DNA from: a virus
Direction: 5' to 3' (one strand)
IMG/VR virus record: IMGVR_UViG_3300050158_000056
Location: 1-64,000 of that record
DNA: 64,000 nt
Shown: positions 1 through 64,000 of the stretch, piece by piece
Position numbering within the stretch: position 1 is the stretch's first letter
Layout: each line of letters opens with the position of its first letter
Translations under genes and position numbers: made by a program
Notes under the pieces: model-generated
What the model was told of the DNA's origin: nothing
The model's input: the letters and a program-made list of their open reading frames with translations, nothing else
Databases searched by the model: none

Positions 1-472
1 CTAATCGGGTTAACTTTCCATCGGTATCTCTTGAGAGTAGGTTACTCATTGGATATGTAGGATACTTAGTACTGACATATGTAACTAGTATATAGTCACT
101 CTCTAGTACTCTGTATGATACGAATATGTCTGGTATAAATGATAAGATATCTCGTAATTCACTTTGGGATACTAGATTCTCACTAGTGAGAATCTCTAGT
201 CCAGCCTCGGATGTGATATCTAGATTTTCTAATTTAGATTTAATGTATATACCTAAGGTAGTCAGTGATAGATATAAGTGTCCATCTGACGATTTATTAG
301 GGATGGTGAGATTCCATGGTACAATAGGTAGACTAACTATGGTCGATAGTTTAGCATCTTTATATATCTTATTCAGCTTCTTAGGTTTTAGAGTACAGGC
401 TCTGATAAATTTCTTTTCGGTATCAGTCAGTGAGCTTAGGATCAGTTCAAATTGACCTGGTAGTAACTGCAT
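1..472 (-). CDS. hypothetical protein (partial, runs off left edge)
   Basis: Not in ORF track. Read manually: ATG at 472 (MQLLPGQFELILSSLTDTEKKF...), AAGG upstream, open to position 1; co-oriented with the AAA gene. Confidence 0.7.
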   Translation of the reverse strand, partial: MQLLPGQFELILSSLTDTEKKFIRACTLKPKKLNKIYKDAKLSTIVSLPIVPWNLTIPNKSSDGHLYLSLTTLGIYIKSKLENLDITSEAGLEILTSENLVSQSELRDILSFIPDIFVSYRVLESDYILVTYVSTKYPTYPMSNLLSRDTDGKLTRL

Positions 473-501
473 GATGAAGTACCTTTCATTTGATATATGA
501 A

Positions 502-2061
502 TTACATACAACTAGTATAATCATGTACTAGAATATTCTTTTCTAGTCCCCATGACTTAGCTAACTCTAGGGCTTCTTCTTTTGTATCTCTATCGGCGAC
601 ACAAGTAATACCGCGTTGGGGTAGATGAATAAATACACTATAGTAATCTGGGGTATCTTTATCTGATGTACATGGTTCAGTAGTCTCACCGAGATCTTGA
701 GTGCCCCATACTTCTAACGCATCGACATCCGTCCAGTTTATATCTTCATCAGTCCACTCATAGGTACTTTTTGTAGTAACTGTGGTAGATCCATGTGTTG
801 AGCCCTTTTCTGGGATAGATTTTTGGTACTCGACAATAGACTTGACTCCGCCATCCAACAGGTGATATCGGATATCGGCTCCTGTCATAGGTGTGAAGTA
901 ATCTAGAGCATATTCACTAGGATCTAGATCGAATAGTAAAGCCATCCTCTCAAACTCAGATTTATCCAGTAGACCTAGCTCGACTTTCAGATCAAACCTA
1001 CCTCGGCGTAGTAACGCTGGATCTATATTTTCCACATGGTTAGTCGTAGCGATTAGGCATAGTCCATCTGGTGTCATAAGTCCATCGAAACAATTCAGTA
1101 GTGTGGATAGACTTACATTCTTTTTGGTAGTGGACTTATCGTCGTTTTCTCTATTGCCTACTCCAGCTCCAGTAGCATCGATATCTTCTACTACTACAAT
1201 TGCGTTGGAGAATTCTTTATTCGAGAATAGGTGAGTCAATTGTTCATCTGTCAAAACAGCTGATAGATTTAGATTATAGATATCTCGATCCAACTCAGAT
1301 GCCAGCGCATGAATCAATGAACTCTTAGCACATCCTGGCTTACCTGAAAGTAGGATACCAGTACGATTAGGTAATCCTTTATCACGAGTCCAGTCTGCTC
1401 GTTTCTCAAACTCTCTGATGTGATTTATAACAAGGTCTACCTGACTATCTGGTAGGATGATACTGTTGATAGGCCGTTTAGTGATTTTATCACCCGACGA
1501 CCATCCATCTTTGGTATTCGAATACACAATGATAGTCTTAGTAGTACTCTTCTCATATTCTACATGATTCTTGATATCTAAGAACAATTGGTTAATAATA
1601 GGTTTACTGAAAGTAACAAATCTACAGATAAGGTGCTCTTTGAATGAATCGCCATTGTTGTTAGACTCTAAATTTTTGTATATGAATACGATATGTCCTT
1701 TGTAATATCCTATATGTTTACCATAACCAATCTGACAACCTTTTAGTTTCTTAGCAGTAGTTATCCATCTTTCATTACCAACCGCTCTTTTGATGTAACC
1801 TTCTTCTGACGATAGTGAGTATTTTCTAGTGAATCGTTCATTGACTACTTTATTAGTGATAAAATCACTTATATCTTGATATCCAGATTGATCGCTGTTA
1901 ATACGAAGATCGATTGTAAATATATGAATGATCTTATCGGTTAACCATCCTGGAAATCTACGCAATAGATACATCAAACCAGCGGCTGGCGCTGCGATTA
2001 ACGATGCTTGTGAGAATTGATTATTCTTTAATTGATCTAATACAAAACTAAATATAGCCAT
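502..2061 (-). CDS. BCS1-like membrane-anchored AAA+ ATPase with C-terminal extension
   Basis: N-terminal hydrophobic segment, Walker A GKPGCAKS, Walker B VVVEDID, SLSTLLNCFDG, TTNH, DPALLRRGRFD. Start moved to 2061 (GGAG RBS; a promoter occupies the track's extension). Confidence 0.85.
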   Translation of the reverse strand: MAIFSFVLDQLKNNQFSQASLIAAPAAGLMYLLRRFPGWLTDKIIHIFTIDLRINSDQSGYQDISDFITNKVVNERFTRKYSLSSEEGYIKRAVGNERWITTAKKLKGCQIGYGKHIGYYKGHIVFIYKNLESNNNGDSFKEHLICRFVTFSKPIINQLFLDIKNHVEYEKSTTKTIIVYSNTKDGWSSGDKITKRPINSIILPDSQVDLVINHIREFEKRADWTRDKGLPNRTGILLSGKPGCAKSSLIHALASELDRDIYNLNLSAVLTDEQLTHLFSNKEFSNAIVVVEDIDATGAGVGNRENDDKSTTKKNVSLSTLLNCFDGLMTPDGLCLIATTNHVENIDPALLRRGRFDLKVELGLLDKSEFERMALLFDLDPSEYALDYFTPMTGADIRYHLLDGGVKSIVEYQKSIPEKGSTHGSTTVTTKSTYEWTDEDINWTDVDALEVWGTQDLGETTEPCTSDKDTPDYYSVFIHLPQRGITCVADRDTKEEALELAKSWGLEKNILVHDYTSCM

Positions 2062-2089
2062 AATCAAACTCCTAGTTAATGTCATTCTA

Positions 2090-2115
2090 GTAATATAGTG
2101 TTTCATCGCCGATGA
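2090..2115 (-). promoter_or_regulatory. early (virion RNAP-type) promoter TCA-N14-CTATATTAC
   Basis: minus strand TCAtcggcgatgaaacaCTATATTAC; TATATTAC is the phiKZ early promoter core. Confidence 0.8.
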
Positions 2116-2173
2116 GTGAATATCGCAGGTATGTGATTTACTATGAACATAGTTATGTGTGAGAGTATTGGAG

Positions 2174-2494
2174 ATGCCAGATCATATCGATTCGTTTACT
2201 CATGATGGATTAGCGTATAATTTGACTACAGTCAGAAAGCTATTAAGAGATCATAAATCTGTTCTATTACCTATAGACTCACTCTTGTGGATACATAACC
2301 ACGATACTCCCAGAGAAGATAGAGTAGTTAAAGCCAAACTAAGATATCCTCTGATAGTCGCTAAATGGAATGGTAGGTGGGTAGTCGTGGATGGAATACA
2401 TCGTCTGGAGAAATATAGACGATTAGGTATAACAGTCATACCTGTCAAAGAAGTCACGGGTGATATTCTCAGTATATCCTTAATTAAAAAATGA
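2174..2494 (+). CDS. ParB/Srx-like N-terminal domain protein
   Basis: YPLIV...WVVVDGIHRL motif. Confidence 0.7.
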   Translation: MPDHIDSFTHDGLAYNLTTVRKLLRDHKSVLLPIDSLLWIHNHDTPREDRVVKAKLRYPLIVAKWNGRWVVVDGIHRLEKYRRLGITVIPVKEVTGDILSISLIKK

Positions 2495-2499
2495 AAGAG

Positions 2500-2527
2500 T
2501 AGAGAGGAGGCGTGAGCCTCCTCTCTA
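2500..2527. terminator. hairpin between convergent genes
   Basis: TAGAGAGGAGGC-gtga-GCCTCCTCTCTA. Confidence 0.75.
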
Positions 2528-2535
2528 TCTCATAA

Positions 2536-3108
2536 TCAATTACTACCACTAAGTCTAATACCTGACACTGGTACTATCCCAGTGCGCACATATTCTTTGA
2601 ACATACTCTTCTGATCAGCCTCAGCTTCTTCTACGGTGGTAAATGAGCCTAACTGTACAGTCAGTCCCCTACAGTTTATACTGGCGCTGTACAGTCCATT
2701 GGGTAGTCTATCTATACCTTTTGGTAAAGGATTGATAGTGTATCCTCGGGTCCTCCTAAACAGACTATACTCTGTTTTGAGAATAACTCTCAGATTGGCT
2801 GGTTTAGTATTTGTGAAATCGAAGTCTATAGGTACCACGATCTCATCATCACCTGGTTTACTACCAGTGTGGAAGTACCATGCTAACCATAATAGTTCAC
2901 AGTTTATTTTCTTAGGTACGTGGATTACATATCGCTTACTACTGAAGCTATGCATCAGGTAGGCACTGCCATCTGGAGCAAATTTAGAACTAGGAGTAGG
3001 TTTTGTTCTAAAGAACTTACCAGTCTCTGGAAAGAACTCTAGATGTTCTTTTAGATAGTCCAGTGTCACATTGTCTTTTGTAATCCGCTTTTCAAGGACA
3101 GTCGCCAT
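2536..3108 (-). CDS. degenerate HNH / AP2-domain protein
   Basis: LKEHLEFFPETGKF, LAWYFHTG, VPIDFDFTNTKPANLR (catalytic His absent), AP2-like QLGSFTTVEEA. Confidence 0.7.
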   Translation of the reverse strand: MATVLEKRITKDNVTLDYLKEHLEFFPETGKFFRTKPTPSSKFAPDGSAYLMHSFSSKRYVIHVPKKINCELLWLAWYFHTGSKPGDDEIVVPIDFDFTNTKPANLRVILKTEYSLFRRTRGYTINPLPKGIDRLPNGLYSASINCRGLTVQLGSFTTVEEAEADQKSMFKEYVRTGIVPVSGIRLSGSN

Positions 3109-3167
3109 ATAATCTCACTAATTAGATATCAGATGAGTAAGTGAACTAGTTACTTTCAGACTTTACC

Positions 3168-3707
3168 TTATAAAAACATAGCACCATTTTCGGTACATAC
3201 CAAGTCGTTCGATCCTGTATGTAGGATATAATTACCTTTCTTATCGGTCGGTACCATAATCATGTCATCATCACTGGGAGTTTTGTTGTTCGATAGAAAA
3301 CGATATCCACCCCCTTTGATAGGACGAGTCATACTCGTTTCATAGCTGGTTGGTTCACCTTTATTTGTAATCGAATATGTTTCATTTACTGGAGTACTAG
3401 ATTTACGATTGACGTATTCATCAATGGCGATCCTAAATGATTTATCACCATTTAGACATTTGACCATAAAGAGTTCAGTGGTCAGTGGATCAGTACCAGA
3501 ATTAGTAGTACCTCCTCCTGTATTATCCAACGCATTCTGAGGAGCTACTTCTGCAGCTGTATGAGTCGATACGAGTGGGGGTTCTACCATAGGTACTACT
3601 GTAGTAACCTTAGGATGATCTCGCTGATAGATCATTGTGGTCATCACCCCCACTAAGATAGCTAGAACAGTCGCAATAAAGACTAAGATGTTGTTTTTAG
3701 TGATCAT
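3168..3707 (-). CDS. membrane-anchored hypothetical protein
   Basis: N-terminal TM ILVFIATVLAILVGVM; AAGGA RBS before ATG 3707. Confidence 0.65.
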   Translation of the reverse strand: MITKNNILVFIATVLAILVGVMTTMIYQRDHPKVTTVVPMVEPPLVSTHTAAEVAPQNALDNTGGGTTNSGTDPLTTELFMVKCLNGDKSFRIAIDEYVNRKSSTPVNETYSITNKGEPTSYETSMTRPIKGGGYRFLSNNKTPSDDDMIMVPTDKKGNYILHTGSNDLVCTENGAMFL

Positions 3708-3844
3708 GATTTTATCCTTCAAATTAAAGACGTCTAGAGAGGGTCTCACGACCCTCTCTATTGAGTTTATGGTGTGTTGGTAAGGTTAGTCTAATAGCGA
3801 GATAAAAGCTCTGTAGGAGCTTTAAAAACGATTCTAGATATGTC

Positions 3845-4369
3845 TTATTTATTAGTCCGCTTCTGTACTGACACATTTCCGGTGTTTATGTATTCTTGAG
3901 CAACTCGGTCGTATACTTTATTTCCCTCGAGATAGTTCTCGAACTCTCCTAGATATAATTTCACCATACCCATCTGAATAAACATCTTCCATTTGCCATG
4001 TAGTTTAGCCACTATGATCTTTGGAGGTCTACTACAACATAGATCAGTAAAGTAAGTAGGCTTACATCGGTTATCCAGATGTAGATTACTGAACCTGATA
4101 TCGAGGGAGTTGTTGTTTTTGAAGATTACCTTTTGATGTTCTTCAGGCGTATGTCCGGTGGTATATAACCAAGCTAGATTTTCTGCACTATGGTGTCTAT
4201 TATTTAACCAAATGAAGACGCGCCGCCCGGTCACAGTACCGGTGGGTTTATCGCTAGTACTACCATTGGTCTGTAGTCGGAAGAATAGCCCTGTAGCTCT
4301 GTCGTACTCTAGATCCTCTTTTAGACGGGACTGAGTCAACTCGTCGATGGGGGAGTTTTGAATGACCAT
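3845..4369 (-). CDS. degenerate HNH-family protein
   Basis: LTQSRLKEDLEYDRATGLF, LAWLYTTG, VIFKNNNSLDIRFSNL, YLGEF; start uncertain. Confidence 0.65.
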   Translation of the reverse strand: MVIQNSPIDELTQSRLKEDLEYDRATGLFFRLQTNGSTSDKPTGTVTGRRVFIWLNNRHHSAENLAWLYTTGHTPEEHQKVIFKNNNSLDIRFSNLHLDNRCKPTYFTDLCCSRPPKIIVAKLHGKWKMFIQMGMVKLYLGEFENYLEGNKVYDRVAQEYINTGNVSVQKRTNK

Positions 4370-5073
4370 TTATCCATCCCATGTTTATCTAATTTAGATT
4401 TATCACTGATCACGACCATCTTTCTTGATGGATCGGAGAACATCGCCACCCATTGATCCACCATAGAAAACATTGAGACACTGTCGACTACTCGTTGGAT
4501 TCCGAATAATCCCAGCGCATCTGAGTTTATAACAATATTACTACTAATCCTACCGAAAAGAGTACCTCTGATGTCATAACAGATATTCACAATTCTGTTT
4601 TCTAGCATGAATTCTTGTAGTAGCCCACTAGTGGGAGTTGTTCCGAAAATTGTACTCCTCAGGTTAGATAGAATATATTGATTTTGATTCAAGATAGAAT
4701 CATCGATTTTAGTGGATAACCATTTGTCCAATGAATCTTTATCCCAGAAGAAATAATACTCGCTGGATGTAATTGGATTACTTCTGTAAATCAAGATACC
4801 GTGATATTTCTTATCGGCTACCACGAGTGAGATGTGAGTATAATCATACCCCAGCGATTTGTATGCGTATGCGAAATGTCGACCAGATAAACTTGTCTTC
4901 GGACTGTATCTGATGGTAGTCCATCGAATTGTATTTAACACATGTTCAATATGAGAATACAATGCATCCTCTTTAGTGACTACTGTAGGCTTACGCTCAA
5001 ACACTACGGTGGAATCTACACCGAATGCGGCCCCACTGTCGTAGTAGTCGCGTAGCTTACTGATGATGCGCAT
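4336..5073 (-). CDS. hypothetical phage protein
   Basis: MRIISKLRDYYD N-terminus, GGAG RBS, operon context. Confidence 0.7.
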   Translation of the reverse strand: MRIISKLRDYYDSGAAFGVDSTVVFERKPTVVTKEDALYSHIEHVLNTIRWTTIRYSPKTSLSGRHFAYAYKSLGYDYTHISLVVADKKYHGILIYRSNPITSSEYYFFWDKDSLDKWLSTKIDDSILNQNQYILSNLRSTIFGTTPTSGLLQEFMLENRIVNICYDIRGTLFGRISSNIVINSDALGLFGIQRVVDSVSMFSMVDQWVAMFSDPSRKMVVISDKSKLDKHGMDKWSFKTPPSTS

Positions 5074-5104
5074 AAGTATCTCCTAAACTAGATTAGTATC
5101 TTTT

Positions 5105-5509
5105 TTACCAATCGATGTCACAACTGAGCAGATCGCGGATACCACTATGGACCTGACCACTACGTAATCCAACGATAGAGGCGTCTCGCCTGTTTACAAA
5201 GTTTCCATCGGATGTGATGAATCCATGTTTATCATTACGTCTTTCTTCATATGGTTTTTCATAGCCTAGCGATTGACGTAGTTCGGAGTGAGTCCTGAAA
5301 CCACTGCGAAGGACCCCTTCTCGGTCTATGATCGCACATTTGACTAATCTGGGTATAGATACATCTACTCCGACTGCGATGGTGGGAGTAGGATCACTGT
5401 CACGTAGTCCGGGATTAGTCTTGTCCACTATATCGAGGAGCGGTATATCAATCCGTTTACTTAGTACGCCTTTTTTCTTTTTGAATAGGTTCTCGGTGTA
5501 ATTTCCCAT
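5105..5509 (-). CDS. hypothetical phage protein
   Basis: HGFITSDGNFVNRRDA motif; operon context. Confidence 0.65.
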   Translation of the reverse strand: MGNYTENLFKKKKGVLSKRIDIPLLDIVDKTNPGLRDSDPTPTIAVGVDVSIPRLVKCAIIDREGVLRSGFRTHSELRQSLGYEKPYEERRNDKHGFITSDGNFVNRRDASIVGLRSGQVHSGIRDLLSCDIDW

Positions 5510-5510
5510 A

Positions 5511-5828
5511 TTAAGTATCCCGAATCATGAATGACATGGTTTCGATGTCTGAGTCTAACTTGTGTAAAAATTCTTCTGCTTTTGTGAGTAGCTGCTCTTT
5601 ATTGGTTAACTTCGTAACCTGATGATTATACGAGAGAATATTACCTATCTGTTTTGTACGAGTTGTGTTTTTCTCACGTATACTTTCGATAAGTAATTTC
5701 TTGAGAATTAGTCTATATTTTTCTATCCTATCTGGTTCTGATTGTTTTATACAACGATATAGTAGGTTACCCAGATTATTTATTTTATTTGTCTTCGAGA
5801 GCTGATGAGTGAAGTTACCCATAGTCAA
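5511..5828 (-). CDS. hypothetical protein
   Basis: tightly packed in minus-strand operon. Confidence 0.55.
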   Translation of the reverse strand: MTMGNFTHQLSKTNKINNLGNLLYRCIKQSEPDRIEKYRLILKKLLIESIREKNTTRTKQIGNILSYNHQVTKLTNKEQLLTKAEEFLHKLDSDIETMSFMIRDT

Positions 5829-6260
5829 TTATCCATCGTTGTTTTTCAGTTCAGCCTTAGCTGCACGAGTGTATTTATCGAAGAACTTATCGATGCGTAC
5901 TTGGGCATCATCTAGGTCGGCTCGTACAAATATGGTGGAGTTACATACCCATCCAACAATTTCTGGATTACTCAGTTGTAGAATCAATCTATCTGGACTG
6001 TCTAGAGTCACTCTATGATAATCTTTCTTAGTGATATTTTCAGACGTCGTCATCCAAATGACTTCGGCGGTTTCTTCGAGATAGGGTTCGGCAGTCTCTC
6101 GAAGGACCACTCGTTTAGCGCGAATGTTGTTATTAACAAATGCTTCGGCAATCGATACCATATGTTTACGGTAGTCTAGACATGTTGGACTGATATCGTC
6201 ATCAGGGTACTCATGAACAAAGCCATTTACGTCGTCTTTTCGCAGTAGTAGAAAACCCAT
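5829..6260 (-). CDS. hypothetical protein
   Basis: AAGGA RBS, first gene after promoter motif. Confidence 0.65.
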   Translation of the reverse strand: MGFLLLRKDDVNGFVHEYPDDDISPTCLDYRKHMVSIAEAFVNNNIRAKRVVLRETAEPYLEETAEVIWMTTSENITKKDYHRVTLDSPDRLILQLSNPEIVGWVCNSTIFVRADLDDAQVRIDKFFDKYTRAAKAELKNNDG

Positions 6261-6305
6261 AAGTAATTCATCCTTTGATAACTGATGCGATTCTTTGGCA
6301 AATTA

Positions 6306-6331
6306 ATGATATAGTGTTTCATTTTTAATGA
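6306..6331 (-). promoter_or_regulatory. early promoter variant TCA-N14-CTATATCAT
   Basis: minus strand TCAttaaaaatgaaacaCTATATCAT. Confidence 0.6.
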
Positions 6332-6382
6332 TAGATTGGTAATCATCTATAGTTTGATCGAGTGTCTATATGGAAATTAAAT

Positions 6383-6652
6383 ATGACAGTGAATATTTTT
6401 AAAGTAGGTGATAAAGTACAACGTACATCCTCTGGTAGTTATATCTTTCCAGGAGTAGTGATCGGAGTATCTCCTAAACTTAATGGCACCACTATCCTCT
6501 ACACTGTGGAGTGCATTGCCCCTGGTGTGACTGGGATGGCTCACGAGTTTACTGGAGCTCATCTAGAGTACATGACTCCACAGACAGAACATGCCGTAGA
6601 ATCGGCTAGGAAGGCTTTTGAGGAGGTGTACGATGTCAAAGACTCAGTATGA
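6383..6652 (+). CDS. hypothetical protein (SH3/KOW-like)
   Basis: FKVGDKVQR...GVVIG pattern. Confidence 0.55.
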   Translation: MTVNIFKVGDKVQRTSSGSYIFPGVVIGVSPKLNGTTILYTVECIAPGVTGMAHEFTGAHLEYMTPQTEHAVESARKAFEEVYDVKDSV

Positions 6653-7007
6653 CCGAAAAATAGAAGTACTCGCTAAAATAGCTCATGAGGCCAATAAAGC
6701 CTATTGTGAAACTCAAGGAGATACTTCACAGGCTTCTTGGGATGACATCGACGAAGAACATAAAGATTCAGCTAGAGATGGTGTACGAAGAATCTTAAAT
6801 GATCCCAATACTACTCCACAAGACTCCCATCAAAATTGGATGGATTGTAAGAAGAGTCAGGGCTGGACCTACGGCGAGACTAAATGCCAAGACAAGAAAA
6901 CTCACCCATCTATGAAACCTTATGTAGAACTCAGTAGTGTGGAAAAGTTTAAGGATGCATTATTTCATGCCATCGTTAAGTCGTACATAGACTACATAGT
7001 CAAGTGA
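6633..7007 (+). CDS. RyR (ryanodine receptor repeat) domain protein
   Basis: AKIAHEANKAYC...HQNWMDCKKSQGWTYGETK...KKTHPSMKPYVELSSVEKFKD; GGAGG RBS. Confidence 0.85.
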   Translation: MSKTQYDRKIEVLAKIAHEANKAYCETQGDTSQASWDDIDEEHKDSARDGVRRILNDPNTTPQDSHQNWMDCKKSQGWTYGETKCQDKKTHPSMKPYVELSSVEKFKDALFHAIVKSYIDYIVK

Positions 7008-7009
7008 TC

Positions 7010-7041
7010 ATAGTGAGGAGGGCGTCAGCCCTCCTCACTAT
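7010..7041. terminator. hairpin between convergent genes
   Basis: ATAGTGAGGAGGGC-gtca-GCCCTCCTCACTAT. Confidence 0.75.
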
Positions 7042-7052
7042 ACTTAGTTTAT

Positions 7053-7325
7053 TTAAACTTTATTTTTTGCTTGATTCCATAGCGTCAGTGCTAGACCAAC
7101 AATCGCACCAATTAGCTGAAGTACCATTGATACAAGCGGTTTAGTGCCTTGGATCGACGTGATATATTGCGATACAGTAGGCTCAATGATTGGCCAGATG
7201 ATCGAGAGTATCAACATCGGTAGACCGGCCCAAGTCGAAGACTGCTTGGCCTGACGGACCACCCATGCTACAAATGAAGAATATACCCCGCCCCACCACA
7301 AAACAGCTTTACGTAAAAAATTCAT
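7053..7325 (-). CDS. small membrane protein, holin-like
   Basis: QSSTWAGL followed by two hydrophobic helices, basic C-terminus. Confidence 0.55.
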   Translation of the reverse strand: MNFLRKAVLWWGGVYSSFVAWVVRQAKQSSTWAGLPMLILSIIWPIIEPTVSQYITSIQGTKPLVSMVLQLIGAIVGLALTLWNQAKNKV

Positions 7326-7397
7326 AAGTCACCTCTTTACCAGTAGTGCTTATACAAAAAATACAAGCCCATATGATCAGTAACTTTATAAATATCA

Positions 7398-7766
7398 TCA
7401 CTGATAAAGTGAGTAGGTAACACTACCTGAAGACAGGTTAATCAGCAGATAATAAGTCAGACTACCGCTCTCAGGACAATCGACATCTTCATTGACGATA
7501 GTTCCAGTAGTGTTACTGGCATTATACAGATAAAGCTGATTGCCGACTACTGTGATAGGTAGTTTGGTAACGCCGCCATCGGCAGAACGCAGTAGTTGTA
7601 CACTACCAGTGGCTGCTGCGCCAGTAGCTGTCAGATAAACGACTCTACCTACCTCAGGGACGAATGGTCCAAACAACGTCTGGCCTGATCCAGATGTCAC
7701 AGTACCATTGATCTGAGCTGATGTAGCGGGATCCATTTTTCTAACCATAGGAAAACCAGAAGGCAT
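7398..7766 (-). CDS. hypothetical beta-rich, possibly virion-associated protein
   Basis: G/T/S-rich, GPFVPEVGR..VQLLRSADGG; GGAG RBS. Confidence 0.6.
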   Translation of the reverse strand: MPSGFPMVRKMDPATSAQINGTVTSGSGQTLFGPFVPEVGRVVYLTATGAAATGSVQLLRSADGGVTKLPITVVGNQLYLYNASNTTGTIVNEDVDCPESGSLTYYLLINLSSGSVTYSLYQ

Positions 7767-7862
7767 GATTGTAACTCCACTAAGATGTTAGTCTAATAAC
7801 GCGGTGGTCTATAGATCATAAGATTGATCTGAATCTATCGTACCCTCAAAAAATAAAGTAGT

Positions 7863-7892
7863 GGATAGAGGGGCTAGCTAGCCCCTCTATCC
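7863..7892 (-). terminator. 30-bp perfect palindrome / terminator
   Basis: GGATAGAGGGGCTAGCTAGCCCCTCTATCC, T-tract follows on minus strand. Confidence 0.7.
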
Positions 7893-7917
7893 TTGTGAAA
7901 CCACCATCAATCACAGA

Positions 7918-8544
7918 CTAAGCATGAATCACTGTATTCATTTTGACCATGAATTCGAAATCATTCAGTGCAATATTGATAGCTTTATCTATCGTACCAT
8001 CATCATCATGTATATCTATAGAGATATCAAAATAAGCACACTCGACTTCATTTAGGAATTTACGTCCACGTATACTTACATCCGCAGACTCATGACATGA
8101 GCCGATGAGTATTTCATCGATCTGATAATTATCAGGATCGGACGTATTGATCTTCTGGATAGCCCGAGTGATATTCTCGTAAGCCACGATTAGACTAGGT
8201 ACATTTTTCGTATCATGTAATCTAGGCAGCCTCATAAATGGGATCAGCTCACCATCATCTCGCTCATGTATTTCATTCAGCTCAGCTCTTAGTTCTTCTA
8301 GAAGCTCACTGGTAACCGACCGAAATGATTCGATGTTGGTTGGAAGAATATACCCACCATCGCGAATGGATAGTAGATATCTCGACTCAGAGTCGTAACA
8401 TGACTGACTGGGTCCTAGAGAGAGTCGAATGACCCCATCACTGTTCTGCGACAGGCTATACCACCACCCTGATAATTCTCGCTCGATCTGATAGATGGTG
8501 TGTACTACTTCGTTATATCCTAGTAACGGAAAAGATGTGATCAT
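7918..8544 (-). CDS. hypothetical protein
   Basis: 208-aa ORF, AAGGA RBS. Confidence 0.65.
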   Translation of the reverse strand: MITSFPLLGYNEVVHTIYQIERELSGWWYSLSQNSDGVIRLSLGPSQSCYDSESRYLLSIRDGGYILPTNIESFRSVTSELLEELRAELNEIHERDDGELIPFMRLPRLHDTKNVPSLIVAYENITRAIQKINTSDPDNYQIDEILIGSCHESADVSIRGRKFLNEVECAYFDISIDIHDDDGTIDKAINIALNDFEFMVKMNTVIHA

Positions 8545-8562
8545 AGTACTTCCTTTTGAATA

Positions 8563-9198
8563 TTAACCTAATCTTACGTGACATTTGTATTTGGGTTTAG
8601 CAGCGTTGAATGTATGGGCGGTCCCACCAGTAGCCAAACCGACATGAGTTGCTGTCGCAGTGGACTCGACTATCCTTAGACTCCAGATACCCTGGTTAGA
8701 ATCGTTGTGACCGAATGTAAAAGCTATCAGTACGCCTCCAGGTGATACTGATTTAGCCACCTCGAGATTTCTGACAAAGAAGTTACCAGTACCAGGGACT
8801 AACACAGCTCCCATGTTTCGTACTTTAATCAGTTCTTCTGAGGTTTTTCTACCTAACTTCTCTGAGAACAATCTATGATAATAATTAGCTGTACCTGCAG
8901 TACTATTAGACTTCCCATTGGTTCCAAAATAAATACCGTTATCATCTATATCGGAAGGTAGATACAGAGTTAGGTTTTTAGCAGGTATTAATCCTCTTAA
9001 TACTAACTCCACCGGGATGTGATCTGCCCATGCTGCTCCTCCCGATATGAACTTAGAAGTACTCATATCGACGTGTAGTCTAGTCAGTATCTTACCGACA
9101 CTTTCTACCATCCTATCAAAATGATCGCTAGTTAACTTGGATCCATCTGCTTTTCGTCCAGCTGTACCGATAATTGCTATACTAGTCGATTCCATCAT
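8563..9198 (-). CDS. SLOG-superfamily (DprA/YspA-like) protein
   Basis: IAIIGTAGR, FISGGAAWADH, FFVRN, GGTAHT motifs. Confidence 0.7.
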   Translation of the reverse strand: MMESTSIAIIGTAGRKADGSKLTSDHFDRMVESVGKILTRLHVDMSTSKFISGGAAWADHIPVELVLRGLIPAKNLTLYLPSDIDDNGIYFGTNGKSNSTAGTANYYHRLFSEKLGRKTSEELIKVRNMGAVLVPGTGNFFVRNLEVAKSVSPGGVLIAFTFGHNDSNQGIWSLRIVESTATATHVGLATGGTAHTFNAAKPKYKCHVRLG

Positions 9199-9245
9199 AG
9201 TCCTCCTTTATAAAAAAAAAGAGGATGATAGTCCTCTTTTATAAT

Positions 9246-9440
9246 CTACCCAAATCGGCCATGACCAGTTTCCTGATTCGCATACTCTATAGCGTTTTTG
9301 ATTGCTTCTTTTTGGCTAGGGTATTTCTTCTTAGCTACGCCCAAATCATCGACTGCCATCATAATTGCATCATAAGCTTCTATATCACCATGAGCTAAAT
9401 GAGTTTCAGCACTCTCACGCATGTATGATTCACGACTCAT
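9246..9440 (-). CDS. hypothetical protein
   Basis: AGGAG RBS before MSRESY; track start lies inside a hairpin. Confidence 0.55.
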   Translation of the reverse strand: MSRESYMRESAETHLAHGDIEAYDAIMMAVDDLGVAKKKYPSQKEAIKNAIEYANQETGHGRFG

Positions 9441-9494
9441 TAGTTCACTCCTAAGTAAGAGGATAGAGGGAGGTGACACCTCCCTCTAGTTTAG

Positions 9495-9980
9495 TTAATT
9501 GGACTGTCCTGTGAACACACGTTTCCAGAACCCACCACGAGTAGACTCGCCTTTGTGATACTTAGCGATAGCCGACTTTAGATAGTCATTGACCTCGGCC
9601 AGTTTGAGGATCGACAGCGTCGCTGCATCACCATTGCTGCGGATAGGTTCGACCATACGAGTAGAGACTTCAAACATCTCACCGCGGAAATCATATCCTT
9701 GAGGTACTTCGAATTGATAGGTCTTGACCAGATTGAGCATGACCGACTTGAGGTATGTGGAATTGGCCACTACATCTTGGATCAGAGCGATATCGTCTGG
9801 ATGTAGGAGTAGCGTGTGACGCTGATTATATTTTTGAAGAAATACAGTCATCAGAGTGAGATCATTCGAATGATATTCGAAATGCTCTTCGAACGCTACT
9901 GCATCTGGAGTCTTGAAACCATAAATGGAACTATCGTTGTTACGTTGCATCATGTTAATAGACCTTTCTAGTGGGGACAT
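9495..9980 (-). CDS. hypothetical protein
   Basis: 161-aa ORF in operon; real start may be near 9953. Confidence 0.6.
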   Translation of the reverse strand: MSPLERSINMMQRNNDSSIYGFKTPDAVAFEEHFEYHSNDLTLMTVFLQKYNQRHTLLLHPDDIALIQDVVANSTYLKSVMLNLVKTYQFEVPQGYDFRGEMFEVSTRMVEPIRSNGDAATLSILKLAEVNDYLKSAIAKYHKGESTRGGFWKRVFTGQSN

Positions 9981-10924
9981 TCCATTGACTTTGGAGAGTA
10001 GTTAAATAGATATTCACAAAACGAGATAGCGCTCTCCAGTGTATCAGCGATGCACATATGACCAGAGTGGTGTATGTAGTGGATACCTTCTACACCAGTT
10101 TTCTCATATATCACATCAGTACGAGTACCCAACAGAGTACTCGGTATGTTAGTCTTATATCGCGTAAAGCCGGTACCTCGGATAGGATTAATTATGTATC
10201 GATAAGTTGTGTCATCTACATACTCCTGTACTGGATGGATCACGAAGTGTGCTGTATCTAGATCTCCAAAACTACCATGAGGTATAGTAGTCGGGGAGAT
10301 CATGATTCTATCGTCATGAGTGAATTGTTTTGCTGTATAATAATACTTAGCTTTAGCTATGATAGACTCAGCTGCATGAAAACATGCTCTTTCTAATAAA
10401 TTAGAAATAAGAGCGACTGTCTCATTAAACTTCCTATCGCACACCACTTTCGTATTCTCAGAAGAGATAGGGCGCATATTGGCTACTAACTCTGAGATTA
10501 CAGTAGGACCAGCTATATCACCATTGTCCACTAAGTCGATAGGATGTATCCATCGGTTCTTGATGACACTTGCTACTTCCTCTAGGAGGTGAATGGTTTC
10601 ATTACCCTCTTTAAAAGTAGTAGGTATGTTAATGGCCGTTAAGTACGCTCGATAATAATGACGCCATATAAGGCCAGCACTACTCAGTCGGTGTCCGTCA
10701 TCATCTCTAGGAGTATCAGCCATATGGTGATCATAACGTCTGGTGGTGTGATCATACACATCTCCCACATCGACTACGAAATCAGCTGTATCTAGTATAG
10801 CTTTATCCCGACTACGTATAATCTCATGATTCTTGAAGATAGTGGTCAGGATTGACACAGCTACGATTTCATCTTCGTGCCAGCGGCCAGAATGACTTGC
10901 TATTTTTATTAAAGGGATATTCAT
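9968..10924 (-). CDS. MYG1-family DHH exonuclease
   Basis: HSGRWHEDE, RSRD, VVDVGDVYD, YDHH, LSSAGLIW, YIHHSG motifs. Confidence 0.88.
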   Translation of the reverse strand: MNIPLIKIASHSGRWHEDEIVAVSILTTIFKNHEIIRSRDKAILDTADFVVDVGDVYDHTTRRYDHHMADTPRDDDGHRLSSAGLIWRHYYRAYLTAINIPTTFKEGNETIHLLEEVASVIKNRWIHPIDLVDNGDIAGPTVISELVANMRPISSENTKVVCDRKFNETVALISNLLERACFHAAESIIAKAKYYYTAKQFTHDDRIMISPTTIPHGSFGDLDTAHFVIHPVQEYVDDTTYRYIINPIRGTGFTRYKTNIPSTLLGTRTDVIYEKTGVEGIHYIHHSGHMCIADTLESAISFCEYLFNYSPKSMECPH

Positions 10925-10955
10925 GATTATGTTCCAATTACTCTACTACATATCA

Positions 10956-10981
10956 GTAATATAGGGACATCTCATCTTTGA
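10956..10981 (-). promoter_or_regulatory. early promoter TCA-N14-CTATATTAC
   Basis: minus strand TCAaagatgagatgtccCTATATTAC. Confidence 0.8.
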
Positions 10982-11131
10982 AATTGGTTAGTATGGAACA
11001 GTGACTTTTTCTACCATGTCATGATGGGTTGTATTATAAAAATTAAGTATCATCCCCATTTAAAAATATATAGATTATCATGTGAGAGTACTTGTTCTTT
11101 AACCGTTTATTTTTGTACCGGAGAGTCTACT

Positions 11132-11422
11132 ATGTTTCATGTATCATTGTCACTTGGGTTTATGATTTTCCTAGCATTAATTGTTGTATGGATGATAGGT
11201 CTTCCTCATTGTAAACAGGCTTTCCTTATAGCTAAAGCTAGTACTGAAGACGATGTGGAAAAGCTAGCTCGATATCTAGCTAGTAAAGCCTGTAAAGAAA
11301 AGACATGTGTGGAATCTGTATGGCAGATGTTTATCCCAGCAGCACATAAACTCGTGGATGACTATAATACCAAGCGACGTGATATCCTGGACATCCAGCA
11401 TAATCTATTTACACAGCACTGA
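11132..11422 (+). CDS. small membrane protein
   Basis: GGAG RBS, N-terminal TM helix. Confidence 0.55.
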   Translation: MFHVSLSLGFMIFLALIVVWMIGLPHCKQAFLIAKASTEDDVEKLARYLASKACKEKTCVESVWQMFIPAAHKLVDDYNTKRRDILDIQHNLFTQH

Positions 11423-11427
11423 TGGTT

Positions 11428-11461
11428 ATATGTAGAGACCCCATCTGGGGTCTCTACATAT
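11428..11461. terminator. hairpin between convergent genes
   Basis: ATATGTAGAGACCCCA-tc-TGGGGTCTCTACATAT. Confidence 0.75.
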
Positions 11462-11468
11462 GCAAATA

Positions 11469-12176
11469 TTACGATACAATTTTACCCATGGTAATACCAG
11501 TTTGATCCATATATTTACCACCTCTGGTACTATATGGAGTCTCACATTTATCACTGCCTTTTAAGAAGACAAATTGGGCAATCCCTTCGTTTGTATATAC
11601 TCTAGTGGGAATAGACGAATTGTTAGTGACTTCCACCACCAATTGTCCGCGCCACCCTGGCTCCATCGGTGTTACCAAAACATGGATAGACGACCGGGCG
11701 TATGTGGATTTCCCCAGACATAGAGCTATTACGTCATCTGGGATATCAAAGAACTCGTTGGTATATCCCAATGCAAATCCATGTGGAGGTAGGATGAAAC
11801 TATCTCCTTCTACTTCATAGAAAAAATCAGGGTTTGGATTCTTGGGATCCAGTACAACACTATCTGATTTTTCGAACTCATCTACTTTTTTGAGCCATTC
11901 TTTCGCCTGCGTATCGTCGAATAGATCGATCGAATTTTCTACGCGATATTTTGCACTGAACTCGTCGACAATTGTCTGGGGGTCCTTGGCGATCTTTATT
12001 TTAGGAGCCAATGTCGCGTCATAGCCATACGACGATAGTCCATATGAAATGACTCCATGTTCTTTTAGCTTTTCGTTAAATGGAGTGATCATAGGTCTAT
12101 CCGATTGTAAACATAAGTCTCTGATTTGATGATCAGCTAGTACACCGGGTAGAAAAGCGTTATTATTAATAGTCAT
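11469..12176 (-). CDS. dcd: dCTP deaminase
   Basis: ISYGLSSYGYD, GKSTYAR, TPMEPGWRG, NEGIAQ, YSTRGGKYMDQ. Confidence 0.93.
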   Translation of the reverse strand: MTINNNAFLPGVLADHQIRDLCLQSDRPMITPFNEKLKEHGVISYGLSSYGYDATLAPKIKIAKDPQTIVDEFSAKYRVENSIDLFDDTQAKEWLKKVDEFEKSDSVVLDPKNPNPDFFYEVEGDSFILPPHGFALGYTNEFFDIPDDVIALCLGKSTYARSSIHVLVTPMEPGWRGQLVVEVTNNSSIPTRVYTNEGIAQFVFLKGSDKCETPYSTRGGKYMDQTGITMGKIVS

Positions 12177-12284
12177 ATATGACTCCTTTTATCTAGTAGA
12201 TTACTATATATTAATGGGGTTAGTAGCGATAATATTGATCAGACCCTTAGGGTAGTCCCCTATTTACCAAAAGGACTTATTTCT

Positions 12285-13700
12285 ATGACCACAGGTATCA
12301 ACGTCGAAGGCTTTGTCATAGACTCAGCTTTTGTCGATCAGTCTAAAGCTATCAATGGTATCTTAGTGGACGATAGTGTCAATGTAGCATCGCTTACTCA
12401 AAAAGCACTGAAGTACTTTAATGTACCAGAAGTATTTGCTGACACCAGACTCCCTAACACGCGTGATGTAAATTGGGTGGCTACCACTAATCCCAAAATA
12501 GTAGTAGACCAGACTAGCTTCGGTGATTTCATCACTACAGTCAATGCATTAGGTACTCCCATTACCCAAGGTCTTTTTAAGATCGTGGATAAACTAATCT
12601 TTAAATATAATTCAGCTGTATCTCACGCTACGCTAGAAACCTTTCTTACAACGGATGTCGCTACATCTGGTATTTATATACCAGGTACTTTTCAAGTAGC
12701 TACCAGGATACTGACTGATACGGTATATCTATCTCCTGGTATTACCAGCAGTGTACAAGTACCTGTGTTTGTAAGATTTTCAATCGTCGTACCTAGTGGT
12801 TCTACCACTAAACAATATGACCTTACTTTATTTGTAGCGGCTGATGAGTTTATTACTGGATACAGTGAATCTACTATCGTAGCTGTAGTACCCCCACTGT
12901 CCTATAACACTATCTACAGTGCATCATTGGTCGCAGCAGTAGACAATGTGTTTGCAACTGGTGTGATGTCTGCTAACCTCTCTTATAACACGTCTCATGT
13001 GGTGCTAGGTAACACTACTGTTTCTGGTATGGTGGAATACAATGTTATCCTAACCGATGCTAGTACTAACACTGTGGCTATACCTTTTAACATTTTGTAT
13101 AAGGGTAGGAGTCCATCTGGTATCGAGATAAGGACGGCTGTACGCAATGCTGTCCTAGCTAGTGGGATCGGAGATCAGACTGGATGGAAATCTCGTATCC
13201 CTGGTCTGTTTGTATTAGGTAGGTTTTATATCATCCCACTGTGGGATAAGACCTATACTAAACCCGATCAAGTACTCTTCCCCAATATCACTAAGTTCTC
13301 AGACATGAATTCCAAGACTAATGAGATACTACAATCATTGGCATATGGCGATGTCAGTAGCTATATCGATGTATTTTCAGCATATTACAATAAGATGCTG
13401 TTAACAGCTGTACCAGATATGTCAGGTGCACTGAGTGTATATCATCTATCTCAGATTATACCTGATTATCAAGACTTCTCACCTACTGAAGATAACTATT
13501 CATACATGAATACGGTCACTAAGAATTTCTCATCGGCGGTGAATACTATTCTTGCGCTTGAGACTAATAATCAGACATCGACTTCGTATTACACGACTAC
13601 TGAAAACCTACTCACGTTTTACTCATTTACTGTGGGTGAGTATGAGATGTGTGTTATCACGAAACTTTGCTATGACACTATCATGGAGAGTGTGGTATGA
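12285..13700 (+). CDS. putative virion structural protein
   Basis: T/S/V-rich 471 aa; WKSRIPGLF..FYIIPLW pattern recalled from phiKZ-like virion proteins; first of a + strand operon. Confidence 0.6.
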   Translation: MTTGINVEGFVIDSAFVDQSKAINGILVDDSVNVASLTQKALKYFNVPEVFADTRLPNTRDVNWVATTNPKIVVDQTSFGDFITTVNALGTPITQGLFKIVDKLIFKYNSAVSHATLETFLTTDVATSGIYIPGTFQVATRILTDTVYLSPGITSSVQVPVFVRFSIVVPSGSTTKQYDLTLFVAADEFITGYSESTIVAVVPPLSYNTIYSASLVAAVDNVFATGVMSANLSYNTSHVVLGNTTVSGMVEYNVILTDASTNTVAIPFNILYKGRSPSGIEIRTAVRNAVLASGIGDQTGWKSRIPGLFVLGRFYIIPLWDKTYTKPDQVLFPNITKFSDMNSKTNEILQSLAYGDVSSYIDVFSAYYNKMLLTAVPDMSGALSVYHLSQIIPDYQDFSPTEDNYSYMNTVTKNFSSAVNTILALETNNQTSTSYYTTTENLLTFYSFTVGEYEMCVITKLCYDTIMESVV

Positions 13701-14311
13701 TAGTACCGAGTGTAGGTACCACATGCGCATTTGTATTCACATCTAGGTTCACTATACTCGATGGAGTTTATAAGGTCAGAGCTGAAGTCACTTTTACCAA
13801 TGCTATTTCCTCTGGTGTGGATTTTGTAGAAAATCTATACACTCCTGTAGGATTGAGTAGTGGTGACTTTAGTACTGACTATGCGTCATATACCAAAGAT
13901 CGTGTGTTAGTATTAGAAGCCGTGGCTGATAGTACTAAAGTGTTTTACATCCCAGAATCTCTATTTGCTAAAGTACCAGATCCTACTATTAAAGAATACT
14001 ATTCTTTAATCATGGTAGTCAATCTAGGAGTGCATAAAAACACTCAAGTAGTGATCCCGCTTATAGATTCCATAAAAGATACCGTGCAAGCTTCGCTGGG
14101 TGTAACTGACCCAGTTTATGTCGCTACTAATCCTGATAACAAGGTGTATCTCACAGATACTCAGTATCAAGCACTAGTAGTAGCAAGAGAGGCTAATGTA
14201 CAACAACTAGTACCATTGAGCGTACAGCTCAAACAAGAGCAGGATAGAAATACCATACTAGCTACTAAGGTGGCTTACTATGAGAATCTTATCGCTCAAT
14301 CACATGCTTAG
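13697..14311 (+). CDS. putative virion-associated protein
   Basis: ATGA overlap; YIPES motif, C-terminal coiled coil. Confidence 0.55.
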   Translation: MIVPSVGTTCAFVFTSRFTILDGVYKVRAEVTFTNAISSGVDFVENLYTPVGLSSGDFSTDYASYTKDRVLVLEAVADSTKVFYIPESLFAKVPDPTIKEYYSLIMVVNLGVHKNTQVVIPLIDSIKDTVQASLGVTDPVYVATNPDNKVYLTDTQYQALVVAREANVQQLVPLSVQLKQEQDRNTILATKVAYYENLIAQSHA

Positions 14312-14350
14312 TGATATCTCACTTATCGTTAAGCGGAAAGGATCCGTCAC

Positions 14351-16282
14351 ATGACGTCATATTCTATTCCTGACGTGACAGGTGTGAACCCTGATTACTT
14401 ACAGGTCAATATCGGTTTTTATGTATATCAAGCAGGGGTGAAAATATCATTTGTTAATTCTCCTGTGTTTGCTGAATCCTTAGTAATTAAATTAACTGAC
14501 AAAAGTGGTATCACATTAGACAGAGATATCGATTGGACAGTCAATACTGACGATATCGACCAGATGGCTATGTCTCAAGCTCATCTAAGTGATACTAACT
14601 TTACAAAAACACTCGTGAAGTCCATTACGCTCATCTCGAATAAGGCACTGCATAAAGCAGTCGCTATGACCTACCAGGAGTTCTATCTAACTGCGCCTGG
14701 TAGAACATTCGATGATGGACGACCTATTGAGTTCTCACCAGACATACTCAAACAGCTCATGAGTGGTCTTAGCGAAGTACGTCAACAACTAGCTGGAGTC
14801 ACATCACCAGTCGCTACAACACTAGGAGCTCCAGCTCTACTACCACTTGATATCAATAAACAACTAATTGGTAATGTTATCACCAATGAAGTCACCACGG
14901 TGAACACGGTGGTTGGAGCTAAAGTAATTCGCCCACTACAAGGGGCATACTTTGCTGACTCACTAGTGCTGACACATGCTGGTACTACTCTCCAACCCAC
15001 CACTGATTATATCCCTATAGTCACATCACCGATGACTAAACAATCCACTAATACTAGTGGTATTTATCAGTTCATCTTACTGGTAGGATCGTTCACAGGG
15101 GATATCACATATACGTATCATGCCCTAGGTGGTGAAGTACAACAAGAAGATATTAAGTCAGTATATCAGTCTATAGCTGCTGTACAGACATATCTTACTG
15201 ATGGTGCTTTTATCACAGCTGATACGATTACCACGACACCATCATTTAGAGCTTTTAATGCTCGCCTAAATGCACTGGAGACTAACATGCGTACTTTACT
15301 AAGTGGAGCTCCTACATACGGAGATGCTACTGCTGGTATTACTACTACTCGAGCGATAGCTGCTAGCGACTCTAACTTCCACTGGTACAATATCGCTAAG
15401 CTCTATCAGGTCACTGGATCGACTGATATCGTCACAGCGGATCAGTTCAAGGGTCGTGTATATCTACCTGGTTCTAAGGTAGCCATTACGTTTACTGTGG
15501 ACTTTAATTTGTTTCAGACTCGTAATACAGCATCCTTTAAGACTGAGTCATTGGTATTCGATCCTCTTTACACCCTATTCACTGACATCTCAGTTAGTGC
15601 TCCTGTGTACCCACAACTTCGTGTTGTTTGGAACAACGTAGGTGGTGTATTCTCTGGGGCACTACTCCAGTTCGGTATCCCATTGACCGCATTGAGTGAT
15701 CAGATGGTAGTCGAAGATATGTCGACTACTGAATCATGTTGGGTACTAGATCGCACCAATGAGATTGTCACTGGTGTCACTCCAGTTAACAACAGCCCCA
15801 AGGACAGTGGTTTCCTATTGCCCGATACTACATCGACGTGGTCATCAGCTGGCGGAAATTCGTATTCCAATACGTATACGCCTCCTTACGATGAGGGCTA
15901 TTTGGTATATGCGGGTTCCTCTGTGACTCTCAACAACATCAACACATCAGCTTCCACCACTGGTTTGTTTACGAGTGTATTGCCTAGCTACATTCAAGTG
16001 AGTAAGGTTAAACAGATCATCGTGACGCTGACCTCGGCTAATGGTAATATCATTTACGATACTGTCGTCCCGATGACGCGGGCTAGCGGTAGCGTGCGTA
16101 CTGGTGCTGCTATCTCGACTGCATCCAATGGTTATATCGCTGAGATGTCAGCTACGCTCACACAGGTGGTAGGAGGTAACTCCACGGTATCTCTTAATCT
16201 GGTGGACACTTCTATCTCACTACTGACGAGTCTCTCGACTAACATGACTGATATCATTCGGTATATTCGAGTAAAGGTGTAA
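14351..16282 (+). CDS. putative virion structural (tail/baseplate) protein
   Basis: PDVTGVNPD, GAYFADSL, YHALGG motifs as in phiKZ-like structural proteins; T/S-rich. Confidence 0.6.
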   Translation: MTSYSIPDVTGVNPDYLQVNIGFYVYQAGVKISFVNSPVFAESLVIKLTDKSGITLDRDIDWTVNTDDIDQMAMSQAHLSDTNFTKTLVKSITLISNKALHKAVAMTYQEFYLTAPGRTFDDGRPIEFSPDILKQLMSGLSEVRQQLAGVTSPVATTLGAPALLPLDINKQLIGNVITNEVTTVNTVVGAKVIRPLQGAYFADSLVLTHAGTTLQPTTDYIPIVTSPMTKQSTNTSGIYQFILLVGSFTGDITYTYHALGGEVQQEDIKSVYQSIAAVQTYLTDGAFITADTITTTPSFRAFNARLNALETNMRTLLSGAPTYGDATAGITTTRAIAASDSNFHWYNIAKLYQVTGSTDIVTADQFKGRVYLPGSKVAITFTVDFNLFQTRNTASFKTESLVFDPLYTLFTDISVSAPVYPQLRVVWNNVGGVFSGALLQFGIPLTALSDQMVVEDMSTTESCWVLDRTNEIVTGVTPVNNSPKDSGFLLPDTTSTWSSAGGNSYSNTYTPPYDEGYLVYAGSSVTLNNINTSASTTGLFTSVLPSYIQVSKVKQIIVTLTSANGNIIYDTVVPMTRASGSVRTGAAISTASNGYIAEMSATLTQVVGGNSTVSLNLVDTSISLLTSLSTNMTDIIRYIRVKV

Positions 16283-16286
16283 GCTC

Positions 16287-16499
16287 ATGATCTTTGCTCA
16301 CATTGGATCTACCACTATTAGAAATGTGATCGGATTTGAATGTGGGACTAGAGCTTTGTTCGATAAGCTCCATGGGGGTGATCCTCTCTGGTTATTTATC
16401 GATCAACCTAACGCCCGTAATCGATCCGATCTACCTGGGTTCTTACAGCACCCTACTAACTATCGAGTAGACAAGAACAACAATCTTCGATTGATATAA
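16287..16499 (+). CDS. hypothetical protein
   Basis: follows previous ORF, ends before terminator. Confidence 0.5.
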   Translation: MIFAHIGSTTIRNVIGFECGTRALFDKLHGGDPLWLFIDQPNARNRSDLPGFLQHPTNYRVDKNNNLRLI

Positions 16500-16512
16500 A
16501 AAATAAACCATG

Positions 16513-16539
16513 TGAGAGAGGGGCAATGCCCCTCTCTCA
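16513..16539. terminator. hairpin between convergent genes
   Basis: TGAGAGAGGGGCA-a-TGCCCCTCTCTCA. Confidence 0.75.
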
Positions 16540-17568
16540 TCATGTCGTCATCGTAAAGCATTGATTAGCGACTTCACCACCACAGTAGTTTAGGCATATG
16601 TCATATAGCTCATGTTTTCTAGAAACGACTTCTCGGTTGATACTAGCAGCTTCTAGATAATGTATACCTAGCTCTCTAGTCATCTCCGCTGGATTATTGA
16701 GCATATAGAAGTATGGTAAGAGTGGTTCGCATGGATAGTCCATACATAACTCATAGGTGAATAAAGCTTCTATAATTTCACGAGAGAGTGCTTCTATACC
16801 TAGACACCACATGAATTCTTTAATCAAATGGTTCTGTCTTCTAGAAGTATTGTCTCTACGTTCTTTTAACTCTTTCATATCGTCATAAAAACGACCTATG
16901 TTTCTAAACATGAATGAGTTTGAATTGTACAAAGTAGGAGTACCATCTATCAGTGATGCAAACTCACTTTCGATGAGAAATGTACTGATGTCTATATAGG
17001 ATTGATTATTAGGATGGAGTAGGATAGACTCTAAGTCTTTATCTTTGTATCCCCAGAATCTACCATCTGTTATCATATTAAACGGTCTATCCATATCTGG
17101 GTTTTCCGCCATGACCATATAAGGATCCACATCAGGTCCTATGTAGTTTACTATGTCCTCATTGAACTCAGATGATAATAGACTGGTTTCAGCCAGTCTT
17201 TTAAACCTACTAGCCAATGTCAGTCCACATTGTTGATTGGTACAATACACATCCATCCCATCAGTCACTAATGGTTGGAAGCATTTGCATATAGTTTCTC
17301 GAGTGTGTAAATTACTTTCTGAAATGATATCAGAAAATTCACCCACCACCAGAAGATCCCTGGAGTAGTTTGTAAGATCTACTGCTACGACATCTTCTGG
17401 TGATACAGTGGTTAAAAATAACTTTTGGTCAGGAAACATATATCTATTACTCATATCGAACAGACTCTTAACGAGCTCATCCTGTTCTAGTGAGGTCACA
17501 GATATATGTTTCTTCCCTGATACTGAATTAGTATCATAGACATCTCGTACGGTGATAGTATTCAACAT
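16540..17568 (-). CDS. NAD-dependent DNA ligase C-terminal-like protein (OB/Zn-finger/HhH, no adenylation domain)
   Basis: ITVRDVYDTNSVSG (OB start-like), CKC..VYCTNQQC (Zn finger), FMWCLGIEALSREIIEAL (HhH); no KxDG. Confidence 0.5.
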   Translation of the reverse strand: MLNTITVRDVYDTNSVSGKKHISVTSLEQDELVKSLFDMSNRYMFPDQKLFLTTVSPEDVVAVDLTNYSRDLLVVGEFSDIISESNLHTRETICKCFQPLVTDGMDVYCTNQQCGLTLASRFKRLAETSLLSSEFNEDIVNYIGPDVDPYMVMAENPDMDRPFNMITDGRFWGYKDKDLESILLHPNNQSYIDISTFLIESEFASLIDGTPTLYNSNSFMFRNIGRFYDDMKELKERRDNTSRRQNHLIKEFMWCLGIEALSREIIEALFTYELCMDYPCEPLLPYFYMLNNPAEMTRELGIHYLEAASINREVVSRKHELYDICLNYCGGEVANQCFTMTT

Positions 17569-17572
17569 ATGG

Positions 17573-18163
17573 TCACCCCTTATAGGAGATAAACTCCACG
17601 AGATCGAAAAGATTATAGAAGTTATCAGCAGCCTTCATCAATGAATCAGACATACCTTTTGTCTTAGGATTATGGATCCCTAATACAGATACCTTCATAT
17701 CAGCGATAGATTTAAGAGTGTTTACTAGAGGCACAAAGTCTTCATCGCATGTACCTAGTATTACGTGGTTGATAGTGTTCGGTAGAGATAGTGCTCCGAT
17801 AGTGATCTCTATGTCCATATTACCTTTTACGACTGGATTACCTTCATGGTTAATATACCGATTTAAATCTTTGGTGTATACCTGATACTGACGTTTAGTC
17901 ATGTAGGATAACCAGTCGCTTACAGATGGATCATTGCGATCGACGGCTGAATAAGCTATCATCTTCTTCACGTCACATCTGCTACCGAATATAGTCTTTA
18001 GTTTACCATAGTCTATACGAAAACCATTGTTCTTAGCTCGTTTGTAAAGATTGTTAATGTCTAAGATTAAAGCAGTAGCTTGTATAGATACTAGACCAGG
18101 TAGTTTATCGTTAATGATGAGTTCATTGACTACATCTTTGATAGGATGATTCTCATTACTCAT
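17573..18163 (-). CDS. NYN/LabA (PIN-like) domain protein
   Basis: LILDINNL, KGNMDIEI, ILGTCDEDFVPLV, SDSLMKAADNF. Confidence 0.85.
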   Translation of the reverse strand: MSNENHPIKDVVNELIINDKLPGLVSIQATALILDINNLYKRAKNNGFRIDYGKLKTIFGSRCDVKKMIAYSAVDRNDPSVSDWLSYMTKRQYQVYTKDLNRYINHEGNPVVKGNMDIEITIGALSLPNTINHVILGTCDEDFVPLVNTLKSIADMKVSVLGIHNPKTKGMSDSLMKAADNFYNLFDLVEFISYKG

Positions 18164-20085
18164 CGGATAGTCCTATGTCTAAATAACTTTGCTCTACTAC
18201 CATAAAGCATGGCTCTCTTCTGTGCGTAAGATTGGTGCTGCGGGATGCAGGACAGATGTAAATATACATACTCAGGTGTGTTTTCAGGTAATCTTCTAAG
18301 CCTACCTAGAAACTGAATATTTCTATTCTCAGCACCAGTATTCTCGAACACAAAACACGTCCTCAACCTCTTCACATCCCTACCCGTGCCCGCTGAGCCA
18401 GGAGTACTTAAGATCATGTCATACTTCTCTAGTACATTAACTGGTATACCAGAATAGAATGAAGTGACGGTTTTATTGGGAAACTTCTGTTTCAGAATAC
18501 CCTTTAGGTGGTCACACATTTTAGTGGTCGAACACAAGAATAGAAACTTCTCACCATCATCAGCTAGGTTGATATAGTGCTCCCTAATGATTGGTAGAAA
18601 CGCATCATTAACAAGACTATCTAATACTTTCCTACCTCGACCCAATAGCCATTTCTCAAAGTTTACCTGACTATATCCCTGAGGACTAGAATAATGAAAT
18701 GGTTTAATCAGATATCCACCAGATTCATATGCGTACGATGTGACATTACAATACGGTTCATTCTCACCACCTGTAAACTGCACATTTCTTGGTAGATGCT
18801 GATCGAATATGTTTTTAACAAATGGATCATTTGCATTAAACGTAGCTGTAATGGGGATGAATATAGCTGGGTTCAATATTAGATTGATCAGATAGTTTGT
18901 GTAAAAATGTTCATGAGCTTCATCAGTACCCACGATACCGATACCTAGTTTCTCACACATCTCAGAGGGATGAGGTAGATGTTGATAGCCAGGGCCGTAG
19001 TCTAGATACAAACGAATGGTCTTAGTTGAAGCTAAGATGACTTTAGGTTTTATTTGTTTGTCTATCTGGTTAAATAGCTTAGTAAGAGCCCCCACACCCT
19101 GTACGACATAGATATCATCTTCATCCAAGGTAGTGTACTTTTTCATCTCATCTACCCACTGACTGAGCCGACTAGTCATGGTAGTCATAGATCGAGTACC
19201 GATATTTTTAAGCGACCAAATATAGCTCACGGTGTTATGTGTCACGATGTAATCGTCTGTGATATAGAGATGATCAGGATGATCTACCATGATACATTGA
19301 GTTTCTTCTTTGCCAGTGTATTTTATTTCAGATATATACGGATTTATAGATAGATTCCCGCCTATACTTTCACTAGGAATCGGTACGTTGAGTTTCGTAC
19401 CTGTATTGAGTAGAGCGATGAGGTCTTCGGTGGAAATCACTTTCCAGTCAATCCCATCGGATACTTTCCATAGATGAGTATCATCGCATCTAGTAGATCG
19501 ACCATCTTCGAATATAACGCTATATGTATCTCTTAGTCCCTGAGGGTATATACCCACCACTGGGGCACTACCACCATCAGGAGTGGATACGAGCTCACCG
19601 AGCTTTATATCCCCCATAGTGGTCCATCCAGATGGTGTCTTGATGGCAGCCGATGCAGGTTGACCTTTCCCAACACCTGTAGCCAATGCTAATCCGCGTA
19701 GGTGACCACTCTCCGGATTAGATAGATACTCTACAGCACCCTTCTGTTTATCGTTCTTATAATCCACCCAGGGAAGCATTAGGAATTCGATTGGTGTACC
19801 TACTACTCCATCTTTGTGGATTATTTTACACTGTAGAAAGTTTCTCTCTAGAAACAGTATGAAATTAGGTAGATCGTATTTAGGAAAGAAACAGAGTTCT
19901 TCCTTGGGATAGAAATGAAAATACTCATTAACAAGGAGCCACCGCTGAGCTCCGCGATCGTACTGGTTGTGTTCAAACTTTCTGGAATACTCAGTGATAC
20001 CCAGAGAGGTACCTTTGATGATACCTCTCTGGTTAACAGCGACACTGAATCCCATGCTCGTTACGGTAACGTCTACATGAGACAT
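18160..20085 (-). CDS. SF2 DNA/RNA helicase (phiKZ gp75-like), intein-containing
   Basis: Walker A ATGVGK|T split by intein, DEAH, TAT, QFLGRLR; follows gp74-like gene. Confidence 0.9.
   Translation of the reverse strand: MSHVDVTVTSMGFSVAVNQRGIIKGTSLGITEYSRKFEHNQYDRGAQRWLLVNEYFHFYPKEELCFFPKYDLPNFILFLERNFLQCKIIHKDGVVGTPIEFLMLPWVDYKNDKQKGAVEYLSNPESGHLRGLALATGVGKGQPASAAIKTPSGWTTMGDIKLGELVSTPDGGSAPVVGIYPQGLRDTYSVIFEDGRSTRCDDTHLWKVSDGIDWKVISTEDLIALLNTGTKLNVPIPSESIGGNLSINPYISEIKYTGKEETQCIMVDHPDHLYITDDYIVTHNTVSYIWSLKNIGTRSMTTMTSRLSQWVDEMKKYTTLDEDDIYVVQGVGALTKLFNQIDKQIKPKVILASTKTIRLYLDYGPGYQHLPHPSEMCEKLGIGIVGTDEAHEHFYTNYLINLILNPAIFIPITATFNANDPFVKNIFDQHLPRNVQFTGGENEPYCNVTSYAYESGGYLIKPFHYSSPQGYSQVNFEKWLLGRGRKVLDSLVNDAFLPIIREHYINLADDGEKFLFLCSTTKMCDHLKGILKQKFPNKTVTSFYSGIPVNVLEKYDMILSTPGSAGTGRDVKRLRTCFVFENTGAENRNIQFLGRLRRLPENTPEYVYLHLSCIPQHQSYAQKRAMLYGSRAKLFRHRTIR
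19234..19665 (-). mobile_element. class 3 mini-intein (144 aa, Gly1)
   Basis: GQPASAAIKTPSGW..CDDTHLW..TQCIMVD..IVTHN/T; W-C-T signature; no endonuclease domain. Confidence 0.9.
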
Positions 20086-20104
20086 GTATCATACCTTCTC
20101 TTTA

Positions 20105-22102
20105 TTACAATGGTTCTACTTCTAGAGGACTACCTGTCATCAGTGGCCAGTTCTCATCTCTCTCTATGAGATCCTGATATCCCATATATTCGTCTAAAAT
20201 TCCCGTGTTCTTGTGAGTAATAAAAGTTACAGGCTTAGTTGTAGCGATATTGAAGCGTTCAAATGCTGCCAATGCACCTACAGACCTCATAGGAATAATC
20301 TTTCCTAATGTCCCAAACATTACTTCATCTGGGTTGGTCATCTCAGGAATCTGGAAGTCACTCTTACTGGTAACCAGACATGCTCGTGCCAGACACGAAA
20401 CGTGCGTGACATGAGTATTCACTCGTGGCCAAATCAACCTAGTGAGATCTCGCATGAAGTCATTCATGGATGTATATCGTTCCACCTGATTATTAACCAG
20501 GATCCTGAACTTATCCACAAATCGCTTAATGGAGTTATTCACCACAGTACACTGCATGACTGGTGCCTCTGGATCGATGTTTCTTAGCATTAACCAAGCT
20601 ACACCGTCTTGAGTGATGAGATCTTCTGGATGCTTCCTGATGATCGAGAGTATTTCTGGTGATAGGTGAGGATATGTCTTGACCTCACTACTCATGGATG
20701 TACGAGCACCATACTTTTCGATCTTACCATCTTCCTTCACTTCACCAATGGTCATGTATTTAATATCAGTGAAGTAAGCAGCATGTAGATCCTTTTCTGA
20801 GACATAGTACTGGAGATCATTGATCTTAGATATATCTCGTTGTTGAAATCCTAAGGCTAGTGTCTTAGTACGCTTACGCATACTAGGTCGTAGGAAGATG
20901 TCATTGGTAGTAGACATGAGGACGTCTTGTAGTTCATAGGGGATGTCATACTCAGCAGCATCTGTGGAGATGAGATGCTTAGTCGACAACACCTGCTGAG
21001 CTACTGGAGCACCCGTGTTCACATTTGATAGAAAACCTACGTTACCATTCTTGGAGAATGATTTGGTAATCGTACCACCACATACTTCACAGAAACCATC
21101 TGTCCATAGGCATTCTGGTACATCTCGAAACTTTACACTCTTTCCGATGACCATGTCATAACGTTCTTCTGTGAGCTCTAGGAGCTCACCTCCATCCGAT
21201 AGGAAGAACTTACCGATGAAGTGTTTAACCGTCTTCTTACATGGCTCGTAGGTGCCGTACACAGTAGATCCACAGTCACCTGGATATAGATGCCACATCA
21301 CTGAGTTCTGGATATGGATCTTACGATTCACATACTGAGTATTGGACATCTGTCGTTTGTTATAGTGGGTGGCTTTAGAGGCCGATCTACTTTCGATTGC
21401 GTGATCGAGTATATCTCTCATACCAGATAGAAATGATCCTACCACTGGTCGTAAGAAGATATGATCATCCGTATCAGTACGAGGACCAGCAGATAAGATG
21501 AACTGATGGAACTGACCTTTCTTAAGTGCCCCACAAATCAATGGACCATAAAAGACATTGTTCTTTAGTTCACTACCAGATAGTAGTTCATCGACCTTAT
21601 TGCTCTGTTTCTTAAAGGCTGTTTCCATCCGATTGATATTACCATCTTCGATATCACCATAATCCATAGTACAGATAGGCTTGACCTCATCCTGTAGAAT
21701 TGTATCAGCGATAGCAAAGATATCCATCGTACGAATAAAACTACCCATGTGGGTGTAACAAAGATTGAGGAGATTGTTTGCAGTCATGATGATATCATGT
21801 CCCAACTCCTCTCTAGTATATCCCATATCTTCTAGAGTGCGACTGATTAATGTCAGCCTATCGGCGTGTACAGCTGCGCCATATATGCCTTCTAGTAGCA
21901 GATGCTTTTTGTGGATAGGTCGGTGACGCTTAATCAATGGCATACACATGATCAAATTGATGAGTAACCATCTACCAGGTAGAGCGACTTCTCCATCCAC
22001 ACATGGTATTATAAACTGAGTATCTCTGTTTTCTACTAGATACGTTCTAAAATCACTAGTCAATGCATCCTGAGGGTCATAAGGGATTGGTACCACACTC
22101 AT
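20105..22102 (-). CDS. non-virion RNA polymerase beta' C-terminal subunit (phiKZ gp74-like)
   Basis: GSFLSGM..IESRSASKA..TQYVNRK..DCGS, CLWTDGFCEVCGG, QQVLSTKH; synteny. Confidence 0.88.
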   Translation of the reverse strand: MSVVPIPYDPQDALTSDFRTYLVENRDTQFIIPCVDGEVALPGRWLLINLIMCMPLIKRHRPIHKKHLLLEGIYGAAVHADRLTLISRTLEDMGYTREELGHDIIMTANNLLNLCYTHMGSFIRTMDIFAIADTILQDEVKPICTMDYGDIEDGNINRMETAFKKQSNKVDELLSGSELKNNVFYGPLICGALKKGQFHQFILSAGPRTDTDDHIFLRPVVGSFLSGMRDILDHAIESRSASKATHYNKRQMSNTQYVNRKIHIQNSVMWHLYPGDCGSTVYGTYEPCKKTVKHFIGKFFLSDGGELLELTEERYDMVIGKSVKFRDVPECLWTDGFCEVCGGTITKSFSKNGNVGFLSNVNTGAPVAQQVLSTKHLISTDAAEYDIPYELQDVLMSTTNDIFLRPSMRKRTKTLALGFQQRDISKINDLQYYVSEKDLHAAYFTDIKYMTIGEVKEDGKIEKYGARTSMSSEVKTYPHLSPEILSIIRKHPEDLITQDGVAWLMLRNIDPEAPVMQCTVVNNSIKRFVDKFRILVNNQVERYTSMNDFMRDLTRLIWPRVNTHVTHVSCLARACLVTSKSDFQIPEMTNPDEVMFGTLGKIIPMRSVGALAAFERFNIATTKPVTFITHKNTGILDEYMGYQDLIERDENWPLMTGSPLEVEPL

Positions 22103-22168
22103 GAGTTCGACCTTTCTTTATAATTACTTGGATAGGTGAGGGGAGTGAGCTAACACTCCCCTACTAGA

Positions 22169-23260
22169 TCACATCTCAGCGTCTTCTACATCATCCGATT
22201 CTTCTTCTACATTGAGCATCTTTTGCATCTTAGCTCGCTTTGTAGAAGATCGTTTCACTGTTACTTCATCATCAGAATCCACTGGTGGATTACTACTGTA
22301 GTTTACGATATCAGTATTCCAAATAGATTCCTCGAGCTCCTTAGGTACGATCAATGCATCTACCTTAGTGTTCTTAGTCTCTACACCTAATGTGGCTGTG
22401 ATATTGTGGTATAGTCTAAGCACAGCACTCGAACGCATGAGTTCACCATTGGACATGGGGATACGCTTAATCCTAGTAGGATTATCACACAGTAAGATGG
22501 ACTGAATAGTGTTAGTGACACCATTAGGTGAGTTAGACATTAGGTTCTGGAACCTAGTGACTTCTTTGATGTCACAATCCATGGACATGACTCGCAGCTC
22601 GTCCTCACCATATCGATATGGATTGATACTCACTGGGAAGTGTTTAGTCTCGAATGATGATTTGGTAGGGATACCGATGTGATTAATCATCGCAGGACCA
22701 GGAGCAAAGATCTCAGGGATTTTGTGGAGATGGATGATATACTTAGACCCGATAGCAAAAGATGCCTCAGTGATAAACTCCTTATAGCTTCCATCTTCTT
22801 GTATAGATTTATACTTGATAGGAGTAGATCTGACATTCCATTTGGTTTGCCATTTCTTGATATTGACTAGAGCATTCCAGAACTCTTTGTCATCAGGACA
22901 TAGTTTATCTAGGAATGGAGGGATCCAGATCTTAGGAGATGTCTCAATCGCATCCTTAACGATACCCTTCCGATCTTTAGCTGTTACGCATACTTCTCGG
23001 ATACGAGTTTCGTAATTAGGATTAACATCACCATACCAATCCATTAGTTTCTCAAAGGCAGCTTCAGATCCTTTAGAAATATTGATCGAATCTACTTCGC
23101 GTCTTACAAACTCACTGATTCGGTTAATACCTACCTCATACAGCTGACCAGGATTATTACGACCAACTGGTGAATTCATATCCACCCACAGATCGGCTCT
23201 GATCCCATATTCATCTACAGGCATACAGTCATCTGGATAGATACATCCGACGACTCCTTT
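22169..23260 (-). CDS. nvRNAP beta C-terminal subunit (gp71-73-like), exon 2
   Basis: begins KGVVGCIYPDDCMPVDEYGIRAD..RNNPGQLYE..RYGEDE; in frame after intron omega-G at 23261. Confidence 0.9.
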   Translation of the reverse strand, partial: KGVVGCIYPDDCMPVDEYGIRADLWVDMNSPVGRNNPGQLYEVGINRISEFVRREVDSINISKGSEAAFEKLMDWYGDVNPNYETRIREVCVTAKDRKGIVKDAIETSPKIWIPPFLDKLCPDDKEFWNALVNIKKWQTKWNVRSTPIKYKSIQEDGSYKEFITEASFAIGSKYIIHLHKIPEIFAPGPAMINHIGIPTKSSFETKHFPVSINPYRYGEDELRVMSMDCDIKEVTRFQNLMSNSPNGVTNTIQSILLCDNPTRIKRIPMSNGELMRSSAVLRLYHNITATLGVETKNTKVDALIVPKELEESIWNTDIVNYSSNPPVDSDDEVTVKRSSTKRAKMQKMLNVEEESDDVEDAEM

Positions 23261-23625
23261 CGTTACCTTCAGTATAGTTCGTTAGACTATACCCGCAGCA
23301 CTACCTGCAGCTACATGTCTCCATGTAGACGAGACCATATCTTCATCCTCTACTAAGAGTAGGATGCTCTCCATTTCGGACTCACTTGAGTCCTACGTCT
23401 GTCCGACTGGTCGTTGAACTTGTTCCATATCTAACACGATGATTAGACTTAGGAGCTTAGCTGCGGATTGTCCCTATCTTTCGAATTTTTACTATATCGT
23501 AGTGATTAGCTACGCCCTAATCTATCTAGTTTCCTAGGATTAGTTAGTATCGAAAGCTTGGTGGGATCTTCCCGTCAATTAGAAGAGTTATCATTAACCA
23601 TCTCGGATTAATGAGCCAATAATTT
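23261..23625 (-). mobile_element. group I intron, ORF-less (365 nt)
   Basis: P AAUUGACGGGAA, Q AAUCCGCAGC, R GUUCAACGACCAG, S AAGAUAUGGUC; exon ends in U, intron ends in G; removal gives GDKLTDLMGA|KGVV. Confidence 0.92.
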
Positions 23626-24837
23626 AGCACCCATTAAGTCAGTAAGCTTATCGCCATTACTCACGACTCGAGGAGTAGTATATGTAACGATAGCTTGTAA
23701 GAAGTCTACAGTCTGCCCCTTAGCACCTTCGATATCGAAGTTCTTCATCTCTTTCCTGAAGTCGGCTTCTAATGAAGGTACTTTAGCTCCTTGTGCAATC
23801 ATCCGATAAATAGCTGTCGTTACCAGAGTATTCATCTTCTTACTAAGGAGATGTTTGCCTTTGTATTTCAGATACGTAGAATAGATATCTTCCCAGCACT
23901 TAGTGTTGTTACGCATATAGTTCAATGCTTGATCATAACAGTCATTGATTTTATTGCGATTGACATTAAATGTGATATCTACGATTTTAGCATTAGGTTC
24001 TACATAAAGGATATCATCCTGAAGCGGTAGAGGTTCTCGTAGAGACGCTGGATCAGAGTCGGCTATACATGTGGTCCAGTGACTAGGACGGAAGCCACAC
24101 AGTGCCCCATCGGCTCTTACATGACTACCGATATCAGGTAGAAACTTCTCAGCATATTCATCACCATTTAGATTCAATGGACGACGATCCTGACGACAGT
24201 CGATTACGATCTGTGATACCTGCTGAGTCTGTAGCTTTTCAGCGGCGCTCCTACTGATGATAAATGCATCCTCGATAGTCTCTGGAAAGGATCCATAGAC
24301 TACATTGAGATTAGTACCTAGACAATACTTATTACCCTGCACTGCCGGTGAGTGTGAAATAGTAGTGTTCTTATCTAGAATCTCTCCAGGAACAATACGA
24401 TGTTTATTGATTTCTTCAGGGATGAATCCAAACCCATTGGTTCCCATGAAGTAACGATCGATCGTGAAGTAGTCCAGTTCCCTTTTACCATTAGGTAGAA
24501 GGTTGAGTACGATCACGTAGATCTGTGGACAACTATCAATTCCTTTTTGTAGAAAGGCTGGTTGATACTTGGGGATGATCTTTACGATCTCGCAGTCATG
24601 TTCACGACGAGATGGGTTAATCGTATGTTCGATAAGTTCTGATTCTACACCAGTAAATATTTTATTGAATTCTGGTTTATCGATTACCATAATTTGAGCA
24701 AGGTGATGACCAAGCATCGCAACACGACTGGCTGACGTGTGCTGAGCAAATGGTGTTAATACGCCAGGAACCCCCAATAATCTGGTATCACTGCGAACGT
24801 TGTTGAGAGAAGGGTAGTCTTTACCAATAGATAACAT
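23626..24837 (-). CDS. nvRNAP beta C-terminal subunit (gp71-73-like), exon 1
   Basis: SASRVAMLGHH, GTNLNV, IEDAFIIS, FLPDIG, NGDKLTDLMGA; spliced product about 767 aa. Confidence 0.9.
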
Positions 24838-24865
24838 TATGATCAATCCTTATGTTGTTAGTAGC

Positions 24866-24994
24866 CTATCGGACAAATCCTGCGATATAAAGTACCGCAA
24901 CGATTATCAGTACAATAATCAGACACCACTCTGCTACAGTAGGGTTTGTACCAATACTCGGACGATCGTGTTGATCATTATCATCATCGTACAT
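24866..24994 (-). CDS. small membrane protein (42 aa)
   Basis: not in track: MYDDDNDQHDRPSIGTNPTVAEWCLIIVLIIVAVLYIAGFVR, AAGGA RBS, directly after promoter. Confidence 0.6.
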   Translation of the reverse strand: MYDDDNDQHDRPSIGTNPTVAEWCLIIVLIIVAVLYIAGFVR

Positions 24995-25024
24995 ATACTG
25001 ATCCTTCTATTTGGAGTCAATTTA

Positions 25025-25050
25025 ATAATATAGCGATTCATCGTTGATGA
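25025..25050 (-). promoter_or_regulatory. early promoter TCA-N14-CTATATTAT
   Basis: minus strand TCAtcaacgatgaatcgCTATATTAT. Confidence 0.75.
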
Positions 25051-25145
25051 TTTGTCGATGACTTATTCTGGATATACATACAACATCATCATGTCGTCTA
25101 ATATATTTATTTAGTATATAGTCTATATTTTTTGAGGTAAATATA

Positions 25146-25487
25146 ATGGGTTTATCTACATTAATTAATTCATCGTTAAATTCCACTGTATCTGACGACC
25201 AAGGATCGTGGCGTACGTATATCTTAGACCATCTAGATTATCTCAATCTTAGATCAGAAGTCTTCGCCATCGAACCTGAACTTATGAACATATATCGATA
25301 TGATTTAAAACGGTTCTTAAAGGACTATATGAAACGTCACGAGGATATCGCATGGATAGTCTTACTCATGAATAATCTAGCTAATGATTTTTCATTCGAT
25401 ACAGCGATGAACATCATTATCCCTACGGATAGATTAGTCTTAAATCTACACATGTCTTATGTGACTGTGACTAGTAATAGCAATTAA
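25146..25487 (+). CDS. small putative baseplate-associated protein
   Basis: YRYDL..FL..WIVLLMNNL..IIIP pattern (LysM/gp53-like); GAGG RBS. Confidence 0.5.
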   Translation: MGLSTLINSSLNSTVSDDQGSWRTYILDHLDYLNLRSEVFAIEPELMNIYRYDLKRFLKDYMKRHEDIAWIVLLMNNLANDFSFDTAMNIIIPTDRLVLNLHMSYVTVTSNSN

Positions 25488-25501
25488 AAGGATATGGATA
25501 G

Positions 25502-25531
25502 ACAGTGTGGTGGGATTACCCACCACACTGT
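25502..25531. terminator. hairpin between convergent genes
   Basis: ACAGTGTGGTGGG-atta-CCCACCACACTGT. Confidence 0.75.
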
Positions 25532-25547
25532 GACTATGTTTATTCGG

Positions 25548-26081
25548 TTATACTTTAGTCGTCTCATTACGAACGAGACCTTGTATGTAGATAATTAACC
25601 ATATAAATGGAGTTTCCACATGAATAGTATCCCACTCTACTTTAGTAGACTCTTCAGGTACATGATAAGGTATAACCTGGATAGACTTCATGATACGAGT
25701 GATTAGAGTATTGAGTACTCGAGCATCAAAGTTACTACCCAGTCGAAAGTGCAGGTCGATGATCTTAGTAATACCAGATTGATCTCCAAGCTCCAGTGAT
25801 CTCATGAGCTTAGAGTATTGATCCATACTCACCAATGATCTAAAGTTCATACTGCATAGCGCCCACTGCCATGTACCCACATCCGTACCTAGATTCATAC
25901 ATAATTCATCATCGCCATTTCGAAAGATTAAACCTTCTACGATGATAAACTTGAGTACGATATCTCGGATGGTGGCTAGGTCAGTACGATCAGATTCATC
26001 TGTGTATTCTAGTAGATTATCGATTGTATTCTGATAAGTCTCAGTTACTACAAAAGGATTGTAATATGTGTAGATAGTCAT
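25548..26081 (-). CDS. hypothetical protein
   Basis: GAGGA RBS. Confidence 0.6.
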   Translation of the reverse strand: MTIYTYYNPFVVTETYQNTIDNLLEYTDESDRTDLATIRDIVLKFIIVEGLIFRNGDDELCMNLGTDVGTWQWALCSMNFRSLVSMDQYSKLMRSLELGDQSGITKIIDLHFRLGSNFDARVLNTLITRIMKSIQVIPYHVPEESTKVEWDTIHVETPFIWLIIYIQGLVRNETTKV

Positions 26082-26093
26082 GTATAAATCCTC

Positions 26094-27134
26094 TTATACG
26101 ACTGGTAGATTAGTAACGATGTTAGATGTATCTATGTCACTACTATTATTAGCATTACTCACAGATCCCTCCAGAGGGTCACTCAGCGTCACTGGTTGAT
26201 AAGCGCCACCCAAGGAGCCTTTAGCTAGTTTAGCTACTCTAGTGGCTCCTGAGACCAGTGTACCCATAACCTTAGTAGCTATCGCATTGAGACCTATGAC
26301 TCCACCCACTGCGAACACCGCATCGCTGACAGTATTAAGAGCAAAGCTACCTGCGTTGATAATGACACTACCCGTCTTAGCTATATTGAGTACTGTAAGT
26401 GGACTGTCGATGACCACTCTCTCACCAGACTGAATAATGATACCTTTAGGTACTTTGATGATACAGTGCTCATTATCAAACAAGAAAGTAGCACCTGATT
26501 GGATATTAACCTGAAACTTAGGAGATCCAGATTTAGCCCCAGTGTCCAGATAGATCCGATTACCAGGACTCTTACCATTATCCGTGATACAGAATGTACC
26601 ATTATCTAGATCAGCTTCTACCGCCATCCCCACTGCTTCACCATTTACCGATGAGGTCTTGAATCCCACTTTCTTACTGTGCGAATCTAGATAAGCGGTG
26701 TAACTATTGGTATCATCGTTAGCGGTACCTGGTTTAGTAGGATCTGTAGCACTGACTTGGAATACCACTCTATCAGTGGTTCTATAATCAGCACCTTTAC
26801 CAGTAGTCCTCCAGGAAAACTTATCCTGATCACCTACCTTGTAAATCTCCACTGGTTCACCTTTGCGTACCATGGGAGGATACTTCATGTTACTCTGACC
26901 ATCCCAGGTCGCAACGATGTGGTTAGATGAGGTGATAGTACTTTTAATGGGATTACCAGATCGGTCTTTCAGAGATATATTAACATTAGTGACACCAGAT
27001 CCCACGGTACCGCTAGCAGCAGCTGGAGTAATGTCTGGACAGATGATTTCTAATGTAGTACTATCTTCAGCTAGATCTTGAGCAGCTACCCCTAGATACA
27101 CAGTGTAGGGAGTAGACCTAGTGGGACTAGTCAT
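26094..27134 (-). CDS. putative baseplate central spike / tail tip protein (phiKZ gp164-like)
   Basis: ATWDGQSN..PPMVRKGEPVEIY..DKFSW N-domain followed by beta-strand repeats. Confidence 0.6.
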   Translation of the reverse strand: MTSPTRSTPYTVYLGVAAQDLAEDSTTLEIICPDITPAAASGTVGSGVTNVNISLKDRSGNPIKSTITSSNHIVATWDGQSNMKYPPMVRKGEPVEIYKVGDQDKFSWRTTGKGADYRTTDRVVFQVSATDPTKPGTANDDTNSYTAYLDSHSKKVGFKTSSVNGEAVGMAVEADLDNGTFCITDNGKSPGNRIYLDTGAKSGSPKFQVNIQSGATFLFDNEHCIIKVPKGIIIQSGERVVIDSPLTVLNIAKTGSVIINAGSFALNTVSDAVFAVGGVIGLNAIATKVMGTLVSGATRVAKLAKGSLGGAYQPVTLSDPLEGSVSNANNSSDIDTSNIVTNLPVV

Positions 27135-27186
27135 GTGAGTATTCCTAATAAAAAAATAGGTAGGGATAACACCCTACCTAGGTTAA

Positions 27187-28311
27187 CTATAGATACCATC
27201 CTACCGCCATAGTACTCATCATGAGAATGGGGAGTGAATAGTAAAAACAAAGATGATTATTATTGAATTCATCTTTTATTGTGATTGCGATTTCTTCATA
27301 GCTATTCTTAGATATCGTAACACTAGACCGATGGTCAATGATTCTAGATACATCCAGACTATATGATCTAATGTAGGTAGAAACTACCTCTACAAACAAT
27401 GATCGGAGGGTGAGTATTCTTTTTTCTTGATCATCGCAGTGATGTTGGAAAATACTACGGAATGGATCATCATAGTGACCTAACATACCTAGAGTATTGT
27501 TACCTGACATGATGTTTAGTAATGACATACTAACATTCATGTTCAGTGGACAACTCGTCATGATCCGTACCACTAGATCTCTAAATAATTCATGGTTAGG
27601 ATATATAGATAATTCACAAACTTCATCTTTGAAGTTGAGTTCTTCATACATGAACCATCTATTGTGATATATCTGTACCATCGGATGAATTGTCTGTAAC
27701 TCAATTAATGGCGATCTTAGATATTTCTCTTCGTATAGAGCTATAAACACAGGTAGGTTGTGTTTCAATATAGGGTGATATTGAGATAGAAACTTCCAGT
27801 TCATCTTACCATCTAGATAATCTTCAGAAAGACATCTCACATAATCAAATGTAGCATCTTCACCGAAGATAGGAGGTACTACGATGGACTCACCCGGAGA
27901 GCGATGTCCCATCGGTACTTCTTCGCCGATGAAGTTAGTTATAGAACAAACTGGTGTGTTGGTATCAGAATATCTACTGACTGCTCTAGGAGATATACCG
28001 ATAATAGATTTATCTATAGATGTCAACTTGGTGTATAAACACAGTGTTTCTTTATGATCCACATTGAATACAGTTTCGAATACATACGACTCATCTTTAC
28101 TTAGATGAATTGTTTTATATAAGTCATATGGTATTTTAGTATCGACTTTACTACCTAGTACGATAGGTGGTTGATCGGTCTGGATACTAGGCCAATGTAA
28201 AAAATTATTAGTCTGTAGATTTGTGGGTAGGGTATTCGATGTAATTACTACCTTCCTAGTGTCGATTGGCGTACCTATCGGTTTGGGTAATCGTACTATA
28301 TCTAATAGCAT
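27187..28311 (-). CDS. hypothetical protein
   Basis: 374-aa ORF, no recognised motif. Confidence 0.6.
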   Translation of the reverse strand: MLLDIVRLPKPIGTPIDTRKVVITSNTLPTNLQTNNFLHWPSIQTDQPPIVLGSKVDTKIPYDLYKTIHLSKDESYVFETVFNVDHKETLCLYTKLTSIDKSIIGISPRAVSRYSDTNTPVCSITNFIGEEVPMGHRSPGESIVVPPIFGEDATFDYVRCLSEDYLDGKMNWKFLSQYHPILKHNLPVFIALYEEKYLRSPLIELQTIHPMVQIYHNRWFMYEELNFKDEVCELSIYPNHELFRDLVVRIMTSCPLNMNVSMSLLNIMSGNNTLGMLGHYDDPFRSIFQHHCDDQEKRILTLRSLFVEVVSTYIRSYSLDVSRIIDHRSSVTISKNSYEEIAITIKDEFNNNHLCFYYSLPILMMSTMAVGWYL

Positions 28312-28375
28312 ATCGATTTCTACCTATGACATAGTAGTGGATAGAGTGGGACCATGGTCCCACTCTATCGATCTA

Positions 28376-29698
28376 TCAGAAGTACCGACGAGTAGACTGC
28401 GGACTACCGAAATTTGACGAAGGCGATAGATTGAGTCCACCTGAACTATATCCACCACCATTATTACCAAAGTAGCTGCCGCCCATCCCAGTATTTGGGC
28501 GGTTGAATCCTAGACCGTTACCACGCATGCTATCACTGTTAGGACGCAGTGATGGAGCCATCGGATCGATCGCTTGGTCATTGATCACATGAGGACGGAA
28601 ACGACCTCCTGTATCAGCTCCACGATTGATCACCAGACCACCACTGATGGGAGGCTGACTACGACGACCCAACTCATCGACCACGTGAGGTCGAAACTTA
28701 GGACCACCGACATTGAGGTTATTACCACCACTCAGATTCAATGTGGGGGTGTCTACAGTACTGGTGTCAGTCAACTGTTTACGAGGAGGTACTGGTTGTA
28801 CCATATGCTTAGCAATAGCATATGCAAATGATGACCGATCCAGTACTGCCTGAAGTTCACCCAAATCAATAGACTCACGTTCGGCTAGTACACCATCGAT
28901 AGCAAATGCTTCTGGGATGACATCGTTGAACTTGGTATACAATTTGAGATATACAGTAAGTGTGGTCCACAGCCGAGCTGATGTCTTAAGATCAGGATCA
29001 TACGTGACAGAGAACGTCGCTAGGTCAGAAGGATCCTTGATGCCCAACACACCCATGATCGCAGTCTTGAAAGCCAGTAGAGACTTCTTACGAATATCCT
29101 TACCAAACTTCTCATCCCACTTAGGATCAGTAAGTGCATCGCACATTACCTTAGCTGTCATCTGACGATTGAGATAAGGTACAAAGATGAGATCGTCATC
29201 TTTGTTTGATGCGATCCGCTCGAGAATCTTAGAGAACTCCTCTTCAGTCTTCTCATCGATCGCATCAAACAAAGTCAGCTTCTTATCCACATGAAGACAT
29301 GTCATCCGCACAGCACTATGCGACAACTTATGATCATTGTCATCGGCAGCCAGCGCTTCCTTATGATCAATCACCTGACGTACTATATACATGAGTACGG
29401 TACTAAGATTCAGGTTAAATGCAATTCGTACAGTCTTGAAGAAGAGCTGGACTGCTTCTGATTTCTTACCAAAACCTTCGGAGTATGGATTGAAGACGTA
29501 GTGATCTCCCTTGGGAAGAGGATCTTGGAAGATGACAATCTCTTTGCCTTTTTCTGTACTATCGATTATGTGGGTATAACGCTGATCGGCACCTGGGTCA
29601 TACCAGTAGCCTTTCTCATCAGCTTCGAATAGCTTAGTAAGCGATAGTAAGAACGAGAGATCGGAGGTGATTTGAGCAGTACCATACGTTTCAGTCAT
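28376..29698 (-). CDS. phiKZ gp70-like core protein
   Basis: VFNPYSEG..SE motif, G/N-rich disordered tail, immediately downstream of PicA-like gene. Confidence 0.65.
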   Translation of the reverse strand: MTETYGTAQITSDLSFLLSLTKLFEADEKGYWYDPGADQRYTHIIDSTEKGKEIVIFQDPLPKGDHYVFNPYSEGFGKKSEAVQLFFKTVRIAFNLNLSTVLMYIVRQVIDHKEALAADDNDHKLSHSAVRMTCLHVDKKLTLFDAIDEKTEEEFSKILERIASNKDDDLIFVPYLNRQMTAKVMCDALTDPKWDEKFGKDIRKKSLLAFKTAIMGVLGIKDPSDLATFSVTYDPDLKTSARLWTTLTVYLKLYTKFNDVIPEAFAIDGVLAERESIDLGELQAVLDRSSFAYAIAKHMVQPVPPRKQLTDTSTVDTPTLNLSGGNNLNVGGPKFRPHVVDELGRRSQPPISGGLVINRGADTGGRFRPHVINDQAIDPMAPSLRPNSDSMRGNGLGFNRPNTGMGGSYFGNNGGGYSSGGLNLSPSSNFGSPQSTRRYF

Positions 29699-29786
29699 AT
29701 TTATATCCTGTTAGAATTGGATAGTGGGAGATTTCTCTCCCACTATCTCAGATCATTGTGAAGTACAGAATGATTTTTTCTTTATA

Positions 29787-31451
29787 TCAGTCTCTATTAG
29801 CCATCAGATCAAACTCTTCTGCATAAGTAGCAAATTCTCGATCATCGCTATTGAAACTATTGTTGATAGGTTGTACATCGATTACTACACCACAAAGAGA
29901 CTCAATCTCATGCGCGTTGTGTACATTAGATGCCATGTCACCTAGTAGTGGAGACACTAGCCCACCAAGACACGAAGGGAACTCAAAGTCCACATAGTTC
30001 TTGATACCCATACCAATTAGACTCAGGCGTACCGTGGTCATACCAGTAGCATTGGCGTTTACTGCCACGTGAAAATCTCTAGCACTAGCAAAAATCGTAG
30101 CGAAGATACCCCGAGTCAGCTCAACCTCCACAGCCTTGGTCATATTCACTAGATTCTGGTTAGGTACTGGATAACAAGGTGCTGCTGAGTATGTAGTAAA
30201 GTCTTCTTGAACAGATCCTTGATAATTCGCTATCGAGTACTCAAAGGTCATTTCATTGAGGCCCGCTGAATTCAAGATAGGACCGATAACCGATGTGATC
30301 AAGAATGAGAACTGATTGACGATGGATGATTCACCATGATCTGCTGTTTCGTAGAACATAGGTGTTTCAATATTAATAGGTAGTACATCCAGATCACCAT
30401 TGACCATATTACTGAGATCCAAAGCTGAGATGGTGTCGTCGATATCTAGATCCAGTACCGACGACATACGAGCTCGCTTGAGTTGCATGTTCTGACTAAG
30501 ACGCTGCCTAGCCATTTCACTATCTAGATAGTTATCTTCAAACATCAAGTTGTGCTTTTGGGTACTCAGATACCGCTCATGGATACTGTGTTCCTGAGTA
30601 CGGATGATTCCCCGCATAATGTGTGCAACATTATGAGCCGGTTGCTCCAGTAGATCAGGTACTATCTCAGATGCTTTGTTGGAGGTAATCTTAGCATGAG
30701 CTCCAGGTACGACAATCGAGTGACCAGATTGTGTCATCTCTACTGAGTTAAAGCAGTTCTCAGGAGTCATGAGGAAGAGATCAGTGTTAAGCTGATCACT
30801 ATGTAGCCCCACTGACAGGTCTCGAGATACCGATGGACGGATGATATTCTCAGATGCGTATGTATTCAGATTGGTAAATGCACCATATGCACCATGTTCC
30901 ACACTGGTACCCACAATAGTCTTATGAGTAATGACCATGTATGAATGAGGATTGAGCGTCTGACTCATAGCCGAGAATGTCGTTGTGTTAAACGGTTCAT
31001 CTACAAAGTATCCATTGTAGATACGACGAGTGTTGTTATTGGATCCAGTACTGATACTATTCATACCCAACAGACCACTGGTGGTCTCAGTCAGAATTAA
31101 TAGGAACCGCCATTTATCATTGAGGTGACTGGCCTTGAATTCGATGGCCGGTTGGATACTAGGCATTAGATTTTCATTGAGGTTGGATCTACCCATCAGA
31201 TCTCTAATCATAGTACCTGCACCGACGGTACCGCGAGATGTGAGATCGCGAACCTCCGCAGCATTACTCAGGAAGTTTTCATCGAAACGATAATTAAATG
31301 GACGCAGTCCAACGTCGCCGAATTGGCCCGAGTATGGCCGGAAGAGGTATAGAATCGCGCGGGCGTTGGTGTCAGTGAGATTGTTCTTGTTGCGCTGATC
31401 GACATAGTTGTTATTTTGGATATTTAGCCCTAGATTTAAATTGAGAGACAT
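29787..31451 (-). CDS. picA: PicA/Imp1-like phage nuclear import factor (phiKZ gp69-like)
   Basis: RPF..WRFLLIL..YNGY pattern, about 550 aa, lies between gp68-like and gp70-like genes, own early promoter. Confidence 0.65.
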   Translation of the reverse strand: MSLNLNLGLNIQNNNYVDQRNKNNLTDTNARAILYLFRPYSGQFGDVGLRPFNYRFDENFLSNAAEVRDLTSRGTVGAGTMIRDLMGRSNLNENLMPSIQPAIEFKASHLNDKWRFLLILTETTSGLLGMNSISTGSNNNTRRIYNGYFVDEPFNTTTFSAMSQTLNPHSYMVITHKTIVGTSVEHGAYGAFTNLNTYASENIIRPSVSRDLSVGLHSDQLNTDLFLMTPENCFNSVEMTQSGHSIVVPGAHAKITSNKASEIVPDLLEQPAHNVAHIMRGIIRTQEHSIHERYLSTQKHNLMFEDNYLDSEMARQRLSQNMQLKRARMSSVLDLDIDDTISALDLSNMVNGDLDVLPINIETPMFYETADHGESSIVNQFSFLITSVIGPILNSAGLNEMTFEYSIANYQGSVQEDFTTYSAAPCYPVPNQNLVNMTKAVEVELTRGIFATIFASARDFHVAVNANATGMTTVRLSLIGMGIKNYVDFEFPSCLGGLVSPLLGDMASNVHNAHEIESLCGVVIDVQPINNSFNSDDREFATYAEEFDLMANRD

Positions 31452-31498
31452 GATTCACATACTCCTTTTTGTGCGTTATCAACCATTATGTCAAATCA

Positions 31499-31524
31499 GT
31501 AATATAGCGATTCGATGTGTTTGA
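31499..31524 (-). promoter_or_regulatory. early promoter TCA-N14-CTATATTAC
   Basis: minus strand TCAaacacatcgaatcgCTATATTAC. Confidence 0.8.
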
Positions 31525-31529
31525 GCTAT

Positions 31530-32786
31530 TCAATATAAATTAGGACAGAGTCTCACCAAAGATGTAGGAGCTATAGATGCTACTGCTATATCGAAGTATA
31601 CCCCGCACAGTGGTTCATCCTTAGATGTACTATCATACCTGTACAACAAGATCAATGCTTCATCTGTGATCGTTTTGATGATCTTCATCTTGACGGGTTC
31701 TGCGATTAAGATCTCTTTGATCTCATCAGTGATACTGGGATGATGATGTACAAACTTCTCGAGTATATTGATCAGTGTATCTGGGTAGATATGTAGATCA
31801 TTGGTAAGAGCTGGACTCACTTCGTTGAACTCAGGTTCATCGAAGTGACTAATCCGATCCACTAACACATTCTTGTGAAATAGCGTGATATCATCTTCAG
31901 CTACCATGAGATCGATGTTGATATCGGAAGCTGGTAGATTATCCAAGAACTCTATGACCTGGTGAAATGATTTAGGATTCCTAGCCATCCTAGGAATATG
32001 ACTAGTGCGCAGCCTGCCTGTGGATCGTAGGTCCACACTATGCGGTATAGCCATGTTCCTGAAGTCATTAATGGTCCTCACCAATACATCATCGCTACTG
32101 TAGTGTATGGGTAACAACGATGGATCACGGGTGACATGACCCAGTATCTCTTTTAGATGACTACTGGACATGTCGTAATACGGCATCCTACCTATGTCCG
32201 ATGATAACTTCAGTATGGTGTGCTCGATCTGGTCGGTACTGAAGTTAAGATCAGCTGTAGGAGTATCTGATATGGCTCTGATGAGATCATTTTGAATCCA
32301 ATCGATAATTGGATGATCTATCTTTTTCTTGAACACCTGATCGTGTAGAATAAGATCATTTAAGATAGTAGTCATCGGGTCACAGCTGATAGGTCCCACA
32401 CCTACTAATTCATTCCTGATGTAATTGAGACTAGGGAGATGATTGAATCGATATCCTTTCATCTTACCAGATTTAATCTTAGTCCTCACTGGGATGAGAT
32501 ACTTATTGTCTTTGTAGTAGTGGATAGTCTCTGAAAAGACATCTCCACCACCCCGACTATGATCCCTGAAATATTCGATAGTTTTTACCAGTGGGATACT
32601 ATCACGAGATGATCCCATATCGCCAGTATGGAGTGGATGACCTAGTAGGATATTGGCGGTAGGATCACCCATCTCATCATCGCTATCACATTCTCCTTCT
32701 CCGTAGAATAAGAACTGAGTATCACCTATCGACATCGGGGTATCTACTTCCCTGACGATAGGTTCTAAATGTAATATTGCTTCCAT
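31530..32786 (-). CDS. hypothetical protein
   Basis: 418-aa ORF between gp68-like and PicA-like genes. Confidence 0.6.
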   Translation of the reverse strand: MEAILHLEPIVREVDTPMSIGDTQFLFYGEGECDSDDEMGDPTANILLGHPLHTGDMGSSRDSIPLVKTIEYFRDHSRGGGDVFSETIHYYKDNKYLIPVRTKIKSGKMKGYRFNHLPSLNYIRNELVGVGPISCDPMTTILNDLILHDQVFKKKIDHPIIDWIQNDLIRAISDTPTADLNFSTDQIEHTILKLSSDIGRMPYYDMSSSHLKEILGHVTRDPSLLPIHYSSDDVLVRTINDFRNMAIPHSVDLRSTGRLRTSHIPRMARNPKSFHQVIEFLDNLPASDINIDLMVAEDDITLFHKNVLVDRISHFDEPEFNEVSPALTNDLHIYPDTLINILEKFVHHHPSITDEIKEILIAEPVKMKIIKTITDEALILLYRYDSTSKDEPLCGVYFDIAVASIAPTSLVRLCPNLY

Positions 32787-32808
32787 TTAAGGCGTCCCTA
32801 ACGATACT

Positions 32809-34494
32809 TTAAAATGGCTTAGTCCCATCATGGAGAATCAGATACAGATTACAAAGATTACGCAGTGTGTTTTCATCAAACTTACACTCAGTACCTAACA
32901 TGGGTCTATCTGATACACCACTGAACTCCCACAACGCTGGAGCCATATTCTCCTTATGAGAATAGTGGATAAGCCATTCTGCCATCTTGTTAATGTGATT
33001 GATGAAATCGATACGATTGACTTCCTGCTTTCTAGCAGAAGTCTTCTTACCGAATGTGTTTACTGGTTTTTCTACAAATCCCTTAAATAGATCATTGCAC
33101 CTATGATACTCAGCTGACTTTAGATTAGCCATCACACGTGAGCTCACACCAGATACACCCACATCAATTGGATTGACCGATGTAATGGATGATGCTAACG
33201 CGCATAGATCTAACATACCGTGATTGATCAAGAAGATCTGGAGGATAACTACGATGCGCTGATAGATCGGTACTGGTAGATATCCTAGACACTTAGACCC
33301 ACCAAACCTAGTCCCTATAAACGATGCCACCATGGCCTGTGTGATAGGAGTCACATCAAAGTTATTGGCGGCATAATACGAAACAGCCTGTTCGTACACA
33401 TCGATTGGTGTATTGGTGTCGTGGAGGAGTTTAGGAAGCTCCCAGTGAGTGACAGCAGTGGTTACTAAGATAGGCACATCGATGGGCTTCTTAGAAGTCT
33501 TAGATGCATGATCTAGGATACTACTATTATCCTCAGTGTCATAAGACGGTAGTGGTCTACGAGGCATAACCGTCATATCTTTACGCATAGTCTTAATCTT
33601 AGTATCAGCAGTCTTTTTGATACCATCATCGATATAAACCATAGCGTTAGGTACATTACCATCGCGTAGTTTCGTAAAGCACTCATATGTAGCTAGACGT
33701 TTTACGATGATAGTCGCCATAACGATCGACTCAAACATCTCATCATCGACACCGCCACCGTGAGTGAGGATAAACCCAGTTTGAGCATTACCCATTGGAT
33801 TCTTGTCTATGGCTTTGCGAGTATCGGCAATCAAAGAACTTAAGTAATGAGAGAGCTTACTGTAGATGCGCTCCATAGCTCCTTCTTCAAGACTGGGTTC
33901 GATAAGATCAAACGCTAACTTCTCTCGTTGATTAGGACCGATGTTAATGCTATCTAATGCTTTTACAAACTCACCCCAGATAGGTACCATGAGCTTACTC
34001 ATGACACTTATGGCTGTCAGCTCAGCATAGTCGTCTTCTAAGAAAGTCTTTTCCTTGGTGTGATGAGCTTCTTTACCGACATTAGAAAGATCAGGATAAA
34101 GGAATGGGGCACCTTTACAAAAGGTGATCATTCGAGCTCCGATATTGAGTCGGTTGGTAGTGTGGAAAACTTTAGTCTGGATATTCTCTTGAACAGTCCG
34201 ACGATTCTCTTTGTTCATCCCATCGATCTGCTTTTTGGCATACCGATACATCTCGTATAGAGATTCATGTTCTTTTTGAGACAATAGCTTGTAGAACAAG
34301 TTAATGGGATGTAGAATCAGATCACCGATGTGCTTTTCATCATACTTAGCGATCTTTTCATATGTCTTAATCGAGAAGACGATGTCAGGCTTACCTTCGA
34401 TGTTTACATTATGTTCGTCTCTGAGGCTCACAGAGGCATCCATGAACGTCGAAACAGATGTCCCTGGGGGGTTGGTGCGGAGAATGCTCAGCAT
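32809..34494 (-). CDS. nvRNAP promoter-specificity subunit (phiKZ gp68-like)
   Basis: TFLEDDYAELTAISVMSKLMVPIWGEF, EDNSSILD motifs; 561 aa; synteny. Confidence 0.75.
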   Translation of the reverse strand: MLSILRTNPPGTSVSTFMDASVSLRDEHNVNIEGKPDIVFSIKTYEKIAKYDEKHIGDLILHPINLFYKLLSQKEHESLYEMYRYAKKQIDGMNKENRRTVQENIQTKVFHTTNRLNIGARMITFCKGAPFLYPDLSNVGKEAHHTKEKTFLEDDYAELTAISVMSKLMVPIWGEFVKALDSINIGPNQREKLAFDLIEPSLEEGAMERIYSKLSHYLSSLIADTRKAIDKNPMGNAQTGFILTHGGGVDDEMFESIVMATIIVKRLATYECFTKLRDGNVPNAMVYIDDGIKKTADTKIKTMRKDMTVMPRRPLPSYDTEDNSSILDHASKTSKKPIDVPILVTTAVTHWELPKLLHDTNTPIDVYEQAVSYYAANNFDVTPITQAMVASFIGTRFGGSKCLGYLPVPIYQRIVVILQIFLINHGMLDLCALASSITSVNPIDVGVSGVSSRVMANLKSAEYHRCNDLFKGFVEKPVNTFGKKTSARKQEVNRIDFINHINKMAEWLIHYSHKENMAPALWEFSGVSDRPMLGTECKFDENTLRNLCNLYLILHDGTKPF

Positions 34495-34754
34495 CGTTGA
34501 AATAGTCCTCTACAATGGTCACATAAGATTCTAACGAAAAGTATAATTATAAATATCGAAATTGATGACTTTTTTAACATCAAATGTTGGGTCATTCATA
34601 TACGATCATTCTAGTAATGGTCTATCTCAAAATGAGATTTCCACAGGCACTTACGTAGCTGTAGCTTTAAACGGTCGACCCGACCGCGGTTAACTTATGC
34701 CGCCCTGTTATTTATAAATGAGTTTCATATATTACTAACTCCATAATCAAATCA

Positions 34755-34780
34755 GTAATATAGTGATTCGATGACAATGA
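34755..34780 (-). promoter_or_regulatory. early promoter TCA-N14-CTATATTAC
   Basis: minus strand TCAttgtcatcgaatcaCTATATTAC. Confidence 0.8.
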
Positions 34781-34785
34781 GTGGC

Positions 34786-34816
34786 TGGAGGTAGGAGGTT
34801 GCCCCTCCTACCTCCA
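34786..34816 (-). terminator. hairpin after chmC-like gene
   Basis: TGGAGGTAGGAGG-ttgcc-CCTCCTACCTCCA. Confidence 0.7.
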
Positions 34817-34824
34817 TTAACCTA

Positions 34825-35499
34825 TTAAAGTAGATTGAGCTCAGATTCAGTATCTGGCGCACCGCCAAATGTAGAACTCTGCGACTGAGCGGGAGGACGG
34901 CTGTAGTTATTACCACCCCCGCTCTGGTTAAAGCCCCCACGGTTACCGCCGCCGCTAGGTGCACCACCAGTGTTCTGCCGCTTAAATGCAGTGAGCCGCT
35001 CAGCTACAGCTGAGTTCTTGAGTACATTGATGATAAAGCTAATATCAGCCTTAAGTGAGTCCTTCTCATTCATCGACGTATTCGAGAAGTCGAAGCGGCC
35101 ATCCTTCTTGACGACAAACAGATAGCGATTGGGGAGTTCGTTCGCTGCGACATCGATATAGAAGCTCAGATTATCATCGATACCAAAACCGATACAACCA
35201 TACTGCTTAAAACCCTTACGACCATCAGCTTCTTCAAAACGATTGAGGAACACTGGTTCACGCTTAGGACGAGGATCCGCGATCATATTCTCCAAGAGGA
35301 TGATAAACGAATCGATCGTCTTACGAGGAAGAGTCAGCTTCCATGGCTTACCACCTTGACCAGTGAAGATACAGAAGCTAGAAAAGCCTCCGAATACATC
35401 GAATGACAAAGACACGTTCTTGTCTTCCTTAGAAGGGAGACGAAATAGTCCCGACTGAGTAAGATTCTCGAAACTATATTGAGTAGGAGCTTGTGACAT
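34825..35499 (-). CDS. chmC: ChmC-like nucleus-associated RNA-binding protein (phiKZ gp67-like)
   Basis: beta-rich core plus G/N/S-rich disordered acidic tail; directly upstream of gp68-like gene; GC-ending codons. Confidence 0.65.
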   Translation of the reverse strand: MSQAPTQYSFENLTQSGLFRLPSKEDKNVSLSFDVFGGFSSFCIFTGQGGKPWKLTLPRKTIDSFIILLENMIADPRPKREPVFLNRFEEADGRKGFKQYGCIGFGIDDNLSFYIDVAANELPNRYLFVVKKDGRFDFSNTSMNEKDSLKADISFIINVLKNSAVAERLTAFKRQNTGGAPSGGGNRGGFNQSGGGNNYSRPPAQSQSSTFGGAPDTESELNLL

Positions 35500-35568
35500 A
35501 AATATCCTTTTTGGGGTTATAGGAGACTGGTTATACAATTGAAGACTAATCTGTCTAATATTAGATCA

Positions 35569-36483
35569 TCAAATGAAATCGTATTTTCTAAAAGTACTAG
35601 TAGGTAAGTTAAGCTTCCTAACTATCTTACCTAATAAATCATCATTACTTCTAGATGACCATCTCTCTTTTTCTGCTTGTTCTAACAACTCTCGTTTTAT
35701 CTTAATACCGATCCAGGATTTAATCAAGACACCATCACCGAAGATGACGTGGGTGATGGGTAGGAAGGGAATCCTCCCCTCCTTATCTAATTTTAAACCA
35801 AAATCACGAGGATGTTTTACTAAGCCAGTATAACTCTCTAAGAGCTGTACATTTCTGATACGAAAACTAAGGTACCAATCTAGTGGTATGTGTGAAATTA
35901 ATCCAACGCTGTCTCCTGTAGAATACAGACTAGTGGGATGATTAGTGATCTCACGAAACTTACTAGCGACATCTTTGTGTGGGTAGGTACTACCACCTGC
36001 TTTTATCCAGAAACATTTTACAAACTCGAGTTGTTTAACCTGTCCGGTATGATTACCATGTTTACCTAGAAACTTCTTATACATAGCTAAGAAAGCCAAG
36101 TGCTTTTCAGAACTATCTCTGAGGATCTCGTTCGGTAGGTCATGATAATCTGGAAAGTAAATTATCACTGGAGCCTGTTTATTCCTAGATAGCGTACCTA
36201 ACACTAACGATAAGTACGTATCATAATACTCTAGGAAAAGATTTACATCTTTTACAAAACCTTCTTCCATATCACTCATAGTGGGTTGTTTATGCATGGA
36301 ATAGATATTTCGAAAAATAGTAAAAGCTGAAATCACAAAAGCTGAGAACTGGGGCTTCTTGTCGCTAGAAGCCCCAGCTACAAACTTGTTTAATATTCGG
36401 TTAAACCCGATACTACCACCGCGAATAAGCTCGCTGCCATCCTCAGATTTCGGCATGGTAGATTCATCTGGGAATGCTCCCAT
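35569..36483 (-). CDS. phiKZ gp66-like core protein (PIN/5' nuclease-like)
   Basis: TIFRN, SHIPLD, LLESYTG, IFGD motifs; position after SbcD. Confidence 0.65.
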   Translation of the reverse strand: MGAFPDESTMPKSEDGSELIRGGSIGFNRILNKFVAGASSDKKPQFSAFVISAFTIFRNIYSMHKQPTMSDMEEGFVKDVNLFLEYYDTYLSLVLGTLSRNKQAPVIIYFPDYHDLPNEILRDSSEKHLAFLAMYKKFLGKHGNHTGQVKQLEFVKCFWIKAGGSTYPHKDVASKFREITNHPTSLYSTGDSVGLISHIPLDWYLSFRIRNVQLLESYTGLVKHPRDFGLKLDKEGRIPFLPITHVIFGDGVLIKSWIGIKIKRELLEQAEKERWSSRSNDDLLGKIVRKLNLPTSTFRKYDFI

Positions 36484-36498
36484 ATCGCCCTCCTTGGA

Positions 36499-37641
36499 CT
36501 ATGTAGGGGGAGTAGATAAATACTCATCTATCTGCTCGATGGTTAAGTCATAGTCTTCTGGTATATGTGCTCGTACAAATGAAGCTATCGTCTTGGGAGT
36601 AGGAGCCACCTGACGCTCTTTCTTAGTCACCACAACTGATGACATCAGTGAGAAGTTTTGTGACTTACTATCTACCTCAGTTTTGATAGTGCATTTTACT
36701 TTAGGATAATGTTCACCCAACCAAGCCTTGATGGCTTTTCCTAGTTCACTAGACTCAATCACGATCCTAAGTGAAATAGTCCTATAGGTAGTAATACTGG
36801 ATAAGTATTCGATGATCTTAGTACGGATGATGTCAGTATCTGGATTATCTTTAAAATACAAAGTCGAGAATATAGCAGAGTTCTTGTTCTCTATGAACTG
36901 AGCTTTATACTTATCAGGATAATCTAATACTTTAACATATCCTTTGGGATCTTCATCACCGTGGTTGAGTCTATCGAAGCTACCATTGCTGACTACTTTA
37001 CCACTGATACGATGTTGATGGACATGACCTACATCTATCATCTTTTTGATAAATGGAAACTGGGACTCTCTAAACACGATACAGTTTTCTTGACTGATAG
37101 CTTTAGGATAAGTAAAGTCAAAGAATCCATGCATACACCCATAATCCAATTCATCCCATCCACGCTCCACCATCCTGTCTTTAATAACAGAGACGATTTC
37201 GTCGGATGATTTAAATGGTAGATCATCTGGTACATACATCACTCGTATGGATCTATCTCCACGCGTGATTTCTTCTAACTCTATAGTGCCCATAAACTTA
37301 AAGTCAAATGTGAACTTATTGTTCTTATAAAAGGTAATGAACCTTTCGCATTGTTTTCTATCGTGAGTGAATGTACCTTGTAATACTCGTAGAGTCACAT
37401 TGTGCATATCACATAATCTAAATAGTCCCATGATGACTTCATAGACTGGATCGAATCCATAGTTGTCAAACAACACTAATGTGTCGAAGAAGTCGCCATT
37501 CAAAAACATGATATCGGTTTCAGGTAATATAGGAAAGAATGCATCAGCAAATGCATCTGCCATTTCTTTTTGATCTATAGACCTAATACCAAGATGCAGA
37601 TCACTAGCGAATAGTAGCCTAAGAGGCTCACTCATCGTCAT
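36499..37641 (-). CDS. sbcD: SbcD/Mre11-like metallophosphoesterase nuclease (phiKZ gp65-like)
   Basis: SDLH, NGDFFD, GTFTHD, MHG, GHVH, GSFDR. Confidence 0.9.
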   Translation of the reverse strand: MTMSEPLRLLFASDLHLGIRSIDQKEMADAFADAFFPILPETDIMFLNGDFFDTLVLFDNYGFDPVYEVIMGLFRLCDMHNVTLRVLQGTFTHDRKQCERFITFYKNNKFTFDFKFMGTIELEEITRGDRSIRVMYVPDDLPFKSSDEIVSVIKDRMVERGWDELDYGCMHGFFDFTYPKAISQENCIVFRESQFPFIKKMIDVGHVHQHRISGKVVSNGSFDRLNHGDEDPKGYVKVLDYPDKYKAQFIENKNSAIFSTLYFKDNPDTDIIRTKIIEYLSSITTYRTISLRIVIESSELGKAIKAWLGEHYPKVKCTIKTEVDSKSQNFSLMSSVVVTKKERQVAPTPKTIASFVRAHIPEDYDLTIEQIDEYLSTPPT

Positions 37642-38296
37642 CTAACGATGTAGTACCCACCATAGCCTGATCTTCTTTATCCTGCTCTACAGCGGCCACC
37701 AGATCCTTCTTGAGCTCTGGATTGAGGTTGTTCTCCACAAAGAGCTTTTGGATCAGAGCTGAATCATTCCTTACCTTCTTAAAGTAAGCTAGACTATCAG
37801 GAGCTGAGTTAGCAGTAGCTAGATCTCGTAGAGAGGCATCTAGGATCATCATGTCTCTGGTAACATTAGATGTGCGATTCACAGCCGCTGGTACACTATC
37901 ACGATTGTTAGTAGTACCTACAGCATCACTCTTAAACCTAGTCCATACTCGATCTAAAAAGTACACCGCTCGTGGGTCTTCTTTACTAAAGATCACGATT
38001 GTGGGATGATACATGTTGATACCCAGACTGAGCTTATACTGGTTATACAAACGATGCATCTCTAGTTTGTAACCAGAGTCCTTATCGTATCGTTCTTTGT
38101 CGTAATTGAATAAGGGGATATAAGGCTCAAACTGAGCATATGTAATGATGTTAGGACGCTCTGATTCTTCCAGTAGTTTGTTACCTTCTTTGGCCACGAT
38201 AGCGGCTAGATGGTTTTTACTGATAGACTCCTTGATCTTATCATGATCCACAGTATCTGGGATAGGGGCATCTTTAATTTCAGGGGGGATAGCCAT
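37628..38296 (-). CDS. hypothetical protein
   Basis: AAGGA RBS, acidic tail, overlaps sbcD start. Confidence 0.65.
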   Translation of the reverse strand: MAIPPEIKDAPIPDTVDHDKIKESISKNHLAAIVAKEGNKLLEESERPNIITYAQFEPYIPLFNYDKERYDKDSGYKLEMHRLYNQYKLSLGINMYHPTIVIFSKEDPRAVYFLDRVWTRFKSDAVGTTNNRDSVPAAVNRTSNVTRDMMILDASLRDLATANSAPDSLAYFKKVRNDSALIQKLFVENNLNPELKKDLVAAVEQDKEDQAMVGTTSLDDDE

Positions 38297-38361
38297 CTAC
38301 TTAGTATCCTTTTTCGAGTATTACATAGTGTCATATATACCAGAATAATAACTAATGTAGA

Positions 38362-38775
38362 CTACAGATAGCTAGTGAGTAGGTTATTTTCAGGTATTAC
38401 GAGTCTACCATTTTTGAGAGATATAGTAGCACCAGTCTGACCGATCTCTCCAGAAAGCATAGTGTAAATGATACTGATAGTGATATCATAAGTACCACTA
38501 GCATCAGTGAGTGCATTGGTTACAGCTACAGTGATCTTACGCTCTGCATCGAAGATACGATTGAAGCATCCCTGTAGGTCACTCTGTATGTTATTACAGA
38601 GCGTATCAGCATCTCTATGAAACTTAGCTACTAGCCAAGGGAGAGATATAATCAGATCTGGTACTATAGGTACAGTGTGTTGAGGGGTCCTAAAGAACCT
38701 ATTGAGAGTATAGGCTATAACTGACTGTACGTCATCGACGTATAGTGATCCAGTTAGGCTAGGTACAGTTACCAT
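38362..38775 (-). CDS. phiKZ gp62-like core protein
   Basis: VPSL..ISLP..IQSDL..FNRIF pattern; synteny. Confidence 0.55.
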   Translation of the reverse strand: MVTVPSLTGSLYVDDVQSVIAYTLNRFFRTPQHTVPIVPDLIISLPWLVAKFHRDADTLCNNIQSDLQGCFNRIFDAERKITVAVTNALTDASGTYDITISIIYTMLSGEIGQTGATISLKNGRLVIPENNLLTSYL

Positions 38776-38827
38776 GATTTATAACTCCATATATAGATAT
38801 CATCACATCATGGTTCTGATACTTACC

Positions 38828-39052
38828 TTATAGATATTTCTTAGGACTTATATGACTCGTAGCTTTATCTATATTCGACATATTACGGAAGAAGCCTTTT
38901 CCGAATATACGATCGAATAATGACTCGTTCCTCTGGTCTTCTTTTTCGGATAGTAGCGTATAGACTTCAGCTAACCATTCTCTACGTACAGTGATCTTGT
39001 CGTCAGGATTACCCTGAGACATAGCCTTTGAGGATCCCATATCGATAGCCAT
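38828..39052 (-). CDS. hypothetical protein
   Basis: GAGG RBS before MAIDMG. Confidence 0.5.
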   Translation of the reverse strand: MAIDMGSSKAMSQGNPDDKITVRREWLAEVYTLLSEKEDQRNESLFDRIFGKGFFRNMSNIDKATSHISPKKYL

Positions 39053-39053
39053 G

Positions 39054-39383
39054 TCAATACCTCTTGTTAATAGGTATGTAAATATCAGCCAAATCAAATC
39101 GAATGGTGATACTGTGATGGATTTTCTTAACACTAATAGAAGCGAATCTAAAATACCATCCTGGTTTAGCTATGTATTTACCCTCACCTACATGATGGAT
39201 AGCTACTAGTCCAAAACTCCACACTCTATGTAGGGCGTATTCCTCAGAGATCTTATTGTAAGTATAGACACACAATCCTCGAAACTTATAGAAAGGGAAG
39301 AGTCTAATGTGTCCAGCGATAACATTGCTGTTGTCGTACTTCTTGTAGATACCAGGGATACCTGATTCGGTGAATGTGTACAT
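39054..39383 (-). CDS. hypothetical protein
   Basis: AAGGA RBS. Confidence 0.55.
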   Translation of the reverse strand: MYTFTESGIPGIYKKYDNSNVIAGHIRLFPFYKFRGLCVYTYNKISEEYALHRVWSFGLVAIHHVGEGKYIAKPGWYFRFASISVKKIHHSITIRFDLADIYIPINKRY

Positions 39384-39417
39384 AATTACATCCTTGTATC
39401 AGTAAAAAATAATGGAT

Positions 39418-39445
39418 GATAGTGGGGGTACATACCCCCACTATC
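39418..39445 (-). terminator. terminator hairpin
   Basis: GATAGTGGGGGTA-ca-TACCCCCACTATC, T-tract on minus strand. Confidence 0.7.
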
Positions 39446-39454
39446 TGTATTTGA

Positions 39455-40069
39455 TTAGCCTCTACTCATTTCGATCGATGTCGGATCTCGATCAGTCTTA
39501 GCTAGGATCTTATCACGGATAAAGTCCCTAGTCTTATTGATCGCATATAGCTCATCGTCTGTCAGATCGGGATCATCTGTATAACTAGTACCAGAGATAT
39601 CATACCACCCATCTTCATCACTATCACGTAACACATCGTGACATGTGAAGTTCTCGATGAGTCGTCCATAAACGTCCTCAGTTGGCAGCCAATCTGAATC
39701 CCATCCGAATCCTTCCATACGACCTTCCCTGACAGCCTTCAGGACAGGCTCATACATGAGGATCGGTATCTCCATCCGCAGTGGGATGGTCTTAAAGTCA
39801 TCGATAGTACTCAAGATACGAATGTTATCCGGATTCATAATCGCATTAACCGTCCTAGAGATATCTAGGCCGAGCTGATCCATAGGAGCCACATATCGAC
39901 TGAAGAACTCCTGTCGTAAATGACCAAAGTCCTCCCCGAAGAAGCTTCTATGCCCCCCATTATTTATCGAGTTAAATACTTCATTACTGACTCTCGAACC
40001 AGTAAGTACGCCCAGTGAAGGCATAGCGTTGCCTGAGCCTATTGTGATGGTGTCGTGAATTCTAGCCAT
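39455..40069 (-). CDS. phiKZ gp59/Imp3-like core protein
   Basis: ILMYEPV..MEGFG..YGRL..DLTDDE..I..T..DPTS C-terminal pattern; first core gene after beta'. Confidence 0.6.
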   Translation of the reverse strand: MARIHDTITIGSGNAMPSLGVLTGSRVSNEVFNSINNGGHRSFFGEDFGHLRQEFFSRYVAPMDQLGLDISRTVNAIMNPDNIRILSTIDDFKTIPLRMEIPILMYEPVLKAVREGRMEGFGWDSDWLPTEDVYGRLIENFTCHDVLRDSDEDGWYDISGTSYTDDPDLTDDELYAINKTRDFIRDKILAKTDRDPTSIEMSRG

Positions 40070-40153
40070 CTGGTGTTCCTTATTATAAAGATGTCATCTC
40101 CTAACATCATTGGACTTAGGAACTAAATTAGTTTTTGATAATTCCTAGTTAGT

Positions 40154-40177
40154 GACAGGGGTCATCTGACCCCTGTC
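40154..40177. terminator. terminator hairpin after displaced beta' 3' end
   Basis: GACAGGGGTCA-tc-TGACCCCTGTC. Confidence 0.65.
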
Positions 40178-40217
40178 TTTTTGTGTATTCACAGTATTCT
40201 CTTCGACCAGAGTATGG

Positions 40218-40253
40218 TCAAATCGTCCGTAAAAAGCTATTAATACTAATAGT
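40218..40253 (-). pseudogene. displaced duplicate of the nvRNAP beta' C-terminus
   Basis: TISINSFLRTI* versus functional TVTINSFLRNL* (41387-41422); post-stop sequence also similar. Confidence 0.8.
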
Positions 40254-40254
40254 G

Positions 40255-41316
40255 TCATTGACTATCATTCTTGATTTTACTTATAGTACTCAGTGATACC
40301 TGATAGTCGGAAGCGATCTCACGATAAGATCTAGGATCGTTTTTGATAGATTCCGCTTTTTCCGGATCTACCGGGCGACCTCGCTTGTTATTATTCTGCT
40401 CTGTCCAGGTGGCCCACCTGCAGTTATCAGGACTATAACCTTTGTAATTATCGATGCGATCGATGGTCAGGTTCTCTTGATAGCCATGAGCCATAGACCA
40501 GTCATAGAACGCCTGAAAAGAGGCTCTCCATTCTGGACATACACCGATACCTCTGCCACCATAAGCAGGATAATTTGTGGAGTTTATATTCGTACATCGT
40601 TGTACTATACCACTCCAGATATTGTAGATACGGGTACCAAACATACCATGTGTTTTATGATTATTAGAAGCAGTCTCTTTGGCGTAACACCCACAAGAAA
40701 CAGTACCACCCCGCATTAAGTTGTTATAATTAACCACGGCGGTATTACCACACTCACACTGGCACTTGTATCTTGATCTACCTTGTTTATTGGGACCATC
40801 GTATTCTACCACAGTTAACCTACCAAATACCTTTCCGATGACAGATTTTCTGACTTCATCTGCTTTCTTTTTAGTACTTTCGGAAGTCCGTTCTTTGTTA
40901 TAACAACCACATGATTGGGTATTACCACTCACGAGATCGTGTCCTCTGACCGATACAGAATTACCACATTCGCATGCGCACTCGTATATGGAAAGTTTAT
41001 TACCCACCCCACTAAACGATTTGACAGTTAATCTACCGAAAGTTTTACCTATCATCGATTCTCTTAGTTTGGCGTTCCTGACTTCTCTGACTTTCGCCAG
41101 TGCTTCTCGTGATAAACACCCACATGATCTCGTAAGTTGTTTGGTTAGACTATATGTGTTAGTTATTCTGATATTACCACATTCGCACTGACATACCCAG
41201 AGATTAGTTCGATGATTACCCCTCCCTTTGAAATACAATACTTTAAGTCGTCCGAATGTCTGACCCGTTAGATCTATACTCCCATTCGCTAGCTTTATAT
41301 TAGTAGGACCAATCAT
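40255..41316 (-). CDS. free-standing HNH homing endonuclease with three Cys-rich repeats
   Basis: 3x (FGRL.V..C.CECGN..SCGC), YGGRGI.VC.EW, TIDRIDNYKGYSPDNCRWAT, C-terminal HTH. Confidence 0.88.
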   Translation of the reverse strand: MIGPTNIKLANGSIDLTGQTFGRLKVLYFKGRGNHRTNLWVCQCECGNIRITNTYSLTKQLTRSCGCLSREALAKVREVRNAKLRESMIGKTFGRLTVKSFSGVGNKLSIYECACECGNSVSVRGHDLVSGNTQSCGCYNKERTSESTKKKADEVRKSVIGKVFGRLTVVEYDGPNKQGRSRYKCQCECGNTAVVNYNNLMRGGTVSCGCYAKETASNNHKTHGMFGTRIYNIWSGIVQRCTNINSTNYPAYGGRGIGVCPEWRASFQAFYDWSMAHGYQENLTIDRIDNYKGYSPDNCRWATWTEQNNNKRGRPVDPEKAESIKNDPRSYREIASDYQVSLSTISKIKNDSQ

Positions 41317-41334
41317 AGTTCATCCCTAGAGAGT

Positions 41335-41368
41335 AGATAGAGGTAGAAATAAATCACTACCTCTATCT
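41335..41368 (-). terminator. hairpin after beta' exon 2
   Basis: AGATAGAGGTAG-N10-CTACCTCTATCT. Confidence 0.6.
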
Positions 41369-41386
41369 TGTTCGACCATATTATAG

Positions 41387-41551
41387 TCAAAGATTACGTA
41401 AGAATGAATTTATAGTAACGGTCAACGTCTTATGTAAACTGATCTCAGACGACACAGATCCGCTGTTTCTATCGAATATAAAATTAGCGGGCGATAGATT
41501 CTTCATCGCCCTTACCATATCTACTTCTGGAATTAATATTCCAGCTAGACT
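41387..41551 (-). CDS. nvRNAP beta' N-terminal subunit, exon 2 (gp56.1-like, 54 aa)
   Basis: not in track: SLAGILIPEVDMVRAMKNLSPANFIFDRNSGSVSSEISLHKTLTVTINSFLRNL*, in frame with NADFDGD after splicing. Confidence 0.88.
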   Translation of the reverse strand, partial: SLAGILIPEVDMVRAMKNLSPANFIFDRNSGSVSSEISLHKTLTVTINSFLRNL

Positions 41552-41914
41552 CGTTATGTTCAGCATAGCTCGTTAGGCTATACTCGCACCATGACGTGCA
41601 GCTACTCCTCTCAGAGCAGACCAGATCATATCTTCACCTTTACTCATCTGAGTATTAAGGGCCCACCACTTCGGACTCACGCGAGTCCTACTCCCTCTCG
41701 GGATGATCGTTGGAGTTTCTACATATCTCATAGAAGACTTAGTAGCTTACCTGCGGATTGAGCAATCTCACATATCTTTTACCGTACCGTAGGGATTAGC
41801 TACGCCATCAGCTATATTTCTATACTGACTTGGTGTATGGAGCTCTAAGCTTGTTCCCGTCAATTCAATGGGTTATTTTACTTATCATTTCTGATAAGGG
41901 CGACCTGTCTATAT

Positions 41915-43252
41915 TTAGTATAATTTGATGATTTCTTTAGGATAGTCTTTTAGATCGATATGCGCGAAAACCCAATCGCGCCATCGACATGGTGGTTTCT
42001 TACAGTGCTTTATATATCTAGCGATTACCGCTGGATCGCATCTACTAGGTCTATCTTCATTAGACCAACTGGTGATATTGGTGTAATACCGCACAGATCC
42101 ATACTGATCAGTTATCTTAATAGGTCGATCAGATGCATGTATGTTAGAATATATGTTCAGTACATCTTGTGGATATATAGGCCACGTCAATTCCTCGCGA
42201 TTACCCGCAGATTGAAAACATCTACCTCTCCACGGAATCAACTCATCACTATCGAGTAGTCTGAATAATGTGTGATCAGTGATATCCTGTTCTCTGATAA
42301 CATCAGTTATATTGTCGTATACGAGTACTTTTCGAGTATCCATACGCATACATGCAATTTTGTTTGGTGGAACTCGTCTCTGTACTGGCCCAGATGCAGT
42401 TAACTCATCCCATGATCTAGAATCTGAGGTATATTTAAAAACATACCCTTTATAAGGTCGTCCTTCGTAAGGTCTTCTGTCCATCACAGAATGCGCTGAG
42501 CCAGGTGCTACCCCGAGATATCTGGCCATGTCATGATACCCAGAAAATATCTGTTCCTGCCCAGTAGCAAGATTCTTACCTACTATCTTTCGGATAGTTT
42601 CGCCTCTAGGACCTTCATTGAACGAATGAAAGTTATTGTCCGTATATGTAGCCCATTCTAAATTGGATATAGCATTATTCCGTTTATCACTGTCCCTGTG
42701 ATTCACGGTGAGGTGGACTGTGTCGATAGGATGAGATATAAAAGCTAACGCAATAACTCTATGCCATCTTAACCGTCGTTGGGTGTTTGGTATATTGATA
42801 GTACAATAACCATCTCCAGTTGGTTTATACCCAATCTCCCGATACGTTGCGGCGCATCTTGCTAATGGTACACCATTATGCAGTCTCACCTCTATCTCTG
42901 GATGATTAGGTACTGATATCCAAGTAGTAGTACCAAAATCAATTCCCAGTAGCGGATTTGGCCTATACCACTCATCGCTCCACTCTAGATTAGAGATATG
43001 GATATTATCCTTATTACCATCCACAAACCTTACAGACATCCATTCGGGATCTTTATCTGGAGACAGTGGCTTGTAGGTCAGTAACATCAGTCTATCTAAA
43101 GGATGAGATGACGGTTTGTGAGATTTACCTCTAATCTTTACAGCACGTTTTCCGTGATGATTACGGTACTCTGGTATTACTGCATTGGTGGATATCAGAC
43201 GGACTACACCATGTTCGTCGATATCATACATTGGGTTTGTAGGTATTTTCAT
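41915..43252 (-). CDS. intron-encoded NUMOD4/HNH homing endonuclease (tandem HNH units)
   Basis: first unit degenerate (VRFVDGNKDNIHISNLEW), second intact (HRVIA..VNHRDSDKRNNAISNLEWAT), NUMOD1-like C-terminal repeats. Confidence 0.9.
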   Translation of the reverse strand: MKIPTNPMYDIDEHGVVRLISTNAVIPEYRNHHGKRAVKIRGKSHKPSSHPLDRLMLLTYKPLSPDKDPEWMSVRFVDGNKDNIHISNLEWSDEWYRPNPLLGIDFGTTTWISVPNHPEIEVRLHNGVPLARCAATYREIGYKPTGDGYCTINIPNTQRRLRWHRVIALAFISHPIDTVHLTVNHRDSDKRNNAISNLEWATYTDNNFHSFNEGPRGETIRKIVGKNLATGQEQIFSGYHDMARYLGVAPGSAHSVMDRRPYEGRPYKGYVFKYTSDSRSWDELTASGPVQRRVPPNKIACMRMDTRKVLVYDNITDVIREQDITDHTLFRLLDSDELIPWRGRCFQSAGNREELTWPIYPQDVLNIYSNIHASDRPIKITDQYGSVRYYTNITSWSNEDRPSRCDPAVIARYIKHCKKPPCRWRDWVFAHIDLKDYPKEIIKLY

Positions 43253-43261
43253 GAAACTTTT

Positions 43262-43292
43262 CCTTAGTATGCAATTGGGTTTCATACTAAGG
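43262..43292 (-). promoter_or_regulatory. hairpin sequestering the RBS of the intron endonuclease
   Basis: CCTTAGTATG-N11-CATACTAAGG; the TAAGG of the RBS is in the 3' arm. Confidence 0.7.
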
Positions 43293-43361
43293 TATAAAAA
43301 CTATCCTTATTTTGTTATATAAAATAACTTAAGTCATCAAATAACTATATTAAGAGGTCAA

Positions 43362-44648
43362 ATCGCCGTCAAAATCGGCATTTTGAAGAGCTACATCCAA
43401 AGGACTCATACCTACGGCACTGTCTTCTAGATCAGTCTTAATCCTAGTCCAGTATTTTAACATCACTGAACCATCTCTGATCGAAGGAGGTCTGTCCCAC
43501 AAACAGGGTATACCTGGAAATGGAGATTCTTCGATCATCTGATCCATGATCTCTTTAATCAGTGGATCGAATGTATTAAGGGCTGTACGCACTTTACTAA
43601 ATGCGACATTCACATTCATGTCGTATCGTTTACACAAACGACCGATGATGTGTACTCGTAGAGTGTTTACTGCCATCTTCCATGGAATGTGGAGTTCATA
43701 GTACTGATGAGGTCCTACGATCGGTACGATCACACCTCGGAACGACCAGTGAAATCTAGCACCGAAGATATGTGTACGAGGGATAGCCTTTTTCGTAGCT
43801 ACATACTTCTTGGTGGCTTCTTCTACATAGTCGATGATGTTCTTAAATGCTTTAAACGCGATGCGCTCAGCATAGATGGTTTGGTTCTTTCGTTTCTTAG
43901 GAGCAAACTCTAGCCTAGATAGAGATACAGCTGCTTTCATGATGTGGTCAGCGGTGGTATCACTATAGCGCTTCTTATTGGGTCCACCACCTTCTTGTGT
44001 GATGATAGGATTGATTGCAGCATTGAGGATAGGGATATAGTGACAGAAGACGATGTCTTTGTAGAGTTCGATGCAGAACTTCATAGACAGAGTATCTGGC
44101 TTCTTAGAGATTACTGGATGATCGAAGTAGAAGAAGTTCATGATCCTATCAAAGTTATCGTACAAGTAGTTAAAGCCTCTACCATCGATGATACCGATGA
44201 GGTCGAACGGTAGTACCGAGTCTACATCTAGGATATCATCTAGATAGTTTCGTTTACCTTTGTCGTACGACAACCATGCTGCCAGGTTAAGATATAACTT
44301 AGGTGCGAGCCATCCATTAGGTAGCTCTTTAGGAGCCATGAGCCAGTTTCGACAGATGAGATTGTCTTCGTCCAAGATATTGCGTTTGGATACCTTAGTT
44401 TCACAGACCGGACACGTCATGTCGATCTTATTATTACCCTCAGTGTGACCACATTGACACTTTGCAATGAAATCGGCCCCAGTCCCATCTGAGAAAATTA
44501 GATCACTGAGTTGGTCGATATAATCCGTATCAGTAAGGTCAAATTTATTCAGAATGATCGGGTCTATATCAGATCTATTAAGTACTAGATTAAACTGATC
44601 ATCGTGAGAAACCAATTTCAGAACTCGTTTTGTGTCATCGCTCAGCAC
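43362..44648 (-). CDS. nvRNAP beta' N-terminal subunit (phiKZ gp55-like), exon 1
   Basis: CQCG..CPVC Zn site, RTHIFGARFHWSFRGVI, RPPS, catalytic NADFDGD at exon end; GTG start; spliced product about 483 aa. Confidence 0.93.
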
Positions 44649-44681
44649 AATGATTCTCCTTCTATTATGAATACCAAAACA

Positions 44682-44707
44682 GTAATATAGCGATTCATCG
44701 CTGATGA
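44682..44707 (-). promoter_or_regulatory. early promoter TCA-N14-CTATATTAC
   Basis: minus strand TCAtcagcgatgaatcgCTATATTAC. Confidence 0.8.
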
Positions 44708-44711
44708 GAGA

Positions 44712-45167
44712 TTAGCTTGCGCACTTCTTAAGTATACATTGCGCCAATGAATGAGCGACTGCGCTATCTAGTGCGCTTACCGTACACCACTCGATATAAA
44801 TATACATTCGATCAGGGTCGGTGGTGGACAGTTGTTTCTTGTTCTTCACTACTCCAGGGATACCTCTAGCTGAGCTAACTATGTCCCCCACTATGATTTT
44901 GTCATAAGGGATACTACTGAGCGGGACCCACGATGTATCTCTGATTGAGTCTTTATTTCCTACGTAAAATACATCTAAGCTATCCGCTGCAAAATTATTC
45001 AACACGACTTTATCTTCGAACTCTATACTGACTCTATTTCTAAACTTACCAGTTCTGCACCCCTGAAGACTATCTGTGGCAGAGATTCTACCATCGCTAT
45101 GTATTGCGCAGTATACTTTATCGCCAACAACTACGTCGCTGAATTTAGTATATTTCAGAAGTTTCAT
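44712..45167 (-). CDS. hypothetical protein with two KOW/SH3-like repeats
   Basis: DVVVGDKVY and KIIVGDIVSS units. Confidence 0.55.
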   Translation of the reverse strand: MKLLKYTKFSDVVVGDKVYCAIHSDGRISATDSLQGCRTGKFRNRVSIEFEDKVVLNNFAADSLDVFYVGNKDSIRDTSWVPLSSIPYDKIIVGDIVSSARGIPGVVKNKKQLSTTDPDRMYIYIEWCTVSALDSAVAHSLAQCILKKCAS

Positions 45168-45601
45168 GAGGCTAGCTCGGGACTAGTCGTAGGAGGTTTA
45201 CCTAAGTAGTACAGATCACTGCACTCACTGACTGGAACACTAAGATTACTATCATAACAGTCGTATTTTAGGATCAATATATTATCAGTATCATCGATAG
45301 TCTGTACTGTGGCTATATGACCTCCGGATCTCACCGATGAACACACTAAGTCTCCTACCTTTATAGTATTCAGTGGAGTCAACCTGACTCCTACTAGACC
45401 GCTAGATCCGATACATACTAGGTCTCTAGTAGATTCTTTTTTGTAGCTATTAGTCCTACCCCCACTCCACGTCACAGACACTCGGGATCCATTGATTTTC
45501 TTTTTGATACTCGTCAGTACGCCTATCCTAAGTTTGTAGGATGAGTATATTAGGTATCCTACCTTTAGAGTATCCCAATCGATGTCATGTAGGCTTTTCA
45601 T
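45164..45601 (-). CDS. hypothetical protein with two KOW/SH3-like repeats
   Basis: TLKVGYLIYSS and TIKVGDLVCSS units; GAGG RBS; ATGA overlap. Confidence 0.55.
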   Translation of the reverse strand: MKSLHDIDWDTLKVGYLIYSSYKLRIGVLTSIKKKINGSRVSVTWSGGRTNSYKKESTRDLVCIGSSGLVGVRLTPLNTIKVGDLVCSSVRSGGHIATVQTIDDTDNILILKYDCYDSNLSVPVSECSDLYYLGKPPTTSPELAS

Positions 45602-45602
45602 A

Positions 45603-46070
45603 TCACTCACCTCGTTTAGAAGACAATCTACCAATCTGGAGACCATCGTCAGTGTCGTCGATGGTAGCTATGATGGATTGATTATAGATAGAGAATACTA
45701 CTGGACTTGGTTCATCATCGAGGTTTACTTCGGTGTGTTTGGTACCATAAGCTTTTTGTTTGCGGAAGAGTTTCTTGTTAAGTTCATCTCTTTGATCGAT
45801 ATTGTTGATCAGTAGCGTAGTGTATTCAGTAGTATTCTTATAGATGATATCAGGATATCCTCTAGATGAAAGATCACTGATCTCTACATGAGCGTTGCCT
45901 TCTACTGTGATCTGTTTGGTATTCAGTGTGTTAATTACCACATGCGCGTCTACGACATATAGTTCTTTAGTGAAGACTCGTGGGTAACTTACGATCTCAT
46001 CTGATGTGGTGACACAAGTCAATCCAATTATCGTGGTCGAAGTACCATCGGAGTTTCTGCGAATAAGCAT
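45603..46070 (-). CDS. hypothetical protein
   Basis: AGGA RBS, operon context. Confidence 0.55.
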   Translation of the reverse strand: MLIRRNSDGTSTTIIGLTCVTTSDEIVSYPRVFTKELYVVDAHVVINTLNTKQITVEGNAHVEISDLSSRGYPDIIYKNTTEYTTLLINNIDQRDELNKKLFRKQKAYGTKHTEVNLDDEPSPVVFSIYNQSIIATIDDTDDGLQIGRLSSKRGE

Positions 46071-46087
46071 CTGTGCTTTTTCCTAGA

Positions 46088-46282
46088 TTAAGTTAGTTTA
46101 TTTTTAATGTATTTAAATTCAGTGTTATTATCACCTGCTCTCTGACGAGACTTTTTTACCTCGACTATACGACCAGTTATATTTGGTATTTTTGTGCTAG
46201 CATGATCGAGTAGGTGACCAGCCTTAAATACCGAAATCTTTTGTTTAGGCATATATGCTCCAGCGAGATCAATTGACGCCAT
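46088..46282 (-). CDS. small basic hypothetical protein
   Basis: downstream of promoter 46293; the track's extension crosses a terminator and the promoter, so start trimmed. Confidence 0.4.
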   Translation of the reverse strand: MASIDLAGAYMPKQKISVFKAGHLLDHASTKIPNITGRIVEVKKSRQRAGDNNTEFKYIKNKLT

Positions 46283-46292
46283 TGTCACATTA

Positions 46293-46318
46293 GTAATATA
46301 GTGACATCTCATCTTTGA
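46293..46318 (-). promoter_or_regulatory. early promoter TCA-N14-CTATATTAC
   Basis: minus strand TCAaagatgagatgtcaCTATATTAC (25 of 26 nt identical to the copy at 10956). Confidence 0.8.
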
Positions 46319-46359
46319 GTTTATGAGGCGCTTGTTTTCACAAAAAAGAAATGAGAGAG

Positions 46360-46387
46360 TGTGTAGGAGGGCTAGCCCTCCTACACA
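46360..46387 (-). terminator. chimallin terminator (28-bp perfect palindrome)
   Basis: TGTGTAGGAGGGCTAGCCCTCCTACACA, T-tract follows on minus strand. Confidence 0.75.
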
Positions 46388-46407
46388 TACCCATCCCATC
46401 TAATCGA

Positions 46408-48033
46408 TTAATAGTTCGACCAGACCGATCCGACACTAAGACCACGGTTAACGATACCGTTCGAAACGATCGAACCGATACCCGAGGCAGAACCGAACCC
46501 ACCCAGATAGCTACCGATCGACCGCGTTTCAGCGCGGCTGTTAGGATCGATGATAACCAGACGGCTAGCATCGGCCTTCGATACGATCCACTTAATGAAT
46601 TCAGGGTTCACTGCCGACACAGTGGTAAACCATGCTGGAGTGAACGACTGAGTAGCATTCTGGATGACCGTAGCACGATCCACCGGATTTTCCGAGCAAC
46701 CCAAGAGGACGGCACGCATCTCACGGCTGATAGCACCATAACCATTGTGGGCTGCGACCCACAGATAGTCGATGTCACGCGAGTCAAGAAGAGTCGCCTT
46801 CTTGTCGCCATAGACACCTTCGAAGCGCTGCTCGAGGTTGATAGCCAGTTCGAACGACGAAGCGTTCTGCTCGACTTCGTCACCATAGAAGCGACCCAGA
46901 CGATTGACGAACAGGTTCTTCTCGATTGGATCGGGAGTACCAAGACGCCACATACCAGGAATGATATCTCGACCATCCTGGAACTGGAAAGCAATGATAG
47001 GCTGAGCGAAATAGGTACGAACGAATTCGACCAGCTCATCCTGATCACCAAGTTCGATAGGACGACCACGGTTATCAGGATTCTCTTCCAGATGACCAGG
47101 GTTAGAACTACCCTTAGTGAGATCAGCCCACTGCTTAGCCCAGAACTGTGTATTGTAAATCGTAGGAGCAAACGCTGCCAGCATGATACTAGCTACACCC
47201 TCAAGCGGGATGATCGAGTTGCAGACCGTGATGTTAAACACCGGACGATAGAGGAGGACGCGCTGGCCATTGACGACATGCTCTTCCTTCTCACGGATCT
47301 CGGTGTAGCCACCGATAACGCCGACCGTGTGATATTCATTTTCGAATTCACGGAACTCACGACCATGTTCGTTCTTGATCTTGGCCTTGAAAGTCATGCC
47401 GACATCCATGCGAGGACGGACGCCATGAGGCGACAGTTCGTCTTCGACAGCACGAGCTTCGCTGATTCGCCAGTCTACGGTAAACTCATTGGAGAGTAGA
47501 GCCGAGACCTTGGAATTCTTGACTTCGTTATACGAAGTAGCCTGGAACGTACGCACGATGGTATCAGCCATCTTAAATGCGCGTTCCATGTCCTGAGGAT
47601 AACCGCCGAACACGACGCGAGCATCCGAAATGCGGATACGCTTATCACCATATACCGTCTTAAGCTCTTCGTGGATAGCACGAAGCTTAAGCGACGACGG
47701 GTAGTAGTGCTGCGACACTGGATCCGAGAGCGAAGCGAAATACAGACCGAAGAAGTTCAGGTAACCATCAGGACCATTGAACTTAAACGCATATGCATTG
47801 TTGAGCTTCGTGAGACGAACCATCTCAACGCTCTTGAGTTTGTCCTTGACCAGCTTTTCTACTTCGGTCAGATAAGGCTCGATCGTCGAGTCGATACGAT
47901 CGATACCGAGGCCCGAGGAGAGTGTGAGAAAGTCCAGTGCGCCGATTACGGCACCTGGCGAACCGATAGGCTCGGCGGTAGGCTGAGGAGCTTCATTGGC
48001 GCTACCAGGAGCTTCGTGACTTTGAATGCCCAT
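46408..48033 (-). CDS. chmA: chimallin-like phage nuclear shell protein
   Basis: upstream of nvRNAP beta'; own early promoter and terminator; strongest codon bias in the window; GVRPRMD, GGYTE, YRPVFNIT, FW, NPGHL pattern resembles chimallin. Confidence 0.75.
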   Translation of the reverse strand: MGIQSHEAPGSANEAPQPTAEPIGSPGAVIGALDFLTLSSGLGIDRIDSTIEPYLTEVEKLVKDKLKSVEMVRLTKLNNAYAFKFNGPDGYLNFFGLYFASLSDPVSQHYYPSSLKLRAIHEELKTVYGDKRIRISDARVVFGGYPQDMERAFKMADTIVRTFQATSYNEVKNSKVSALLSNEFTVDWRISEARAVEDELSPHGVRPRMDVGMTFKAKIKNEHGREFREFENEYHTVGVIGGYTEIREKEEHVVNGQRVLLYRPVFNITVCNSIIPLEGVASIMLAAFAPTIYNTQFWAKQWADLTKGSSNPGHLEENPDNRGRPIELGDQDELVEFVRTYFAQPIIAFQFQDGRDIIPGMWRLGTPDPIEKNLFVNRLGRFYGDEVEQNASSFELAINLEQRFEGVYGDKKATLLDSRDIDYLWVAAHNGYGAISREMRAVLLGCSENPVDRATVIQNATQSFTPAWFTTVSAVNPEFIKWIVSKADASRLVIIDPNSRAETRSIGSYLGGFGSASGIGSIVSNGIVNRGLSVGSVWSNY

Positions 48034-48188
48034 GTGTTTTTTCCTATAGTTGATAAGATGCAATGCATGCGTGTACGTACAGATTACTCAAAACCAAATG
48101 ATGGATCCCTATTTGGATCTGAGTCATATCAATCTGACCATTAAGAAAATAATAATTATACTTATCACTTCCTAGCCTGATCAAATTG

Positions 48189-48214
48189 GTAATATAGTGT
48201 TTTAATTCGTTTCA
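48189..48214 (-). promoter_or_regulatory. early promoter of chimallin (TGA-N14-CTATATTAC)
   Basis: minus strand TGAaacgaattaaaacaCTATATTAC. Confidence 0.7.
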
Positions 48215-48356
48215 AATTTTGAGCTATCTGTAAATATACGCATAGAGGGTGTCAGTAACGCATTCCAAATGGAATGCACTAGTGATCATGTAATAGTATA
48301 CGCAAGTAATCTAAAAAAAAATATCTAATCAAGCCACGCTGCTTCTGATCGTATGA

Positions 48357-49532
48357 ATGATGTATATAGGTGAGCTTATGATCAGCGTTAATTTTACAAA
48401 GTACCTGAAACCAGTTCCTTCCAGATATCTACCTCGAGTCAATTTATTTGTAGACTACCTAGGGTTAAAGATTAAGGATGGTATATCTAGAGCTAGTTAC
48501 ACATCTGTAAATAGTTATGGAGCCAGACTCCTTATTGAGATCACTAAGACTGTGGACTTATCAGAAGTCTTAAGTATGAAAGATCCATCTGATTATTTAC
48601 TATCTATAACTAAAGATCTAGAGAAGTTTATAGATGTCCGTACAGGTAAACATACGACTAAATCTCTCTTTGTAAATACTAAGCAGAACTGCTTCGAACT
48701 CATCACTCCATCTAGACGTCGTAATCCTCTCCAGGAAATACCCTTAGAAAAGGATTATAATCATCCTGAGTGGAGTAAGATTAGACCACTGCGTATAATC
48801 GACATGAGCGCCTGTGATCTTACTTATAAGGTCTATAATGGTAGATTGGATTACTACTCCAGAGGACCTACCTATGTGGTGTATAGTCTAGACTGTTTTG
48901 CTCTAGTGGTTAAGTTCTTATCCTATTATAAATCTACTAAACATACCAATGATCTAGATCAGTTACTATTAGACTTTCTACATAATGAAATCATAGTACC
49001 TACTCTCCTAAGTGACTCAGTGGCCCTGTGGTTACGCAATGTCTATAAGCAGCAATTAATTACCTCATCTAGACTAGAGTCTAGTACAGCTACTATTTGG
49101 GACAATGTGAATATAGACACATTAGGTACTGACTTTAGTGGAGCTATGGTGGATATACAGCATCTCAAAAATGATTTGCGTAATGAGAATATATCTACAC
49201 TGACGGTATTATCGTCCTTAATAATGAGTCCAGATGGTAGTAGCTTTACCGATTACTATTTGGATATATGTGAGACTAGTATGCTACCTGATCAACAGCC
49301 TTATGTCTGGGTAGAATGTTTGAAGCATTTAGCATGGGCTGAGTTTATATTACTGGTGTCTTCATATACACCTAGTTTACCCGACTCAGTATCATTCAAG
49401 AAGAACCTCCTTAGAGATATTAGATTCTGGCTTATGATGAAACCATATCAGATGATAGCTGGATCTATACCTTATAGAAATATCATACGAGCTAAATTAG
49501 AAGGTATGTATGATTATCTCAAAGAACAATGA
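48357..49532 (+). CDS. hypothetical phiKZ-like protein
   Basis: 391-aa ORF, WSKIRPLRI motif, convergent on structural operon. Confidence 0.6.
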   Translation: MMYIGELMISVNFTKYLKPVPSRYLPRVNLFVDYLGLKIKDGISRASYTSVNSYGARLLIEITKTVDLSEVLSMKDPSDYLLSITKDLEKFIDVRTGKHTTKSLFVNTKQNCFELITPSRRRNPLQEIPLEKDYNHPEWSKIRPLRIIDMSACDLTYKVYNGRLDYYSRGPTYVVYSLDCFALVVKFLSYYKSTKHTNDLDQLLLDFLHNEIIVPTLLSDSVALWLRNVYKQQLITSSRLESSTATIWDNVNIDTLGTDFSGAMVDIQHLKNDLRNENISTLTVLSSLIMSPDGSSFTDYYLDICETSMLPDQQPYVWVECLKHLAWAEFILLVSSYTPSLPDSVSFKKNLLRDIRFWLMMKPYQMIAGSIPYRNIIRAKLEGMYDYLKEQ

Positions 49533-49542
49533 TAGATAGATA

Positions 49543-49570
49543 GTGAGTAGGGCCTTGAGGCCCTACTCAC
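49543..49570. terminator. hairpin between convergent genes
   Basis: GTGAGTAGGGCCT-tg-AGGCCCTACTCAC. Confidence 0.75.
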
Positions 49571-49607
49571 CTAATTATACAAACCAGAGCACTTATTCTC
49601 GACATCA

Positions 49608-50915
49608 CTACGTCACTACAGTCTCGTTCGTAGATAGTCTCAAAATCATATCACCACTACATCCGAATATATCATGTTTATCCACTCGTTGTATTCTAAC
49701 AATTCGATAAGTAGCTTGTTCTATGATACCTGTCTTCTTCAAAACAGTACCATTACGGTCGTAGTAATACTTTACCACCTGACATGGATCGATTACAAAC
49801 GGATTAGCATTCTGCCATGTTACACTCATCAAGCTAGCTTGATGAGCTGCTATTTCCGACATACTGGGATATGGATTATCGGTGTGTTTTACATACTTCA
49901 TATTAGTACTAGTACCACTTAACGGTCTTACCCCATCTAGTGATATTTTTAAAGATGGATCTTGAGTAAACTGCGCCCCATCTCTACTATCTAGAGTAGT
50001 AATCCCATCTGTCATTCTAGAGGATCGCATAAACATAAATCCAGTACCTACGTTCTCAGCTCCAGCAATAGATAAGTCATATGAGTGAGGCTGGGTGTTT
50101 ATGACTACTGATACTGTTTTACTATTATCCTCGATCGAATGATAGCTACTAGCCCCCGCATATCTACCGGTATCTACCTGATAGAAGTAAATATGCTTAT
50201 CATAGGTAATCGCAGTATCAAAAGCAGGATAGATGTATAACACTCCATCCGTGAAATAAGAGTTTATCCCCTTAGTATACACACCACATTTAGATTGTAG
50301 ATACAAATAAATACTCTCGATACCCTGATAGGATCCTAAATCAATATGGTCATATACATGCGTATTATCAGGTTCTACTAGATGGATACTTTTGATATCG
50401 AACATATGAGTGATAGCTAAGATAACATCTTTCACACTGGCTTTTTGGAAGATGTTATTGATCTTAGTAGTCCGTAGAGTATATATCGTCTTCTCGATTA
50501 GTCTTACAGATATATACTCAGAAGGTTCTGTGTACAAATGCACATCAGGGACAGACTTCCTAATATCTCTAGGATTATTGATCATAGCACAATATTGTTT
50601 TTGTACAGGAGCGATATGGTGGACACCGTTACCATACTTATCCAAATATGTAACTGTTAATACCACTATGAGATTTTGACCACTATCCTGGAGGATGGCA
50701 TAGTCTTTTGGACTGATGATAAAATTCAGATCGATTTCATCAGCAAAGTTTCCAGCGTAGTCACGATTGATAGTGATGCGATCTATTCGAAATGGATAGA
50801 ACGATAAAGTAGCACCTGGACTACTGCTCATGAAGTGAGCTTCTATCGTGAATTGATTTGGGTAGTCATACTTCATAATGGTGTCAGTGAGGTAGACTAA
50901 TGTTTGATTTATCAC
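49608..50915 (-). CDS. putative baseplate hub-like virion protein
   Basis: RDYAGNFADEI, VEPDN..YDH, YLQSKCGVY..G..Y, YIYPAFD, WQNANP pattern of phiKZ-like structural proteins. Confidence 0.6.
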   Translation of the reverse strand: MINQTLVYLTDTIMKYDYPNQFTIEAHFMSSSPGATLSFYPFRIDRITINRDYAGNFADEIDLNFIISPKDYAILQDSGQNLIVVLTVTYLDKYGNGVHHIAPVQKQYCAMINNPRDIRKSVPDVHLYTEPSEYISVRLIEKTIYTLRTTKINNIFQKASVKDVILAITHMFDIKSIHLVEPDNTHVYDHIDLGSYQGIESIYLYLQSKCGVYTKGINSYFTDGVLYIYPAFDTAITYDKHIYFYQVDTGRYAGASSYHSIEDNSKTVSVVINTQPHSYDLSIAGAENVGTGFMFMRSSRMTDGITTLDSRDGAQFTQDPSLKISLDGVRPLSGTSTNMKYVKHTDNPYPSMSEIAAHQASLMSVTWQNANPFVIDPCQVVKYYYDRNGTVLKKTGIIEQATYRIVRIQRVDKHDIFGCSGDMILRLSTNETVVT

Positions 50916-50921
50916 AATCGA

Positions 50922-51635
50922 TTACCTCTTTAAAAAGTCATCAAAATTAAAGTCTCTACCATCATCGTTAATCACATGGTCAGAAGATAGACCTAGAGAG
51001 CTTCCTATATCGATTCTAACGTCCTCTACAGCCTCCTTAGGTACTATCGCCTCCACTGAGTAGGGAGGTTTAGCTCTGGCTCTCAGCGGGTCTAATTCGT
51101 CCTCATTGGATCTAAGGCCTCCACCCATCTTCATGAGATAAAGGAGATTCTGAGTAGGATCATTATTAGGATAGAGTCGCTCTAGGGCACTCGGATTCAT
51201 CTTCATAAATCGATAATAGTGTTTATAGACTTCAGCCCGCCATTTAAGCATGAGATTTACATAGTCGATGACTCTTTCACTACCCATCTCTACATCTACT
51301 TTAAGAGATACTAGATACCGATCTATCCCATCGAATACTTCGACGATCTCTTCTTCATACACTAGTTCAAATTCCACTTGCTTGTGGAACATGACTAACA
51401 TACCTTCAAGAGAGAAAGCTGATTTGACTATCTGGTCATGCGATAAAGGTTGATAGAAAGGAGTCGTGTCTCTACGTCTAGTAGAGACACTCTTCCATGA
51501 GTTAGGTCGTTCTAGTTTTCTAGGAGTGCGATTGATCATTTCACTAGGTGTATTTGGATCATAGTACGCAGGTATGAATACTTCAAACTCACGCTTCTTA
51601 ACAAACTCTACAGCTGATAAATATAGTTTAGCCAT
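50922..51635 (-). CDS. hypothetical protein in structural operon
   Basis: operon context. Confidence 0.6.
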   Translation of the reverse strand: MAKLYLSAVEFVKKREFEVFIPAYYDPNTPSEMINRTPRKLERPNSWKSVSTRRRDTTPFYQPLSHDQIVKSAFSLEGMLVMFHKQVEFELVYEEEIVEVFDGIDRYLVSLKVDVEMGSERVIDYVNLMLKWRAEVYKHYYRFMKMNPSALERLYPNNDPTQNLLYLMKMGGGLRSNEDELDPLRARAKPPYSVEAIVPKEAVEDVRIDIGSSLGLSSDHVINDDGRDFNFDDFLKR

Positions 51636-51638
51636 ATA

Positions 51639-52937
51639 CTAGATCCCACCTGAATTATAACCCATACCTGGGGCATCGATACTACGGTACTGAGCCTGAA
51701 GGCTTTGGTCTATAAGATGCATGTATAGCGGGATATAGTAAAATTGAGTATCGAGAGGTAGCGCATATACTGTATCTAGATAATCAGCTATAAGACTAGT
51801 AAGATCTCCAGCAGTACGGATGGTGATAGCATCATATATCCGATGTTCAAACGCAGTCATATTCACAGTATCTTTAGAATAGAATGCTTGAGTAAACAAA
51901 TAGAACTCACCAGCACTGGCATCACTAGTAGGTAGGAGTACCGATCTACCATGTAGTTCGGTATTGAATACCCCCAGTCTACCCTCTCTACATGCCTGGA
52001 TCTGCCCGTAAAAAGATACACCATTAAGGCTCGTGTTATATCGATCTTCTATCCTCGCCCAGATACTCTGATTGTACAGTAATGGATTTTTACCATAGAG
52101 ATTCTTAGCTCTGATATTGACTTCTTCGAATGTAATCTTGTTAGATACAAACTGTACCAGATTAGGATCATATATCCCATCTGGTCTAGCATAACTACAA
52201 ATATTAGGATCGAAGAATGTCTGATGAAAGTATCTAGCTAGATTAGATCTGACAGCCTTTATCTTCTGTAGCTGTAAATAAGTAGTCTCAGATAAGAGCG
52301 CTGCTGTACCACCTAGATAATTCTCTTTACTAAATATTGAGGTGATCGTAACTGACCCCTCGATGGCTGACATATCAGATTCATCTAGGAATGATTGGAT
52401 AGAGAATCTAACGGCATAGACTCTATCAGTACGCCACGTCATAGGGGTGACGGAGGATATACGGAATATACCTACTCTACCGTCACCAGTACCAGTTAAA
52501 AATATATCTCCGATGTTAGCATTCATGTTGGGATACATGACAGCTTCACCAGAAATATTAGCACTGGCATTTTCATTATTAGCGGTGAAATCGAATGCCT
52601 TAGGTATAGTGATCTCTAGATTGATGATCTTTTGGTATTCGGCATTAAGGACATCTCGAGTGGTGGCATAGTCAGCTATGTTAGTCCTAATGTTAGACCC
52701 TTGAGTATTGAGCTGTCTATAGTAAGTCACTAGAGTGCGCTTACCCTTAATAAACCCAGCTAGCATCTGAGTCGTCTCAGGGTAAGATGATTTGTCTATA
52801 GCTAGTTTGTTTAAGTTACTGTCACCGACATATGGCATGTTGTTTACAACATCAGCCATACTGTTAGGGATCTCATTAGGTACGTTGTTCTGACCCGATG
52901 TTGTAAGTGAGAACCCTGAGCGGGGTGTTAAAGCCAT
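51639..52937 (-). CDS. putative virion structural (neck/head-tail) protein
   Basis: VTYYRQ, YQKIINLEI, GDIFL..GDGRVGIF, YYIPL motifs. Confidence 0.6.
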   Translation of the reverse strand: MALTPRSGFSLTTSGQNNVPNEIPNSMADVVNNMPYVGDSNLNKLAIDKSSYPETTQMLAGFIKGKRTLVTYYRQLNTQGSNIRTNIADYATTRDVLNAEYQKIINLEITIPKAFDFTANNENASANISGEAVMYPNMNANIGDIFLTGTGDGRVGIFRISSVTPMTWRTDRVYAVRFSIQSFLDESDMSAIEGSVTITSIFSKENYLGGTAALLSETTYLQLQKIKAVRSNLARYFHQTFFDPNICSYARPDGIYDPNLVQFVSNKITFEEVNIRAKNLYGKNPLLYNQSIWARIEDRYNTSLNGVSFYGQIQACREGRLGVFNTELHGRSVLLPTSDASAGEFYLFTQAFYSKDTVNMTAFEHRIYDAITIRTAGDLTSLIADYLDTVYALPLDTQFYYIPLYMHLIDQSLQAQYRSIDAPGMGYNSGGI

Positions 52938-54753
52938 AGTAGCCTCCTGTGCCTTGGTAATACGGATAAATTACATCATTGGGTTTAAGATACTGATCAG
53001 GCACATTCGTTAGATCTATAAAGCCTCGCTTTAGACACTCTTCGATAAACACTACTAACAATGACCTACCAGATACTGACGCTACTGTGGAATAATACTC
53101 ACGCACCAACACACTAGTACTATCACTCCCGGTGGGTAGGGTATACGTGATATTTTGAGATTGAGTATATGCCATATAGTCAGCTAACTGACTAGGATTT
53201 TGAGTATAGCTATATATCTCATTGGTGATCTCATTATTAGTGACCATACCAGATAACACTGACTTAATCTGACCATTGTTAAATAGTTTAGATATCAAAG
53301 ATATCGTCCTATTCTCAGTAGCGATATAGAAGTACTTATTCTTAATCAGTCTTTGTATATTACGCTCGATAGTCATCGGGAAGAAGTATCTATATTTAAC
53401 CAAGATATTGTCCCACAGCGTGTCTGTCTTTTGTAGATTAGTAGTTTCAGATACGACTAAGTGATACGACTTATCATTGCGATTGGATGTCACGGATAGA
53501 TTTAGGTTTTCATCTATATTTAATAGATTCTTACCTAATCTAGTGTCATCAGCAAATACCCCTATATGAAACAAGCCACCAAAATCAAAGACACTGCTTC
53601 CAGTCTGTTTTAATATATCCTGTACAATCGGATGTAAGGTTACATCGTCTAGTGTCGCTATATTAAATGTAGTCATAGGACCATCTAGTGTAAAGTGAGC
53701 TACTATCACTGGTCGATAATTATACCTAGCGTAATACGTATCAGCTACAAACCAGTCATCATAAGCGGGTAATCTAGTGATCTGATGAGCATTATTGTAA
53801 TTACCATAGGACCGTTTCATGAACTCATTACACATGAGGTCCTGATAAACACCAGCCACATTGGGATTGTAGGTGTAATTGATCAGACAGTTTTCAAATA
53901 AACCATATGGGAGTACTGTGTTATCCACAGAGACTGGTGTGTGGACAGCTATGAGATTAGGTCTACCAAACTGTACAGTCAAATTAAAGTTTACTGTAAA
54001 GCTATCTGGTAGCTGATCTACCATATGTCCTTCAGGTTCTCTTTGATCCATATTGAGCTGTGCTAAACAGTTTAACTGCTGACACCTGATCATGAGCTGC
54101 TTATCAGCATTTGGTTTATCTAACTGAGACTTCCTGACATCGAAACTAATCTGAGTTTTCTTTTTGTCATTAATGTAGTCCAACAGAGTTTTACCATTGT
54201 AATCTGATTTAGCTTTCCATACTTCTGTGAGGAGCTGCAGTAGTCCAAATGATACTGGATAACTAAATGATAGATCGAATGGTTTCTGGATGAGTGATCC
54301 AGTATACTTAGTTTTAATTGTATCAAATGTGCGACATGCGTCATCATACGTCTGAAACGACAATATGAAATCCATACTGATCCCACATGCGACAGTCAAA
54401 TGTTCTATTAAGATACCGGCGTCTGTGTCAATTAGGATAGGTGTATGATTACCCTTCTGGTTATTTCTAATACCATATGCAGGAGTAGTATAAGGACTAT
54501 CTACTGGCCATGGTACCTGAGACTTATCCATGATGTAATCGACTTTGACATCACATCTGTTCTTGACTAGCGTAATAGCACCATTGCCATCATTGTACTG
54601 AGAGTAGGCGGTGAACTCATTTAAGATATAAACTGCATTCTGGAAATATCTTACTAGATCGAGTTCGTCTAATAGACCTGTCACTACTTGATTTGTGACA
54701 GTATTTAAAATATTTATTCCTGTGGATTCCGTATGAAAATAGACTGTAGGCAT
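52876..54753 (-). CDS. putative virion structural protein
   Basis: MPTV start, RP..VHTPVSVDN, LPAYDDW motifs as in phiKZ-like structural proteins. Confidence 0.6.
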   Translation of the reverse strand: MPTVYFHTESTGINILNTVTNQVVTGLLDELDLVRYFQNAVYILNEFTAYSQYNDGNGAITLVKNRCDVKVDYIMDKSQVPWPVDSPYTTPAYGIRNNQKGNHTPILIDTDAGILIEHLTVACGISMDFILSFQTYDDACRTFDTIKTKYTGSLIQKPFDLSFSYPVSFGLLQLLTEVWKAKSDYNGKTLLDYINDKKKTQISFDVRKSQLDKPNADKQLMIRCQQLNCLAQLNMDQREPEGHMVDQLPDSFTVNFNLTVQFGRPNLIAVHTPVSVDNTVLPYGLFENCLINYTYNPNVAGVYQDLMCNEFMKRSYGNYNNAHQITRLPAYDDWFVADTYYARYNYRPVIVAHFTLDGPMTTFNIATLDDVTLHPIVQDILKQTGSSVFDFGGLFHIGVFADDTRLGKNLLNIDENLNLSVTSNRNDKSYHLVVSETTNLQKTDTLWDNILVKYRYFFPMTIERNIQRLIKNKYFYIATENRTISLISKLFNNGQIKSVLSGMVTNNEITNEIYSYTQNPSQLADYMAYTQSQNITYTLPTGSDSTSVLVREYYSTVASVSGRSLLVVFIEECLKRGFIDLTNVPDQYLKPNDVIYPYYQGTGGYYGFNTPLRVLTYNIGSEQRT

Positions 54754-54838
54754 TTATAATACCTTTGATATTTATATAGAGGAAGTCATAGCATGAAAAT
54801 GATTTCTAGCTGCTATATTAAATAGCTCATGAAATCCT

Positions 54839-56134
54839 ATGATAATCTTAATAAGTGCCGCCGAACTCGTGTGGAGTAAGCTGATGAGTAATAACCTTTT
54901 AAATTCCCCTAGACTATTCACATATGTTTCGTCTATAGTCGATCGTAAGATTCGTCCACTGTCTTTGAGTCTATCGACCTCGCTTGGACTACTAAGATCA
55001 CTAGTGACTTCATCTAAGACATCTGCTGATGCATCGGATGCATCAGCCTATGCTTCTAATCTTAGTGCCATATCCTCTCAGGCGGCGTTAGACTACTTTA
55101 AGTCGCACTTCATAGGTGTATACCCATCTGACCCTACAGTCGCGTCCTACGGTCACGCTATCGCTAATAACGCTATATATGTTAGATCGACAGATGGCAG
55201 ACTGCGCTGGGTCACTAGTGTAGATGGCAGTGGTAATCCTACATGGGGCGATGCTAATGTGTTAGCGTTCCCTGTAATGCCTGGCACTCTCACGATCCAG
55301 GGTACTGGTAATAATGCAGCATTGATTCTGGATAATCAAAATACAGCCACCGATTACCGCATCGTAGCTAAAGATGATGGTCATCTAGCTATCGTGGATA
55401 ATTCCAATGGTACTGAACTATTGGTTATTGTAGCTGGTATATTAAAGACTGGAGCAGGTGCTGTATTCTGGAATGCTAACAACGATGGATCTGGATCAGG
55501 ATTAGACGCTGATCTACTCGATGGTCTAGATTCTACAGTGTTTGCTAAGTGGGCTGGTGGTACATTTACTAACACCATTACTGTACAAGGCGATGTATAC
55601 ACTTACAAGTCTGGTGGTACTACAGGAGCGGTCTATCTAAATAGTGCCGGTACTAGATATCTATATAACGATGGTACTAGTTACTTCCTACCCAGTCAAC
55701 AATTGTATATCAATGGCGCATTGGCCTGGAACTCAGCTAATGACGGTAGCGGGTCAGGTATGGATACTGATTTATTCAGAGGCCAGACGGATGCTATATT
55801 TATTAAGAAATCCGAAATCCTATATGGGTCAAATGCCAATGGTTATTGGCGCAGTGAGCCCGTATCCGGTGGTAAGTTTCTACTAGTACAGTATGGACCA
55901 GGTAGTGCTGGTGAACCAACCAGTGGGCCATTCACGTTCCCCAAAACATTTGATGTAGGAAGTATAGCTGAAATAGATTTTCAGGTAACTGCGACTGGGG
56001 GTAATGCTGGTGCCACCAGTGGCGATGATGTGGGTGGTAACGTGAATACTACTTCTACCTATACTCTATTTTCGGATGATGGTACCAAAGGGGTACGTTG
56101 GAGAGCAGAAGCTATTGTCAACAGTGTTCCTTAA
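54839..56134 (+). CDS. tail fiber protein
   Basis: two W..NDGSGSG.D.DL repeats, GSNANGYW..VQYG..FPKTF C-terminal domain; start may be downstream. Confidence 0.75.
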   Translation: MIILISAAELVWSKLMSNNLLNSPRLFTYVSSIVDRKIRPLSLSLSTSLGLLRSLVTSSKTSADASDASAYASNLSAISSQAALDYFKSHFIGVYPSDPTVASYGHAIANNAIYVRSTDGRLRWVTSVDGSGNPTWGDANVLAFPVMPGTLTIQGTGNNAALILDNQNTATDYRIVAKDDGHLAIVDNSNGTELLVIVAGILKTGAGAVFWNANNDGSGSGLDADLLDGLDSTVFAKWAGGTFTNTITVQGDVYTYKSGGTTGAVYLNSAGTRYLYNDGTSYFLPSQQLYINGALAWNSANDGSGSGMDTDLFRGQTDAIFIKKSEILYGSNANGYWRSEPVSGGKFLLVQYGPGSAGEPTSGPFTFPKTFDVGSIAEIDFQVTATGGNAGATSGDDVGGNVNTTSTYTLFSDDGTKGVRWRAEAIVNSVP

Positions 56135-56150
56135 TTAATGGAGTAATCTC

Positions 56151-56588
56151 ATGACATATTCAATAGGAACATACGACAGCACTACACAGACTGTCCCAGT
56201 GACATTCGATCTCAATGGTCGTACGTATGTTAGATCCATACAGGCAGTATTGGACAATGGTACTACCTATAATGCGGTGGCCACTGATCTAATAGTGCAG
56301 AAACTAGTATCTGGTCAGATGTATCGATCGGAAATCGAAGACTCATTAACAGGTGGCCATCTTAGTCCTACTAAATGGACCAGATTAGGTGCTATCTATA
56401 AGTTCATTTTAAATGGTACTGGCTTAGTAACGATAGACACACTGCTACGTGATAAAGTCACTATCAGTACATCAGTCACATCCTTTTCAGCTACTGGTAC
56501 TGAGACTATCCAGTACTATGTGTTTAATACTAATGTCGGGTACATTAGAGCGACACTTACAGGTACTGCCACTGCTGAATTAGTATAA
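56151..56588 (+). CDS. tail-fiber-associated protein
   Basis: IGTYD..TVPVTF..R.I.AVLD..Y...AT N-domain shared with 59199-59651. Confidence 0.55.
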   Translation: MTYSIGTYDSTTQTVPVTFDLNGRTYVRSIQAVLDNGTTYNAVATDLIVQKLVSGQMYRSEIEDSLTGGHLSPTKWTRLGAIYKFILNGTGLVTIDTLLRDKVTISTSVTSFSATGTETIQYYVFNTNVGYIRATLTGTATAELV

Positions 56589-56593
56589 TCGTC

Positions 56594-56629
56594 ATAATGG
56601 ATTAGTGGGCTGTCCCACTAATCCATTAT
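56594..56629 (+). terminator. terminator hairpin
   Basis: ATAATGGATTAGTGGG-ctgt-CCCACTAATCCATTAT. Confidence 0.65.
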
Positions 56630-56663
56630 CTTTCTCTCACATAGATTAAATAGGGATATTTTC

Positions 56664-57380
56664 ATGGTAGATGTTACAGCCACACAGACGGCTCTCTTAG
56701 CCTTTGGTTACAATCCTGGTCCGATAGATGGATCATGGGGTAGAGGTACGATGACGGCTATCTTGTGTCACCAGGTACAAAGACAGCCTGACGCGATGTT
56801 AAAGATGTTTGGTCAAGCGCTGGCTAATGAACTACCTAAACACGGTATTACCGCCACTAAGTTTAGACTAGCCGAGTTCATGGCAGAGACATCTCATGAG
56901 ACGGGTGGGTATACCAGATTCGAAGAGAACATGCATTACTCAGCTAAGCGACTCATGCAAGTATGGCCTAATCGATTTAAGACGCTACAATCAGCATTAC
57001 CCTATGCTTGGGACCCGACTGATCCAGACAAAGAAGATGTAGCTCTAGCTAATTATGTCTATGGTACTCGCATGGGTAATGAATCTAATGGTACTAGCGA
57101 TGATGATGGGTGGGATAACCGTGGTGGGGGCCTTATCCAACATACTGGCAAAGCTGAGTATGCCATCCTAAAGAGTCATCTAGGACTCACGTCTGAACAA
57201 ATTCATACAGATCCGGCATCTATGGTATTGGCCGTATGCGACTACTGGGATCGCGTTAAAGCTAATGACTATATCGATCGTAGTAACTTCGTCGATTTAC
57301 GTAAGCGTGTGAATGGTGGCACGCTGGGTGTAGACGATGTAGCAGCTAAGCGTAATCGTAGTCTGTTAGTCATTAAGTAA
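56664..57380 (+). CDS. endolysin: PG-binding domain plus GH19 catalytic domain
   Basis: QTALLAFGYNPGPIDGSWG; FMAETSHETGG, EN, RGGGLIQHTG, VNGG. Confidence 0.9.
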   Translation: MVDVTATQTALLAFGYNPGPIDGSWGRGTMTAILCHQVQRQPDAMLKMFGQALANELPKHGITATKFRLAEFMAETSHETGGYTRFEENMHYSAKRLMQVWPNRFKTLQSALPYAWDPTDPDKEDVALANYVYGTRMGNESNGTSDDDGWDNRGGGLIQHTGKAEYAILKSHLGLTSEQIHTDPASMVLAVCDYWDRVKANDYIDRSNFVDLRKRVNGGTLGVDDVAAKRNRSLLVIK

Positions 57381-57409
57381 TACTAGTATCCATCTTTAGG
57401 AGGATTACT

Positions 57410-58093
57410 ATGAACATAATTAGTACTATACTCTCTTTTCTAATGCCTCCTTTAGCGATACCGCTCACACTCTTTAAGAAACTATTCTCATGGAGACCTC
57501 CTCTATCCACAGTAATTGTCGGAGTACTGTTAGTCCTAACTACATTAGGATTCGGTATTCAGACAATTAGGATCGATGGATTCCATATAAGACCTAACTT
57601 AGGACTGTTTAAGTTTACTCTGGTATCTATAGATGGATATAAAGAGATTAACCTAAAATTAACTAATGCTTTAGCAGAGCGAGAAAGACTAGAAAAAGTA
57701 GCCAGACAAGATCAAGCTACAGTCAATCAACAATCTGCTATTATCAGTAGACAATTAGCGGAGACTACTAATGAAACTCATCCAGTTTCCTCAGCTCAAA
57801 TTAAAGATGCGATCGCTGTGTATGCTAGTACCCATCGCGCTCCTGAGTGCGTGCGGGGACCCGGCTCCAGTGTACTCGACGGGAAAGCCAGTGTGCGTGG
57901 ACCCGATAGTCCTACCCCGAGTGGCGACCAGTCCAACGTGGCACCCAGAATGGTGGTCATTTCCGAAGACGAACTCAACCACTGGGCCAACAATACCAAA
58001 GACCTCGACGAACTGCGAACGTATCTTAAAGGCTTAATCGATCGTGGTATAGCAGTACGATGGAACGATGGTACAGTTCATAGCGGTGAATGA
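57410..58093 (+). CDS. inner-membrane spanin (Rz-like)
   Basis: N-terminal TM, coiled coil, follows endolysin, embeds lipoprotein gene. Confidence 0.75.
   Translation: MNIISTILSFLMPPLAIPLTLFKKLFSWRPPLSTVIVGVLLVLTTLGFGIQTIRIDGFHIRPNLGLFKFTLVSIDGYKEINLKLTNALAERERLEKVARQDQATVNQQSAIISRQLAETTNETHPVSSAQIKDAIAVYASTHRAPECVRGPGSSVLDGKASVRGPDSPTPSGDQSNVAPRMVVISEDELNHWANNTKDLDELRTYLKGLIDRGIAVRWNDGTVHSGE
57807..58037 (+). CDS. outer-membrane spanin lipoprotein (Rz1-like), embedded in +1 frame
   Basis: MRSLCMLVPIALLSA-C lipobox, Pro-rich mature region. Confidence 0.75.
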   Translation: MRSLCMLVPIALLSACGDPAPVYSTGKPVCVDPIVLPRVATSPTWHPEWWSFPKTNSTTGPTIPKTSTNCERILKA

Positions 58094-58095
58094 TT

Positions 58096-58127
58096 TATAG
58101 TAGAGGGTCACATGACCCTCTACTATA
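58096..58127 (+). terminator. terminator hairpin
   Basis: TATAGTAGAGGGTCA-ca-TGACCCTCTACTATA followed by TTTT. Confidence 0.75.
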
Positions 58128-58156
58128 TTTTGATTACTTTTGAAAAGGATCTATAA

Positions 58157-58414
58157 ATGACTAAGTTTAGCGCGTTTGGGAATGCCAATTCGATAAGCGG
58201 AAGTGAGCTTATTCCAGTAGCTGACGAAGGCGTCAATAAAACTATATCGGTGAATAGTCTACAGAATCATATCTTAACAACTCCTAAGAGTGGTACTACA
58301 GCTAATAGACCCACAGGTGTACCAGTGGGCTATCAGTATTATGACAGTACTCTGAGTAAGCCAGTATGGTACAATAGCGCGGTGTGGAAAGATGCGTCTG
58401 GTACGACAGTGTAA
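58157..58414 (+). CDS. small fiber-like virion protein
   Basis: GTTANRP..GYQYYDSTLSKPVWY..W motif typical of tail fiber/spike termini. Confidence 0.65.
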   Translation: MTKFSAFGNANSISGSELIPVADEGVNKTISVNSLQNHILTTPKSGTTANRPTGVPVGYQYYDSTLSKPVWYNSAVWKDASGTTV

Positions 58415-58422
58415 CCAAACAA

Positions 58423-58451
58423 GTGATACTGAGGCATTGCCTCAGTATCAC
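58423..58451. terminator. hairpin between convergent genes
   Basis: GTGATACTGAGGCA-t-TGCCTCAGTATCAC. Confidence 0.75.
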
Positions 58452-58456
58452 AATAA

Positions 58457-58882
58457 TCATTTATCTTTCTCATTGTCGGAGATTTTTGAAATAAATGGTG
58501 TAGGAGGTTTTATCTTCTTTAGTAATTGGATAGCTCTCATCAGTTTAAGATGAGTAATAAATCCCCCACTAAATATACTAAACACATAGAACCATTTATA
58601 TATTATAGTAGATATCCACCAGTTTACAAATATAGTAATCCGCCTAGACATTTTAGCGAGTAATATAATCGACTTACTACTATCACTCAATGCAATAGTG
58701 AGCTCATCTATTTCAGGTACGGGGTATTTGTATTTAGGGACAGGTAGTAATTTATAAAATATAGATGTACTTCCCATAACACAAATGACTATAGGCCCTA
58801 TTGTTTCTAAATAACCCGATAACGATGGAAAGAAATACTCGATCCATCTGAAGACCGACAGTATTCCAAGTCCGGAATCCAT
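58457..58882 (-). CDS. membrane protein
   Basis: two hydrophobic segments, AAGGA RBS. Confidence 0.5.
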   Translation of the reverse strand: MDSGLGILSVFRWIEYFFPSLSGYLETIGPIVICVMGSTSIFYKLLPVPKYKYPVPEIDELTIALSDSSKSIILLAKMSRRITIFVNWWISTIIYKWFYVFSIFSGGFITHLKLMRAIQLLKKIKPPTPFISKISDNEKDK

Positions 58883-59054
58883 AACGAATATCCTTTTTAT
58901 TATATCTTACAATGGTTTAATAATCAATCTACCCTAAGATAAATAGAAATAGTTTATAATCACACCATTGTGCACAAAAAATATCATCAGTCAAGTATTA
59001 TTTATAGGTATAATTAGTAGAGGGAGGGTATTCCCCTCCCTCTATGGACTGCAT

Positions 59055-59195
59055 TTAAACAGTCTTCTTGGATTTCTTTTTCGTCACAATAAGTGTAGCG
59101 TCTGTGGGAATAGTGCTGTCCACCGCGCTAATATCATCTACGATACCGTCTGTAGCGGTGTCTTCGACTGCTGGATCACCGATATCGGTATCCAT
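59055..59195 (-). CDS. 46-aa acidic ORF, in-frame continuation of 59199-59651
   Basis: ...GAG TAA ACC ATG GAT ACC...; MDTDIGDPAVEDTATDGIVDDISAVDSTIPTDATLIVTKKKSKKTV. Confidence 0.45.
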   Translation of the reverse strand: MDTDIGDPAVEDTATDGIVDDISAVDSTIPTDATLIVTKKKSKKTV

Positions 59196-59198
59196 GGT

Positions 59199-59651
59199 TT
59201 ACTCAGGCTGAGAGTTATCTGTAATGGTATTTACCACTATGGATTCCGAGACTGAGTCGGTTGCATCAACAGTATCAGTAACCGTCTCAGTGAGTTCTGC
59301 CGCAGTAGACTCAGTCGGAGCGATAGCTACTTCATCAGCTGCTTCTACTACGACAGTACCGACTGGTTCCACAGGAGTTACCCCCGTTGGGACTGCAATT
59401 GGTTCTACGACTGGTGTGAGGGCTACTATCGGTTCCACCACGGTATCAGTCATTACGACTGATCCTACCTTGACCTTATACTCAACGCCGCGCCCCACCT
59501 CATTCACACGCTCTAGTGTGGCTACTTCATCATAAGCACCAGTATCATCTGTACAGATGTTTACATCGCGTGTGTATTCCTGAGTACCTTGAGTAAACGT
59601 CACAGTGACTTTACCAGTCCGCGTATTCACATCACCTAACTTAATATCCAT
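59199..59651 (-). CDS. hypothetical protein with acidic T/V/E-rich tail
   Basis: N-domain similar to 56151; VVEP repeats. Confidence 0.65.
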   Translation of the reverse strand: MDIKLGDVNTRTGKVTVTFTQGTQEYTRDVNICTDDTGAYDEVATLERVNEVGRGVEYKVKVGSVVMTDTVVEPIVALTPVVEPIAVPTGVTPVEPVGTVVVEAADEVAIAPTESTAAELTETVTDTVDATDSVSESIVVNTITDNSQPE

Positions 59652-59706
59652 GTCGATATCCTTTTAATAACAATCAAACTATAGTTAGATCGCGCCATAG
59701 ACATAC

Positions 59707-60117
59707 TCAGTGATACACTCGCATACACGGTATACCATGCTCCTTAAGAGCATCGATTATCTGTTCTCGATCATCTACAAACATATCTGGTTTGATAGTC
59801 TCTTGACTCCACCATTCCAGTTTAAGATCGTAATCATCACGAGTATCTCCAGCCGATCTCATTCTGACAGTGAGATCCAGTAGACCTACCATAGTGAGCC
59901 ACGCTAGTGTATCTTCTTTAACTATATCACTCCGCCCTGTCCATAGTTCTACTACGTTACCAGCACTGAGTAGACTACGGATCATTTCGACGACTGGATA
60001 ATGAGGGATATCCCACTTGCATGCTTTGAAGTAACTATCCCAATCACCATCTTCACGCAGGTGTTCTCTATGAGTAGTGTCAGCTAGAGTACCATCTAAA
60101 TCGAATACATAATACAT
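59707..60117 (-). CDS. HAD-family phosphatase (PNK 3'-phosphatase-like)
   Basis: FDLDGTLAD, WTGR, MR..GDTRDD..LK, FVDDR. Confidence 0.88.
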   Translation of the reverse strand: MYYVFDLDGTLADTTHREHLREDGDWDSYFKACKWDIPHYPVVEMIRSLLSAGNVVELWTGRSDIVKEDTLAWLTMVGLLDLTVRMRSAGDTRDDYDLKLEWWSQETIKPDMFVDDREQIIDALKEHGIPCMRVYH

Positions 60118-60138
60118 ATCTAAATCCTATCTAGGTAG

Positions 60139-60168
60139 TAGTAGAGGGTCTATATAGACCCTCTACTA
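60139..60168 (-). terminator. 30-bp perfect palindrome after uvsX
   Basis: TAGTAGAGGGTCTATATAGACCCTCTACTA. Confidence 0.65.
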
Positions 60169-60181
60169 TACATCCATCATA

Positions 60182-61627
60182 TTACTTTTTAGTAGTACTT
60201 ACTGACCAGAACTTAGGTTTGTAAGTACCATTTAAAATAGCTAGAATATCAGGCAGGGTCATGAAAGGACGATCCAGTCCTGCAGCTCCCTTATACGACC
60301 ACCAGCCTCTAGAACTCAATATATCATCGACTGCATAGCCAGACTTTTGAAGCTGCTCAGCAAATGCATCTATACCGATAGAATAATCTACAGGTTGACC
60401 CATAAGTGACCAATTGTTCTGAATGACAAAAAGCTGGTAAGTAAGCTCTAGAGCTCTTTCTACTTTGTAAGTCCGAGACAGATCGAAGATCTTAGTCCTA
60501 CCAATATCTAAGTTGTCGAGTAATGGGCTGCGCACTGATCTAGGATTACCTATCCCATAATACTTGTTATTGCGAAGATAGTTGTAATAGCTAAGGCCAG
60601 TCATGATACCGAACCGCTGTGATGATACCATCTGAGTCTGCGATCCTGATGGAGCATTCTTACACCGCACTAGCATCATAGATAGCTCTTGTAGCTCAGT
60701 ACCAGATACATGAGTATCTGATGGGTAATCAGTAATAGTGCGATCAGCTGCGCCCACGAGAGCCTTAGTGCTGGAGATTTTAAAGATCGATGACATCAGG
60801 AAGTTAAACTTAGGACCCATGGCCTTAGTCGTCTCATCCTGGTTCATGTACTGCATGTCTTTCTTGACCGGCTTACCGTCCATGGACTGCTTCCGACCCA
60901 AGTGACCTGTCATGATGCAGTAGATACCAGCCTTAGCACAGATACTAGGTAGCTGGCGCATAAGCCTAGCTTTGTTCCATCCCTCTTCCATGAAGATAGT
61001 ACGCATAGCACTCATTTCAGTACCAGCATTATGTTCTTCATTTTTGATATTGAGTTGGCGCACTAATGCTTCAGTCCAGCTATCGATACCTACAAATGTC
61101 GGGAGCATCATCCGATAGGGTTTACCAGTAGTCGGATCTAGGATCTCAGTCTCTACTTCCCAATCTTTAAACTGCTTGATCTTAGTATCTCGAAGCTGCT
61201 TCATGAAGTCAAACCAAGCATCCAGGTTCTCACCATGATCAGTGGTAGGATCAAATATCTTAATCCTTTTTTCTAGATCAGTGATATGCGCTTCACGCTT
61301 TTCTGGTTCATCGACATAAAGATTAGACATATTGGCCAGACGATTAGTATCGAGAGCCGCATACTCACTATCAAAGTCGTAATACTCTGACTCTGGGAAT
61401 CTAGCCATAGCGTTTACAGCTGTACCATGTAAACACGTCGACTTAAACTTATTGGCATCTGCGATAAATGCAGTGGTCATACCTAGACCACCAGACATAG
61501 CCCACGTACCAGTGGTAGTAGGTACAAACTTACCATTAGTGATATCTAACGGAGTCCCAGTATTAATATAAGGACGATAGGTGGCGCCATCGTCTTCCGA
61601 TAGACTCATGAGTGTACGAGCATTCAT
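60182..61627 (-). CDS. uvsX: UvsX/RecA-like recombinase (phiKZ-like)
   Basis: RPYINTG..DI..G, NKFKST, DSE, IDSW, TGH, RCKNAPSG, SQRFG; start uncertain (track 61684). Confidence 0.8.
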   Translation of the reverse strand: MNARTLMSLSEDDGATYRPYINTGTPLDITNGKFVPTTTGTWAMSGGLGMTTAFIADANKFKSTCLHGTAVNAMARFPESEYYDFDSEYAALDTNRLANMSNLYVDEPEKREAHITDLEKRIKIFDPTTDHGENLDAWFDFMKQLRDTKIKQFKDWEVETEILDPTTGKPYRMMLPTFVGIDSWTEALVRQLNIKNEEHNAGTEMSAMRTIFMEEGWNKARLMRQLPSICAKAGIYCIMTGHLGRKQSMDGKPVKKDMQYMNQDETTKAMGPKFNFLMSSIFKISSTKALVGAADRTITDYPSDTHVSGTELQELSMMLVRCKNAPSGSQTQMVSSQRFGIMTGLSYYNYLRNNKYYGIGNPRSVRSPLLDNLDIGRTKIFDLSRTYKVERALELTYQLFVIQNNWSLMGQPVDYSIGIDAFAEQLQKSGYAVDDILSSRGWWSYKGAAGLDRPFMTLPDILAILNGTYKPKFWSVSTTKK

Positions 61628-61791
61628 TATAGAGTACCTTTTGATAGCGTAATTATAGATAGATAGGTTAGTTAAATCATACAATCAAACCTTTTGTAAA
61701 AATAATAATTACTTACCTTTTTGGTATAAGATAACCACTATCCTAGATGATATGACCTCTATTGACATGATATTTGAAAGGATGTTTGACT

Positions 61792-63063
61792 ATGGTAGCC
61801 AACATCACGAACTACGTATCGTCTACTATAAATCGAGGAGATGTTTTATCTCCTACAGAGTTTTACTCTATAAACTCTATGATCCTAGGGATCTTAAAAG
61901 ATTATCGATACAGTAGTATAAAAGCTAACAATATAGCTTTGCAATCGCATAAGACTAATTACGATGATCCTCACAACACTATGGGTAGTCTATTTCCAGA
62001 TATCGTAAACAGGGTCTACAGCTTTTATAGTACTATGACAGATACCCCTATGAGTCTATATGACTTTAACACTACTGTAGTACCTTCTGTGTCCTTTTTA
62101 GAGCTATGTCATCGGATAGTCCTGAATAGATATCTATACAACAGTATAAAAAGTGGTAACACTACTCTCACTACTACATTTTTAAACATACCCAATGATG
62201 TGTTTCGTACTGATAATCCAGATACTGTTACTAAGGTCACATTTAGTAATAGCTTTAGTAATGAAGCTCAGTTTAATCAATATGGTATCGCCAGTACGAC
62301 CACTCCTCCTAATCTCATACAGACTGCTACTGATCTCAGTTTACCATCAGATAGGCTCAAACCTCTGTTCTCTACATCGGCTAGTAATCCATATTTCCCA
62401 GGACTCTCTCCTGAAAATGATTACACCATTAGTGTAGAAAGCAATGCTAAGTGGTATACAGTGCTTATGCAGGTAGTGTGGACTCCTCAGGTCAATACTG
62501 ATATATTCACCATCGGTACGATTGATGCTCTCCTCACCGTCTATATGACTAGTAAGCGAGCTATCAATGTCAAATATAACAACATCGTGTTGTTCACTAC
62601 TGATATACCTGTCGCTGATGGTAGAATTAGTATAGAGTTTTCTACTAGTGGATCACTGGCTGTAAAGACTGTGGTGAGCGGTATAGTGTACACATACGCA
62701 TTCAATCTACCGATTCCAGAATTGCTGACTACTGAGCAGGGCGAATATATCGTAACTGAAGATGGCTACTTTATACCCCTAGAAAATAACAGTGGTATAC
62801 ACTGGGATTGGTCATATGAGTCCAATAAACAGCTTCGTGTTAAACTAGGCCTAGAGAGTACAACGGCTAGAGGAACTTGGAATAACGTATCCATAACTAA
62901 CTCCAATGCTCTACGTGATAACAATGGAGAACCATTGTTATCTGAGAATGGATATGTACTAACTTCAGAAGGAATCACTGGCTACGACTTTGGTGTTGGA
63001 GCTTGTAGTCTAAGAGAGCTATCGTTGTATAAAGGTACAGCGACATACCCTTACGCTGCATGA
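61792..63063 (+). CDS. putative virion structural protein
   Basis: HKTNYDDPH, TEQGEYIVTEDG and LLSENG motifs; AAGGA RBS. Confidence 0.6.
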   Translation: MVANITNYVSSTINRGDVLSPTEFYSINSMILGILKDYRYSSIKANNIALQSHKTNYDDPHNTMGSLFPDIVNRVYSFYSTMTDTPMSLYDFNTTVVPSVSFLELCHRIVLNRYLYNSIKSGNTTLTTTFLNIPNDVFRTDNPDTVTKVTFSNSFSNEAQFNQYGIASTTTPPNLIQTATDLSLPSDRLKPLFSTSASNPYFPGLSPENDYTISVESNAKWYTVLMQVVWTPQVNTDIFTIGTIDALLTVYMTSKRAINVKYNNIVLFTTDIPVADGRISIEFSTSGSLAVKTVVSGIVYTYAFNLPIPELLTTEQGEYIVTEDGYFIPLENNSGIHWDWSYESNKQLRVKLGLESTTARGTWNNVSITNSNALRDNNGEPLLSENGYVLTSEGITGYDFGVGACSLRELSLYKGTATYPYAA

Positions 63064-63098
63064 GCCATGATAGTAAGAATAATTAAAGGAATATCATC

Positions 63099-64000
63099 AT
63101 GACCATAGACCCCAACGCCAATTACTATCAACCATCAATGGGTAGTATCACTGGGTTCGACAATCTAACGATCACACAGACTAATACTCCAGTACCAACA
63201 TTGGGTTGGTCAGTCGATCAACTAAGACAATTTCTACTCAATCCCGATGAACAGAACTTTCCATCCAGGGACTGGGTATTTAATGTCGATCAGGACATCT
63301 CTCATCACTTAGTTGACTTCAATAACCCTCACAATGTAACTATAGACCAACTCACAAATGATTTCATTAAGAACATCATGAGTAAGCTAGTGCCAGGTAC
63401 TCTACCGTCTGGTCCGGCCATAGTGTCTTATGATGCAGCATGCGAGATACCGTTGGAGACTACTGAATACATCACCGATGAATCGGGTGTGGTTATCACT
63501 ACTGAGAATGGTGAGAATATAGAGACAGGAAGTTCGTTTGTCGGCCTGTTCCCTGGATCAGCTATTTCTACAAATATGTATCGCCTCAATATCAGTGATC
63601 AGTTTGTCTATAGTCAGACAGCGTTCGATCACTCGATGGTCGATTACACTATCGGTAAAGCTGGTATCCCTCTATTTCCTAGTTATACAGCTGTGGCTCC
63701 TACCACGTGGGGTAGTGATACCACTACACGACTAAATACGTTATTGACTACTAGTGTAATTCCTACATCTCTACTAGCACCGTTTCCACTCTACGATGTT
63801 TTTGAAACATCTATGATCGGTGAGTTTGGACTCAATCTCCCTGTAACACAAGTAGCCGGTATGACGTATTATACATGCTTCTATATCGTACCTACAGATA
63901 ACACAGGTACACTGCGCATAAACCATCCTAATAATACTACAGACTTCGCATTGGTTTCATTATTAGATGGTTCAGTTATTAGATCATCGAGTAACGTACT
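63099..64000 (+). CDS. putative virion structural protein (partial, runs off right edge)
   Basis: not in track: MTIDPNANYYQP..HLVDFNNPHNVT..ITDESGVVITTENG; AAGGA RBS. Confidence 0.7.
   Translation, partial: MTIDPNANYYQPSMGSITGFDNLTITQTNTPVPTLGWSVDQLRQFLLNPDEQNFPSRDWVFNVDQDISHHLVDFNNPHNVTIDQLTNDFIKNIMSKLVPGTLPSGPAIVSYDAACEIPLETTEYITDESGVVITTENGENIETGSSFVGLFPGSAISTNMYRLNISDQFVYSQTAFDHSMVDYTIGKAGIPLFPSYTAVAPTTWGSDTTTRLNTLLTTSVIPTSLLAPFPLYDVFETSMIGEFGLNLPVTQVAGMTYYTCFYIVPTDNTGTLRINHPNNTTDFALVSLLDGSVIRSSSNV

What the first reader, a model, noticed from the sequence alone, without database searches (positions are those of the whole stretch)
40202..41422. HNH cassette that replaces the RNA polymerase C-terminus with a recoded copy, leaving the old 3' end stranded
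Seen: the beta' gene ends ACC GTT ACT ATA AAT TCA TTC TTA CGT AAT CTT TGA CTATAATATGGTCGAA (TVTINSFLRNL*, 41422-41387). One base after the HNH stop codon lies ACT ATT AGT ATT AAT AGC TTT TTA CGG ACG ATT TGA CCATACTCTGGTCGAA (TISINSFLRTI*, 40253-40218). The peptides are nearly the same but only AAT and TTA are shared among the 11 sense codons. Both copies keep a small GAC(C/U)A..UGGUC stem over the stop and each is followed by its own terminator-like hairpin. Inference: a splicing-independent homing element inserted about 11 codons from the end of an essential gene, repaired it with its own cleavage-resistant 3' end, and pushed the original downstream. Such cassettes are known from fungal mitochondrial genes. 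Here it sits about 130 nt from a group I intron in the same gene, so two nucleases may co-home or act in phage-phage competition.
Basis: partly seen in the sequence, partly recalled or inferred. Interest (0 to 1): 0.8.

Follow-up and report, generated by a model that had tools for sequence, protein, structure and literature searches.

The report
Nuclease cassette replacing polymerase gene end
A selfish DNA-cutting-enzyme gene has inserted into the last codons of an essential RNA polymerase gene of an uncultured jumbo-type phage and keeps the gene working by bringing a foreign, differently spelled gene end; near-identical phages in other samples still carry the uninserted gene, which fixes the insertion to the nucleotide.

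Summary

- **Gene layout.** All parts lie on the minus strand. The phiKZ-type non-virion RNA polymerase beta'-N gene is split after NADFDGD by a group I intron that carries an HNH gene. Its exon 2 ends ...SLHKTLTVTINSFLRNL*.
- **The duplicate.** An intact free-standing HNH gene follows (41316-40255). One base after its stop lies ...TISINSFLRTI* (40253-40218).
- **Decisive result.** Contigs from two other leaf-litter samples (X3, X9), 99-100% identical in the flanks, join 41442 directly to 40253 through 19 other bases. That allele reads ...SLHRSLTISINSFLRTI*, in frame and of the same length. It runs straight into the hairpin and the next gene.
- **What this shows.** The downstream copy is the native gene end. 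The window strain replaced 19 native bases with 1188 bases: a foreign 17-codon gene end, a stem-loop, a hairpin and the HNH gene.
- **Divergence.** Synonymous sites between the two ends are saturated, as expected for a distant ortholog. There is no sign of extra recoding.
- **Frequency.** The uninserted haplotype looks commoner, at about 10 contigs against 1.
- **Not tested.** Cleavage by the HNH protein is inferred only. Co-homing with the intron nuclease is not supported as a single transfer.

The layout is known from fungal mitochondrial mobile ORFs and yeast WHO elements. This scan has noted it before in several other phages.

The parts
43362..44648 (-). Exon 1 of the phiKZ-type non-virion RNA polymerase beta'-N subunit gene. 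It ends with the GAT codon of NADFDGD.
   Evidence: PHROG 2987 'RNA polymerase beta subunit', E 1.4e-77. tblastn finds 27-29% identity to annotated nvRNAP beta' genes of Noxifer, RAY and others. Relatives at 50-73% identity continue NADFDGD-(S/N)LAG....
41552..43361 (-). Group I intron of 1810 nt. It carries a 456-aa HNH_3 endonuclease ORF (43285-41915) upstream of the ribozyme core.
   Evidence: Rfam RF00028 scores 52 bits against a gathering score of 50, E 2e-11, at 41940-41602. Pfam HNH_3 E 7.6e-11. Splice sites follow from U at 43362, G at 41552, and the restored ...DFDGD|SLAGILIPE... seen in uninterrupted relatives. The anatomy was also noted in earlier scan entries.
41442..41551 (-). The first 110 nt of exon 2. 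This part is shared, 100% identical, by the HNH-plus and HNH-less haplotypes.
   Evidence: X3 and X9 contigs cover 41442-41921 with 0 differences (table 8).
40254..41441 (-). The inserted cassette of 1188 nt, absent from the HNH-less allele. It takes the place of 19 native bases.
   Evidence: read laying joint 40253->41442, 'skips 1188', with 19 letters between, in one contig each of X3 (depth 31.7) and X9 (depth 12) (tables 5 and 5c).
41387..41441 (-). Foreign replacement gene end: the last base of the Ile codon, 17 codons (SLHKTLTVTINSFLRNL) and the stop. This is the end now translated.
   Evidence: Codon-by-codon comparison with the native allele, over 18 codons counted from that Ile: 16 differ in spelling and 12 encode the same residue. 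The other six are conservative changes.
41371..41391 (-). Stem-loop spanning the stop codon of the foreign end (UUUGACUAU/AUGGUCGAA).
   Evidence: strand folding -6.7 kcal/mol, z -3.3. The homologous stem sits at 40222-40202.
41335..41368 (-). 12-bp perfect hairpin between the gene end and the HNH ribosome-binding site. It has no U-run.
   Evidence: strand folding. scan_promoters_terminators does not list it as a terminator.
40255..41316 (-). Intact free-standing endonuclease gene of 353 aa. It has three CxCxCG...SCGC zinc-finger-like repeats and a PacI-like HNH-type nuclease domain.
   Evidence: PHROG 374 'HNH endonuclease', E 6.6e-105. More than 3,500 family members, the closest at 58% identity. 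The best PDB match by sequence and by fold is PacI, weakly. Motif conservation is shown in alignment A2.
40218..40253 (-). Stranded native gene end: the last 11 codons (TISINSFLRTI) and the stop, with no start codon. It is identical to the same stretch of the HNH-less allele.
   Evidence: The X3 and X9 contigs show no listed difference at 40140-40253 (table 3).
40202..40222 (-). Native stem-loop spanning the native stop codon (UUUGACCA/UGGUCGAA).
   Evidence: strand folding -9.5 kcal/mol, z -3.1.
40154..40177 (.). 10-bp GC-rich hairpin downstream of the native end. Its T-run is on the plus strand only.
39455..40069 (-). Conserved 204-aa gene that follows beta'-N in all relatives. It forms the downstream homology flank.
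   Evidence: tblastn finds 38-64% identity directly downstream of beta'-N in L004-L009. The exact protein sequence occurs on 12 contigs.

Best explanation
This is a free-standing homing-endonuclease cassette that entered the 3' end of an essential phage RNA polymerase gene by replacing the gene end.

Shown:
- In the window strain, 19 native bases near the end of the beta'-N gene are replaced by 1188 bases.
- Those bases hold a diverged, homologous copy of the last 17 codons, the stop and a conserved stop-codon stem-loop. A hairpin and an intact HNH-type nuclease gene follow, and the insert ends one base after the HNH stop codon.
- The native last 11 codons, stem-loop and hairpin sit untranslated just downstream, still identical to the intact native allele.
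- That native allele exists in otherwise near-identical phages from other samples. It is in frame and of the same length.
- The two ends are saturated at synonymous sites while the flanks are about 99.9% identical. The upstream end therefore came from a distant relative, not from local duplication.

Inferred:
- The HNH protein cuts the native allele. Every other native base is still present in the HNH-plus genome, so a target that spares its own genome must overlap the 19 missing bases or their junctions (roughly ...GAGAT|ATCCCTCCACAGAAGCCTT|ACTATT...).
- The break would be repaired from an HNH-plus genome during co-infection. The gene body would serve as left homology and the stranded remnant with the next gene as right homology. 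This would copy in the foreign end and the HNH gene and delete the target.
- The polymerase would stay functional because the foreign end encodes a conservative, consensus-like tail.
- The hairpin upstream of the HNH start probably limits its expression from read-through.
For: - **Sequence and chance statistics.**
- **HNH-less allele.** Seen in contigs of X3 and X9, with the joint 40253->41442 and 19 letters between. The flanks show 0 differences over 480 nt on one side and 3 scattered differences plus one 10-base patch over 2254 nt on the other.
- **Reconstruction.** The reconstructed allele keeps the frame and length and ends SLHRSLTISINSFLRTI*.
- **HNH-plus allele in a second sample.** The X2 contig 41375-42095 matches the window exactly. 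It bridges the left junction and reaches into the intron HNH ORF.
- **Frequency.** The variant exon-1 protein P0053 is on 10 contigs and the window's P0001 on 1. The HNH protein is on 1 contig and the next gene's exact protein on 12.
- **Saturation.** Two of 12 codons for identical residues are the same, against a plateau of 0.36-0.41 in orthologs at 60-70% amino-acid identity.
- **Synteny.** In all six complete related loci (L004-L009), beta'-N is followed by the 204-aa gene.
- **Nuclease family.** PHROG 374 E 6.6e-105. Homologs lie beside DNA polymerase and similar genes in hundreds of phages.
- **Same architecture elsewhere in this HNH family.** L041 has an integrase 3' end duplicated around the HNH gene. 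L040 has a gene start duplicated.
- **Mechanistic precedents.** Fungal mobile ORFs (PMC3630166) and WHO elements (PMC7282813).
Against: - No cleavage data exist, so the nuclease may be inactive or may cut elsewhere.
- Pfam gives no domain for this protein. The fold match to PacI is weak: Foldseek E 0.059, VIA Z 4.6 with rmsd 8.2.
- Only two haplotypes were seen. Spread by homing, as opposed to one old insertion carried by a strain, is therefore not shown.
- No donor carrying the foreign end was found.
- Contigs drop rare variants, so allele frequencies are rough.
- The samples may all belong to one sampling campaign.
Confidence: 0.85

Rival explanations
1. One-off illegitimate recombination. 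A fragment holding a foreign gene end and a nuclease gene landed here once and is simply inherited. The nuclease does not home into this site. It could be inactive, could cut elsewhere, or could serve in phage-phage interference, like PhiPA3 gp210.
For: Only two haplotypes were observed. The HNH protein is known from a single contig, and its closest relative is 58% identical. No donor was found. An interference role for RNAP-gene nucleases is documented in PhiPA3 (PMC11620839, abstract seen).
Against: The ORF is intact and the remnant shows no decay. The insert ends one base after the stop codon. The only native bases lost are a short stretch inside a conserved coding end, which is the signature of target disruption. 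The same architecture recurs with this nuclease family in unrelated phages. Interference and homing are not mutually exclusive.
Confidence: 0.11
2. The HNH-plus arrangement is ancestral, and the common HNH-less allele arose by deletion of the cassette.
For: Loss of endonuclease genes is common. The two alleles differ by one block.
Against: A deletion cannot create the 19 bases ATCCCTCCACAGAAGCCTT. These continue the remnant in frame and encode (I)SLHRSL, homologous to (I)SLHKTL. They must be original gene sequence.
Confidence: 0.02
3. Local tandem duplication of the gene end followed by divergence in place, with the nuclease gene inserted later between the copies.
For: The two copies are direct repeats 1169 nt apart.
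Against: The copies are saturated at synonymous sites but conserved as protein, so both evolved as working gene ends. Meanwhile the flanks differ by about 0.1% between haplotypes, and the HNH-less haplotype has a single copy.
Confidence: 0.01
4. Assembly chimera at the 68-nt repeat inside the HNH gene (40403-40470), which wrongly joins two different nuclease loci.
For: Logan contigs of the source run X1 break exactly at this repeat. Two other contigs share it (tables 7 and 8).
Against: In X3 and X9 the other copy is continuous across the repeat, with the same two foreign flanks seen in X1. That leaves only the window's pairing. The ORF is colinear with full-length homologs such as P0057 across the repeat. 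The gene-end duplication and the HNH-less joint do not depend on this join.
Confidence: 0.01

Closest known systems
Mobile endonuclease ORFs (mORFs) of fungal mitochondria that create gene hybrids with a duplicated C-terminus: Allomyces macrogynus atp6; Glomus atp6, atp9, cox2 and nad3 (PMC3630166, which cites Paquin et al. 1994)
   Same: The order of parts is the same: a foreign, diverged but protein-conserved gene end, then an endonuclease gene, then the native end stranded downstream. As here, the native end matches close relatives that lack the element, while the inserted end is only 64-81% identical at DNA level. The Glomus atp9 case also has a stop codon before a separate endonuclease ORF.
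   Different: The host is a phage, not an organelle. The nuclease is HNH-type with zinc-finger-like repeats, not LAGLIDADG or GIY-YIG. Here 19 native bases are lost, and the duplicated stretch is very short (17 codons plus a 3' stem-loop).
WHO elements of Torulaspora and Lachancea yeasts, relatives of the HO endonuclease (PMC7282813)
   Same: They home into an essential gene (FBA1) and replace its 3' end at each integration, without any splicing. Cleavage is allele-specific.
   Different: WHO proteins are intein-like LAGLIDADG and zinc-finger fusions in a nuclear genome, and repeated homing builds clusters of relics. Here there is a single cassette and a single relic. Cleavage was demonstrated for WHO6 but not here.
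Intron-less homing by free-standing endonucleases of T4-type phages (SegF, SegG, MobE; reviewed in PMC2988022, and PMC2790892)
   Same: A free-standing nuclease gene in a phage lies next to the gene it is thought to cut in nuclease-less relatives. It spreads by repair of the break together with flanking markers.
   Different: The T4 genes sit between genes and are not described as carrying a replacement gene end or leaving a stranded copy. A search of the T4 review for 'duplication', 'duplicated', 'remnant' and 'pseudogene' found nothing.
PhiPA3 gp210, an intron-encoded HNH endonuclease in a jumbo-phage RNA polymerase gene (PMC11620839)
   Same: A nuclease is associated with a multisubunit RNA polymerase gene of a phiKZ-type phage, and it could serve in competition between co-infecting phages.
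   Different: gp210 lies inside a self-splicing intron. The cassette here needs no splicing. It matches the upstream intron nuclease of this window better than it matches the cassette.

Membership tests
Homing endonuclease gene (free-standing, intron-less homing) | Presence/absence polymorphism at one precise site in otherwise near-identical genomes | tested here: met
   The HNH-plus allele is in X1 and X2, and the HNH-less allele in X3 and X9. Flanks are 99-100% identical. The joint 40253->41442 is supported by a contig in each HNH-less run.
Homing endonuclease gene (free-standing, intron-less homing) | Encodes a nuclease of a recognised homing-endonuclease family | tested here: inconclusive
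   PHROG 374 'HNH endonuclease' gives E 6.6e-105, but Pfam gives no hit. The conserved DR..GY.P.NCRW...EQ..N motif lacks the canonical His. The best solved match is the HNH-type enzyme PacI, but weakly: sequence E 0.07, Foldseek E 0.059, VIA Z 4.6.
Homing endonuclease gene (free-standing, intron-less homing) | The protein cleaves the element-less allele site-specifically and not its own genome | not testable with these tools
   There is only a logical constraint: a self-sparing target must overlap the 19 bases missing from the HNH-plus genome.
Homing endonuclease gene (free-standing, intron-less homing) | Super-Mendelian transfer into the empty allele during co-infection | not testable with these tools
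   The phage is uncultured and its host is unknown.
Gene-end-replacing endonuclease cassettes (fungal mORF / WHO type) | Order of parts: diverged functional gene end, endonuclease gene, then the stranded native end | tested here: met
Gene-end-replacing endonuclease cassettes (fungal mORF / WHO type) | The stranded end, not the translated one, matches the allele of close relatives that lack the element | tested here: met
   The remnant 40253-40218 and everything downstream continue without difference into the X3 and X9 allele. The translated end differs from that allele in 16 of 18 codons.
Gene-end-replacing endonuclease cassettes (fungal mORF / WHO type) | The inserted end is of foreign (horizontal) origin | tested here: met
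   Synonymous sites are saturated (2 of 12 identical codons; plateau 0.36-0.41), while the flanks differ by about 0.1%. The donor itself was not found.
phiKZ-type non-virion RNA polymerase beta'-N subunit | Sequence homology including the NADFDGD catalytic loop, and a length of about 483 aa after splicing | tested here: met
   PHROG 2987 E 1.4e-77. tblastn matches annotated nvRNAP beta' genes at 27-29% identity. Uninterrupted relatives are 481-499 aa. The upstream 551-aa ORF shows no similarity to chimallin, so nucleus formation is not claimed.
Group I intron (the neighbouring element) | Covariance-model match at or above Rfam's gathering score, and splice sites that restore the conserved protein | tested here: met
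   RF00028 scores 52 bits against 50. U lies before the 5' splice site and G ends the intron. The restored junction DFDGD|SLAGILIPE matches relatives.

The most novel reading that the evidence does not exclude
Gene-end replacement may be a general and so far undescribed way for phage homing endonucleases to invade coding sequence without an intron or intein. Three of 50 loci of this one HNH family show it: this RNA polymerase gene, an integrase cut near its catalytic Tyr codon in L041, and a gene start in L040. Here the cassette would be active. Together with the intron nuclease 110 nt away, it would form a linked pair of drives in an essential polymerase gene that also acts as a weapon against co-infecting HNH-less strains.
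Probability: 0.3. Interest if true: 0.7.

Novelty: new member of a known kind. Interest (0 to 1): 0.55.

Why it matters
Homing endonucleases are usually thought to need an intron or intein to enter coding sequence, or else to sit between genes. This case is a third route in a phage: the cassette brings a spare gene end.

It is an unusually clean example. Both alleles coexist in nature in near-identical genomes. The insertion is therefore defined to the base, and the predicted target is narrowed to about 19 bases plus their junctions. The nuclease gene is intact. Together these make a direct cleavage and homing test simple to design.

There are also practical consequences:
- Such cassettes create chimeric gene ends and small pseudo-ends that mislead annotation and phylogeny of phage core genes.
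- They mark boundaries of genetic exchange between phage strains.

Tried and rejected
- **No close DNA relative.** Megablast against the phage collection found nothing. A single-protein scan of viral contigs found no relative.
- **Relatives too distant.** The related loci L004-L009 are too diverged (the window's exon 1 is 60-70% amino-acid identical to L004 and L006-L009; L005 is more distant) to compare intergenic DNA. None shows the GAC.ATA.T.TGGTCGAA motif.
- **Extra recoding.** I tested whether the foreign end is recoded more than neutral saturation predicts. It is not significant: P about 0.19 against codon usage, and about 0.1 against the ortholog plateau.
- **Possible second case in L006.** An HNH gene lies between the 204-aa gene and an ORF with a similar C-terminus. 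I rejected this. The same domain is part of a full-length homolog in L004 that has no adjacent HNH, so it is a paralogous domain.
- **Hit at contig position 75247.** The peptide CVFINSLIRSM* is a chance match inside another HNH ORF in a different frame.
- **Genome-wide scan.** A scan of the 94.8-kb contig for other duplicated gene ends found only this one.
- **Short repeat D8.** The 19-nt repeat between the native end and the 5' splice site is at chance level.
- **Chimallin.** The upstream 551-aa ORF shows no similarity to chimallin.
- **Literature.** Five full-text searches found no description of this layout in phages. This is a limited search, not proof of absence.
Full report
**What is there.** The window is the first 64 kb of a 94.8-kb IMG/VR virus contig, estimated 41% complete. 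All features discussed lie on the minus strand.

ORF 44648-43350 is the N-terminal beta' fragment of a phiKZ-type non-virion RNA polymerase. PHROG 2987 gives E 1.4e-77, and tblastn finds 27-29% identity to annotated nvRNAP beta' genes. The ORF stops just after the catalytic NADFDGD.

A group I intron follows. Rfam RF00028 scores 52 bits against a gathering score of 50, at 41940-41602. The intron carries a 456-aa HNH_3 ORF. Uninterrupted relatives of 481-499 aa continue DFDGD-(S/N)LAG.... This places the splice sites at 43362|43361 and 41552|41551, and it defines a 54-codon exon 2 (41551-41387). Earlier scan notes describe the same anatomy.

**The observation.** Exon 2 ends TVTINSFLRNL* (41422-41387). 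A 353-aa HNH-family ORF follows (41316-40255; PHROG 374, E 6.6e-105). One base after its stop lies TISINSFLRTI* (40253-40218).

The pair is recovered independently as a 55-nt direct repeat at 71% identity. It is the best non-self peptide match in the whole contig, scoring BLOSUM62 40 against 25 for the next of 97,712 windows. It also shares the stop codon and 12 of the 15 bases compared after it. Both copies keep an 8-9 bp stem-loop that includes the stop codon, and each is followed by a strong hairpin. Neither hairpin has a U-run on the gene strand.

Public leaf-litter metagenome runs hold this phage. I laid the contigs of four runs on 38000-46000.

- X1 (the likely source) and X2 carry the window's arrangement. 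An X2 contig matches 41375-42095 exactly. It links the foreign end to the intron's HNH ORF.
- In X3 and X9, one contig each (depth 31.7 and 12) joins 40253 to 41442. It skips 1188 bases and holds 19 other letters between (gene strand ATCCCTCCACAGAAGCCTT).
- The flanks are essentially identical. There are 0 differences over 41442-41921. Over 38000-40253 there are three scattered differences plus one 10-base patch.

The reconstructed allele keeps the frame and the length. It reads ...SSEISLHRSLTISINSFLRTI*, against ...SSEISLHKTLTVTINSFLRNL* in the window.

The downstream copy is therefore the native gene end. The window strain replaced 19 native bases by 1188 bases. These hold a foreign gene end (41441-41387), a stem-loop, a hairpin and the HNH gene, and the insert ends one base after the HNH stop codon. 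A deletion could not have produced the 19 in-frame homologous bases, so the HNH-less form is the ancestral state.

**Assembly check.** The source run's contigs break at a 68-nt repeat inside the HNH gene (40403-40470). The other copy of that repeat is continuous in X3 and X9, with the same foreign flanks as in X1. Only the window's pairing is left.

**Origin of the upstream end.** Over the 18 codons that start at the Ile codon whose last base begins the insert, 16 differ in spelling and 12 encode the same residue. The other six are conservative changes. Two of the 12 codons for identical residues are the same. True orthologs of this phage at 60-70% amino-acid identity plateau at 36-41%, and codon usage predicts 3.8 of 12. 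The end is thus as diverged as a distant ortholog. It is not significantly more recoded than that.

Both ends share lineage-specific residues (SLH, INSFLR) that the retrieved relatives lack. The donor was therefore probably a closer, unsampled relative. It was not found.

**Frequency.** The exon-1 protein of the other haplotype (P0053) is on 10 contigs, and the window's P0001 on one. The HNH protein is on one contig, and the next gene's exact protein on 12.

**Mechanism (inferred).** If the HNH protein targets this locus and spares its own genome, its site must overlap the 19 missing bases or their junctions. Every other native base is still present in the HNH-plus genome.

Repair of a cut HNH-less genome from an HNH-plus genome would use the gene body as left homology and the stranded remnant as right homology. 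That would explain why the remnant is retained and undecayed.

The nuclease domain has a conserved DR..GY.P.NCRW...EQ..N motif without the canonical His. Its AlphaFold model (pLDDT 82) and its sequence both find PacI as the best solved match, but only weakly. Membership of the HNH superfamily therefore rests mainly on the PHROG profile. The N-terminal CxCxCG...SCGC repeats also occur on nucleases with other catalytic domains. This fits the modular DNA-binding repeats described for phage endonucleases (PMC10448857).

**Co-homing.** The two nuclease-associated differences between haplotypes are perfectly linked in the four runs laid. However, the 480 nt between them are identical in both haplotypes. 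A single conversion tract from the diverged donor is therefore unlikely. Later joint spread is possible but untested.

**Generality.** I compared the flanks of 49 other loci of this HNH family (50 were fetched; one had too little flank) and found two more cases.

- In L041, a tyrosine integrase gene ends SRRDDSIKKAAVENLDL*. An HNH gene and a terminator follow, then SRSDEAQKK-AVENLDL*, with most codons respelled.
- In L040, a gene start MLTLEMMQRRWPHGD lies upstream of the HNH gene, and MLTLEIMHRRWPAGN... overlaps its stop.

Earlier notes of this scan report the same layout in several other phages and in an archaeon. I did not check those.

**Comparison with known systems.** The layout matches fungal mitochondrial mobile ORFs with C-terminal duplication (PMC3630166) and yeast WHO elements, which replace the 3' end of FBA1 at each integration (PMC7282813). 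Intron-less homing (T4 Seg and Mob enzymes) and an RNA polymerase-gene nuclease used in competition (PhiPA3 gp210, PMC11620839) are known in phages. In five full-text searches I found no description of gene-end replacement in phages.

**Verdict.** This is a new member, in a phage and with an HNH-type nuclease, of a known kind of selfish element. It is made unusually testable by the natural coexistence of both alleles.

Noticed in passing
window 43377-41922, compared with contigs of runs X3 and X9 and protein P0053: The common haplotype also differs across the whole intron-ORF region. Identity to the window stops at 43378, inside the Ala codon of NADFDGD, and its exon-1 product ends NA-KEHRRYFSL*. 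Yet the intron's 3' part and the start of exon 2 (41921-41442) are 100% identical. Contig depths fit one strain. That strain may therefore carry a different intron at NA|DFDGD, possibly in tandem with this one around a 15-nt micro-exon encoding DFDGD. I could not read those contigs.
   Followed up: partly
proteins P0002-P0051 (relatives of window 43350-44648): Exon-1 products of related phages stop at several different points in or after the catalytic loop: ...NA|, ...NAD| or ...NVD|, and ...NADFDGD|. About half of the relatives are uninterrupted. The NADFDGD codons look like a hot spot with more than one intron insertion site.
   Followed up: partly
window 40403-40470: A 68-nt stretch of the HNH catalytic core is repeated exactly on other contigs in X1, X3 and X9. 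It is flanked there by homologous but diverged nuclease sequence, at a depth similar to the phage. This suggests a paralogous HNH gene elsewhere in the same or a co-occurring phage, perhaps with a gene-conversion patch.
   Followed up: partly
L041:2774-2827 and L041:3837-3890: In an unrelated 103-kb viral contig, an HNH gene of the same family sits between two copies of the last 16-17 codons of a tyrosine integrase gene. The duplication starts just after the catalytic Tyr codon, and most codons are respelled.
   Followed up: partly
L040:2907-2951 and L040:3465-3509: This is the mirror-image case. The first 15 codons of a gene (MLTLEMMQRRWPHGD / MLTLEIMHRRWPAGN) are duplicated on either side of a 174-aa HNH gene. 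The downstream copy overlaps the HNH stop codon and continues into the gene body.
   Followed up: partly
window 38048-38108: Ten differences between the two haplotypes are clustered in 61 nt, all spaced by multiples of three, inside ORF 38296-37628. This looks like a small recombination patch in an otherwise about 99.9% identical background. It may extend beyond the stretch laid.
   Followed up: no
L004:7465-9008, L007:7450-8028, L008:7925-8373: The spacer between beta'-N and the conserved 204-aa gene ranges from 36 to 1544 nt among relatives. In three of them it holds different small ORFs. This intergenic site accepts insertions repeatedly.
   Followed up: no
window 40154-40177: The GC-rich hairpin after the native gene end scores as an intrinsic terminator only for the plus strand (T-run on that side), although all neighbouring genes are on the minus strand.
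   Followed up: no
L021, L033, L044, L045 (matches at about 3001-3615): The CxCxCG...SCGC repeat module of this HNH protein is also fused to a different C-terminal domain (motif ...RFDF...EYDG.QH...). This suggests shuffling of DNA-binding and nuclease modules.
   Followed up: no
own contig G000, 74208-75190, minus strand (outside the window): A second free-standing HNH gene with the same nuclease domain (48% identity over 83 residues) lies between two plus-strand genes. No gene-end duplication was detected around it.
   Followed up: partly
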